DNA from: Callorhinchus milii
Lineage: Eukaryota
DNA length: 64,000 nucleotides
Direction: 5' to 3'
NCBI RefSeq assembly: GCF_018977255.1
Contig: NW_024704742.1
Coordinates: 91,700,001 to 91,764,000, forward strand
The translations under genes and the position numbers were made by a program. Below are positions 1-64,000 of this stretch, piece after piece (the stretch's first letter is position 1; each line of letters starts with the position of its first letter). Below the pieces are notes generated by a model, which did not search any database, had not been told where the DNA came from, and worked only from the letters and a program-made list of their open reading frames with translations.

Positions 1-76
1 ATTCTGTGAAACGTTTTAAGACGTCTCGAAGATGTGATAAGGTGCTATTTCAAATGCAAGGATTATTATACCTTGA

Positions 77-230
77 TACTCCAGTGCAATGCTGGCTGAG
101 CGCTGCATTATCAAAGGTGCAATCCTTCAGATGAGATGTTAAACCAAGCTACCATCTGTCTGTTCAATTGGACGTTAAAGATCCCATGGTAGTATTCATT
201 GAAAGAAGGGTTTTCCTTTTGCTGACCTGG
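77..230 (+). mobile_element. Deu-type SINE fragment (SacSINE1/AmnSINE1-like core)
   Basis: Contains GATGAGATGTTAAACC...GGACGTTAAAGATCCCATGG, the core motif repeated many times in the window. Confidence 0.75.
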
Positions 231-687
231 TTACTCATAAGATTGATGTGGGCACTTCCAGCTTCCAGAGTGGATTGTGATAAAAAGAAATAGCCACCTT
301 CTAGATGGCAGGTTGTTGCTGATATGCTCCGTATATACACTCTGATGTAGGCTATGTACAGGAAGTGCCGCTGACATCAATTCGCAAAGGAAATGACAAC
401 AGCTATGCTTCCTGCACAAACACTCAACGGGTAAGAAAGCGATATCAGTGGTGATCTGATGACCTGGAAGGTATCTATTTTTTCACCCTTAGTTTTAAGG
501 TGGGAGTATGGCATTATAGACTCAGATTCACTGCATTATAACAGAGTCACCCTGTATTTGGGAACAAAGAGTACTTAGGATATGGAGATAAAGTAGGGAA
601 GTGGTATTAAAAGATCTGTTATATCATAAACTCGTGGGGCAGACTCACTGGGCTGAATGGCCACATCCTGCCCCTATGTCATCAGAT

Positions 688-1001
688 GATAATAATAATC
701 CTTGCATTTGATATAGCGCTTTACACGTCTTCTAGACGTCACAAAGTGCTTCACAGAATATGCTATAAAGTGAATTGACCGTATATTTGTGGGTGAAACG
801 CGGCAGTCAATTGCACACAGCAGTGTCCCACAAACCGTTGTAGATTGAGTGACCAAATTATTGTTTTTTTTATTTTTTTGGAGGGATTATTATTAGGCGT
901 GTGGAGTAAGGAAACTTGCCCAAGGTTTTGCCCTGCCTGGAATTGAACCCAGGTGTCTTGCTTGCAAGGCGAGTGCTCTAACCACTGAGCTACAGGACTC
1001 C
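688..1001 (-). mobile_element. tRNA-Ala-derived SINE, short form, full length
   Basis: Head GGAGTCCTGTAGCTCAGTGGTTAGAGC (A box), TGC anticodon-like loop, GGTTCAATTCC (B box), L2-like stem-loop with TAGAA loop, (TTA)n tail. Confidence 0.92.
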
Positions 1002-1672
1002 AATCCATTGCGTATTTCATTGTAATCTATTCCATTGCCCTTTGTCCCTTCACCTCCAATAGGTAGGTGTCACTGGGATCAGTGGCAGGGTACAAATAGG
1101 CTAAAATATAACGTTGTGTAAGCCTCGTGTTATAAAGAGTTGAATACAGCTTGACATTGATCAGCTCAAAGTCCTCTCCTTCACAGCAATGCTTAGCAAT
1201 GAATACAGAGGTTGGTGATAATTCTGTGAATGGATTTTTCAGACAAAGTCCAAAGTTCAGCATTTCAAGCTGGAGCAATTCTTGATGGCATTGCGTGCAC
1301 AAATTTATGAGTGCACAGGCTATACCTGCCAGATAAGAGCATGAAGATAATTTAAAGCATTGTGTTATCTCTCTATTTGTGCCTCAGCAAACTCTCCATT
1401 TCAACAACAACATCAATACATAACCACAGTGACAGTTTATACTTAGATAGCCTTTCACATTGGTTGGATGTTTCAAAGTGCTTTACCTTACTCACTGGGA
1501 ACCTGAGATCAGATGAACCAAAGTGCTTTCTTCATCCAGATGAATCTTGTGATCTTGTGAAGTTATGTTTCATGTGTTAAAGCGATAGTGACCTAGCGAG
1601 ATGTCAATCTTCAGGCCTGTCATTGATAATAATAAATAATAATCCTTTCAATCGGTATAGTGTGTTATCATA

Positions 1673-2039
1673 GGAGTCCTGTAGCATAGTGGTTAGAGCA
1701 CTTGCCTCACAATCGAGAGACCTGGGTTTGATTCGCAGCAGGGTGAAACCTAGGGCAAGTTTCCTTCCTCTACACACCTGATAATAATCCCTCAAGAAAA
1801 AAACAATAATAATTTGATCACTCAATCCACGACTGTTTGTGGGACACTGCTGTGCGCAATTGGCTGCCGCGTGGGACGTCCTCCTGACGTGAAAGGCGCT
1901 TTATAAATGGAATCTTGTTGTTGTTGTTGTTTCACCCATAAAATAAACAGTCAATTCACTTTACAGTATATTCTGTGAAACGCTTTGAGACATCTAGAAG
2001 ACGTGAAAAGTGCTATATCAAATTCAAGGATTATTATTA
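1673..2039 (+). mobile_element. tRNA-Ala SINE, short form, nested in an older minus-strand SINE and interrupted by an L2 tail
   Basis: Same head, body and tail; TSD TTATCAT at 1665-1671 and 2040-2046. Confidence 0.9.
1873..1930 (+). mobile_element. 58 bp tail-only insertion of the young L2
   Basis: GGGACGTCCTCCTGACGTGAAAGGCGCTTTATAAATGGAATC(TTG)n matches the 3' end of the L2 at 5763-6819. Confidence 0.85.
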
Positions 2040-2319
2040 TTATCATGTTGTGAGATGTCTCAAAATACTTTGAGGGATTTTGCTGTGAAATGTAATGACT
2101 GTATCTGTAGATGAACGCGGCAGCCAATTTGCACACAGCAATGACCCACAAACAGCCAAGAAGTAAATGACCCATTTTATTTGGGGGAATTGGTGGCCAT
2201 GACACCAGGAGAAACAAGGATGGAGAAATTAGGAGTGAGATTCACCATCAACACAAATGAAGCAGATCACAAATGCAGTTAAAAAAACAGAAAGCTGTGT
2301 TTTTTTTCCAGATAGGCTA

Positions 2320-2635
2320 AATCAAAATTGAATGGTTGCCATTTTCATTGAGTGAGACTTGGCAGCTCAGACCATCCGTTTTCAGCTCAATGATAGGCAA
2401 GAGAGAGCAAAAGTGTTTAGTCAGTGTGACTCACTGTGTTCTCAATCCATGCAGTCAGCACACTGTTCAATCAGAGCACTTAGTAAACCTATTGGGAAGG
2501 ATGTTTCTGTTCATGACACTGGAAACACAATGCTTTGTCACACTGACTGATCATTGATACTCTAAGCCAGTGTAATAAATAGAGTGAGCTCTTGCCATTT
2601 TAAGCAGATTGATTCCGACAAGTTCAATTTGTACC
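2320..2635. repeat. Degenerate long palindrome (old MITE-like)
   Basis: AGTCAGTGTGAC (2419-2430) is inverted to GTCACACTGACT (2537-2548), with imperfect pairing extending both ways. Confidence 0.5.
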
Positions 2636-3320
2636 ATTCTGGTGAGTTGGAATATGCAAAACATTTGCATAAAGTGTTGTGACTGTGTATATTATAAATG
2701 AATACAGCATCCAATTTGTTCAGAGCAGTATCCCCAAAACATATATGTTAATCAATCATTTTGTGGCAATTATATGAACAATAGTTTTCTTTGAGTCATT
2801 TTTCTCACCGTCTTTCCTCTCCTGAAAATATGACTTATTTTTCCAATTGCTAGGCTTTGGGTACATGGACACCAGGTAACATACATTCATGTTTAAGTTT
2901 TGCCATGGAACGTTAGTTAGGGGACTATGTGACTGGGAGCTGGGGAAGGAGGGGAAGGGAGCATCATAACTGAGTCCAATTCTGTTCTTACCCATTGTCC
3001 CGACATGTGATTCCATGGGGCAAGGGTCACTGGGTAACAATCAGAGGTCTGAAATCCCACATGACTTTCATATTAAGATCAACAGCGATATTTGATGAAA
3101 GATTAGATTAATGTTTACTCTCTATAGTCTAGTCTCAGATAGTTTAGGCTGACTCTCCAATGCAGTGCAGGGATGGACTGCATTGTTGGAAGTTCCATCC
3201 TCTGGCTGAGATGTTAAATCAAGGTCCCCATCCATCTGTGGATAACAATACTTTTGGAGAATGGAGAAAAGGCAGAGAAATAGAATTGAATAAAGTTAGA
3301 GTTACCATAGAATTCATGTT

Positions 3321-3525
3321 ATAATAATAATAATCCTTGCATTTGATATAACCCTTTTCACGTCTTCTAGACGTCTCAAAGCGCTTCACAGAATATGGTG
3401 TAAAGTGAATTGATTGTATACTTGTGGGTGAAATGCGGGATGTAAATTGCGCACAGCAGTGTCCCACAAACAGTTGTGGATTGAAAATGACCAATTTATT
3501 ATTGTTTTATTTTGGAGGGATTATT
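3321..3525 (-). mobile_element. tRNA-Ala SINE 3' half
   Basis: Body and tail match the family, TAGAA loop. Confidence 0.88.
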
Positions 3526-3705
3526 TTTGTTGAGCCGAATGATTAATTCTTCTTCCTAAGTTGACTTTAGTTGTTGAAGGCCATCCTGAATTTGACACCC
3601 ATTTGATGCTGTGGCTTTATAATGAGAGAACGAGGGCCACTTGGAGTTGTGTGGGGAGAAATTCCACCTGGGTTTAGATTTACTCCATTCATGGGTTATT
3701 TTAGA

Positions 3706-3816
3706 GGGAATTTGGCAAATTCTCAAATACAGCCTTCATTTTGAAGCTGGTTTTCTTTGAAGAATCACAAAAAACCACTTTCAAACTCATGAAAGAATTC
3801 AACAATTTCCCAATTT
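3706..3816. repeat. Palindromic dispersed repeat (family also at 21914 and 41896)
   Basis: AAATACAGCCTT(C/A)ATTTTGAAGCTGG shared with 21932-21959; imperfect self-complementarity. Confidence 0.55.
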
Positions 3817-4457
3817 ACTGGATACTCTAAAATGTTACATCAATACAGTAAATACATCAATAGGGTCCGACTCCGCCACTGTCAAGCATTCCGGGATGCT
3901 ACCCCGTGTGAAGGGTGCTAAATAAATGCAAGTTGTTGTGGCTGCTATAAATCTGGACCCTGGTGGAATTTTTCCAATGTGCATTTCAACAGTGCCTCTG
4001 GAGGCTGAGCTGTGCTAACTGGATCGGAAACCGTGTAAAGCACCACTGCTTTTGTGAAACGTGTGCAACAAGCTTTCTGTAGTTTCTTTATTGGGCACAA
4101 CAACATAATCCTGGACTCTGACAGGTCCAGGGAAGTGATTTCCCCAGTTTGGTTGGTTTTGTAACTTTTCAGCATACGTGGGATCTCATTTGTGGTATGG
4201 GATTTCTGAATAAGAAATCTAAGATGCTCCAATAGGGACTAATATCTATCGACTATTCACGTCAACCAGCCCACGAGAATACAGTCCAACTCAATCTACT
4301 TCTGGAGTGGAGTTCCCGTAGGTGGACAGGAATTTTGATTCCTATTCAAGAATCCTGTTTAAGAGAACACAAATTCAGACTCGTCATGATACCGAAACAA
4401 AATATTTCAGTATTAAAACTACAGAATTGGTAGGAACTGCTTTACTACTGTAATGTT

Positions 4458-4730
4458 AATAATAATGATAATCCTTGCATTTCATATAGCACCTTATCAC
4501 GTTGTTGAGAAGTCTCAAAGCGCTTCACAGAATATATTGTAAAATGGATGTATATATTTTGTGGGCGAAATGTGGAAGCCAATTGCACACAATAATATCC
4601 CACATACAGTCATGGAATGAGTGACCAAACTGTTTTTATTTAGAAACATTTTTTTGTGAGGTATCATTAGCCCCAGAAGTAATCCGCCAATCGACTAACA
4701 ACCAGGTTTCTACTTATGCTACGAGACTCC
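4458..4730 (-). mobile_element. tRNA-Ala SINE, long form, head partly deleted
   Basis: Tail, body and the internal GTTGTTAGTCGATTGGCGGATT segment. Confidence 0.8.
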
Positions 4731-4974
4731 ACAGGCCTTGTTTTAAGATATCAAGCCTGATTTACTAAAGTGAGCACTCATAATTTTTAATTTTTTAAAA
4801 AAAATGAAAACACTAATCTTAGATCTGATCTCCGGTTTATGCAGCAAAAACTGATTCCAGCCAGTTTGGTTGTAGGGACACGGCAACTGGCTACAGTTCT
4901 GGGCTAGGAAGGAGATCAAAATCAGCTCTGGGTACTGTCCTGTGTCCTTTGCAAGAATGTGCATCTGAGTGGAT

Positions 4975-5685
4975 AATAATAATAATAGTAAATAATCCTT
5001 GCATTTCATATTACTCTTTCACATAAGGAAGATGTCTCAAAGCATTTTACAGGATTTACCTTGAAGTATAGTGACTGTATGATTTGTAGGTGAATGCTGT
5101 AGCCAACTTGCACACTTTTTTAGTACAACAGATTTTTCCTTTTTCCCGATACAAAAAAATTCTGTTGTTTAAGGTACATTCCTTCACCGGAAATAGGTTA
5201 CGCACATGTTTTTTGGGATGCTCCTTTTAACACAGTCAGGAGTCGCTCCTGTGTACACCACATCCATGTGTGTGCCTGCACACACCCTGTTGGAAGGTGC
5301 CCCGATGTGCATCGTACCACACATACCATACATATATTTTCGTGTCTCTCTTTGGTTACATCTCGAGCGTCCTTTTGTACCCCTATGTTTATTTTGGTCA
5401 GTTTTGGGTGCACTCGTGGGCTACCCAGTGGGTGGGCCTTGTGCGGTTTGTGCCGCAGTAGCTGACAACTTGCACACAGCAATATCCTACACAGCTATGA
5501 AGTGAATGACCAATTTTAATTGGGGGAATTGTTAGCCAGTTCACTGGGAGAAACTCTCTTCTCTTTTCAAATAGTGCCCTAGGTTCTTTTACGTTAACTA
5601 GGACAGGGACCTTGGTATAACGTCTTATTGGTAGGACAACATGTCTGACAAAGCAGTGACCCCCAGCATTGGATTGGAATCTAGG
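4975..5685 (-). mobile_element. Deu-type SINE split by a 350 bp insertion
   Basis: Tail at 4975-5115; body resumes at 5466. Confidence 0.75.
5116..5465 (-). mobile_element. Unclassified 350 bp retroposed insert
   Basis: Perfect 12 bp TSD CAACTTGCACAC (5104-5115, 5466-5477); short A6 end on the minus strand. Confidence 0.75.
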
Positions 5686-5762
5686 TGTGGACAGAAATAG
5701 ATTTGGGGCTTAATTGTCAGATTGCTTCTGCTCCTTTCCCCACCCCAAATCATTTGAATAAC

Positions 5763-6819
5763 AACAACAACAACAAGATTCCATTTATAGAGCGCCTTTC
5801 ACGTCGGGAGGACGTCCCAAGGCGCTATACAGTTGGGTCAGGACCCGAGCAAGGGGGAAATGGTCAGGGTGAGGAGAGGGAAGGGAGGGAGCGAGGAGGG
5901 GGTAGAGAGTCGAGAGGGGAGCTGAAGGCACGGTCAAAGAGAAAGGTCTTGAGACCGGCCTTGAAGGAGGAAAGGGAGGAGGCGGCGAAGGCACTGGGGG
6001 ATAGAGTTCCAGAGCCTAGGGGCTGAGAGGCTGAAGGCCCGGCCACCGATGGTAGGGCGGTTGGGGCGGGGGATGTGGAGCAGACCGGAGCCAGAGGAAC
6101 GGAGGGTACGGGCAGGTAGGTAGGGGGATAGTAGGTCGGAGAGGTAGGAGGGAGCAAGGCCGTGAATGGCCTTGTAGGTGAGGGTGAGGATCTTGAATTC
6201 GATCCTCTGGGGGATGGGGAGCCAGTGGAGGCGAGCGAGGGTGGGAGTGATGTGGTCCCGAAGCCTGGTGCGGGACAGTACACGAGCTGCAGAGTTCTGA
6301 ATGACCTGCAGCTTGTGGAGGGAGGTGGCGGGAAGGCCGGCGAGGAGAGAGTTCCCATAGTCCAGCCTTGAGGTGATAAAGGCGTGGACCAGGGTTTCAG
6401 CAGCGTGAGGGGTGAGGTAGTGCCGTAGTCTGGCGACATTCCGGAGGTGATGGAAGGCGGTGCCAGTTGTGGCGCGGATATGAGGGAGAAAGGACAGCTC
6501 AGGGTCGAACAGAACCCCGAGGTTCCTGACCGGCTTTGAGAGGTGGAGAGTGCAGCCTTGGATGCTGATGTTGTCAGCGCCTGAGGTGCGGAGGCGCTGA
6601 CGTGAACCAATCAGGAGGGCCTCAGTTTTGCGCACGTTGACCTCAGAAAGTTGTCTCTCGGCCAGGACTCGATGTCGGACAGGCAGCTGTCAGGACATCG
6701 GTGGTCGTGGAGTTGAGGGTAGAGGAGGAAAGGTAGAGTTGGGTGTCATCCGCATACATGTGGAAGTTAACCCCATGTCTGCAGATGATGTCACCAAGGG
6801 GGAGCATATAGAGGGTGAA
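5763..6819 (-). mobile_element. Young 5'-truncated L2-clade LINE (RT C-terminal part + 3' UTR)
   Basis: [36 protein letters not shown] motifs with frameshifts; stem-loop and (TTG)n tail; TSD GAATAAC at 5756-5762 and 6820-6826. Confidence 0.95.
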
Positions 6820-8658
6820 GAATAACCTACCAACAGTCCCTCTGCAGCCGTGCACTTATAATTAGGCCCTTGGATGAGGCTCAAGAAGGGGGCCAGTGAC
6901 ATTGGGATTACACCCCATTATCAGCTGCAGAAGATTAGAGAAAAAGTTGGTGGGTGCGAGTAGCAAAGAGATGTTGAGCCTCCCATCTATGCATTGATTG
7001 TCCAGCATTACTTGCTGAGGCTGAGGGTTTAAATACCCTGGTGGTGTAACAGCATATGTATGCAGCACACATTCCTGCCTTAGACATGCTGGCTCTTACG
7101 CCAGTTCAGATATTTACTCTGACACGAGGAGTTGGGGAGAAATTAAGAATTTGGCAACTCAACCAGTTTATTCAGCAAAACAAAGGTTTGCAAAAGGCTG
7201 GGATTGATTTTCTGTAAGACCTCAGCAGACTGGTGTAATACCCTCTCTGGAATTTGTCTTGAATGTAAATCACATCATGCTCTTCATTTCCTCTGTGGTA
7301 TTCTCAGAGGTGGTTAATAACACTGGTCTGCAATCAATGTCCACAATCCAAAATACATGATCAAACTCATTTGTAAGTGGAACTCTATCCAAGTCCTACA
7401 ACAAGCCCTCCATTTCTGCTAAATAAATCTGCCCCATCAAATCATATCAATCTGCATCATACTATGACATTAATACCAGCAAACGTTTCCTATTGTGAGG
7501 GAGAACATTACAATAGCATGTCAAATTGTCTGAGTTTTACAGTAATTGCTATCAAGTGTAGTAACTGTTTTGCAAGGAAAAGCAGGAACCATATAACACA
7601 CAGCAAAGACCCACAAATGGCTGTGAAATCAATCACTGATTTCTCTGGAAACATTCCTAACTCATCAAATTTGTTTCATGTAATCTTTAACATCCACCTA
7701 AACAGAAGGATGGGTCTTTAGTTTACCAAAGGGTGGCACCTCTAACAATGCAATAATCCCCCGACACTGCACTGGATTGTCTGTGAGCTCTCCGTACACC
7801 AGCTGATTTTGCCCATTATAATATTAATAATAATAATAGTCTTTGGATTTGAGAAAGCATCTTTAACATCAGGAGGGCATCTCAAAGTGCTTCACAGGGC
7901 TTGCTGCAAAGTAAAGTGACTGTTTATTTTGTAGGTGAAAAGTGGCAGCCAATTTGCACACAGTAATGACCTACAAAGGACCATGAAATGAGTGACTAAT
8001 TTAATCTGGGAGATTGTTTACTAGGACATTGTTTACTAAAGCTCACAAGAAGTTATTCTGCATGAAGGGCACTATATAAATTCAACTTTTGTTCTAATGT
8101 AAAACCAAAAGGAGGGCATATACATTCAAATACAGCATTAATGATCATTCATTTTTTGGAATGTTATTATTTGGAATAATTATCTTCCTAAATCAAACTG
8201 GAAAATGGTGATAAGATACCCTCTGAGCAGGGATCAGTGCAGAATGAATTGGAATTTATTCCCATCCCCACAGTTTGTGCTCTTCAATTCATCTTATGAC
8301 CAAGTGGAGCCACATGACCGGAGGGGTATGCATGAGTCATTTACTGGATGATGTACACGTGACATCAGTCCTGCTGATCACACAGGAATGTAGATTGCTC
8401 TTTATTACATTATGCGGGAGAGATGGGGGATCCAAAACACAAAGCATAGCAACATAACCTTTCCCAGCCCAACCTTTCCCAGGCTGCTAGTCCGCAAGGA
8501 GTTACCATGAATATCAAGTAGCACTGCATTCCTTGAAGGGAGATTTTGAGACCAAAATCTAGGCAGTATAAGTATTATGGTAACATTACATATATAACCT
8601 GAAGAGGAGACAGCATATTCTAATAATAATAATATAATAATAATCCCTGCATTTGATA

Positions 8659-9010
8659 TAGTGGTTAGAGACCTCGCCTCACAAGCAAGAGATTGGATTC
8701 AGTTTCCAGCAGGGTGAAATGTTGGGCAAGTTTCCTTACTCCACACGCCTCTGTTTAGCTAGCAGGAGTAGGAACCCGGTTGTTAGTCGACTGGCGGATT
8801 GCTTTGCTGGGGATAATAATCCCTCAAAGAAAACAATAATTTGGTCACTCAATCCATGACGTTTGTGGGACACTGTGTGCGCAATTGGCTGCTGCGTTTC
8901 TCTCACAAATATACAGTCAATTCACTTTACAGTATATTCTGTGAAGCGGTTTGAGACGTCTAGAAGACGTGAAAAGCGCTCTATCAAATGCAAGGATTAT
9001 TATTATTATT
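8659..9010 (+). mobile_element. tRNA-Ala SINE, long form, inserted in the tail of a minus-strand copy
   Basis: Head to (TTA)n; host tail at 8622-8663 and host body at 9011-9258. Confidence 0.88.
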
Positions 9011-9258
9011 ACATCGTTGAGCCATCTCAAAGCGCTTCACAGAATATACTGCAAAGTGAAGTGACTGCATATTTTGTGGGCGAAACATGGTAGCTATTTG
9101 CACACAGCAGTGTTCCGCATAGAGTCGTGGATTGAGTAATTAAATTATTATTATTTTTTGAAGGGATTATTATCCCCGGAAGGCAATCTGCCAATCGACT
9201 AACAACCAGATCGTCTCACTTGCGAGGTGAGTGCTCTAACCAATATGCTACAGGACTT
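9011..9258 (-). mobile_element. tRNA-Ala SINE, long form (host of the nested copy)
   Basis: Body plus head GTCCTGTAGCATATTGGTTAGAGCACTC on the minus strand. Confidence 0.82.
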
Positions 9259-9519
9259 CACATATTAATCATCCCCAAAATACAGTTCAGGGCCTTCTTT
9301 CTTACTCTTGTGATATAGCATCTGAGGTTCTACATCTGAGAATTTTCTTCTCCACCACCTGACAATGGTAGCAGGTAACTACCATTGTCAGGGGCAGAAA
9401 CAACCAATGCCAAAACTGTATTCGTCAAATATGAAGTGGGATAGAAACAGGAGGCTTAGGTCAATTTGGATTTCAATGACTTAAGAGAATCATCACAAAA
9501 GAGTTTTGGAAAACAGAAG

Positions 9520-9885
9520 ATCCTTCAGCCCATTTGATCTCTTCCTTCTAAAGTATCCACCCTACTTCCTTCCAATTGCAGCCCCAAGCTGTTTCTCAAA
9601 TTCATGGGCTGTGCTTTTGCAACACTCCCTCCTTCCATCACAATGACTGAGCCTTCAGTCACTGTACCTCCACTTGGTGAAAATCTCTCCCCAAATTCTT
9701 TCATCTTGAGCTTTCTATCCCCATCTTTAAAACCCTCTGGAAAACATATCACTTGGACCATGTCGTTGGTCAACATCCTCAGACACCCTCTCTTCTCTCC
9801 CAGATTGGTGACCCCCATCATGTTTGTGAAGTGCTTTGAGAAGTTAATTCTATGTGAAGGGTGCTAGATAAATGCAAGCTGCTGT
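9520..9885 (+). mobile_element. Old L2 3' remnant
   Basis: Pyrimidine-rich 3' region ending GTGAAGTGCTTTGAG...ATAAATGCAAGCTGCTG. Confidence 0.55.
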
Positions 9886-10260
9886 AATGTACCCGATTCT
9901 TCATTTGCAATAGGTGTTCTGATTCAAAGAACTGTTTATACCATTTACATACTCTTATCTGCAGATCTCTCAATAGTCCCGTTAACTGGTTAAAACCTGA
10001 ACGGTTATTTCTGAGTTGATTTGTTGCATTTTTGTCCCAGTTGGCGTCAGTCTCATCTGAATCATTTCTATTCTCAGTCATAAACCAGGCAATCCATCTA
10101 TAGAAGGTGCTACAGCTAAGCCTGATCTCTCTCCACTGCACCCCGCACCACTCCCCCCACCATGACAGTCACACACACACACGCACAACCTGTAGAGGGT
10201 GCTGAAGAGGATCGAGAAGCAGGAATCTCCCCATAGCTGAAACCAGCAAACTCAGAACAG

Positions 10261-10564
10261 ATAATAATAATAATAATAATCCTTGCATTTGATTTAGCGC
10301 TTTTCACGTCGGGAGGACGTCCCAAAGCGCTTCACAGAATATACTGTAAAGTGAATTGACTGTATATTTGTGGGCGCACAGCAGCGTCCCCACAAACAGT
10401 CATGGATTGAAAATGAACAATTTTATTATTGTTTTGTTTTTTGGCGGGATTATTATTAGGCGTGTGGAGTAAGGAAACTTGCCCAAGGTTTCGCCCTGCC
10501 TAGAATTGAACTCAGGTCTTTTGCTTGCAAAGTGAGTGCTCTAACCACTGAGCTACAGGACTCC
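10261..10564 (-). mobile_element. tRNA-Ala SINE, short form, CTCCC-loop subfamily
   Basis: Full head; tail GGGACGTCCTCCCGACGTGAAA. Confidence 0.92.
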
Positions 10565-11163
10565 ACAAATATAATCCTTGCATATGATATGGCGCCTTAT
10601 CATGTCTTGGAGACGTCACAAAGTACTTAACATATCCCATTAGTTAAACCTGGTGTGCAAGCGACAAAATTTATCCACTATATCATCAAGGCTGATAAAG
10701 ATGATTCTGTAATGTTCTTTTAATTGTGCAGCTACTCATTGCCAGCAAATAGTCAAGTTACCTTCATTGTGATGATTTGAGATAACATTGGTGCAAAAGC
10801 AGGTTGTATGGCATTTATACTTATTAGACATCAAAAGGAAGCAGCGTGCTGATTATGTTCAAAGTTACTAGTTTTCTTTCTTGTACTGCTGTTATGGGAG
10901 GGCAGACGTGTTAAAGTGTCATTGCTTTAATTAAGAGGCGCGGTTTCCTCCCTAATTGAGAGCTATAAGATCACTTACCGTTTCAGGTCATATTTCTGCC
11001 TTTTTCACAAGCGAGCGGAATTGCTGGTGTTAGATATTCCAAGCAAATCAGCCAGATTCTTCTGAGCAGAAGAGCCTTTTCTTCTTCAAAGTCAAGTAAT
11101 TCCCTTGTGTCATGTGTGAAATATAGTTTTTGGTTACAAATATTCATTATTCCTCTTCTTGGT

Positions 11164-11537
11164 GGAGTCCTGTACTGTAATGGTTAGTGCACTCGCCTCG
11201 CAAGTGAGAGGCCCCATGTTTGATTCCTGGGCGGGGCAAAACCTTAGCAAGTTTCCTTACTCCACATGCTCAGTTACCTAGCCAGTAAGTCAGAACCCGA
11301 TTGTTAATCGATTGGCGAATTGCTTTCTGGGGGTAATAATCCCTCCAAAAAAAGAAAAAAAAGTGGCCACTCAATCCATGGCTGTTTGTGGAAATCTGCT
11401 ATGCACAATAGGCTGTTGCGTTTCGCCCACAAAATACACAGTCAATCAACTTTACAATATATTCTGTGAAGCAGTTTCAGACATCTCAATGACGTGATAA
11501 AGCATCACATCAAATGCAAGGATTATACTATTATTAT
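11164..11537 (+). mobile_element. tRNA-Ala SINE, long form
   Basis: Head, internal segment and tail. Confidence 0.88.
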
Positions 11538-11668
11538 CCTTTTAGCAAGATTTCTCCGCTTTAGTCTCTTTCACTTATCGGCTATCCATTTATTTTCACG
11601 AACTTTACAACAGTCATTTAACAAAAAACTTTGTGAAGAGCTTTGAGTTGCTTTGAATTGATGCTATA

Positions 11669-11719
11669 ATGTCCTCCCGACGTGAAAGGCGCTATACAAA
11701 TGTAATCTTGCTGTTGTTG
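11669..11719 (+). mobile_element. L2 tail-only insertion within an older SINE tail
   Basis: GTCCTCCCGACGTGAAAGGCGCTATACAAATGTAATCTTGCTGTTGTTG flanked by TATA. Confidence 0.7.
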
Positions 11720-12361
11720 TATATCAAATGCAAGGATTGTTTCATCTATGTATCTCAGTTCTGACTTCTGTGAAGTTGGATTGAATCTAACGGAGGTTCT
11801 TGAGGGTTGCATTTCTGATCAGCATCCGTATAGAGACTTCGGCTGCATTGGATTATAATGGGGAAATCCCATCAGAGGCCAACATTGTCACTGCCGTAGC
11901 ATGGAATGCTGGCTGGAATTTTAGCCCTCTGAAACCCGTCTGGAGATCAACAACACCACTGGACTGGAAATGTCAGGCTGGACTCATCAGAGTATATGCA
12001 GCATTCATAAGATACAAACCTTTGTGTCAATCTCACAAATTAGATCCTTTTTGTTGAAATGGGGCACAGTGTTCTCCGAAACATTAGGGGATAAGGGGTG
12101 GTGGAAGCTGAGGCTCACTACAGATTGGGAACAGGAATCTTACTTTCAACACTGTGGGTGGTGTGTGTTTATGTCAGAAATCACCCACCAAACCAGTTGC
12201 AAGATTTGGTGGAAAGCATTTTTACAAGATTTTGCTGTATTTTCTGGCCTGCATTTATGTTTACTCAGCAAACAGACTGTTATTACTGTGTGTCTGAACT
12301 AGCAATTCTAAAATAAAGTCACTGAGTTCTTAAATGGGTAAAATCTTTGTCAAATGAAAAT

Positions 12362-12540
12362 CTGACTCAGTTGGTAGTATTCTTTCTCTGAGTCAAACGT
12401 ATGTGGGTTCAAGTCTCATGTCAGGACTTTAAACACATAGTCCTTTGATGAGACGGTAAACCAAGGTCCTGTCCGCCTGTTCAGGTGGACATTAAAGATC
12501 ACACTATTCTTTTGGTGTCCTGGCCAACAAATCCTCAAAG
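12362..12540 (+). mobile_element. Deu-type SINE 5' part with tRNA-like head
   Basis: CTCAGTTGGTAG...GGGTTCAAG head, then GATGAGACGGTAAACC core. Confidence 0.7.
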
Positions 12541-12639
12541 TAAGGATAAAAAATCAGAAGGACCCCTAGTCGTAACGAGAGTATGTAATTCGTCATTTTA
12601 ACAAGGACAGCCTGAGTACTGTGTGGTACTTCACTTTGC

Positions 12640-13130
12640 TAGGAAATACTTTGTAATATTGTATGATTTGACTTCATGGACTTCATTGGCATGGATGGGA
12701 CGTCAGATTGAACAAGCTCAAAGCAGAGAGTGGAGGAGAGGTGGGAGTGAAGTTGAGTGGTGACTTCACATGTATTTGAATAGGAAGGACAGTTTGGAGA
12801 TGATTCATATCTGCAGTTTGGAATGACTGAGGTTGTTTTTTGGTGAGGGGATAATTGTATTTTTGAAAGGAAGGGGGAGAGTGCAAGAAGAGATAGCAGG
12901 GGGAAGAGGAGGGATGAGTGGGTGATCAACAGCTGGGGGTGCAAGGGGTAAGTGGTGGATTTCAATGTGGGACTTGAGGGTGGAGAATGACAAGGAAAGC
13001 ATGGAGTCAAAAGTGTGGAGGGTAAAGCAGGAGAGGAGGGGCTTGGAGTGGAGGGAATGGAGGGAGGAAAAGGAAGCTGCTGCCAGGTGGATTTTGTTGA
13101 TTTTGTTCATGAGGAGGTCAAAACCATCTC
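12640..13130 (-). mobile_element. Old L2 ORF2 remnant
   Basis: Purine-rich strand; degenerate L2-like translation upstream of the RT core, similar to 50695-51400. Confidence 0.55.
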
Positions 13131-13207
13131 ACATTAAGAATCATAGGGAATGGTATGGCCAAGATCTGACAATGATTATAATAATAATAATCATAATGAT
13201 AATATTA

Positions 13208-13602
13208 AACTAGAGAAGCTGGGATTGTTCTCCTTGGAGCACAGAAGGTTAAGGTGAGATTTAATAGAGGTGTTCAAAATTATGGGTTGATAACCGGGGA
13301 CATAGATTCAATAGATTCAAGATAATTGGCAAAAGAAACAGACAGGAGTTGAGGAGAATTTTTTTTACACAGAGAGTTGTTATGGTCTGGAATCCACTGC
13401 CTGAAAGGGTGGTGGATGCGGATTCAACAACAACTTTCAAAAGGAAATTGAATAGGTACTTGAAAAAGAAAAACTTGCAAGGATAGGGGGAAAGAGCAGG
13501 GGAATGGGACTGATTGGGTAGCTTTTCCAAAGAGCTGGCACAGGCACAATGGGCTGAATGGCCTCCTTCTGTACTGTAATATTCTATGATTCTTTGATTC
13601 TA
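13208..13602 (+). mobile_element. CR1 LINE 3' fragment
   Basis: LEKLGLFSLE-type coding end; 3' UTR GGGCTGAATGGCCTCCTTCTG; TTCTATGATTCT tail. Confidence 0.88.
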
Positions 13603-16227
13603 TAATAATTCTTGCATTTGATATAGTGCCTAATCACATTGTTGAGATGGCTCAAAGCGCTTTACAGAATATATTGTAAAGTGAATTGACTGCATATTTT
13701 GTGGGTGAAATGATAGAGAACACTACCAATCAAATTCAACCTCTCTATTCTAGCAGAGGGTAAAAACAACCTGTTGCAAGAGCTGTGCTGATACTCTTTC
13801 TGAGTCAGTAACAAAGAGTGACTCCTACTTGAGTGGAGGGGAGGCATGAAGTGAAGTGGTTAGTCTGTGCTGGGTGAACGCAGGCATTCCTGGGATGATT
13901 TGCAAGTCATCTACTCTGTTACGAGAGCTCTGATTTCCACACACAGCAGCATCACTCTTAGACGAGGAATAATTTATATTTGTATATTTGATCGTTTCAC
14001 CTGCAAATGATTCGAGTACAAGTCAATTCATTTTAAAGTGTGTGAAGCACTTTGTGACGTCTTGAGGATGTGGAAACACTATATCAAATGCAAGGATTAT
14101 TATTATTGTTATTTTGCTGCTGAATAGTTTGTAATATTGTGTGATCTGACTTCACAGACATTTGCATGGGTGGGACAGGGGAGTGGTGGAAGAGGGGGAG
14201 AACAGTCCACTTGCAGCACATTTGGGTTTGTTCTTATTTGATATGTGGAATCCTCAGTCTGGTTTGGATACGCTTGAACATGGTGATGGTTTTCCACATG
14301 TGTAGGACATCACAGTGACCAAATATTTGTTGTATTTGATGCTTTAGGTATTTCTGCGTGTCAGAACCCAGAAAGATCCAAGACTCCAACAAACCATGAA
14401 TACATTGTCGTGTCAATAATAATAATAATAAATAATGTTTTAAGTGTTTCAATGTTTACATAGCAACTTCTATGCGTAGATTGCACTGTATGACCTTCGA
14501 TTGTTTTTGTAAAGTCTTCCAGTTTTGGGCCATGTTGTTGCATGCTACAGAGAGTACCGAATGACAACAGTGCAATCATAAGTGAGCTGTTTAATCAGTG
14601 ACGATGATGGAAAATGCTTTTAGCCTGAATTGGATTTCAAAACATTTTAATAAAAAATGTAGTCTTGAGCCTCAGAATAAATTAAAATCAGCCCCATGTC
14701 AGGACTCTGAACTCACAGTCTTGGCTAGCACTGCAATACGGTACTGGAGGTGAACTGCATTGTCAGAGATGCCATCCTTCAGATCATATGTTAAACTGAG
14801 GCTGATCATATGTTAAAACTTTCTATGTGGTTGCAGTGTTTTGCCTGAAAAATACAGTCACTGTACTTTACAGTATATGTTTTGAAGCACTTTGAGACAA
14901 CCATGAAAGGTGCTATATCAATTGCAAGGATTATTATTAGAGAATTAGTGAACCATCACCTATTTATTTAGCAATTCCAGACTTCATTTCTCCAAAACTC
15001 TGCTCTCTAGCTTTCCTAGCGCAACCATCCACAAGATCCTGATCATCCAAAACCTAGCAGCTTGCATTGGAGCACCCGTAGAGGGTGAGCTCACACTGAA
15101 TACCGCTAAGCGAATGGATAATTCATGTTGGTGTTATGTTCATTTTAGGAACACATAAAGAATATTGCAACATTGCCTATCTTTTCCAATGAAACAGATG
15201 CAAATTTTCAGTGCTATTCTCATGACTATATCCCCTCATCAGTTTCGCCCACAAAGTATACAGTCAATTTACTTTACAGCATATTATGTAAAGCGCTTTG
15301 AGAAGTCTCAATAACTTGATAAAATACCACATCAAATGCAAGAATTATTATTATCCCTGTGCATCATCCTTGTGAATTTACACTGCACTTTTTCCATTGT
15401 TCTCATATTCTTTTTATGAACCGACCAGAACTGAATGCATTACTATAAATGTAGCTTACCCAGTGTCATGTAAAACTGATTTCTTTGCCTTTGAAGTTAA
15501 TTGTTTTCGTATATAAACTCAGATTTCCCATTCACCTTTTATTGACCTTTTCTCTACCGGCACCCCAGCTTCAAAGATTTGTGTGTCTTCACCTGTAGAT
15601 CTCTCTATTCCTCAAGATAATAATGATCCTTACAACAACAACAGCAACTTGCATCTATATAGCGCCCTTCATGCCAGACGGCATCTCGTCTTCCATCTAG
15701 TGTACCTCCTGGTGCACATCAGGAGGACATCTCAAAGTGCTTTGCAGGCTATATTTTAAAGTGTAGTGACTGTAGGTCAACATCAATAAGAACTACAACA
15801 ACTAGGGTACCCTTCCTTATTTTACATTTAATATTTTATATTTAACAGTCACCTCCACTGTGTGGTCATGAAATGTAGAATATATTCAAAATGAAACCAT
15901 GTGCAGACTAAATATAGGACAGATGTGAAGTTTGTGTGGAAATCTATATTTATGTATTACAAGTTTCACATTACATACTTTTCTGTTGCCTGGGAACAGG
16001 GAGCACAGTTTCTTTTATGTTTTATTTTTTTCCTCTTTCATGTTTACACAGTAATTACAGTCCCAATTTCATAATGTTAACATTCAGCAGCTGTCAGCAG
16101 CCAACATCAATAAGCAAACATTTCAACAATTTATACCACCAAAAGTTGGTATAATACATTTTTATGAGATAACAAAAATCAATATTTGGTGTGTCAGAAA
16201 GCCATACACATACACGCTCTCTTACTC

Positions 16228-16527
16228 AATAATAATAATCCTTGCATTTGATATAGTGCTTTTCACGTCTTCTAGACGTCTCAAAGCGCTTCACAGAATA
16301 TACTGTAAGGTGAGTTGACTGTATATTTGTGGGTGAAACACAGCAGCCAATTGGTCCCAGCAATGTCCCACAAACAGTCGTGGATTGAAGTGACCAAATT
16401 ATTATTTTTTTTCTTGAGGGATTATTAAGGAGTAAGGAAACTTGCCCAAGGTCTCACCCTGCCAGGAATTGAACCCAGGTCTCTCACTTGCAAAGCAAAC
16501 GTTCTAACCACTGAGCTACAGGACTCC
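16228..16527 (-). mobile_element. tRNA-Ala SINE, short form
   Basis: Full head to tail, TAGAA loop. Confidence 0.9.
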
Positions 16528-16761
16528 ACAACAAAAACAACAACACAATGACATTTATATAATGGCTTTCATGTCAGAAGGATGTCCCAAGACGCTGCTA
16601 CTCACTCACTGTCACACACATAAACACCCGACATTTTGCTCACTCACTCACATGCACACACTCTTTCTGTCTCAAATAAACATAATCTGTCCTTGCTCTC
16701 TTGAACTCCATCCTACAGTCCGTCCAACTTGCTCCCTCGCTTCTTTCAAGGCATGTCTCGA

Positions 16762-17490
16762 AACAACATCAACTTTCATTTGTATAGCGCCCTTCACACG
16801 GGCAGCATTTCAGAACGCTCAATAGTGGCTTAGGTTGATGCCAAGCGCGGGGGGGAGGGAGGTGACAGAAGGTATGGTTGAAAAGGAAAATCTTCAGATG
16901 TAAGTTAAAGACAGACAGGCAAGATGGAGAGATTGAGGTAAGGAGTTTCAGAGATTTGGGGCATACTGACTGAAAGAACAGCCTCCAATTGTGTAGAGCA
17001 GGAGAAGAAGGAGGTGTAACAGACCCGTGCCAGCTAAGAAGAAGGTGGTGGGTGGAGAAGTGGGATGTGAGCAGATCAGAGAGTTAGGGGGGGTTGCCAG
17101 GGGAAGAGATTTAAAAATGAGGATCTTGAAATCAATTCATTCTGCAACAGTGGAGCATGGCAAGACTCGGGGTGATTGGAGTGAGGAGCCTGGAACAGCT
17201 GAGGCGACAGAAGCGACAGAGTTTTGAATTATTTGAACCTTGTTAATGGAGCTGGGAGACTGTTGTGGAGTGCATTGGAAAAATCAATGCAGGAGGTCAC
17301 GAAAGCTTGAATGAGAATTTCAGCAGTCTTTCAAGTAAGATAAGGGTGAAGCTGGGTATAAAAGATAAGGGTGAAACTGGGTAAAAAAGATAAGGTAAAG
17401 GCAGGTGATGTGGCGAAGGTGGAGGAAGGGAATCCTGGTCAAGGAGTGAGTGTGGGGTACGAAGGGTAATTGGGAATCGAACCTGAGCCA
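16762..17490 (-). mobile_element. Old L2 3' remnant containing a 25 bp tandem duplication (17339-17397)
   Basis: Colinear with the young L2 3' region; AGATAAGGGTGAA(G/A)CTGGGTA(T/A)AAA about 2.3 copies. Confidence 0.7.
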
Positions 17491-17949
17491 ATGTTGTGAA
17501 CAGATTCACTCACAATACTCCTCCACCCTCACCCCAGGTGTGTTGATGTCCTGTGATTTAATGTGTTTTTCTCCCTGGTGTAATCCACCCCCATTGTTAT
17601 TATCCAGTCTATGGAAGAAACTTGTGCTGAGAGGAGCCTATAACCTGTGATTTCTGTGAATAGGATCTTTTCCTGCTTCATAGAATGGGGAACAGCATCT
17701 ATTGCTGGGCACGATAGAATTCAGGAGGAGGAACAGATTGTGGCAAGGCAGGCAGTGCAGGAGAGTGGGTGCACTTGGCAATACCACCCAGGCATTTAAA
17801 GAAGGGTCAGCTTCATAACTAACAGTCTGTACCTCAACAGGGAGAATGGAGAATGTACAGAAACAGTAGCAGCTCATACAAGCAGACCTGCAATGGAGAT
17901 CCTCAGTGGAGTGGGGGGGAGCAGGAAGAAATAATGTTATTAATAACAA

Positions 17950-18335
17950 GAGTAATTCTTGCATTTGATACAATGCCATTTAGATCAGGAGGACAGCTCA
18001 AAGCGCTTCACAGGATTATCTGTAAAGTGCAGTAACTGTGTATTTGTAACCAAACTCGGTAGCCAATTTATACACAGGAATGTCTCACAAACTGCTATGA
18101 AGTAAGTGACCAATTTTATTTGGTGGATTGTTGGTCAGGACATCAGAAGAAACTCCCTTCTCTTTTTAAATAGTGCCATGGGATCTTTAACATCCACCTA
18201 AACAGAAAGTTAGGACTTTGGTTTTAATGTCTCATCCAAACGATGACAACTCCAACAATAGAGCACACCCCCAGTATTGTATTGGAGGTTGTGGCAGTTG
18301 AATGTCTCAACATAAAGCTTGAACCCACAACCTGC
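17950..18335 (-). mobile_element. Deu-type SINE, near full length
   Basis: GTGCCATGGGATCTTTAACATCCACC core on the plus text; tail and head remnants. Confidence 0.8.
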
Positions 18336-18779
18336 TAAGCGATACACAAGAATGATGCCAGCTGAGGAGTGCTACATTCAAATTTATTAAAACACAATAG
18401 ACAATTGAATGAATGAAGCCGGCCCATGCTGGTATCAACAATATCGATGGGGATACAATTGGAGTTCTGAAACAGTAGTTTCACTTTTTGAAAAAGTCTA
18501 CCAGTGCTTTGCCCAGGAGGCCATAGAGGTAGAATCAATGCAGGCAGACGATTAAATGGGAAATAGATATTAATAATCTTTGCACTTGATATAGAGCCTT
18601 ATCATGACCTTGAGATGTCGTATTAATGTATTACTTCCCTACAAAATACAGGGTCCAAACGCTTATAACAATGCAATGTGTAATTACCTGTTATGAAATG
18701 TTGCACTTTCCACCCCTATATATGTATTTTGCAAACTGGAGATTTCAGTCGGCACTCAAAATATTCTATACATATTGCA

Positions 18780-18820
18780 TGTGTGTGTGTGTGTATGTGT
18801 GTGTCTGTGTCTGTGTGTGT
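18780..18820. repeat. Imperfect (TG)n microsatellite
   Basis: Direct reading. Confidence 0.9.
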
Positions 18821-19359
18821 ACTCCTGTCAATATGAGTAAACTTGTGTGCTTTTTAATTTTGAAACAAGATTTCTATCTATCATTAAATGCTGCTGCAGT
18901 ATATATATCTAAATTCCTTTCAAAGATTATATTACTGAATTGAGTAATTGACTCTGAAGTCCTTCAGTAAACTATTGATCCTGATGGTGCCACACAAAAG
19001 AGTTTTGTTGATGACAATGACATATCCTGCTGGATATGTATTTGTCTAAATTGAATTAATCTCGACAAATTCACTCTTTGAAAGAAAGAGCATATTGAGA
19101 GACATTTGGCCATGTTATGTCTTTAGCGTTTACCAGGACAAGAAGGAATTTTTAATTTAACATCTCAAAACATCACAAGAAAGATTCAGATGTAGAGAGT
19201 CCTTCAACCTATTTGATCTTGACCTTCCAAACCCTATCATCATATCATCACAAATATAAAATAAATTCACTTTACATTATATTCTGTGAAGAGCTTTGAG
19301 ACTTCTAGAAGACGTGAAAAGTGCTATATCAAATGCAAGAATTATTTATTATTATTATC

Positions 19360-19596
19360 AAGCTTTTTTTTAATTGGTACTGGAAATCTGGAACACTCTT
19401 CCCCAAAAGGCTATGGATGCTGGATCCATTAAAATTTTCAAGACTGAGGTGGATAGATTTTTGTTAGGTCAGGGTATTAAGGGATATGGGGCAAAGGCGG
19501 ATAATTGGAGTTGAAGTATGGATTAGCCATGATCTAATAGAATTGTGAAACAGGCTCAAGGGGCTGAATGGCCTACTGTGTTCTATGTTCCTATGA
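19360..19596 (+). mobile_element. CR1 3' fragment
   Basis: TGGAACACTCTTCCCC...GGGCTGAATGGCCTAC...TTCTATGTTCCTATG tail. Confidence 0.8.
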
Positions 19597-20897
19597 CTTG
19601 GTTTCAACCAACTTTCCTAGTCTCATCTGAAGGGTGTGCCTGAACACTTCAGTGTGTGTATATCAAGATTAGATGTTACTGAAATTCCATATGTGGCTTT
19701 GACCCGCAAGCTCATGGCTAGAATAGTATTAACTGAGTCAACTGTTACCCTTTTATCACAGTTGCCAACATTTACACAGGACGCCCGGCCTGACCAAAAA
19801 AAAAGCCATACTTTCCACCCTCCACCCTCATCTCTGAAGTGCTTTGTGCTACACAACGTGCTTTATCTGAGGTGCTTTGGTCGGATTGGCTCCATACGAT
19901 TGTTTTCCTGGCTGTAAAGTTGGACTGTCACATTGTGTAGAATTGTGGAAAGTTTACAACTCAGCCTTAATTTAAACAAAATTATCTTACAGGCCTTAGC
20001 CAGTCATCAATGGTTTCAATGTACAGATATTTTAGTATATTTTGGACAGTTGCCTTGGTTAGAAAAGTCTAATGCAGTGGATTATAACTATAGCTTTGTT
20101 GAGTTGTACAATGTATCATGATGTTTAATAAACAGCTTGTTAATGGGGTCCCTTTAGCAAATCACAAGTCATAAAACTGAATGTGATGTTATATAATGAA
20201 GCTGAATATGCTTACGTCATTACTGTTCATAAAAAGAACAGTGTTCTCTTCTCTGAACTGAAAAGCATCCTTAAGATTTTTACTTAGGTTTCCTGTTGTT
20301 TTCAAAAGGAACGCATAAGCTGCAAACCAAGAACTTTCCGAAATTAGTTATACCAAAGCTGAATAAGAAACTCAAAACTGTACTGTGGTGATTTGTTTTT
20401 TAAAGTAATCCATTCCAGAAGACCGCAGGTTACAGATGGGAAGATCTACATTTTTCTACACGTAAGTGTGCATTTTGATTTAGGTGACGGTTATCTTTAC
20501 ATTGAAACCAAGATAAAGTGAAAATCTGCTTTTCCTTTCAACAGGCAAATGCAGTGCAGCTGGATAGATTTCTTTTATATATAAAAATGTCCACATGTGC
20601 TATCCATTGCTGTTGGAAAAGCGTACCATCATGTGAAAAAATTTGCTACGGAAATTAAGCCTATAGCAGTTGACCACAATTTCTTGTAGTAACAAGTCAG
20701 TCTTGGTTAATGGAAGTGTTGTGATGAAGAGTCATGACTGATTTTCAGTTACCTTCTGATGCTTGACAATGGATTGGTTTAAGACAATGGAATATTTCAT
20801 ACCTAATTGATCTTCTGCAGGCCATGGCATTATAGCAGGAAGCTGAAGGCAACCAAATGCATATTTTTCATGTTTAAGGGAATTAACTAAATCCAAC

Positions 20898-20956
20898 AGA
20901 AGCTGATTTAGAACTGGTGCGGACTAAAGCAATCTGACAGTTTAATTAAAATAAAG
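20898..20956 (+). pseudogene. Degenerate 28S rRNA fragment
   Basis: GCTGATTTAGAACTGGTGCGGACTAAAGCAATCTGACAGTTTAATTAAAATAAAG resembles the conserved 28S segment GCCGACTTAGAACTGGTGCGGACCAGGGGAATCCGACTGTTTAATTAAAACAAAG (recalled from memory). Confidence 0.75.
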
Positions 20957-21294
20957 AAAAGGTACTGTTTTCTGGCACACAAATCATATAATGGCCTAAA
21001 GTGCCAAAATACCCATATTTTTCACCTTATCGTTTCAGTGAATCATTGTAAATTTCACTGCAGAGAGATTTAATTGTAAAGTTAAACTAGTGCTAACTTT
21101 CAGTTGATGTACAGTAAAGACTCAGCAAAGAGAAGAATGTTAGTGCTCAGAACACATTCCCACACTTTCATCATTCGGTGTTGATCAAACTCAAACAATG
21201 CATGGATAACGACTACAGATGCACATTAAAGTTTTTTTAAGTCTGCTCTAACATTCGAGTTGGAATTCCACATGGGTCTAGATTTACTCTATTT

Positions 21295-21890
21295 ACTTAT
21301 CTCATTCATGCCTTCATTACAACCTGGTTTCACTAGGCCAACACCTTGCTTGTCGGCCTTCCCAATTCTTCCCTCCACAAGCTGCAGATCATCCAGAACT
21401 CGGCAGCTCATGTCCTCTCCCACACAAAGCTCCTTGACCCCATCACACCCACCCTTGCCCGGCTCCATTGGCTCCCCATCCCTCAGAGGAAAGAGTTCAA
21501 AATTTTCATCCTCACCTTCAAGGCGCTCCATGGCCTTGCTCCCTCCTACCGCTCCGACCTGCTAACCCTTTATCAACCTGTCCGCTCCCTCTGCTCAGCA
21601 GGTTCCTGCCTACTCCATGTCCCGCACCATCAGCGGTCAGGCCTTCAGCCTCTCTGCCTCCACCCTCTGGAACTCCATCCCACATTCCCTTCACCTCGCT
21701 CCCTCCCTTGCCTCCTTCAAGGCACACCTCAGGACCTTCCTCTCCAACCGTGCCTTCGGCCACCCTCCTATCCCCACCTTCCCCGCCCTCCACCATTCCT
21801 GATTCCAACACCCCCAACCTCCCCCTGCTTGGGTCCTAATCCCTGATTGTTCATTGGCTTTACAAATGTAATTTTGTATTTTGTATTTTG
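21295..21890 (+). mobile_element. L2 3' fragment
   Basis: LVGLPNSSLHKLQIIQNSAA...LHWLPIPQR translation. Confidence 0.9.
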
Positions 21891-21913
21891 TTATCTATTT
21901 AATTCAGAGCATC

Positions 21914-22039
21914 CAGAATTTCAAAAATTCTTAAATACAGCCTTAATTTTGAAGCTGGGTTTTCTGTAAGTTCTTTTAAGAACTAGAGAAGAAAACAATT
22001 GCAAAGTTAAGACTGAATTCAGCAATTTGTTAAATTCTG
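21914..22039. repeat. Palindromic dispersed repeat
   Basis: CAGAATTTCAAAAATTC...GTTTTCT pairs with AGAAAAC...AATTTGTTAAATTCTG. Confidence 0.65.
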
Positions 22040-22714
22040 CTTCAGTCAATAAATTTACCTTTTTAGTGTGAAATCGACAACAATTTTGCACTATTCAATC
22101 CCTAATTTACCTAGAGCTGGTTAAACCAACAAGTCTTATTTCACTTAGCACTTTCACCCAACAGAGGATGTGAATTTCATTCTATCAGCTTGGCCTCGAT
22201 TTGAACACATTGGTCAATGTACATTTGCCTACCACTTAGTTCCTGCAAACCAAGCTTCTTTTGTTTCTGTTATACATTTCCTTGTCCACAAACTACAGCC
22301 AACCAAATATGTATAAGGCTATTGGCTGTTTGTGGGGCATTGCTCTGTGTATAGTTAGTGGTTGTTGCGTTCGCCCTCAAAATACTTAATCACTACATTT
22401 TACAATACATCTTATGAATTGCTTTGAGGCAGCCTTCTGATCTAAAAAGCACTATAGCAAATGCAAGAAATTATTATTTATTATTTTTATATTATTCAGT
22501 AATGATCAAATTCATCTTTTCCTTCTGCAAAAGATGAGAAGTTTAGCAGAAGGAAAAGATGTACAGAGCTTTCCCATTTTTATTCATCTGTAACTTCATC
22601 TCATTGACAGTAATAATAATTCTTGCATTTGATGTAGCGCCTTTCATGTTGGGAGAGCATTTCAAAGTCTTCACAGGGTATACTATAAAGTGTACCATAT
22701 ATACTGTATATTAT

Positions 22715-23446
22715 GGGAATTTGGCAGATCATGGCAGATGAAACTTAATGTAGAAAAATGCAAAATGCATCACATCGGGACAAAAAATCTAGGACTATTA
22801 TTTAAATGGTAAGAAAATATGGAAAATGAAAATATTGAGCTGAAATACTAGGGTAATCCTGACATTTAATAAATCACTAGTGCAACTGCACTTCGAATAC
22901 TGTGTTTAGTTCTGGTCACGGCAGTGTAAAGAGGATTATGCAGCAATTGAGGGGATGCAGAGAAGGATAGTCAAAATGGTTGAGGGGATGGAGGGATTGG
23001 ACTATGACGAGCAATTAGATAAACTGGGCATGTTCACACTGGCGAAGATAAGGTTGAGTGGCGATATGATTACGATCTTTAAGATTCTGAAGGGAATAGA
23101 TAATGTAGACAATGATAAGCTATTTTATCTTGTACTGAACAGTAGAACCAGAGGACACACATGGCCTGCAATTGAAGGAGGTAAATTCAGAACCAATCTG
23201 CGGAAACACTACTTAAGTGAGTGACTAGTAAACTTATGGAACAGGCTCCCTAGGGAGATGGTGGAAGCAGAAATTGTTCTTTGTTTCAAGAACAAATTTG
23301 ATAGATTTCTGCTAGAAAATAATATCTTGGGATACAGTATATAGTTTCGGACACAACATGTCAAGCGACTGCCAGAATGGTGGAAGGCAATTAGATGGAC
23401 CTTGATCTTCTTTCGCCTAATAAAGTCTTATGTTCTTATGTTCTTA
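22715..23446 (+). mobile_element. CR1 LINE 3' fragment (second family)
   Basis: FEYCV*FWS, MQRRIVKMVEGM, KLGMFTL, RTRGH motifs; (TTCTTATG)n tail. Confidence 0.88.
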
Positions 23447-23500
23447 AATAGAGTGACTGTTTACCTTGTCAGCAAACTAGGCAGCCATTTTGCACACAAC

Positions 23501-23824
23501 AATAATAATAATAATAATAATCCTTGCATTTGATATAGCGCTTTTCACGTCGGGAGGACGTCCCAAAGTGCTTCACAGAACACACTGTAAAGTGAATTGA
23601 CTGTATATTTGTGGGCGAACGCGGCAGCCAATTGTGCACAGCAATGTCCCACAAACGGTCATGGATTGAAAATGACCAATTTATTATTGTTTTTGGTTTT
23701 GGAGGGATTATTATTAGGCGGGTGGAGCAAGGAAACTTGCCCAAGGTTTCGCCCTCTGCCTGGAATTGAACTCAGGTCTCTCACTTGCAAAGCGAGTGCT
23801 CGAACCACTGAGCTACAGGACTCC
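23501..23824 (-). mobile_element. tRNA-Ala SINE, CTCCC-loop subfamily
   Basis: Full length with CpGs retained. Confidence 0.93.
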
Positions 23825-24463
23825 ACAAAGCAGCATGTCTCATAAGCAGCCATTAAGTGTATATGCAATTTTATTGGGGGATTGCTGTCTCGGAGATGGT
23901 GAGAAACTAACGGATTGAAGATGGAAAGAAAACAAATTTAATTGCCCCTCACCCAGAGTCACAATGTATTGTCAATCTAATCTCATTGGCAATTCCATAG
24001 TGGATGTGATGAAGCTGGGAAGCTGCTTTCAAATTTAATTACTGAATTCTTGCAATTATTGTGTCACCAAGTTAACCAGAGTCAACTGAAGGCCCTTCCA
24101 CTAAAGTAGAGCTTGCTTAACAATCCAATTTTTAAAAAAAATCAAATACAGTCAAAGGGCATAATGCACAGAAAAAAGAAAGAACTTGCATTTCTGATTG
24201 TGTCTTATCATGTTAAAATATCTCAAAAGGTAATTTTAGTGACTGCTTTCATAAGCAAATATTTACATAGCAAAGTTCCACTAATTAATCTAGTGGATTG
24301 TTGGCCAGGAGGCTAGAAGAAACTTCCTTATGTTTCTGAATAGTATCATGGATCTTTAAAGCACCAAGCAAATGAGATCTCAGTTTAACATCTCATCTGA
24401 AATGCAGTACCTTTGGTAATGCCACAATCCCCAGGACTATCAACCTGTACTAGGAGCTTGAGT

Positions 24464-24670
24464 CCTAATAATAATAATAATAATCCCTCCAAAAACCAAA
24501 ACCAATAATAAATTGGTCAATTTCAATCTACCACCGTTTGTGGGACATTGCTGTGCGCAATTGGCTGCCGCGTTCGCCCACAAATATACAGTCAATTCAT
24601 TTTACAGTGTGTTCTGTGAAGCGCTTTGGGACGTCCTTCCGACGTGAAAAGCGCTATATCAAATGCAAGG

Positions 24671-24723
<53 letters not shown>
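24464..24723 (+). mobile_element. 5'-truncated tRNA-Ala SINE with a long (TTA)n tail
   Basis: Body and CTTCC loop; uninterrupted TTA run at about 24672-24723. Confidence 0.9.
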
Positions 24724-25682
24724 GTGGCTTGAAATAATATGTGCCTTATGACATACAGACTACCAACCAACCAAAACAATTTAGGCATTTTCATAATCCT
24801 CTCAAATGGACTGATGCCAATCTGTTGCAGGTGCTGGTTCACGCAATGGTAAAATATGCAACAACAAAGTAAACATAATAGAGTTCTTGCAATGCCTAAT
24901 TAGGTTTTAAATCTTTCTAATGTCACTGGGGTAAATTTGTCAGTAGTAGCTCAATATAAGTGTAATTATTTTGCTAATGTTGTGGAAGACTGCATGAATG
25001 ATAAAGAGAGAAAGCCAATGTGCCCTATCTCCCTGCACCAACCTTTGAGTTTTGAATAAAAGAGCAATGTAAAGTGCTGTTTTCCTCAGGCAAGTGTAAT
25101 AAAATACAATAGTTGGTATAAGAAAGCTAAACATTTCCCCTGGAGAACATTTCCATTCAGGTCCTTTTTAATGCTACTATGTGCATTTGCGTCCTACAAT
25201 TGTAAGACTATTTAAACCTTTATGTAGATTAAGACAAGTCCTGACACAGATCAAACAAAATATTCTTTTTCTATTTAAACTGGAGGGTGGGGGAATGATG
25301 TGGGGAATGGGTTCTGCCACATTACCATGTTAATTAGTTAACTGATTTAAACCATCACAGACAGAGAAGGTCAATCTTTTTAAGGATGAGCAAGTTGCTA
25401 AAATCAAGATTGTATTCCTCTCTAATAGAATGTAGTGATGTATAGTGGGCACAAGGTGACAAACACAGCAGCTGTGGTGGTTGCTGTGCTGTGATGGCGG
25501 ACAACGGGGCTAGCAAAATACTGGGATAATCTGGTTGATGCCAGCTTCCGTAAAACAAATCTCCTGCAATGAGCAGATGTACAAAGACGAGAACCCTCCC
25601 ACATTGGTTTACCTGATACCCATGGGGTCTAATTTGAATGTTTTTTCAGGGGATTTCTTATTAAAAATATTGTGAAGAAATA

Positions 25683-25824
25683 CTGCAAATTAGGTATTCA
25701 ATTGGGTCTCTTTTTGTTAACTGGAAGTGCTTCATGCTTCATTCATCACATGCTATCACACAAGCTGCTCTTTATTCTTAACACGCTTCAAAAATGCATG
25801 GACCAAAAGGGCACAGGCAAATGT
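25683..25824. repeat. Left arm (source) of a 142 bp inverted duplication
   Basis: Reverse complement of 26353-26495 with about 5 differences. Confidence 0.93.
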
Positions 25825-26352
25825 GATGATTAAATACAATTGTTGACCAAAAGCTAAATTTACTAAATCTGTTTATTTCATAGTCTATTTACATTGTCTC
25901 ATTCCGTGTTCATGAACTCTGGAGTTCACCGTCTGTGCTAACATTGTAGTAGCAATAATAATAATAATAATCCTCGCATTTGGTATAGCACCATTCATTG
26001 TCAGGAGAATGCCCCAAAGTGCTTCGCAGGATATACTGTAAAGAGTTGTCACTGTGTATTTTGTAGGCGAACACAACATCTATTTGGCCACAACAATGTC
26101 CTACAAGCCATGAAGTGAATGATCAATTTTATTTTATTTGGCCAGCAGACCAGGAGAAACTTCCTTCTCTTTTCTAATAGTACCATGGGATCTTTTACAT
26201 CCACTGAACAAGCAGACAGGATCTCAGTTAAACATCCCATCCTTAAGATGGCATCACCGAGAATGCGGCACATCCCCACTGGAACGTCAGCTTAGATTAC
26301 CAAGTCCCAAAATGGAGCTTGAACCCACAACCTTCTTACTCAAAGGTGAGAG

Positions 26353-26495
26353 ACATTTGCCTGTGCCCCGTTTGGTCCATGCATTTTTGAAACATGTTAA
26401 GAATAAAGAGCAGCTTGTGTGATAGCATGTGATGAATGAAGCATGAAGCACTTCCAGTTAACAAAAAGAGACCCAATTGCATACCTAATTTGCAG
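26353..26495. repeat. Right arm: inverted templated copy at the 5' junction of an L2
   Basis: Abuts the L2 through CAG microhomology and lies inside the TGAGAG TSD. Confidence 0.92.
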
Positions 26496-26760
26496 CCCCT
26501 GGGCTCTGGAACTCTATCCCCCAGTGCCCTCGCCTTGCTTCCTCCCTTTCCTCCTTCAAGGCCTGTCTCAAGACCTTTCTCTTTGATCGTGCCTTCAGCT
26601 CCCCTCTCGACTCTCTACCCCCTCCTCGCTCCCTCCCTTCCCTTCCCTCACCCTGACCATTTCCCCCTGCTCGGGTTCTAACCCAACTGTCAAGCGCCTT
26701 GGGACATCCTCCCAACGTGAAAGGCGCTCTATAAATGGAATCTTGTTGTTGTTGTTGTTG
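26493..26760 (+). mobile_element. Young 5'-truncated L2 (same family as 5763-6819)
   Basis: Near-identical to the reverse complement of 5763-6026; (TTG)n tail. Confidence 0.95.
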
Positions 26761-29700
26761 AGAGTACTATCACCTGAGCCAGGCTGACATACAGACTGAG
26801 CCAGCAGTACCAATAGTGCAAGGTGGTTCATTCAACGGCAGACTTTTACTTCAGAGAGTGGTGGAAGGATCAGCAGCACTATCTGAGGGTGGTGTATGAA
26901 ACTTCAGAGTGCCTTGATCGGAGTGGCATTAAATGGGGGCATTTGACGTTATTATCAAATGCTATTATTATTATTTGGCCAAGATTCTGCTTTATCAGGG
27001 ATAGGCTGTTGACCTGAGTTCCAATTTCTTGCCTCTTTTATTTGTTGGGGTCAGATGGATGTCTGGAATACTACAACAACAACAACAAAAACAACAACTT
27101 GCTTTTAAAGCTTCCCAGAGCACTTTAACACAAACCCATCACCATACTTAAAAGTATCCAAAGCAGACTTAGAGCTCCACTTACATATGATGCCGACACA
27201 AGGAAATTTCTCTGTGTCTGGAATAGAATGTGCACTCTCTCCCACTGAAGGAATGCTCCTGCTTAGCTATTTCTGAAGAGTATTTAGCGCAGACTGCTGA
27301 AGGTCAAGGATTGGCAAACCCAGAGTGTGCTTAGCCAGTTTGCCGTTGAGTCGTCCTCTAGAATTCCCTATTTACGCCACTTGCAAGACTGCATCCGCTA
27401 ATGGTTGTCGGTGACCGTTTTGAGGACAAGCAGCCGGAAAGTCAGAGGATCATTCCTTCATTAAATGTAACCACTTGGCAAGACTGTCTAAACTTGACTA
27501 CAAGTCTCCTTTCATTCACAATCAAAGGGTTTAGATGTCATCCTCCGAGATGCTATGCTGCCGGGTCAATGAGATTTCCTCTGGAACACCACATTGGTAA
27601 CATTCCAGTTCTGGTGATCTGTAGTGCACACATTCATGGTACATTACTTAATGTGTCACTGAGCTGGATCTACTTCTTAGGCATCAAAGACTACAAATGA
27701 GTATTCTTTGGTACTCCAACATTCTCGCTGTCTCATCAATGGCTGTCAAACTCTCTATTTTTGATGATGTTTAAAATACCTCCTCGGTCATTAAAATCAT
27801 CACTTCACATCAGTAAACAGCACTGCGGATTGTTCTGAAGCACTATTTATAGTTGAGAATTTGCTTATGTTAAGATGTTGTCATACCATACAAAAATAGT
27901 AAAATTAGCAAATTTGCAAGTGCAGTTTATAGAAATTCTAATTTCATCAAAATCCTGATTCAAGAGTAATATTTTCTGGCAAGTTAATTATGTGTTGTCG
28001 GATTTTGCTTGGGTTTGTGTTGCGTTTGAGGTATGAGGGGAAGAGGAGGGGTAGGAGGGCAGCAGCCTTTAATAAAGTCTAAGCTAGAGATTCAATTAAC
28101 CTAAATATTATTCCATCCATTAAGTAACAGGAGAACAGATTAGGTACACAGCAAAACATATATTAAATCAACTAAAACTATACAGAGGCAAAGAGCCTCA
28201 GTGTCCACTTGTATCTGCAATTCACAATGCTGCAATGATTTTAATACAAAATTATCGCCCCTATGTCTTATTCAACAACATTTACCAAACTCTCCTCAGA
28301 TTATAAAACTATATTCATACCAATACAAGTGATTCTCTCACATCCAAATAATATTGGAAATTCACTCGATAGCTGACCATGGGATATTACTATGTGCAAA
28401 TTGGCTACCGCATTCGCCCAAAAAACATAGTCACTACAATTCACAGTATATCCTGTGAAGTGCTTTGAGACATCTCAACAATGTGATAAGGCATTATATT
28501 GCAAACTAAAATTATAATTATTATTGTACCCCGAACCTTGTCTGATCCCTATGGTCGAGAATCATGATAAAATGGAAGAATTGGTTTGAAGAAGGAAGAG
28601 GTGATAACTTTGTCACCATACGTCCATGAACACCCTCTGTTCAAAGGGTGAGCAAGCAGATGACAATGAAAAAAGTCTGGGAAATTACTTCACTATCTCA
28701 AGATCCTCAGTGGAGATGCTCCAAAGTAACTGGTTCTACTTTGTTGCATTTGGAATTTGGTTCCCCAACCATCAGCAAATCAACCCCAAGACCCTTTTGT
28801 TGACCTTCAAGTAACCCTACCTCTGTCATCTCTTTCTGTCAACTACTTCTGTCAGCTTCATTTTCTTGCCCACTGCCTGCACTCAACAAACCAGGGCCTG
28901 CTAAATGTTTTCCCTCAATCCATAGCCAGTGGCTGAGCTTTCAGCAATGTACCCCAATCTCTAGTACTCACTTCAAAAATGTATAATCTCTCTTTCACTA
29001 ACATCAGATCAAAGCCTATCTCTTTGATTATACATTCAGTCATCCTCCCCTATTCCCTTGTCTATGTAAAATGCTTTATGATAGTCTCCCCATAAGGCAT
29101 TATCTGAGTTCAAGTTGTTGTGATTGTTGAAAGAAGATAGCAGGCAAAAGGGCCAAGAGCTTTCTCCTTTTCTCCCTCCACCATCTCTTTCTGATCACAA
29201 GATAGGAAGCTGTTGAGAACCATTTCCCCAGGACATCTCCAGGAGTGGAACGTTATGATACTCATCGGAACTCACTGCATTCTTCACCCCCGATAGGTGG
29301 GTCTGAGCTACAAGTAGATTGTAGGTAGCTCTTGGAATGGGCGGTCCCTTTAACGGTACTATGAAGTACAAATTTTAATATGTTACTTACATAGTAATGT
29401 TCAGAATCAAAGCGGGAGGGGGAGAAGGAAAGCATTAATTCCATATGTTTTGAAGCGCAATGAATACATTACAATGAATACATTACATGTTTTTTTTTAG
29501 ATGTTCATTTGCTGCAGTTGTTTCTAATTTAGTACGGCATCAAATCATAAAGTGAAATGGAGTCAGCACTGGCCTAAATTCATCAAGTCTAGAACTAGAG
29601 TAAAAGTGGTATAAATTTCAACAGAAATCACAGCGAGGCAAAGTGGAGTCGATAAAATCCATCTGCCTCCTTTCTAGTGGATAAGATTTTTACTAATAAA

Positions 29701-30830
29701 ATACTTATGCTCTGAGTATACAGATTTGCAGGAAATCTCCTTTCTTGATCTACACTGTCCAATTAAGCAAAATATATTAAAATATATACTGTATACCAGG
29801 TAATGGTATCACATTACCAATTGTGGCACTAACACCTCTCCCTGTGGGTCTGTTTCTACACTGGAAGAACATATTTTCTCATCTTATACTTACATAGTGC
29901 ATAAACCAGCACTAAAAGACAGATTTATGGAGACATCCAAGTGTGGAATTCTCACCTCCCCCTTTCCAAATCAATGGGGAAAATTCCACCCTGAACCTAA
30001 TATCCACCCAGCTACGTGGAAATCTTAAAGAACAGCCCAATACTTAGCCAAGTCATAACTCTTGTTTGAACCCCAATAAACGACGAAAATCCATCCAAGA
30101 ATGTTTTCAATCATTATCTATTGGAGGAGTTTGAGTGGTCTATTTAGTTTTTGGCTGCTAACATGGCTGAATGTTAATGGGTGAAGTGCTGGGGGATATT
30201 GATGACAACCACACAGAAAGAATAATATTGCGACAGGAGCATTATATTTATTGTATGGTTACCTGCAGGCGATCACCAGTACATAATGCTGAGAGTAAAT
30301 GTTATACATAACTAATTCTATTATGCCTATAACATCCATAATACCATGCACAGAGTCTAAATTCTTTATTCTTGCCAGGTGATTTCATGATAATCCCTGT
30401 CTAATGATGTTGAAAGACAAGCCTTCTGCATGCCATTTGACTGCACTGTTCCAAACAGAAAAATAATGACTAGCTGTAGTGGTAAACAAAGGTATAAGAG
30501 CAATAACAACTTTTGTATTTATATCACACTCTCACATAGATTATTGTCTCAGACTGCTTTAATAAAGGAGCAGTGGGAGGTCGGGTGAGAGACAACTAAA
30601 GAAAGCGTTTTGCCCACAAAATACATAGTCAACCACTTTACAATATATTCCAGGAAACGTTTTCAGATGTCTCAATGGCATGATAAGGCGCTATATCAAA
30701 TGCAAAGCTTATTACTATTATAGGTGCGTCCAATTAGATAGTTGGAGGTGCATTTTCCTTTGGAGAGGAAAAAAAAATTGCTTAAAAAAAAGTGTTACTG
30801 CAGTTTGGGTATTCACCTATAACCTATTAC

Positions 30831-31181
30831 GGAGTCCCATAGTGCAGTGGTTAGAGTACTCGCCTCGCAAGCGAGAGGACCTGGATTCAATTCCCGGGTG
30901 AGGCAAAACCTTAGGCAAGTTTCCTCTGTTTACCTAACAATAAGTAGGAACTCAGTTGTTAGTTGATTGGCGAATCGCCCTCTGGGAGTAATAATCCCTC
31001 CCCCCCAAAAAAATGTGGACACTCAATCCACTACTGTTTGTGGGACACTGCTGTGCACAATTGGCTGCCATGTTTCACCTACACAATCAATCCACTTTAG
31101 AATACATTATATGAAACTCTTTGAGATGTCTCAATGACGTGATAACACAATATATCAAATGCAAGGATTATTACTATTATT
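30831..31181 (+). mobile_element. tRNA-Ala-family SINE, long form
   Basis: Head, internal segment and tail. Confidence 0.87.
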
Positions 31182-31376
31182 GAAAACATTACGGCCGCAC
31201 TCAACTCAACATTTGTTCCTTTTGTACAGAATGGTTTGGACAACGAATTGAACATCCTGTTTGAAATTGATCCAAATTCATTCAATGGGCCAATTCCTTT
31301 TGAAACAGTACTTACTTTGGCCCTGAATGCAGTACTACGTGTTGTAAAACTAAGTCTGGAAGTTCTACTGGTCTGG

Positions 31377-32161
31377 TTATACCTGAATTATTGCATAGTT
31401 TTTTTNGTTTAAAGAGAAAATCTGTTCCAATCATTCGGCTGGACGTGTTCCACAGGCATTTTTGAATTCTTTGCAGATGGAACATTTCTTTGCTAGTACA
31501 AAGGATAGAACACATCAATGCAGATGAAATCAGGAAGCATTTTGCTGGAACCAAACCATAGCCTTGGTACAGGAAAGGATTAAAAGGCAAAGGGAAGAAT
31601 GCATTAAAAGCGTTTTGAAACAACTAAAAAACACATCTCCATTTCTTCGCCTCTATCTTCTTGCACATCTGACAACAATGGGTAAAAAGATGGCGTTATT
31701 AACCAAAACTAGTGCAGTGGGGATACTCGACAAATGGAGACAGAACAAATTCTCCCAACAGTTGATGACGAGAAACAAGCCTGTTCTTTATAAAAACGTG
31801 GTATTTCTTTTCAAATTTTTAAATCACTTTTTGATGAAAAACAGATTATGTCCTGTCTGTTTCCCACTTCAATGCATTTTTTTCAAGACTCCTGTTCTCT
31901 GCGCAAAAAATATAAGAGAGACTGGGCGATGACTGCTTTCCTACAAGATCTTCCCAGATGCACAATGAACTCTGAATGCTTATAATAATTTAGCAAGTGA
32001 TTGCATGCAATGCTTGAAATCACACCACAACTGCCTGCAAGCCAAAACAGAGTTCTGTACACTGACAGGCAAGTGCTCGTGGAAGCTCAGTTGTTATTAC
32101 ATCATCGATGAAAAGTAAAGTCAACAACAACTAAAAAAACTATGCAATAATTCAGGTATAA
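31377..32161. mobile_element. Putative non-autonomous DNA transposon with 33 bp terminal inverted repeats
   Basis: TTATACCTGAATTATTGCATAGTTTTTTTNGTT (31377-31409) versus its reverse complement at 32129-32161; TA/TATA at both ends. Confidence 0.72.
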
Positions 32162-32467
32162 TTGGAAAATATGATGGAAAATAAATGCAAATCATTTCCA
32201 AGAACTAATTTGCACCTGGATTAGACTTTCACATTGTGCACAATTCTGGCAATTGTTATCAATTTTATTGATGTATTAATCGTTCAATATCAATATATAC
32301 ACCTGTGCTTTCCTTTGTTTGGCAGTGCTGGAGTTACAGTGAGACTGGCTGTAAGACCAGCATCAGATCCAAAGGTAAAAGTTTCCTTCCCTTCCCATAT
32401 TTATGATGGGATGGGCCCAGAATGATTTTCCTGCCCTTTAAATAAACATTTTCTGACAATTTAAGAT

Positions 32468-32851
32468 CTGTAGCTTAGTGGTTAGAGCACTCGCCTCACA
32501 AACGAGAGGACCTGGGTTCAATTCTTGGCCAGGGCGAAATGTTAGGGCAACTGTCCTTGTTCCACATGCCTGTTTGCTTAACAGTAAGTAGGAATCCAGT
32601 TGTTAGTTGATTGGCGGATTGCTTTTCCAGAGGTAATAATCCCTTCAAAACAATTTTTTTTAAAAACTACTAATTTGGTCACTCAATTCATGACTGTTTG
32701 CGGGACACTGCTGTGTGCAATTCTCTGCCTCGTTTCGCCCATAAAATATACAGTCAATACACTTTACAGTGTATTCTGTGAAGCGCTTTGTGACGTCTTG
32801 AAGTTGTAATAAGCCACTATATCAAATGCAAGGATTATTATTATTATTATT
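32468..32851 (+). mobile_element. tRNA-Ala-family SINE, long form
   Basis: Head to (TTA)n. Confidence 0.88.
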
Positions 32852-32892
32852 GAACCCCACATTTAACAATGTTCTCCTCCCATGGTGCTTCA

Positions 32893-33075
32893 TGTGTCAG
32901 TCTGGTTCAATTGGCAGCATTCTTGCTTTGGAGGCTGAAGGCTGTGGGTTCAAGCCCAGTATTGGAAATTGGGACTTAAATAATCTAGGTTGACATTCCA
33001 AAGCAGCACTGGGCATGTCCTGCATCGAGACATCAAACTGAGGTCTTGTTTGCCTGTTCAAGTGGACGTTAAACG
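32893..33075 (+). mobile_element. Deu-type SINE 5' part
   Basis: TGTCAGTCTGGTTCAATTGGCAGC...GGGTTCAAGCCC head. Confidence 0.7.
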
Positions 33076-33766
33076 TGAAAATTATTGAAATACAACAACA
33101 AAATTACATTTGTATAACAACTTTCACGTCAAGAGGACTGCCGTGAAATAAACTGCAATGGGAAAGTATTGTTTCACTTACTAATTATTTCTCATATTTT
33201 TGTACATTCAGGAAATTGCAATTAGCACTTCTCACTTCTTTGGGAAACATCGCAAATTAGACCCCAATATATATGTTTAGGAAATGTTATTGAAGTCAAT
33301 CCTATGTGCACGTTACCTGAAATTGATAGGTATCTGTTTCCTGCTTATTAGGAATGTCCCAGTTCTTCCTGGAAGAGGATCAGTGTGAAGAAAAGACATT
33401 GCCTTTTTCCCTATTGGTATTTATGATGAATGTTTCAGTGGAAAAATCATTGTGCAGTATGTTCCTTGCTGTGAAATGCTTTGAATCATTTAGGCATTAT
33501 AAAAATAAATCGATAAATATCTAAAAAGGAGACAACTACAGGGGTATGGGGAAAGGCCAAGTAAATGGAACTGAAAGGATTGCTCTTAAAAGAGCCAGCA
33601 CAGACACAATAGGCCGAATGGCCTTCTTCCGTCCTGTATATTTTTTATGGTTCTATGGAAGTACAGTATAGACCATATACTCTGTAAGGTCTGTTAGGTT
33701 TACTGCACATTCACATACACAACACTAATCAGTAGCAGTATCAAGTTGGTTTACCTGTTGCATGGG

Positions 33767-34146
33767 AATAATAATAATAATAATAATCCTTGCATTTGAT
33801 ATAGCGCCTTATCACAACTTTGAGACGTCTCAAAGCACTTCAAAAAATATACTGCAAAGTGAATTGACTGTATATTTTTGGTGCGAAACTCGGCGGCCAA
33901 TTGTGCATTGTGCATTACAGTGTTCCACAAACAGTCGTGGATTGAAGTGAGCAATTTATTATTTTTTTTTGAAGGAATTATTATCCCTGGAAAAGCGATC
34001 TGCCAATCAACTAACAACTGGGTTCCTACTTACTACTACGTAAACAGAGGCGTGTGGAGTAAGGAAATTTGCCCAGCATTTGACCCTGCTGGGAATCAAA
34101 CCCAAGTCTTTCACTTGCGAGGCGAGTGCTCTAACCACTGAGCTAC
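33767..34146 (-). mobile_element. tRNA-Ala-family SINE, long form
   Basis: Head to tail. Confidence 0.88.
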
Positions 34147-35974
34147 ATTTTTACTGACATAAATGAATACCATAAACATTTCACTACTTCGAGAATGATT
34201 TCACATCTAATCTAATTCAGATTTGTTCAAGTTTATTGATCTGTGTTGAATAAAAAGCTTGTCTATAAAAACATAAGAAATTGCTAGTCAAAAGAAGACC
34301 AAGCTCCACCTAGTTTGCCTTCCACCATCCTGGCAGTTGCATGTCATGTCCTATGTTAAATAAAGTGCTAAATAACATAGGATATTCTATAGAGAAGATA
34401 TAAGTGCTCTAACTTGAATAGATTGCATCGATTGTCTGCTGTGCAAATTTCAGAAGCAATTGAAAGATAAAGCCCTTTGATGCATTTACCTGGCAACATG
34501 GAATGATGCAGGGCAGCTGTGATCATCTACTAATATTGCAACAATTCATGATGTATCTGACATCAACATTGCAGAGGTAGGGGAAGGGAAGAAAATTGGA
34601 GTGGAAAAATGTGCAAAGTTAAGCAGTGAATAATAGAATATAGTTTACTCAAAAAGTTAAGTCAAGTTCCCAAGTTATCAGAAATCCATTTTTTTAAGAA
34701 TAGAAAACAGTAATTGGTAAAGGAATGCAATCATATCATTAATTTCATATCTGTCCATTCATACAGTCCAAATCTCCAATGTTGTATTTTAACAACAAGC
34801 CTTATACATCTTAGTAACAGCAAATATTAATAAGAACAGGTGTATCTTAAGCCCGGTGGTTGGTAGGAGCTTGTAAAGACTTGGATCCTAAAAGGCAGCA
34901 GATATCTTATAACCTAGTTCCTGCTATAAACATTCAGCAATGCAGTTGTGGATTGAACAGTCCTCAATATTCACTTATTAACCATCATAATGTGACCAGA
35001 ACAAATTTTCTCACATTTAATGTCTAAGTTGCAGTATTTTCTTTGCATATAGTGGTAAAGTTTGCAGGATAGCTTAATGCATTGTGTTAATTTAAATGAA
35101 CAAATGCCACAAGCTTTAACTCATTCTGCATTGTTGGAGGGGGCAGGCCTTTGGATAAAGCATTAAACTGATGTCCTATCTGCCTGTTCAGGTAGATGTT
35201 AAAAATCCCATGGCATTTTTCAAAAAGACAAGGGGATTTTCTCCAAGGTCATGGCAAACAATCCCCCAGATAAAGTTGGTTATTCACTTCATGGCTGTTT
35301 GTGGGACATTGCTGTGTGCAAATTGGCTGCTGTGTTCGCCTATAAAATACACAGATGTGATCAACGTTATTATTATGGTCTGATAGAATCCCAGTCAACT
35401 CATAGGTTATCTGCTCCAGAAGTACATTACATCAACTCCGAGACCTTGTGGGTCAATCTGATGTACTTTCAAAGACTGCAGGACATTCCCTTTTGCACAA
35501 CTTAGATTCCTTATTTAGCAATCCTGTTAAGAAGCACCACAAATTAGACAGTGTTGATTTCTAGTGGAACAAAGGGAAGGGAATGTTGTGAAAAAGGATA
35601 AGAAAGAACTGTACTAAATCTCTTGTGTTTCAAATGCTGTGAGTCAGATGTGGCATTGGCCAACTAAACCCTATGAAGAAATACTAAAAATCACTTTGCA
35701 CTTAGTGGCTATTTCTGTAAGAGTGTGTCTTTGTAGTAACTGCCTCTATAAATAAACCTAGTACTTATTTTGGGTATAAACATCTCTGCAATGTCATCAT
35801 AATATCAACCTTACGAAAGTTGTGATGATGTGCAGTGGATACACTCACTCACTTCCAGAAACAAACGTTTATTATTCCAATTATTCGCCTGGGGTCATGC
35901 TAAGTCTTCAAGGTCGGAGTGCAGCCGCATTACAACATAAAAATAATTATTCAATTTGACATAACACCTTTCAT

Positions 35975-36385
35975 AACAGCAACAAACGTGCATCTAAATA
36001 GCGGCCTTCACACTGGGCAGCGCTCAACAATGGTGGAGATTGACGCCGAGCACAGCAAAGAGGAGAGGTGACTGTAGGTATGGTTGAAGAAGATGTTCAG
36101 GTGCATTCTGAAGATGGGTAAATAGGGGCTAAGGTGGAGGGATTGAGATAGGATTTCTAGAGTTTTGGGGTGTAGTAAAGATTGCTGGACTGGATGAGGG
36201 ATGTGCAGAAGGCTAGAGCTAGCTGAGTGAAGGTGTGGGTAGAGGAGTGGGGTGTGAGTCAAGGTTGAGGGATGGATAGGTGCTAGGGCATGACATGTTT
36301 TGTAGGTCAGTGTGCAGATCTTGAAATTGATCCATTCTGCAACAGGAAGGCAGTGGAGCCTGGTAAGGACTGGAGTGATGGTAGA
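35975..36385 (-). mobile_element. Old L2 3' remnant
   Basis: ITPVLTRLHCLPVAEWINFKICTLTYK translation. Confidence 0.8.
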
Positions 36386-36449
36386 GGATGTCTCAAAGCT
36401 CTTTCCCTGAATTACTGTGTTTTTTACAGGTGAGCATCCATCCTCCAAT

Positions 36450-36738
36450 CAGCCGTGAAGTAAATGACCAATTTTTTGTTTGGGGAATTGTTGGTCAGGA
36501 CACTGGAAGAAACTCCTTTCTCCTTTGATGGGAACTTTGGCATCCACCTGAACAGACAGACAGAACCTTAGTTGAATGTCTCACCCAAAGGACAGCACCT
36601 CAGACAATGCAATGCTCCTCCAGCACCACACTGAAGTTTCAGCTTAGAGAAATATGAGCTCAAAATCTCGATATAGAGCTTGAACCCTCAACCTTCTGAC
36701 TCATAGGCGAGAGTGTCTCAACTCAGCCAGGCTGACAC
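36450..36738 (-). mobile_element. Deu-type SINE 5' part with intact head
   Basis: GTGTCAGCCTGGCTGAGTTGAGACACTCTCGCCTATGAGTCAGAAGGTTGAGGGTTCAAGC on the minus strand. Confidence 0.8.
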
Positions 36739-37269
36739 AGGTCCAAATCTTGCGGGTGAAAAAGTCAACTTCCAGTATTAGTGATGCATGGGTTTTCAAG
36801 AGCAGACATAAGACTCAGACATTGCCTAACCATCAGAGAACTCTCTGATTATACCGTAGCCTTTGTTAATAAATTTCCACAGCTGTACAGATCACAGCAC
36901 CTTATAAAGCAGCAAAAGATGAAGAGTGGATTTTTTAACAAAGTGGGGGTGGCGGAGGGGGAGAGAGGAATTAACCTATTTTGATTTCTGATTTAATACT
37001 TCAGGTGACAGTTTGTTAAACGCCTGCAGTCAATTCAAGGCAATGAATTTGACTTGATGGAAATAAGGTGTGGTCGATTTAACATCCCTCAAATAACTGA
37101 GAACCCAATGCAACTAGTGGAGCAGCACAATTACATGCTCTGGGTAGAGCTCCACTAAACCACTGCTCTCAGTGCTGGATAATATGTTCATAATAATAAT
37201 AATCCTTGTTGAGACATCTCAAAGCACTTCTCAGAATATATTTTAAAGTGAAATATATTTTAAAGTGAA

Positions 37270-37505
37270 CTGGATTCTCTGAAGGATAGGGAGCCAATGG
37301 AGTCGGGTGAGAGTGGGGGAGATGGGGTCGCGGAGTTTGGTGCGGGAGAGGACACGGGCTGCAGAGTTCTGGATTATCTGCAGCCTGTGGAGGGAGGAGT
37401 TGGGAAGGCCGACAAGCAGGGGGTTTGCATAGTCGAGCCTGGAGGTGATGAAGGCATGAACAAGAGTTTCAGCGGCCTGAGGGGTGAGGTAGTGGCGGAG
37501 TCGCT
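37270..37505 (-). mobile_element. L2 ORF2 fragment
   Basis: Homologous to 21295-21490 and 6200-6430. Confidence 0.85.
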
Positions 37506-40500
37506 CTACAATTCACAGGCAAACAATCAAAGATTCTCTCTTTCAAGTTGCCTTGCACTGCATTGCTATTATATTTAGGTATTATTGAGCTGCTAAAACT
37601 GTGGTTAGCCTTCAACTTCTGGTTTGATCCAATTTGAAAACTGCATTGAACTGCACAAACTTTACATTACAAGTAGCCTACGGTGAGCTCACTCACAGCA
37701 TTAGGCTCTGTAACTCCTCTGGGACAGCACTGACTGGCACAAATCATTTAAAAAGCGAGATCAAATCAAAGATCCCAAAGATTCATAAGTGCTCATGTTA
37801 ATCATCACACTTTTTAAACAGATCATCATAAGAGTTAATGCAAATGTAAGCACATATCACATCCCTACAGCCTGAGTTTCATACTGACCCAAGAACTGCA
37901 GCACGGTACAATGAGACAACAGAGGTTCTGTGAGTGTCTTATCAGTCTTTCCTCAGGGGTTGTTCTTAGAGCCAGAGTAACATTTCATGTTAATGTTATT
38001 GAGAAATGTCAATGGTATTAATAGACACAACACTGAGCAACTCTCCCCTTGGGCATTGTGTTCATTTCAGCTTCGGTTTGGTTTTGAATGTTTCCTTCTG
38101 TACCAAGCAGTAAAGTGATCTTACATGATTTTTGTTTAAAGAGATGTTTCAAGATAAGGAACATGGGAACAAGAGTAAGCCATCTGGCTGGTTGAGCTTG
38201 CTGTACTGTTTTATTAGTTTGTGGCGGTTTGTTTTATTTTTCTAATCCCATGCCCTTTCGCCATATGACTGAATACTTTAACATATCCAAGTATCTATTT
38301 ATTCATCTCCATTATAAACACCTCAATTTTACAACACCCACATTTATATAGTGCCTTTTGTGGCTGAAAATGCTTCACGGAGCTGTCTGGAGCTGAGCTG
38401 GGGCCTGAGGAAGAGGAGCAAAAGTTGAAGTTCAAAAGATAATTCTCAAGGTAGCCTTTAAGGACGGGGAAGGAGGGGGCAAGGTGGAGGACTTCCGAGA
38501 TGGAGGGCTTCCGAGAAGGAGTTCCAGAGAGCAGGGGCAGAATAAGTGAAAGCTCAACCACTAATAGTAGGATGGGTCAAGCTGGGGATATGATCACTGA
38601 GCAGAAAGAGTGTCTGGGACAGTAGGGTTGCAGAAGATTTCGTAAGTAGGATGGGAAAGGCCATGGAGGGTTTTGAACATGAGGACAAGGAGCTTCTTCA
38701 ATTTCAAACACTTAGGGATGAAAAATGTGATGTGTGATAATTTAATTATCAAGGGAAATACACCCCCTAAAACTGTTAACCAGGAATCCAATGTTTCATA
38801 TGACTACATTTGCCCACAAAATATGCAGTCAATTCACTTTACAGTATATTCTGTGAAGCATTTTGAGATGTCTAGAAGACCTGATAAGGTGCTATATCAA
38901 ATGCAAGGATTATTATTATTATTATTATTATTGTGTCAGGCTGTTGAGGGCAGGAAGGTTTATATCCAGCACACATGGAGACCAGATGATGGATTGGATG
39001 TCATAAGGTCACTAAAATGGCTACAAGTGTTAATCAGCACATCCGCATTAATTAACACATATTTTACCCAAATAACTGGTTGTGCTCTTATGCGACTGTT
39101 AGATTACTTCATGTACAGAGCACTTAAGCTCAAAAAACCCTTAAAAAGTAATTAATTCGAGCTCTGCCAATGTGTTGAAACCCAGGGTTATAAACCTTTA
39201 ACATTTCTGGATTTGTGCCACAGATTTTATGGCTGCTTCTATCTTGCTCCCTTCTCATCAAATAAACGAGTGGACTGGTAGTTTGTCACTGGTGGGATAG
39301 ATAACGTAAGGAGCACAGCTTAACAATTCCCTTTTGGGCATTGTCGGTCAAACAGTCCATGGAGAGCAGTTTTGCAGAAACTCAAGTTTGACAATAAAAT
39401 TAAAGATCCAAATTCAGGATGTTAAGCTTTTAAAATATCCTATTTTTTAATAAGGGAGTCATAACTTGTCAGGCTTTGAATAGTGTGTGTTAGCTTTTTC
39501 GCTTGGGGAGTCTCTTTAAGTATATATTGGATTTCAAACACTATTATTATGACTGATTTATGAGTTAATATTCATCAGCCTTTGAATACATTTTCTGCTG
39601 GTTTCAAATGTAATAGGAGCTGCTGGATGATGAATAGCGAAGCAGATTTATGAAAAACTGCCTATGTCCGCACAATACAGTGGATGGAATCTCTTTTTTG
39701 GATGATAAGCCATTATAAAGTAACTTGACATAAAGGTGCCTCACACTACTACCAAATGTTCAACTGTGTAGAGATGGTCAGTTCACTCCTTAAACTCAAT
39801 CCGCTATGACCTAATCCACTTGACTGACATGAGGCAGCCTCCCTCCCTCCCTCACTCCCTCCCTCCAGCAATGTCCCTGAACCAGACAAGGAGTGAATGA
39901 CCAGACAGGTCATTTAACATCTCAGCCGACGGACAGCACTTCCCTTCCCCCTGACACTGACACTGCACCACATATTCCAACCATGGGGGAGGTGTCACAT
40001 ACCCATTGGTCTGTCGCCAAACTTCTTGGCTTTGGAGTCAGATATCCTCGTCGAGAAGACAGGCAACAGAAGATCAAACTCTAGGAAGAAAATGCAAAAA
40101 CAGGAAATGTGCCTGTTTAAGCAAACTCGCAATGTAAAATCAGTCTTAATAATAATTATAATTATTATTATATTAATAGTTCTTGCATTTCACATCGGAA
40201 GGATATCACAGGGACATTTACTCTGATGTAGAGTGCCTATGTATTTGTAGGCAAACGTGGCAGCCGAATTGCACACAACAATGCCCCACGAATATTCATG
40301 AAACGAATGACCATTTTTAAGACATATGGACCTCAAGGGGATTTTCCCACCATTCTGTGGTGCAATATGTTGGAGGTCCATATCTTTTCTGATACTCATT
40401 TAGAATTCCCAGATCTCCCTAATGGGTACACATCTCCCTCCTGGTACACAGTGAACTGAAATGATACAATCTTCCTGCTTGTTTTTTTTATTTATTTCCC

Positions 40501-41497
40501 TCTCCTCTCCCGACCCCCACTCTCGTTCCCCACATTCAAGCACATTAAATCTGGCATTAAATCATGGGATAATGGGTGCTGCTATTTGAACGTCAATCCA
40601 ATGTCAGCAAGTACTGATACAGTGCTGTTTAATGTTTGCCTGGAACAAGTTAACACTGTTCTTTTTATTCTAATAAATCCTTACAATGCGTGACTGCATC
40701 AGTTTGCCTGAGAACTTATCTGTAATGAACTATGTTGTGAGCTTAGTAAAGGCCTGGCATTGTTCAGTCAGAGCACAAAGTGCAGGATCTACCTTAAGCA
40801 GGATTCCTAGTGTGCCCATGTTACCATTGGTGTTTCAGAAGTGCAACTGTTCAAATGTACCGTACCTGAGAAGTTAAAAAAAATTGAATGATCTGGGAAA
40901 AGGCTGGAAATTGGGATAAATGAAAAGGACAACTTGGAAAAACAGGTAGCAATTCTGAATGATCTTCTGTGCTAAAAATGTCTTTTGGTCAAATATTGTG
41001 ACATTGCTTAACTAACTGTCGGCCACCATCCACACCCATTAAATTGTTTCTTCGTTTTAAAATTCTGAGGTGAAAAAATTTTGTTTCATTAATGTAATGC
41101 TGAGGAAGGTTATTTTTTATTGCTGAATATTTAATTTCTCGCATTGGTCTGCTTGAGAAGAGGTGAAATGCGTGCTCACCACGTCCAAAACGTAACGTTT
41201 TTCTGATCAGATGGGATAGACCCAAGGTCTCTCTAGGTCAGTGAGTAGAAAAAAATTGCTGACCACAGAATTCAGGCACTCTGAAAATAGACTCTACCCA
41301 CTGAACACAATTGCCAAGCATTTCCTGAGCTGTACAGATGAGTTCCTTTGGCTTGTTGCAGTAACACTGATATCACACACACAAAGTAGTCATTATACCA
41401 TTATAATGATGGGTTGAAAGAATGTTCTATAATAGAGAGGATGAGAATGAAGAAGGCTCTCTGTGTCATTTAGGTTCTCTTTAAGGCATTGAATTGT

Positions 41498-41800
41498 AGA
41501 GTCCTATAGCTCAGTGGTTAAAGCATTCGCTTTGTAAGTGAGAGAACTGGGTTCAATTCCCAGCAGAGTGAAACCTTGGGCAAGTTTACTTACTCCACAC
41601 TCCTGATAATAATCCCTCAAAAAAAAATTGTCATTTCAATCCACGACTGTTTGTGGGACACTGCTGTGTGCAATTGGCTGCCGCATTTCACCAACAAATA
41701 TACAGTCAATTCACTTTACAGTTTATTCTGTGAAGTGCTTTGAGACGTCTAGAAGATGTGAAAAGCACTATATCAAATGCAAGGATTATTATTATTATTA
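41498..41800 (+). mobile_element. tRNA-Ala SINE, short form
   Basis: Full length, TAGAA loop. Confidence 0.9.
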
Positions 41801-41895
41801 ATTTTCAGCTCTGTTTCATCTTGGCTCAGAAATTCAACCCAGTCTTAGCTTGCGAGACCATTTGCCCTGAAAGTATAACATGGTTCAGAATTATG

Positions 41896-41966
41896 GAAAA
41901 TTCTTCATTTGGAAGACAGTTTTCCGCAGTTCTTTAAAAGAACCGGCTTTCAAATTAAGAATTTTC
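41896..41966. repeat. Palindrome core, probably extending to about 41822-42040
   Basis: GAAAATTCTTCATTTGGAAG pairs with CTTTCAAATTAAGAATTTTC. Confidence 0.6.
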
Positions 41967-42601
41967 CACTGCTCTGTCTTAAAATCGTAAGACAAAATGA
42001 TCTTAAAAGACTAACGCTAGGTAAAAATGTTAGAGTTCCGATCTCACCACCCGCCCTGCTGACTCAGGAATCGGTTCTGTTCATTAATGAGATACTTTAA
42101 CCCAATCACTTTAACCGCGATAATAATGTAAGTGTCAGACAGTACTCTGAGCGTGAACCTGAACTTTTTCACATAAACACTAGATAATTCTTCTGTTACC
42201 ACTATCCACACCACCAGCAGAGCCCTTTCAATGCTAACATGCATTTGCACACGTGCAATTGCTTCAGTCACCAGCACAGGTTTTTCTGGCTGTGAATCTC
42301 TGGAGGATATTGGTTTGGATCAGTTAGGCAAATAAAGCACATTCCTCCTCTGCCTCAGACAGGCAGGCTCAAAGCTCAGCGCACCCACAGCCAGAACAAA
42401 ATGTAACTGGACCATCTTATTTACTAAAACATTGTCTTGCTGCAACTAGTTTGGAAACACCTTTCTTAGAAAGACTTAAACAGACTGAAAGCTTATTATT
42501 ATTTAAGAATTAAACAACAAGCTCAGTCCCCTCTATCTTACGAAGTATACTGCTAACTGGTAAAAAGCCTGATTAATCACCATAATTTGCTGATTCGACT
42601 T

Positions 42602-42980
42602 ATAATAATAATAATCCTTGCGTTTGAAATAGCACCTTTCACATCAGAAGGAATCTGAAAGTGCTTCACAGGATTTACTGTAATGTGTAGTGATCATGTG
42701 TTTTGCAGGTGAAAATAGCAGCCAATTTGCGTAGATACAAAAAACAGCCATGAAGCAAGTGGTTAATTTTATTTAAGCGATTGTTGACTAGAACACCAGG
42801 AGAAATTCCCTTCTCCAACATTGCCACAAGATCTTTCATGTCTACCTGCCTCGGTTTAACGACTCAACTGAAAAATGCCATCTCCAGCAAAACAGCACAA
42901 TACAGTATTGTATTTGAATATCAGTCAGGACTGTGAGTTCAAAATCCAGACTTGGAGCTTGAACCCACAGCTTCTGATGC
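42602..42980 (-). mobile_element. Deu-type SINE
   Basis: Tail, core and GAACCCACAGCTTCTGA head remnant. Confidence 0.75.
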
Positions 42981-43121
42981 AGACAAGTGTGGTCAGTGTT
43001 GGAGGCAGAAGGAGAGAAGCCTCTTTCATGTCTCATTCAAAAATGTTACCTCTAGCGCTGCAGAGCAAACTATGTTTACCACCCACCCCCCCCCATCCCC
43101 ATGCCACTGCTAAGGCATGTG

Positions 43122-43198
43122 TTGGTGTCGTCCAACGCCTTGCGACGTCCTCCCGATGTGAAAGGCACTATACAAATGTAATTTTATTGTTGTTGTTA
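43122..43198 (+). mobile_element. L2 tail-only insertion
   Basis: GACGTCCTCCCGATGTGAAAGGC...(TTG)n; TSD GCATGTG at 43115-43121 and 43199-43205. Confidence 0.8.
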
Positions 43199-45418
43199 GC
43201 ATGTGCATTGTGAGGTAGGTGGCCCTCCAAGTCTTAGTAGGTGACATTTAATGTGGTCAACACAAAGCACTAACACAAAGATACTAAAACATTGCAGTAA
43301 CCAATGTCTGCACTCACTACCTCCCCAATCAGATATTATTGAAAAATCCATTAACTCCACTGCTATTTCAGGGAGACACATTACATGAATTGGGTAATAT
43401 TTAATAGAAGCATACAGTTTTTGCTTATCACTTGATTTTGTTTTTTATCACTGACAATTCCGCAGTATAAGGAGTTTCATTAGTCTTTAAATGAGGAATG
43501 AAGGTTTCTCCAGCTTTCACCGGAATTCTGAGTAAGTACAAAAGGAGTAAAGTTTTCTGCAGCTTTCACTGAAAAACTCGGTGGGTAGGCATCAGTTTGC
43601 TCTGAGTGCTTCTACTCAGAGTTCTCTGCAGTTCCCTTGGATGTCATGTTGGACAGTGCTTCGAGCTGTTGGTATCAAATTCAAATGTGCAATTATGGCC
43701 ACGGGACTATTAACTGGAAAAGTGATCCCTGGTGGTGCAAGATTTCTGTGTTGGAGCGAGGTAAGTAAAAGTGACAGGACCTAGGTTCTGCCTTTTAAAA
43801 GCGGATCTGCGAAAATCTGAAATGTGACACATTTGAGCTACAATCGAGCTGGGGGATTGAAGCCAACTTTCCTGCAACAAATCTAATAGCCTTCAGTATG
43901 TTTCCACCCTTTATCTAGTTTATTCCTTCGAATGGCGCACACTTCATTAGAGATTCCCAGAACCTTCCCATTCTTGGCCTGATTGAGCTGACATGATGAA
44001 GCTGCTTCTCTCGGAGCGAGTTGATCTAATTCTAAACTCCCGGCGAGCGCAAAGCTGGGCAGTCAGATGCTTGGTATCATTTACATTTAACTACAACATT
44101 AGTATTCACTTACTGGCAGCAAAGGATTTCATTTGACTGGAAGCCCAGGACTTGGTTGAAGTTAGCAGGGTTATGATGATCAAGTGTGACAGTCTGTGGG
44201 CCCAGCTTTCCCTTGGGCACAGAAGGGCATGAGCTTGGTTGCTGTGGTATAAAAGGCACTTTCCAGATCATGCTCTAAGAAATGGTCTGTCGCCCACCAG
44301 GCAGTACAGTCAGGCCAAAGGGAAGCAAGTGCGAAAGAATATGTCTCAAAAGCGCTTTACAGTTATTAGAATCCTAGAACATTTTAGCAAGGAAAGCAGC
44401 TATTAGGTCCATGCTGGCTCTCCATAAATTATCTGAGTATTGTAACTACCGCTTTACATGTAGCAAAGTCCCACAAACAAACGTCCATGAGGTGAGTGAA
44501 CCAATTATTCTGGAGGCGAGAAGATCAGGAGATCCCATTTTGAATTGTGTTAGTTAACGGCCATCTGATTGGCAGTAAGATGGGAGCTAAGTTTAAAGTC
44601 TCATCTGAAGGGTGGCACGTCTTACAGTGCAAAATTCCCCCAGTGCTGCACTGGAGCATCAGCCTCAACTGATATGGGGCTTCAACTCACAACCTTCTGA
44701 CAGAAGTCTTTGAAGTAGATCTTATGTTTTTGGAAGAATACAATTTTTACGAAAGGTTTCCTGAATGAGCCAGAGCAATAAGCCCAGAGACATAACATTT
44801 GGTCAATTTGCACCCTGTTATATTATAATCGCAACATACTTTACCCCCATCACTTGCCTGTTTTTCAGTCACCATAGAATAAATGTTTCTCTGTAAATGT
44901 AACCGATCAGGCTTTTAGACTGAAAAGCATTTTGATATGTTAATCCTATAGGAAAGTGCTTTGCAAGTGCAAGTTGCCATTGCTGTCGGAAGATCCTGGA
45001 TTCAATTTGTGGTTTGCAATCAGTTAACTGATCTCCATCAGGTTGCAGTGAGGATGCTTCAGTTGGACTCAGTGCCCCTGGCCTTGGGAGGGAAAAGTCA
45101 GCCAGCGCTCACTCCTGATCATTATCTGCTGATCCCCAGCTCCATAGCATGTTCATCAGTCAGGTCAGGACAGGATCAGGCTTGGTTGTGATGTCTCCAA
45201 GGTCAAATAGTCTGCTGACAGTCAATATCTGACCTCAATAATTCTGCATTTTTAAAGGGGAGGTACATTCCTCCTAACTGCCTCAGAAGAGCTGTTAAAC
45301 CAAGGTCACATCTGCCTGTTAATGTGGACCTTGAAAATCCTTGACACTATTTGAAAAGAGAAGCGAGTTTCTCCAGGGGCCTTGGACAACAATCTGCCAG
45401 ATAAATTTCACATTTCAT

Positions 45419-48180
45419 GGAATCATAGAATTCTAGAATTATACAGCACAGATGGAGGCCATTCGGCCCATCGTGTCTGTGCCGGCTCTTTAAAAAGAGC
45501 TATACAAATCAATCCCGCTCCCCGTGCTCTCCCCATAGCCCTATAAACTTGTCCTCTTCAAATAATTATCTATTTCTCTCTTAAAAGCTGTTATCAAATT
45601 GGCTTCCACCACCCTTTCAGGCAATGCATTCCAGATCCAAACAACTTGCTGTGTAAAAAATTTCTCCACACCTCCCCTCTGTTTCTTTTAACAACTATTT
45701 TAAATTGGTGTCCTTGGTTTACCAAAGCACCCACCAGTGGAAATATTTTCTTCTTGTTCACGCTATTGAATCCCCTCATAATTTTGAAAACTTCTATTAA
45801 GTTTCCTCGTAACCTTCTTTGCTCCAAGGAGAATAATCCTAGCTTCTGTAGCCTCTCCTGATAACTGAAGTCCCTCAATCCTGGTAAATCTCCTTTGCAC
45901 CTTCTCCAATGCCTTGACATCCTTCCTAAAGTGTGGGGCACAGAACTGAACACAGTCTCTAGCTGAGGCCTAAGCAGTGTTTTATAAAGGTTCATCATAA
46001 CTTCCTGACTTTTGTATTCTACGCCCCTATTTATAAAGCCTAGTATCCCGTATGCTTTTTTAACAGCTTTATCTCCCTGTCCTGCCACCTTCAAAGATTT
46101 ACTTATATGAATCCTCAGGTTTTTCTGTTCCTTCACCCCTTTAAGATTCTACCATCGGCTTATATTGCCTCTCCTCATTCTTCCTCCCGAAATGCATCAC
46201 TTCGCGTCAGTCCATTTTACCAGTCTGTCTATGTCTGTTTGCAGTCTGCTACTATCCTCCTCACTGTTTACTATTTTTCCTAGCTTAGTATCATCTGCCA
46301 ACTTGGAAATTGTACTCCTGATACCCAAGTCCAGGTCATTTATATAGATCAAGAACAGCAGTGGTCCCAATACTGATACTTGGAGGACACCACTGCACAC
46401 TTCCTTCCAGTCAGAAAAACAACTGTTCACCACTACTCTCCGCTTTCTGTCTCCCAGCCAGTTCTGTATCCAGGCTGCCACTATCTCTTTAATACCGTGG
46501 GCTTCTATTTCGCTTTACCAGTCTCTCATGTGGCACTTTATCAAATGCCTTTTGAAAATCCATATAAACTACATCAATAGCACTACCTGCATCCACCCTT
46601 TCAATTACTTCATCAAAAACTCTATCAGGTTTGTTGGATATGATTTGCCTTTAACAAATCCGTGTTGGCTGTTCTTTATTAACCCAAATTTTTCTAAGTG
46701 AAAATTTATTTTGTCCCAGATTATAGTCTCTAGACGTTTCCCCACTCCTGACGTTAGGCTGACTGGCCTGTAGTTCCCAAGTTTATCCTTCTGTCCCTTT
46801 TTGCACAAGGGAGTAACATTTGCAACCCTCCAGTCCTCTGGCATCACCCCAGTGTCCAAGGAGGATTAAAAGATTGTGGCCAGAGCTTCCATTATTTTCA
46901 CCCTTACTTCCCTCAGTAACCTAGGACCTATCTTGTCCGGAGCGGGTGACTTACCTACCTTGAGAACTGACAACAGTTTTAGTACCTCCTCTCAGTTTAT
47001 TCTTATCTTATCCAATTTCTCTACCCTCTCCTCTAATACTGTGGCATTGGCTGCATCCTCTTCTTTTGTGAAGACAGATGCAAAGTACTCATTCAGTACG
47101 TCAGCCATGCCCTCTGCCTCCACAAGAAGATTTCCTCTTTGGTTCTGATTAGACCCACCCTGCCTTTGACTAACCTTTTATTTTTTATATGCTTATAAAA
47201 TACCTTTTATGTTACCCACTAATCTTTTCTTATGCAATCTCTTTGCCCCTTTTATTTCCTTTTTCAATTCTCCTCTGTACTTTTTATATTCTATTTGATT
47301 ATCTTCTGTATTCTGGACTAGACATTTATCATAAGCCTCCTTTTTCTGCTCCTTATTCATTCAGGGAGGTTTGGGTGCCCTATGTTTCCCCTTTGTGGGA
47401 ATGTATTTGTTCTGTCCCTGAACTATCTCCTCCTTGAAGGCTTCCCACTGTTTGTTAGCTGTTTACCTGCCAATCTGTCTTTCCAGTCCACCTTGGCTAG
47501 GTCCCTTTTTAACTCACTGAAATTAGCCCTCTTCACCTTTGATTGCTCCTTGTCCCTTTCCATAAGTATTCTAAACCTAATGATGTTGTGATCACTGTTG
47601 TTCAGATGCTCTCCTACTGAAACCTGCTCTATTTGCCCCACTTCATTCCCCAGAACTAGATCCAGCACTGCTTCCTTCCTCTTTGGGCTGGAAACATACT
47701 GATCCAGAAAGTTATCCTGCACACATTTCAGGAATCCTTCCCCCTCCTTGACCTTTAGACTGTTATTTGTTAGGATGCTAGTCTATGTTAGGATAATTGA
47801 AGTCCCCCATTATCATTACTCTATTGGTTTTGCATCTTTCTGAAATCTGCTTGTAGATTTGCTCGTCTATCTCCTTCCCATTATTTGGTCGTCTATAGTA
47901 TACACCAAACAAAGTAACAGCTTCCTTTGTGCTCCTTAACTCTAACCATGTAGAATCTGTTTTTGGTCCCTCTAGCACATCGTTCCTTTCCAGGGCCATA
48001 ACCGTGTTTTTAATTAATATTGCCACTCCCCCCATCTCCTTTTTTTCCTTCCCTATCTCTCCTGAATACCAGGAATATTTAGCTCTCATTCCCGTCCTTG
48101 TTTGAGCCGGGTCTCCGTTCTTGCCGCTACATCATAACTCCATGTGGCAAATTGAGCCTGCAGCTCACCAATCTTATTTG
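45419..48180 (-). mobile_element. CR1-clade LINE, 5'-truncated, decayed ORF2 (APE endonuclease + RT)
   Basis: GGVAILIK, MGDFNYPNID, LDLVLGNE..SDHN (EN); NYRPVSLTS, QHGFVKGKS, VLGPLLFLIYINDL, ADDTKL (RT); frameshifts and stops; TSD TTTCAT at 45413-45418 and 48181-48186. Confidence 0.95.
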
Positions 48181-50436
48181 TTTCATCCACAAAATACAAT
48201 CAATCTATTTTACTGTATATTCCGTGAAATGCTTTGATCATCGAATGATGTAATAAGGCACTATGTTAAATACAAGGATTATTATTATAATTTGGTAATT
48301 TTTTTCAAAGCTGTTTGTGAGACATTGCTGAATGCAAATTGGCTGCCAAGTTTGCTTACAAAAACACTTTACCGAACCTTCATGAAGCCTTTTTGTAATG
48401 TTTTGATTTTCTAGGTGCTATAACAAATGTAAGTGTTACGGTTATTTTTATTACTAGTGAAGTTCCTTATTGAAGTGCTCAGTGCCTGTGGAGCTGTAAG
48501 GCAACATAATGAGTGACTTCAGTATGGGAGGAGGGGAGGAACTGTGCCAATCAGTACATTGTGATTCACCAAAAGAACATCACTACAATCAATCCACATC
48601 ACACTGCCCGCCACATCAAAGCAGCAGCGGGTCACTTGTCACATTTACAGATGAGGAAAATATATAGCAGTCACTCAGCTGTGGCAAGAAAATACCAACC
48701 AGGCATTCGAGCTGTCAAAGTTAAAGACAGAAAACAAAACACAGACTTTTTGTCTGAATGAAAATCTTTCACAGTGTTTTTCAAGTGGCTTTCAGACAAC
48801 AATGAGGGCATCTAATTTGCTTCAGTTGTTTGTGTGGTTCCTTAGTAAAGGCTCTGGGTCACAAGGAAGGAATCCATCAGATTATACAGAAGTGCGTCAC
48901 TTACAGGAACACCGAGATTCACTTCCAGGCATGTCGGAAAATAATTCCCCTTGGATCATGTGATATAATTCTTGTTAAGGACAGGATGCTTTATTTTAAG
49001 GTTGCTGCACATCCCCTGTCCCCAGTATCTGTGATTGAGCCTTTAAATATTACACTCCTATGTCTGGAATTCACTCCCTTCTACCCTCTCTGCCTTACCT
49101 CTCTCTTTCTCTGTCTTTAAATCCCATTTTTCCTCTGCTCTACTTGGCTGACTCCGAAATGTTACTCTTCATGAATGACATTATACAAATGCAAGTTGTC
49201 GTTGTTGTAACTCACAGTTGTTATCAAAGAATCCTGTTAAGAAAAGCTGCAAATTAGTTTTCAAAATTTTATTCACATTGAAATAAAAATTTAAAAATCA
49301 CAACTTTCCTCTGCACTTTTGTCTCCTTTGAAAAAATCCTTCATCGGAGCAATTCTTCTGAATATTCAGAAGGAAGGATATTCCTTAGTTGCCTCAGAAA
49401 GATAACACGGAAGTGCATCTCACTGCATCAACCCCACCTTAGGTGCCATGAATTTGGAACTTCGCAAGCCTCAAATCTTTAATCATGATGTAGCTTTGTA
49501 TTCTATACAATGTATTGGCTTCCAGGGTACCTCAAATGAGCAGTAATAAAGAGCAAATCATAAGGTAAAAGGTGGGTTGAGAGACACCACTTGTTCAGGT
49601 GGATGTTAAAGATCCCATGGCACTATTCAAAAAGAGAATGGAGTTTCTTCTGGTGTCCTGGCCAACAATCCTCCAAATAAATTGGTAATTCTCTTCACTG
49701 GCTGCTTGTGGGATCTTACAGTGTAAAAAGTAGTCTCTTTGCTTACAAAAACAGTAAGTGCACATGGCAGTAATCACTGTAAAGAACTCTGAGATGTTAC
49801 CCTGCATGAAAAATAAAAGCAAGTTTATCGTTGTCATTGTACAAAAACACAAATTCTTCCTTTATTACCGTAAGGGTAAGACACTTCCCCTTTAAGGGCC
49901 ACCTTTGGAGATCACAAGCAGCTTCTGCTTGTGTTAAACAGATATTATAGCCTGTGGCCTTGACATTCATTCAACACGTGGGAGTTATCTATTGACTTGT
50001 TTGCAGTCTGCTCTGCTGAGTTACCCACTGAACTTGTTCTGCATAGGATACAAAAATTGGCAGATGTTCAACAACAGCAACAATAACTTATGTAACTCTT
50101 CATGGAGGAGAGCATCTCAAAGGAATTTACACCGATGGAGTGGGAGAACCAACAGGATGTGAATCAGGAAGAGTACGTGGAAGGTGGCAAACAGGACCAT
50201 GGAGAGGCTTTCAGGAAGGTTTTAAAAGTAAAATGAGAAGAAGTGAGGTGGTGGGATTTAGGGACAGAGTTCCAGAAAATGGGGCAAAGTGGCTGAAAGC
50301 TCGTCCACTGATAGCAGAACAGAGAATAGAACTGAGCAGAAATGCCTCAGATTTGTCAATGTCAAGTGGGAGAAAGTTAAGGCTCATCCAGGACTTGATG
50401 TCCGACAGGCAATTTGACAGAATAATATATAATATA

Positions 50437-50680
50437 GTAATATAATAATAAATAATAATAATCCTTGCATTTGATATAACGCTTTTCACGTCTTCTCGAC
50501 GTCTTGAAGCGCTTCACAGAATAGACTGTAAAGTGAATTGACTGTATATTTGTGGGCGAAACGCACCAGCCAATTGCGCACAACAGTGTCCCACAAACAG
50601 TCGTGGATTGAAGTGACCAATTTATTTATTTTTTCTTGAGGGATTATTATCAGGTGTGTGGAGTAAGGAAATTTGCCCAA
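50437..50680 (-). mobile_element. tRNA-Ala SINE, head missing, GAGAA loop
   Basis: Body and tail. Confidence 0.88.
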
Positions 50681-50694
50681 TTTCAATTTTAATT

Positions 50695-51400
50695 TTTAAT
50701 GGTGGGAGAGGAAGGAGCATAGCTGGGAAGTGACAACCTTTTCCAGATCTTTGGAGAGGAAGAATGGGCTGGAGATGGGGTGATAGCTGGAGGGTGTGGT
50801 GGAGCCAAATGGGATTTGTTTAGAAGTAGTTTCATTTTGGTGGTTTTGAAAGGGAGGGTGGAATGTGTCATTGTAAGAGGAGAGGTTCATAACATTGGCT
50901 GGCAGAGTAGGGGCGGTGGGGGCAAGAAGTGTCATTAGAGTGGACAGGAGTTTTTTAGGGATTGGGTCAAGAGAGCAGGTAGGAAGTTTCATGTAAGAGA
51001 TGAAGGAGAAAAGAGATGAGTCAAAGGTGTGAAGTGTGAGTGTTGTCTTGGCAGGAGAAAAACGGGTAAGTGGAGACAGGTACAGAGGAGGTTGAGGAGG
51101 AGTGAGTGAGGAGAGGAGGGTTGAGTGAGCAGAGGTGTGGGGAGTTTGAGGAGAAGGTGAGTGGGGATAGGTGCGGGGAGCTTGAGGATAAGAGGGGTGA
51201 ATGGATTGTTCGAATTTTGACACCAAGAAGTCCATGTCCTTCTCATATTTGGCAGTGGTGAGAATGGAGGGAATGGAAAAAGGTGGACAGAAAATGGGTG
51301 GCAGTGGTGGAGAAGAGGAGCCTGAGGTCGTAATGGTCCTACAGGAAGATCCTGGAATAGAAAGATGGTTTGTAAGTTTGATTATGGTCCAGCCATATTC
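50695..51400 (-). mobile_element. Old L2 ORF2 remnant
   Basis: TCSLDPIPKKLL and YHPIS.PFFLSKDLEKVV motifs typical of the L2 RT N-terminal region. Confidence 0.8.
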
Positions 51401-51449
51401 AGTGATGGGATGTCCTCCAAACGTGAAAAGCGCTATAACAAATGCAAGG

Positions 51450-51483
<34 letters not shown>

Positions 51484-51577
51484 TAGAGCCACATGGAGCG
51501 GTGCCACAAATCCACCTCACTGCTTGATTCTGGATTTTGCAAATGGGCCAGAGGAAGCCACTCCACTGCATACCTGT

Positions 51578-51936
51578 GGAGTCCTGTAGCTCAGTGGTTA
51601 GAGCACTCGCCTCGCAAGCAAAAGGCCTGGGTTTGATTCCCAGCATCCCGAAATGTTGGGCAAGTTTCCTTACTCCACACGCCTCTATTTAGCTAGCAAT
51701 AAGTAGGAACCCGGTTGTTAGTCGACTGGAGGATCGCTTTTCGGGGATAATAATCCCTCAAAAAAAGTCATAATTTGGTCACTCGATCCACGACTGTTTG
51801 TGGGACACTGCTGTGTGCAATTGGCTGCTGTGTTTTGTCCACAATTCACTTTGCAGTATATTCTGTGAAGCGCTTTGAGATGTCTAGAAATGTGAAAAGC
51901 GCTATATCAAATGCAAGGATTACTATTATTATTATT
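51578..51936 (+). mobile_element. tRNA-Ala SINE, long form
   Basis: Head to tail. Confidence 0.9.
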
Positions 51937-51940
51937 CCAC

Positions 51941-52260
51941 CTTGGAGCTCAGAACCATAAAGAAGGATTGTTTGTACACAGGTCTTGTACGCCACAAGCT
52001 TGACCTGCATTGGGATCTTGCTGTACTGGAAAGAGATGAGGTTGACCAGAGTGCTCTTCAGCTCTTCTCAGTGCTGTCCTTCAGCACAGTGTCCAGGCTG
52101 AAGTTGGTGTCCATCCCTCTGTGGTTCTCGGTGTCACTAGGATCTCCCTTCTTGTGCATAAAAAACAAGATTTCACTCTGGAATACTGAGTGAGTGTGTC
52201 CCTCAGAGAGAATCCTGTTGACCAACGCTAGGAGGGCAGTTCCGAGGGAAATTGGGGGTT
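51941..52260 (-). mobile_element. RTE/RTEX-like LINE remnant with the RT core deleted
   Basis: LLALVNRILSEG...MHKKGDPSDTENHRG followed, after a frameshift, by IPMQVKLVAYKTCVQTILLYGSE. Confidence 0.65.
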
Positions 52261-52440
52261 CCTGGCTTGAATCTGTGAGATCCTCACCATTCTCCATCTC
52301 CTCTCCTCTCTCAGAGCAGCTTTCAGGAACTCAGCACTAATACTGTCTGCACCAGCTAACTTGCCATTACGAAGACTCACTCGCATATTTGCATACACCT
52401 TGCAGGACTTCCATGTGGAGCCATAAAGTTCATTTTAATA

Positions 52441-52668
52441 CCTTACAACAATGAAAAAGGAATGCTTTGATAAGGCCTGAGCAAGCATGTCAGAACAGAA
52501 CGGCATTTCATCAGCCACTAACTGCAACCACCCATAAACACAGGAACTGAGAATCTGTGCACTTCTGGTGCTCTTGGGAGGCTGGAGTTAGAAGTTGATG
52601 AAATGCCGCTCTGCTTGAACATGCCTGCTCAGGCCCCTGGCAAAGTGTTCCTTTCTCTTTGTTTAAAG
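52441..52668. repeat. About 225 bp imperfect hairpin element
   Basis: GGCCTGAGCAAGCATGT/ACATGCCTGCTCAGGCC and CGGCATTTCATCA/TGATGAAATGCCG; loop about 10 nt. Confidence 0.8.
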
Positions 52669-52725
52669 AGCTATCAAAATAAACTTGATGGCTCTACATA
52701 GAAGTACTGCAAGGTGTATGCAAAT

Positions 52726-53051
52726 ATAATAATAATAATAATAATCCTTGCATTTGATATAGCGCTTTTCACGTCGGGAGGACGTCCCAAAGCGCTTCAC
52801 AGAGTACACTGTAAAGTGAATTGACTGTATATTTGTGGGCAAACGCGGCAGCCAATTTCGCACAGCAATGTCCCACAAACAGTCGTAGATTGAAAATGAC
52901 CAATTTATTATTGTTTTGGGTTTTGGAGGGATTATTATTAGGCTCTGTGTGGAGTAAGGAAACTTGCCCAAGGTTTCGCCCTCTGCCTGGAATTGAACTC
53001 AGGTCTCTCACTTGCAAAGCGAGTGCTCTAACCACTGAGCCACAGGACTCC
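52726..53051 (-). mobile_element. tRNA-Ala SINE, CTCCC-loop subfamily
   Basis: Full length; very similar to 54272-54592. Confidence 0.93.
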
Positions 53052-53569
53052 ATATGCGAGTGAAGCAGTTACCATTTGTTTGTTAGCTCTCACAGTCCAG
53101 TTTTAGCATTATATAAATATTTCTTCACATTTATTCTGCTTACTCAAACAGTATTGAATGTTTTCCAGGTGCTGTACTGTGTATGATTTAAAATGTAGTT
53201 TTGGAATAAAGGAACACTTCACCAGTTGTTGGAAGTTGTTTTACCTGAAATACAGCTGAGTGAGTGGAGGAATTAAAGGTTGAAGGTTTGCACGTAAATA
53301 TTTTATAGGGATTTATGCAATATTCATGGTGTCCAATTTGTAGTATTTCTCAATAGGACTCGTTGACAAGCAACCTGGGTTCCGCAAATAGGATCTCTTA
53401 CCGGTAACGGGAAGTATGTCCTGAGAACTCATGGGAACTTTGCTCCAAAACAATCTACTTCTAGAGCAGAGATCCTGCAGGTAGATGGAAATTTTAACGG
53501 GTTATTACAAAATGTCACAAATTAGATGCCAGTACAAAAAGAGAAATGCCAGAGGACTCCAATTGTTTA

Positions 53570-54070
53570 ATCACCTTACGCTATTATAAAAGTAAGGAGG
53601 TGATGTTGAATTTATACAAAACCTTGGTAAGTCCATATATGGACTACCAAGGAAAGGTAGCTTAATAAGGATGATACCAGGTTTGGCTGGTTACTGATCT
53701 CAGGAGAGACTGATAGTTTTTTTATATAGAGAAGAGACATTTAAGGGAGAACCTAATTGAAAAAATGTTTAAAATGATAAAAGAGTTTGATAAGTTTGAC
53801 ATACATAGATTGTGGAGTCCGTAATCAGGGGACACAGATATGATAGCGACAAGGGGATTTAAAAGTGAAATTAGGAGAACCTACTTCATGTGGAACTGGT
53901 GATTGAATCAGTGAGTATAGATACATTCTCGAGGAAGCTAAACCTTCATAGGAGGGGGAGGGGAATAGATAGTAAGAAGTGAGTGAAGGCTCATGTGGAG
54001 TATAAAAACCGGCATGGACTGATTGGGTTGAGTGACCTGTTTCCGTGTTGTACAACCTTTGTAATTTTTG
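53570..54070 (+). mobile_element. Old CR1 3' remnant
   Basis: YKSKEVMLNLYKTLV-like start and CR1-type 3' UTR. Confidence 0.7.
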
Positions 54071-54140
54071 TAAGGGCAGGAGGATTTGCGGTGCGGAAAA
54101 AACCCAAATCTAACATTTTGTGTTTACAATCAAAATAAAT

Positions 54141-54171
54141 TGTATAGGAAGTAGTAAGGAGTGGGTATAGA
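54141..54171. repeat. 31 bp perfect inverted copy of 54745-54775, fused to a SINE tail
   Basis: TGTATAGGAAGTAGTAAGGAGTGGGTATAGA versus TCTATACCCACTCCTTACTACTTCCTATACA. Confidence 0.9.
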
Positions 54172-54271
54172 AGGATTATAATTATTATTATTATTATGTA
54201 ACATGATAGAGCCTTTCTAGGTAATGATTTGGTTTGAGAGAATGAATTATGAAAAACTCTTTCCGCTAGTT

Positions 54272-54592
54272 ATAATAATAATAATAATCCTTGCATTTGA
54301 TATAGCGCTTTTCACGTCGGGAGGACGTCCCAAAGCGCTTCACAGAACACACTGTAAAGTGAATTGACTGTATATTTGTGGGCGAACGTGGCAGCCAATT
54401 GCGCACAGCAATGTCCCACAAACAGTCGTAGATTGAAAATGACCAATTTATTATTGTTTTTTGTTTTGGAGGGATTATTATTAGGCTCTGTGTGGAGTAA
54501 GGAAACTTGCCCAAGGTTTCGCGCTGCCTGGAATTGAACCCAGGTCTCTCACTTGCAAAGCGAGTGCTCTAACCACTGAGCTACAGGACTCC
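54272..54592 (-). mobile_element. tRNA-Ala SINE, CTCCC-loop subfamily
   Basis: Full length; TSD CTAGTT at 54266-54271 and 54594-54599. Confidence 0.94.
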
Positions 54593-55594
54593 ACTAGTTG
54601 GGATTTGCATAGACTTATATAAGACTATACAAGACGGAGATAAGGCCATGCCTGTGTTTATAACAACTTACTTTTATATAGTACTCTTCACACAGGTTGC
54701 CAATTGGAGTGCTTAATCTGAGTGCTTGTTTATCACCACTTGAGTCTATACCCACTCCTTACTACTTCCTATACACGCCTATGCTATTCTCCCTCATATA
54801 TACATCCAGCTTTCTCTTAAATAGATCTAAACTATTTGCTTCAAACATCACTTTGGGCAGCAAGCTCCACATTCACATTACCTACTACATGAAGAAGTTT
54901 CTCCTAATAGAAGGTATGAAGCTTGTGACAAGGGGAATAAAAGGAGAGATTTGAAAAAACTTAATGGGAATGGAATGATTTCCCAGGAGTGGTGTTGGAG
55001 CAGAGTTGGTTGGAACATTTAAAAAAGAATTGGACAAAAACATGCAGATTAAGGATGTTAGAGGATTATGGAAAAAGAGCAGGGAATTGGGATTAGGGTG
55101 GATAGTTTCTTGAAGGAGCAAACAACGACATGAAAAAATAGGCCAACTGGCCTCCTACTGTGTTGTCCATTTCCAGGATCAGTTCTAAGTATCATGGCAT
55201 ATTATCAGCTGGGTGTCTGATACAAAATGATACAGATCACCGTATCCAAACCAAACTATTAGGAGTTCCTTATATACATGGAACTCCATTTGTCTGGTAT
55301 GCAATGCAAACTCTCTCCCTGAAATGACACACCCCTGCTCACTTAACGCTGGGAAAAATTAAGTGAAGATTGGCAACAATCAAGACTTGGAGGTCCCAGA
55401 GTGTGCATCATTTTTTTCATGAAATAAACGTTTAGGGGGAATATCTCAAGGAAAACATCTTACAAGAACATTGTCTTACAAGAGTTTGGAGAGCCAGGAT
55501 CCTTTTTTATGTCACAAAACTGACAGTGGCTTCAACTCAGTTGCTGATGCAATTTGACATAAGAAATGATGTCTGCATTTGATGCAGTGTATTA

Positions 55595-55912
55595 TAATAA
55601 TACAATAATAATCCTTGCATTTGATATAGCGCTTTTCACGTCTTCTCGACGTCTCAAAGTGCTTAACAGAATAGACTGTAAAGTGAATTGACCATATATT
55701 TGTGGGCGAAATGCGGCAGCCAATTGCGTACAGCAGTGTCCCACAAACAGTTGTGGATTGAAAATGACCAATTTATTATTGTTTTGTTTTGGAGGGATTA
55801 TTATTAGATGTGTGGAGTAGGGAAACTTGCCCAAGGTTTCACCTTGCCTGGAATTGAACCCAGGTGTCTCGCTTGCAAGGCGAGTGCTCTAACCACTGAG
55901 CTGCAGGATTCC
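55595..55912 (-). mobile_element. tRNA-Ala SINE, short form, GAGAA loop
   Basis: Full length. Confidence 0.92.
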
Positions 55913-56149
55913 ACTGTTATTTAGTTTTCTGCAATGTTGACTGTACTCTTGGGTTCTTGTGCTGTTGTGCTGCTATGGAAACACTTTCAGGCAAGAAAGA
56001 GAGGGGCTTGAAGGGGTCTGGAAATGGTGGGATTGAATTGTTTTCCTTGCTCTGTGAGACAGTGCAGGGTTGTTGGGCCAAAAGACATCCTTCTGTGCTA
56101 TGGATTTCTATGTTTCCTTTTTCCTGTGAATGGTGAAGACTAGTAAACT

Positions 56150-56492
56150 CTAATGTAACAACCCAATGCAGTGTTGGAGATGTTCTGCAGCATCAGAGGG
56201 TTGTCTGTTGGATGAGACTTTAAACCGAGTCCTGTCTGCCTCTTCAGGTAGACGTTAAAGATCCCATAGGACAATTTGAAAAGTGACGCGCGTTTCTCCT
56301 GGTGTCTGAGCCAACAAGCCTCCAGATTGTTGGCTAGGACAAAAATTGGTTTATTGCATGTGAGACATTGTTCTGTGCAAATTGACTTTCACATTCGCCT
56401 ACAAAGTGCACAGTCACTACTCTCAACAAAAAATCTAGTGAAGCACTTTAGGATGTTTTCATTGTGTGATCAAGTTATTAAATGGAAGGATA
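56150..56492 (+). mobile_element. Deu-type SINE
   Basis: GGATGAGACTTTAAACCGAG...GACGTTAAAGATCCCATAGG core. Confidence 0.78.
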
Positions 56493-56607
56493 ATTAGTTA
56501 CAAAACTTTTTTTAAGTTTATATAACAAGTGCAGTTACAAGGGAAATCCATCATTGTGTCTAGTCACCTGGAATGGCAACAAGCAAAGAGGTGGAAGAGG
56601 CTTAGAG

Positions 56608-57945
56608 GCAACAACAGCAATTACAACAACAAAATTATATTTCTATAGCGCCTTTCACATCAGGAGGATGTCCCAAGGTGCTGGACAATCAATGCTTAGG
56701 ACCTGAGCTGAGGGTCGGTATCGGGGAGGGTGGAGAGCAGGGGGGGAAGGAGGATGACCAAAGGCACAGTTGAAGAGGCGGGTCTTGAGACGGGTTTTGA
56801 AGGAGGCAAGGGAGGAGGCGAGGTGGAGGGATTGCGGGATGGAGTTCCATAGGGTGGGGGCAGAGTGGCTGAAGGCCCGTCTACCAAAGTTGGAGCGGGT
56901 GAGGTGGGGGACGTGAAGCAGGTTGGAACTTGCTGAGCAGAGGGAGTGGGCAAGTTGGTAAATGGTTAGGAGTTCACAGAGGTAGGGGGGAGTGAGGACA
57001 TGGAGGGGCTTGAAAGTAAGGATCAGGATCTTGAACTGAATCCTCTGTTAATGGGAAGCCAGTGGAGTCGGGCAAGGATGGGGGTGATGGGATTGTGGAG
57101 CCTGGTGTGGGAGAGGACACGGGCTGCAGAGATCTAGATGATCTTTGCAACCTATGGAGGGAGGAGTTGGGGAGGCCGACAAGCAGGGAGTTAGCGTAAT
57201 CGAGCCTGGATGTTATGAATGTACATATAAGGGTCTTGGTGGCCTGTGGTGAGAGACAGTGGTAGAGCTGGGCGATGTTTGTGGAGTTGGGGGAAGGCAG
57301 ATTGGAACATGTCATGGATATGGGGGTAGGAAGGATAGTTGAGGGTCGAACAAGACGCCAAGGTTCCGGACTGGCTCAGTGAGATGGAATGTGCATCCTT
57401 GGATGGTGATGCTTCAGTGGTTGAGATGTGGAAGTGCTGACGGGAGCCAATGTTGGCATTCAGCTGTAGAAAGTTAACTCTCATCCAGGACTTGATGTCT
57501 CACAGACATTCTGTGGTTCTGGAGTCAAGGGTGGAGGCAGAGCGATACAGTTGGGTATCATCCACATACATACCTCATGTCTGCGGATGATGTCACCAAG
57601 AGGGATCATATAGATATTGAAGAGGAGGGGACTAAGGACAGAGCCCTGAGGAACACCGCTCAAGACGGTCTGGGGGCTAGAGGAGAAACCTGTTGTGGAG
57701 ATGAAGTAGAGATGGTGTGAGAGGTAGGATCTCAACCATTCAAGGATAGAACCATGAAGGTTGAGGTGGAGGAGAGGCGGTGGATGAGGATAGAGTGGTC
57801 AATGGTATTGCAAGCAGCAGAGAGGTCAAGGAGGACAAGGAGGCAAAGGGAGCCCTGGTCACAGGTGGACAAAATGTCATTTGTCACTTTGACCAGAGCT
57901 GTTTCTGTGCTATGGGTGGCATGGAAACCCGATTGGAGGGGTTCT
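56608..57945 (-). mobile_element. L2 LINE, 5'-truncated, decayed RT
   Basis: QSGFHATHSTETALVKV, LVLLDLSAA, GVPQGSVLSPLLFNIY, SRLDYANSLL; L2 tail. Confidence 0.93.
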
Positions 57946-58854
57946 TCAAGGACACATGTGAGAAAGAGGGCAAAACACAGGTCTACAGGAACATTGTTCC
58001 TTGGGATGACGCAGAAAGATGCTCTGATGACTAAGCTGCTCTGGGGTTGTTCTCTAATCTGAGGCCTTAACAATGTGTTGGAGGATTCTGAGGTGGTCCT
58101 GCAGTCAGTAGCCAGTCATTGTTATCTTGCCTCTGGAACCCTCCCAGGGCACATATGGAAATGTTTTCAGGATCAAACAACCAGCTGTCTGCAGTTGCAC
58201 CAAACAAGTGACCAATGTCATCTTAGATTAGAATCTTGCAAGCAAGTGTTGGCCTTTTGAGTCAAAAAACAGTGCCTGAAACTGACAGCACTTGTCCCTT
58301 TGTGTTCCAGTTCACAGTGTCAGTAACAAAGAGCTGATGCCTCCATTACATATGACTGTACAACTTCCAATCTATGTCTGTGATCAATACAGTATTGCTT
58401 TCTGGAGGTAATAAGTTAACCCTTCAAAATAGTTATATTGATTTGGTCACTTATTCCACTACTATTTGTGGGACACATGCTATGCGCAATTGGCTGCTGC
58501 TTTTCACCCACAAAATATAATCAGTTCAATTTACAGTATATTCTTTGAAACACTTTGAGATGTCTTGAAGACATGATAAGGTGTTATACTAAATGCAAGA
58601 ATTATTTTTCTTATTATCAACAATGACCCTGATTGGCTATTATTCTTATGGATAGTGAAAAGAAGACATACAAACATTATTATAAGCCTTAGTCGGTGTT
58701 TAGGAAATGTCTTTAAATCTTTGGAATGGATATTTCAGTTTCTCTTTCCTCCAAACTCTTTGCTGGTGGAGATAATAATAATAATCCCTGCCCGAGGTGC
58801 TACATGAAAGCACTTTATTTCATCTACAGACTTCATCTCACGAGGTTATTTTAC

Positions 58855-59172
58855 GGAGTCCTGTAGCTCAGTGGTTAGAGCACTCGCCTTGCAAGCGAGA
58901 CACCTGGGTTCAATTCCAGGCAGGACAAAACCTTGGGCAAGTTTCCCTGCTCCACACACCTAATAATAATCCCTCCAAAACAAAACAATAATAAATTGGT
59001 CATTTTCAATCTACGACTGTTTGTGGGACACTGCTGTGCGCAATTAGCTGCCATGTTTTGCCCACAAATATATGGTCAATTCACTTTACAGTCTATTCTG
59101 TAAAGCACTTTGAGACGTCGAGAAGACGTGAAATGCGCTATATCAAATGCAAGGATTATTATTATTATTATT
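58855..59172 (+). mobile_element. tRNA-Ala SINE, short form, GAGAA loop
   Basis: Full length. Confidence 0.93.
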
Positions 59173-59228
59173 CACTTGCCTGCAGATATTTCTATGATTC
59201 TAAGCTTGCCTGCAGATAGTCAGAGAAT

Positions 59229-59525
59229 TATAACAATAATAATAATCCTTGCATTTGATATAGTGCCTTATCACAACTTCAGGATGTCTCAAAGCGCTTG
59301 ACAGAATATACTGTAAAGTGAATTGACTATATTTTGTGGGCGAAAGGTGGCAGCCAATTGCGCACAGCAGTGTCCCACAAACAGTTGAGTGACCAAATTT
59401 TTTAAAAGGAATTATTACCCCTGGAAAAGCGATCTGGCAATCAACTAACCGCCGGGTCCCTACTAACTGCTAGGTAAACAGAGGCGTATGGAGTAAGGAA
59501 ACTTGTCCATCGTTTCGCCCCACCT
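59229..59525 (-). mobile_element. tRNA-Ala SINE, long form, head missing
   Basis: Tail-to-tail with the preceding copy. Confidence 0.85.
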
Positions 59526-59814
59526 GGTTGCAGTGTATCCTGACCACGAGTGAGAATCGTTCAACATATGTCTATTAGGAAGACTGCAAGTTGCCCTTAG
59601 GAGACAAAGTGTAAAACTGAAAGCAAGGCAAGGGCTGTTTAAAAAAGACAAGAGAAGACAATTCAAGAATGGAGATGACAAGGAGGGAATCAAGTTACTG
59701 GAACTGAAACTGAGTCCCGAGAGGAGACAGTTCATCCTTAATGTGTGGGATGGAATTCACTCCAAGATAACAATCTTCATTATTTAAGCTTGCCAGCAAC
59801 TACAACTCGAAACT

Positions 59815-60152
59815 TGAAATCACATAGTCTTGGGGTGTGTTGCATTGTCAGAGGTGTCATCCTTCGGACAAGATGTTAAACCAAGATCCTGTTTGCCTGT
59901 TCAGATGGACGCTAAAGATCCATGGCTTGCAAGAGAAGGGATTTTCTCCTAGTGTCCTGCCCAACAATTCCCCAAATAAAATTGGTCACTCACTCTATGG
60001 CTGATTGTGGGACATTGCTGTGTGCAACTGGTTGGAGCATTCTCCAATAAAATACACACATTCACTGCATTTTACAGTATAGTCTGTGTAGCACTTTGAG
60101 ACATTTCTAATGATGTGATAAGGTGCGATATCAAATGCAAAGATTATTATTT
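59815..60152 (+). mobile_element. Deu-type SINE
   Basis: Core AAAGATCCATGGC...GTGTCCTGCCCAAC and shared 3' tail. Confidence 0.8.
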
Positions 60153-60825
60153 TTACAAGCAATTACATTTGAGATCTTATGTGCTGAGAACAGGATAATG
60201 ACCTTGTATCTCAGTTTTAGAGAAGCATGGTGATCCCAGACTTGGGAGGGCAGGCAGAGGTGCTTTTGGGCATGCCTTTCCCTCACATTACCAAGTTCCC
60301 AGTTTTAGAAGCATCCATTAAGGCATGGCACCAAATGGAACTTTGTTGTTTGCTGCCGTGGTGGAGGGGAAGAGTGGGGGGGTGACCCCCAAGGCCATTC
60401 TGACCCCTGACCCACGTCTTCAGTGTTGACAGTGAGTGCGCAGAAATACCGATAGGAGAGTTCAATTTAAGCGAGGATAGAGAATACCTTTAAAAGAGGG
60501 AGTCTTGCCCTCAGTCAAGGGAACTAGGAAAAGAAAGGGAATATCTTTGGAAGTGGGAGGATCCCATAATTCTGACTTGGGGTAAACAAAAGCCACGGAG
60601 ACAGATGTGTACTCTACTGATGAGAATTGGGCACTTGTCTTGAGTCCCAAGTGCAGCTTCAGTCCATAATCAATCACAGCCTCTTCCCAACATAACAAAA
60701 TGCAACAAAAAAAAGCCAAAGAAAAACACAAGCTTTCATTTGAACTGTTGACTCAGAGCAGTGGAAGCAGTTCACTGAGTGTTTCTGTGACGGTGACATT
60801 TGTGGCTTTTCATAATATATTCCGC

Positions 60826-61170
60826 ATAATAATAATAACAATACTTGCATTTGAAATAGTGCCATATCACATTGTTGAGATGTCTCAAATTGCTTCACAG
60901 AATATACTCTAATGTGAATTGAATGCAAATTCTGTGGGTGACATGCGGTAGCCAATTGTGCACAGCAGTGTCTCACAAACAGTCGTGATTGAGTAACACA
61001 ATTATATTTTTCTTGGAGGGATTATTACCCCGGGGAAGCAATCTGCCAATTGATTAATAACCGAGTTCCTACTTTACTGCTAGGTAAATAGAGAAGAGTA
61101 GAATAAGGAAACTTACCTAAGGTTTCGCCCCCACCGGAATTGAACCTGGGTCCTCTACGCAATGGGACTC
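60826..61170 (-). mobile_element. tRNA-Ala-family SINE, long form, degenerate
   Basis: Tail, internal segment and partial head. Confidence 0.82.
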
Positions 61171-64000
61171 CACAATACAGTGATTTTTGTGACAGAGAAA
61201 TGAAACTTGTGACGTTTCATAACACATTCCACATAATAACCAGTACATCGAATGCTTTGACAAACCCCGCTAATTTTATCCTATAGTTAGCGTGGCACAA
61301 AAAAACTAAAGACAGCAACATGGGGGCTGGGATGCGGTGCTTGCTGTGGTAATTATCACATCACATACTGTACTGCTTACTGATTGTTCCACTAAAAAAC
61401 AATGGTTCACTAGCTGGAGAATCGGAAGGGCCCCAGCACCACAAAAAACCTTTTCCTGTCCCCTACCCACTGGTTTGATTGGTGTTTTGGCCAAGTGTAT
61501 GCCAATTGCATTATAGCAAGGTTTAATTCATTGTGGAAAAAAAGCAGACTTGTAAGAATTATGTAAAGCTGATAGTACTGCCAGAGGAAGCATAGCACTG
61601 TAAGTGGTAAACATTACCAGACTTTGGACAATTCCAGGACAATAGTTTTGTTTCTCTTACTGCAGAGAAAACGAGGATTTGGGGCAATAGGGATTCAAAG
61701 CAAAAATCCTGCCAAACATTCATACAATTTCCACGAGTCTGATGCTTCTTCCCTGTAGGCTCCCATGCCATGTTTCATAAAGGTTCACTTTAATTCAGAA
61801 CCTGCTTCAGTTCATTCCCTCATGAGGGAAAACCAATGTGATTCAGCTTCTAAATCGGCTGTGCGTGGGTGTGTATTGTGCTGTCTCCACTATCATTACA
61901 AAGCCTCCAACAGCAGTAAAACATAGGTTTCTGACTGAGCTCATTATGTGGTTTGATGCAATGCAATTCAGCTAGGAAAAATAGAGCAGCATTTATATAT
62001 TTATAACCACCTCGAGAAATGGCATGCAGCGATTTGCTATTATAGTGTTTCATTGTTTAATTTTAGCAAGATGGACATGCTGACAGAGTGTGCAAAGCTT
62101 TAAGTCATATAGATGCCTCTTGTCCTGAATACAATTATGGACAATAATAATTTGCACTGTCAGGTTGGCAGTCAGAAGCTCGTGAGTTGAAGCATTCGCC
62201 TACAAATACATAGCCACTATGCTTCATTGTAAATCCTGTGGAATGCTTTGAAAAGTCCTTCTAACATGAAAGGCGCTATACTAAATGCAAGGATTATTAG
62301 CATTATATAGCAAACTGTGACAGATTTCAATCAGTGTTCAGGTGTTGGTTTGTCCCCATTTATTTTGTCTATAATATTTACACATTGTTAGTGACACCTC
62401 CATTCAAAGGCCATAGAGGGCATCCGTCCACTTAGTGATCTGCCAATAAACCTTTCCTGCCTTGCTCTTAAATGATAGCATTTCAAGACACCATGGCCAA
62501 GTTAGATTATTCACTTACTGAGTAATAATCTCCAGAAATAGAAGTTACCTCAGTCAATGCAATGTGCCAAGCTTTCTTTTCTGTCTATTTTATTATTACC
62601 ATTATGACCATTGCAATTATGAACTGTCTTCTGACTTTCCTCTTTTAAGTTTCAAATACCATTTTGCCCACTTCTTCCATTCTGGATCCTCACTATGTCG
62701 AAGGTAATACGCTATCCCCTCATTCTAACGCGTTCTTTCTCAAGAAACTTCAGACTGTGGAATTTCTCACTTTCCTCAGTTTTACCTTCCTCATACAATC
62801 TACAAGCTTACTTGACGTCAGTCACCTAACCACCTTTTCCGGACTTAGCTCAATTTTCCCTGCTTCTCTTTAAACCTTGTGTATTTTTTATTGTGAAAAA
62901 AAACTAGAATGGGAGTAAAAGACAGAAAATCACCAATGAGTCATTAATGCCCATTGAATCCACTATGTCTTAATTTGTTGTTGGTTAAAAAGAAGTACTT
63001 AAGAAATGGTTGGGGAAATTTGCAATCATTTTAGAGCACGTCTTGTGTTACATAAAGAATGATTGGTGCCCATCAACAATTACAATACAAAATTACATTT
63101 GTATAGTGCCTTTCATATCGGGAGGACACCCCAAGGTGCTAATTACAGTAGTCAAGCTTTCAGTCTCTACATCCCTAATCTCTGGAACTTCTGCCCCTAT
63201 CCCTCCGTCTCCCCCTGTCTCCGTCTGTCTTTAATATCCCATCTGAAAATTTACCATTTCCATCGTGCCTTTGGTTATTTCCCAAACGTTTGTCCCTTGC
63301 TCAGGATCCAACCCCACCACTATGAAGAGTTCAGAGACATTATCCTATCTGAAAGCACTATAAAAATGCAAGTTGTTATTGTTTTATAGACTGGGGTGCT
63401 GAGGTTAGTTGTAGTGCTCCACTGCTTGCCTGCTGAATTCAGATAATCCAGCAGAGTAACAATCAAATGTGAGATCTTCCTGGATTGCCTCATTTTCACT
63501 GCAGGCCCTGGTTTACCAACAAGCCACAGGAGGTGCTTGAACTGGATTCCTTAAAGGGTTACTGCCTTACGAAAGATTGTTTGCCAAAGGGAGATTTGTT
63601 TGCAAACACACAAGGCAATGCTTCACTTGACTGCAACATCATCTTACTGAAAATTACACAGAACTTTGGCTCCGGCTCCACAGGGATTTTCTGCAAAATG
63701 TTTTTCCAAATTGTGTACAAGTTTTTGAAGTGAGTGGATGGCAGCAAAAGGCATGTACTTCCTAATGCATGAGACATGACAGGTAATCCCACATGCACCC
63801 ACATTGCATCCAATCTATCCCACGCATGCCACAGTATTAGCATTGGCAGCTCATGCTTGGGAGTTTGCAAATAAACTAATGTCAATGTAGCTGTTCACAA
63901 AAATTCGAACTTGGCTTCACTCTGGAGTACTGGAGGCCAGCTGATACTGGGCTCTATTTGATACTTACAATTAATGCATGAGTTAGCTTTGTGCTAGTTT

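What the first reader, a model, noticed from the sequence alone, without database searches (positions are those of the whole stretch)
25683..26790. L2 insertion carrying a 143 bp inverted copy of nearby DNA at its 5' end
Seen: the insert at 26353-26758 lies between TGAGAG direct repeats (26347-26352, 26759-26764) and splits a Deu-SINE head. It consists of a reverse-complement copy of unique DNA from about 530 bp upstream (25683-25824, about 5 differences), joined by 3 nt CAG microhomology to a 5'-truncated young L2 with a (TTG)n tail. Known: L2 inserts by target-primed reverse transcription, and 5' junctions often show microhomology or extra nucleotides. Inference: the RT or a repair polymerase (theta-like) switched template to neighbouring DNA during integration, creating a long local inverted repeat. 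This differs from L1 twin priming, where the inverted part is element sequence.
Basis: partly seen in the sequence, partly recalled or inferred. Interest (0 to 1): 0.72.

Follow-up and report, generated by a model that had tools for sequence, protein, structure and literature searches.

The report
LINE insertion carrying backwards flank copy
A cut-short LINE jumping gene sits beside a backwards 143-base copy of DNA from about 530 bases upstream, likely copied while the element was being sealed into the chromosome; this is a rare but already described insertion scar with no sign of a function.

Summary
26353-26495 is a 96.5% inverted copy of single-copy DNA at 25683-25824. It is joined through a shared CAG to a 268-nt 5'-truncated young LINE, and both sit inside one 4-6 nt target-site duplication between the A and B boxes of an old tRNA-type SINE. 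Arm divergence (1.7% per lineage) matches the LINE copy's age (2.0%), which fits one event. Contigs from two other samples each carry one arm junction, just under the tool's 31-letter bridging rule. Microhomology lies at the LINE join (3 nt) and is absent at the TSD join, which slightly favours a cDNA-end template switch (0.5) over fold-back of the opposite end (0.27). The class is known: flank-templated 5' extra nucleotides of zebrafish L2 elements, and fold-back or templated insertions at about 0.3-0.6% of human L1 insertions. Only the 528-nt distance is unusual. This scan noted the same layout before, in this genome and in others (unchecked notes). A second, weaker case lies at 54141-54201. 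No host gene or function was found, and no empty allele was seen.

The parts
25683..25824 (+). Template (left arm): single-copy host DNA
25947..26352 (-). 3' part of the old host SINE (B box near 26320-26330, central body, (ATT)n tail); 66-81% identical to paralogues
   Evidence: 'Deu' label recalled, not tested
26347..26352 (+). Left copy of the target-site duplication (4-6 nt)
26353..26495 (-). Inverted copy of 25683-25824 (right arm, 5' extra nucleotides), 96.5% identical; no microhomology at the TSD join
   Evidence: contigs in X5 and X7
26493..26495 (+). CAG microhomology shared by arm and LINE
26493..26758 (+). 5'-truncated young LINE (end of ORF2, 3' UTR, (TTG)n tail); 5 private differences from the family majority
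26759..26764 (+). Right copy of the target-site duplication
26765..26790 (-). 5' end of the host SINE head with A-box-like motif

Best explanation
A 268-nt truncated LINE and a 143-nt inverted copy of DNA from 528 bp upstream lie inside one short target-site duplication, and they likely went in as a single retrotransposition event in which the unfinished cDNA end likely paired by 3 nt with the nearby flank and was extended along it before being joined to the other cut end. Shown: the anatomy, the TSD, the CAG overlap, the lack of overlap at the TSD join, and similar ages. Inferred steps: (1) the LINE endonuclease nicked the bottom strand in the SINE head, and reverse transcription started at the (TTG)n tail; (2) it stopped after about 265 nt; (3) the cDNA 3' end paired with the bottom strand at 25683-25685 in a locally opened duplex or the sister chromatid, and a polymerase (host or LINE RT, not determinable here) copied about 140 nt towards the break; (4) the extended end was released and joined without homology to the 4-6 nt overhang, and fill-in made the TSD. 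The product is inert: a dead LINE fragment and a spaced inverted repeat in an already decayed SINE.
For: One TSD encloses arm plus LINE, and its size fits the roughly 5-bp TSD of L2-clade ZfL2-1 (PMC4245944). There is 3-nt microhomology at the LINE join (chance of 3 or more is about 0.05) and 0 of 10 matching positions at the TSD join; microhomology usually marks the primed end (established knowledge). Ages agree: 5 of 248 private LINE differences against 5 of 286 per-lineage arm differences, Fisher p = 1.0. An X5 contig at 26324-26424 carries flank plus right-arm alleles, and an X7 contig at 26450-26521 carries arm plus LINE. The candidate at 54141-54201 would copy a strand that resection does not expose, so such invasion seems possible here (one case). 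An SDSA-like cDNA switch is the model cited for 22 L1 templated insertions (bioRxiv 2024.08.27.596794).
Against: The template must be the bottom strand upstream, which is the strand that 5' resection removes, and 3 nt is very little for invading a duplex. The CAG overlap is equally expected of the final join in the fold-back model. The age test is weak (95% intervals 0.6-4.7%). The junction contigs have 29 and 26 letters on their short side, under the tool's 31-letter rule, and X6 and X8 list no right-arm contig. L1 templates usually lie within 15 bp of the site, not 528. No empty allele or orthologue was seen.
Confidence: 0.5

Rival explanations
1. Same single event, opposite primer: after resection of at least 670 nt, the top-strand 3' overhang (the TSD) folded back on itself at 25824, was extended 143 nt, unwound, and annealed to the cDNA by CAG (microhomology end joining).
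For: It uses the strand that resection exposes. The geometry is that of L1 insertions with inverted duplication of the reciprocal end and a retained TSD (bioRxiv 2024.12.14.628481 section 9) and of the 52-220 bp fold-backs upstream of L1 targets (PMC10191854). 3 nt is in the 2-6 bp MMEJ range (PMC4760211). Yeast fold-backs reach about 150 bp (PMC11724301).
Against: No primer-template complementarity at the fold-back point (0 of 10); the DNA fold of the flank pairs the end only locally. Published L1 cases have 2-bp microhomology and small hairpins, and the yeast case a 41-nt loop, against 528 nt here. Priming through one or two untemplated bases would be invisible, so the model is not excluded.
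Confidence: 0.27
2. The LINE RT jumped from LINE RNA to a nascent host transcript crossing 25683-25824 (minus-strand RNA if the cDNA was the primer; plus-strand RNA if the second nick primed, as in twin priming).
For: RNA supplies a single-stranded template with no resection or invasion. One L1 case with nearby pre-mRNA co-inserted is reported (PMC10191854 section 11).
Against: No host exon was found: 296 of 347 unique stop-free stretches of 45 aa or more were scanned against Pfam, and only LINE domains plus one sub-threshold Ferlin_C hit came up. No RNA run is on record as holding the stretch. A long intron cannot be excluded.
Confidence: 0.12
3. Two events: an ordinary LINE insertion, then (or before it) an independent repair-templated inverted insertion at its 5' junction.
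For: Small local inverted copies unrelated to LINE ends occur in this window (22513-22561, 9358-9392). X6 and X8 show LINE-tail letters at the 3' junction but list no arm contig. A joint 26345 to 26502 that skips the arm appears in X6, X7 and X8.
Against: The arm starts at the exact base after an intact TSD and ends at the LINE truncation point, and the ages agree. The skipping joint has only 24 letters on its short side, and X6 and X8 each list a contig with a diverged SINE loose end at 26322, exactly 24 letters before 26345. It is therefore probably a paralogous SINE-LINE locus (inference; the tool does not link the two rows). Contigs drop branches, so absence proves nothing.
Confidence: 0.09
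4. Assembly artefact (chimeric fold-back read or misjoin).
For: Inverted duplicates are a known long-read artefact (own knowledge); no listed contig spans the whole insert.
Against: The arms differ at 5 places; right-arm alleles and both junctions occur in contigs of other samples; the TSD is clean.
Confidence: 0.02

Closest known systems
5' extra nucleotides of zebrafish L2-clade LINEs ZfL2-1 and ZfL2-2, 'annealing' 5' joining (PMC4245944, passages; PMC4760211, parts 1-2 of 4; the primary paper, Kajikawa 2012 Gene, was not held)
   Same: LINE of the same kind, 5' truncation, roughly 5-bp TSD, extra sequence copied from the flank; about half of native ZfL2-2 copies carry extra nucleotides
   Different: The passages speak of 'several' extra nucleotides. 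Here 143 nt come from 528 nt away, inverted. Their length and orientation data were not seen.
Human L1 with fold-back inversion / inverted duplication of the reciprocal end (PMC10191854 section 11; bioRxiv 2024.12.14.628481 section 9)
   Same: Inverted copy of upstream flank at the 5' junction, TSD kept, 52-220 bp of extra synthesis; 4 cases in the Nature data (0.3% plus 0.1%)
   Different: Somatic L1 there; heritable LINE in a cartilaginous fish here. There, small hairpins with 2-bp microhomology at the fold-back point; here, a 528-nt spacer with none.
L1 'templated insertions' (bioRxiv 2024.08.27.596794, passages)
   Same: Non-LINE genomic template under 250 bp incorporated during integration; cDNA-switch model; 22 cases among 3,598 insertions
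   Different: Templates typically lie within 15 bp of the site. Their supplementary figure with distances and orientation was not seen.
L1 twin priming (PMC12016303, passages)
   Same: Inverted 5' segment inside one TSD
   Different: The inverted part is element RNA there and host flank here, so this is not a member.

Membership tests
TPRT insertion of a non-LTR retrotransposon | 3' tail, 5' truncation and short TSD | tested here: met
   (TTG)n tail, truncation at 26493 against the sibling copy, 4-6 nt TSD checked against a SINE paralogue
TPRT insertion of a non-LTR retrotransposon | Family encodes endonuclease plus reverse transcriptase | tested here: met
   The sibling's 251-aa frame hits 637 proteins; all but one of the 120 listed carry RVT_1, many also Exo_endo_phos
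L2 clade | RT phylogeny places it in L2 rather than CR1 or Rex/Babar | not tested
   Label recalled from C-terminal motifs and the 3' tail shared with the window's SINEs; no tree was built
LINE insertion with flank-templated 5' extra nucleotides | Extra sequence lies between the 5' TSD and the element and matches nearby flank | tested here: met
LINE insertion with flank-templated 5' extra nucleotides | Extra sequence is not part of the element family or a dispersed repeat | tested here: met
   Single hit in the window; arm depth 7-20, and LINE contigs continue with LINE sequence
LINE insertion with flank-templated 5' extra nucleotides | The pre-insertion allele lacks both element and extra sequence | tested here: inconclusive
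   No locus-specific empty allele among the listed rows for 4 runs (joint table cut, 358 rows hidden); no other species holds the stretch
Fold-back inverted duplication at the reciprocal end (L1, yeast) | Microhomology at the fold-back point | tested here: not met
   0 of 10 positions
Fold-back inverted duplication at the reciprocal end (L1, yeast) | Template on the upstream side, inverted, TSD kept | tested here: met
Twin-priming 5' inversion | Inverted part derives from element RNA | tested here: not met
   The arm has no match to the LINE sibling or other repeats
Polymerase theta-mediated end joining | Genetic dependence on polymerase theta | not testable with these tools
   needs mutants
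DeuSINE (host element) | Deu central domain | not testable with these tools
   No SINE library; label recalled. PMC4824008 (passages) lists a shark DeuSINE.
tRNA-derived SINE (host element) | A-box and B-box-like head | tested here: met
   Read by eye on the minus strand, split by the insert, aligned with paralogue 36713

The most novel reading that the evidence does not exclude
In this cartilaginous-fish genome the L2 machinery routinely seals 5' ends by copying inverted flank from several hundred bases away on either side of the cut, at a rate well above the 0.3-0.6% seen for human L1. That would be a long-range templated joining route and a genome-wide source of spaced inverted repeats, and the thousands of young copies would make the open question of LINE 5' joining testable by counting.
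Probability: 0.2. Interest if true: 0.45.

Novelty: new member of a known kind. Interest (0 to 1): 0.18.

Why it matters
The single locus matters little: it is a dead insertion in a dead SINE with no gene found nearby. Its use is as a clean natural record of how LINE 5' ends are joined, a step the literature calls unresolved (PMC4760211). The side that carries microhomology and the flank that is copied separate cDNA-primed switching from fold-back, and a genome with this many young copies could supply the numbers.

Tried and rejected
No whole genome is held, so no genome-wide scan of LINE 5' junctions was possible. No orthologous empty site: the 14 listed runs all carry one species label, 4 hold most of the stretch, and they come from one study. 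Host gene search: 296 of 347 stretches scanned, nothing but LINE domains. In-window control: none of 16 other young SINE or LINE hits has a unique inverted flank copy at its 5' end; four matches of 12-15 nt are explained by neighbouring repeats. The 54141 case was found by a different route. Even 1 unselected case in about 17 is compatible with a rate near 0.5%, so no rate is claimed. Read-through RNA of the host SINE as template was rejected: T4 runs on the minus strand lie between the SINE and the arm (read), and the SINE is old. A 5-nt match between the template and sequence 7 nt right of the cut would allow fold-back only with a later 7-nt deletion; I set it aside as probable chance (not computed). 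Joints across the insert with 19-25 nt sides were taken as SINE paralogues. The missing right-arm contigs in X6 and X8 were not read as absence. Six paper searches listed no report of this in a cartilaginous fish; the library lacks most subscription journals. PMC13343379 (passages) did not settle the clade.

Full report
Observation. The insert at 26353-26758 (406 bp) begins with a reverse-complement copy of 25683-25824. The arms align over 143 columns with 4 substitutions and 1 indel (96.5%) and lie 528 nt apart. The arm has no other match in the window, and 20 shuffles gave no inverted exact match of 16 nt or more within 3 kb. The rest, from 26493, is the 3' end of a young LINE, 94% identical to a sibling at 5760-6025, ending in (TTG)n. 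The sibling's reading frame matches 637 proteins, nearly all of the 120 listed being reverse-transcriptase proteins at about 50-59% identity. One hit, at 97% over 48% of the query, is a Callorhinchus milii gene model, so the genome is probably elephant shark. 'L2' is a recalled label; no tree was built.

Target site. TGAGAG flanks the insert on both sides. A paralogous SINE head at 36713 has GAGAG once and runs on into the sequence right of the insert, so the duplication was made by the insertion. It is 4-6 nt, the first letters being shared with the tail. The host is an old minus-strand SINE (66-81% to paralogues), cut between its A-box-like and B-box-like motifs. 'Deu' is recalled and was not tested.

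Junctions. CAG at 26493-26495 is both the end of the arm and the start of the LINE piece; three or more shared letters have a chance of about 0.05. At the TSD join there is no overlap: 0 of the last 10 flank letters match the template.

Other individuals. Four runs of one study hold 75-78% of the stretch's words. In all 4, a contig runs from the LINE tail into the right flank, with 10-27 letters on the LINE side. X5 has a contig at 26324-26424 with flank plus right-arm alleles; X7 has one at 26450-26521 with arm plus LINE. Their short sides are 29 and 26 letters, so none meets the tool's 31-letter bridging rule. X6 and X8 list only the left-arm contig. A joint 26345 to 26502 in X6, X7 and X8 skips the arm. 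It has a 24-letter side, and X6 and X8 list a diverged SINE loose end at 26322, so I read it as a paralogous locus; an arm-less allele is not strictly excluded. Arm depth is 7-20 against about 3e5 in the LINE, and LINE contigs continue 5' with LINE sequence. At 90% likeness, two bins at the left arm's edge show some extra depth (up to 34), far below repeat levels.

Age. At 5 of 248 non-tail positions, 93% or more of the laid family depth has another letter, or 2.0%. The arms differ by 1.7% per lineage; Fisher p = 1.0, with intervals of about 0.6-4.7%. This fits one event but is a weak test.

Mechanism. A single event gets about 0.89 in total. Within it, either the cDNA end primed on the flank (0.5), the opposite end folded back (0.27), or a nearby RNA was the template (0.12). 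Microhomology usually marks the primed end, and it lies at the LINE join, which favours the first. Strand availability favours the second, since resection exposes the top strand. A second candidate bears on this. 54141-54171 is a perfect 31-nt inverted copy of 54745-54775, 573 nt downstream, followed directly by a bare SINE-type tail; TGTA serves as both possible TSD and microhomology. It would copy a strand that resection does not expose. It is short and was not checked in reads. No host exon was found in 296 of 347 stretches scanned, so the RNA route has no positive support. All mechanistic steps are inferred; the polymerase cannot be named.

Comparison. About half of native zebrafish ZfL2-2 copies have 5' extra nucleotides, a large fraction of those made in cell culture came from the flank, and ZfL2-1 makes 5-bp TSDs (PMC4245944, passages; PMC4760211, parts 1-2 of 4). 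The primary 2012 paper was not held. Human L1 shows fold-back inversions of upstream flank, 52-220 bp, in 4 cases (PMC10191854 section 11). It also shows inverted duplications of the reciprocal end with TSD kept (bioRxiv 2024.12.14.628481, passages and section 9), and 22 templated insertions among 3,598, typically under 250 bp and within 15 bp (bioRxiv 2024.08.27.596794, passages; its supplementary figure was not seen and may hold distant cases). Yeast breaks give fold-back copies of 2 to about 150 bp (PMC11724301, passages). The locus is a member of the first class by every feature I could test. It differs in the distance to the template and in lacking microhomology at the fold-back point.

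Earlier scan notes, unchecked, describe the same layout elsewhere in this genome (159 nt from 616 nt away; two 65-69 nt copies from about 1 kb away) and in another genome. I saw them after the literature above; they are leads for the rate question, not support. In this window 0 of 16 other young SINE or LINE hits carries such an arm.

Verdict. Real, probably one insertion event, a new member of a known kind, no sign of function. Interest 0.18.

Noticed in passing
window 54141-54201, with 54745-54775: Perfect 31-nt inverted copy of DNA 573 nt downstream (a young 324-nt SINE lies between), followed directly by a bare SINE-type (ATT)n tail; TGTA is both a possible TSD and microhomology. Probably a second event of the same kind.
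   Followed up: partly
window 31377-31409 and 32129-32161: Inverted pair, 29 nt exact up to the window's single N and about 33 nt in all, 727 nt apart, next to a short (CAA)n run; no TSD seen. Templated copy or old transposon ends.
   Followed up: partly
window 52385-52727 and 53053-53065: Old 340-nt palindromic MITE-like element (76% self-complementary) with a young SINE inserted in its right end.
   Followed up: partly
window 22513-22561 and 9358-9392: Small perfect hairpins in unique DNA (16-nt arms with a 17-nt loop; 14-nt arms with a 7-nt loop); possible fold-back repair scars.
   Followed up: no
window 1872-1931: 60-nt LINE tail piece nested inside an older SINE.
   Followed up: no
window 46200-48131, minus strand: Decayed long LINE with RT and endonuclease Pfam hits.
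   Followed up: no
P0037: A Callorhinchus milii TTC39B gene model contains a piece 97% identical to this LINE family's ORF2; probably a gene-prediction artefact.
   Followed up: no
window 11671-11741: Short LINE tail joined head-to-tail to a SINE-type tail fragment.
   Followed up: no
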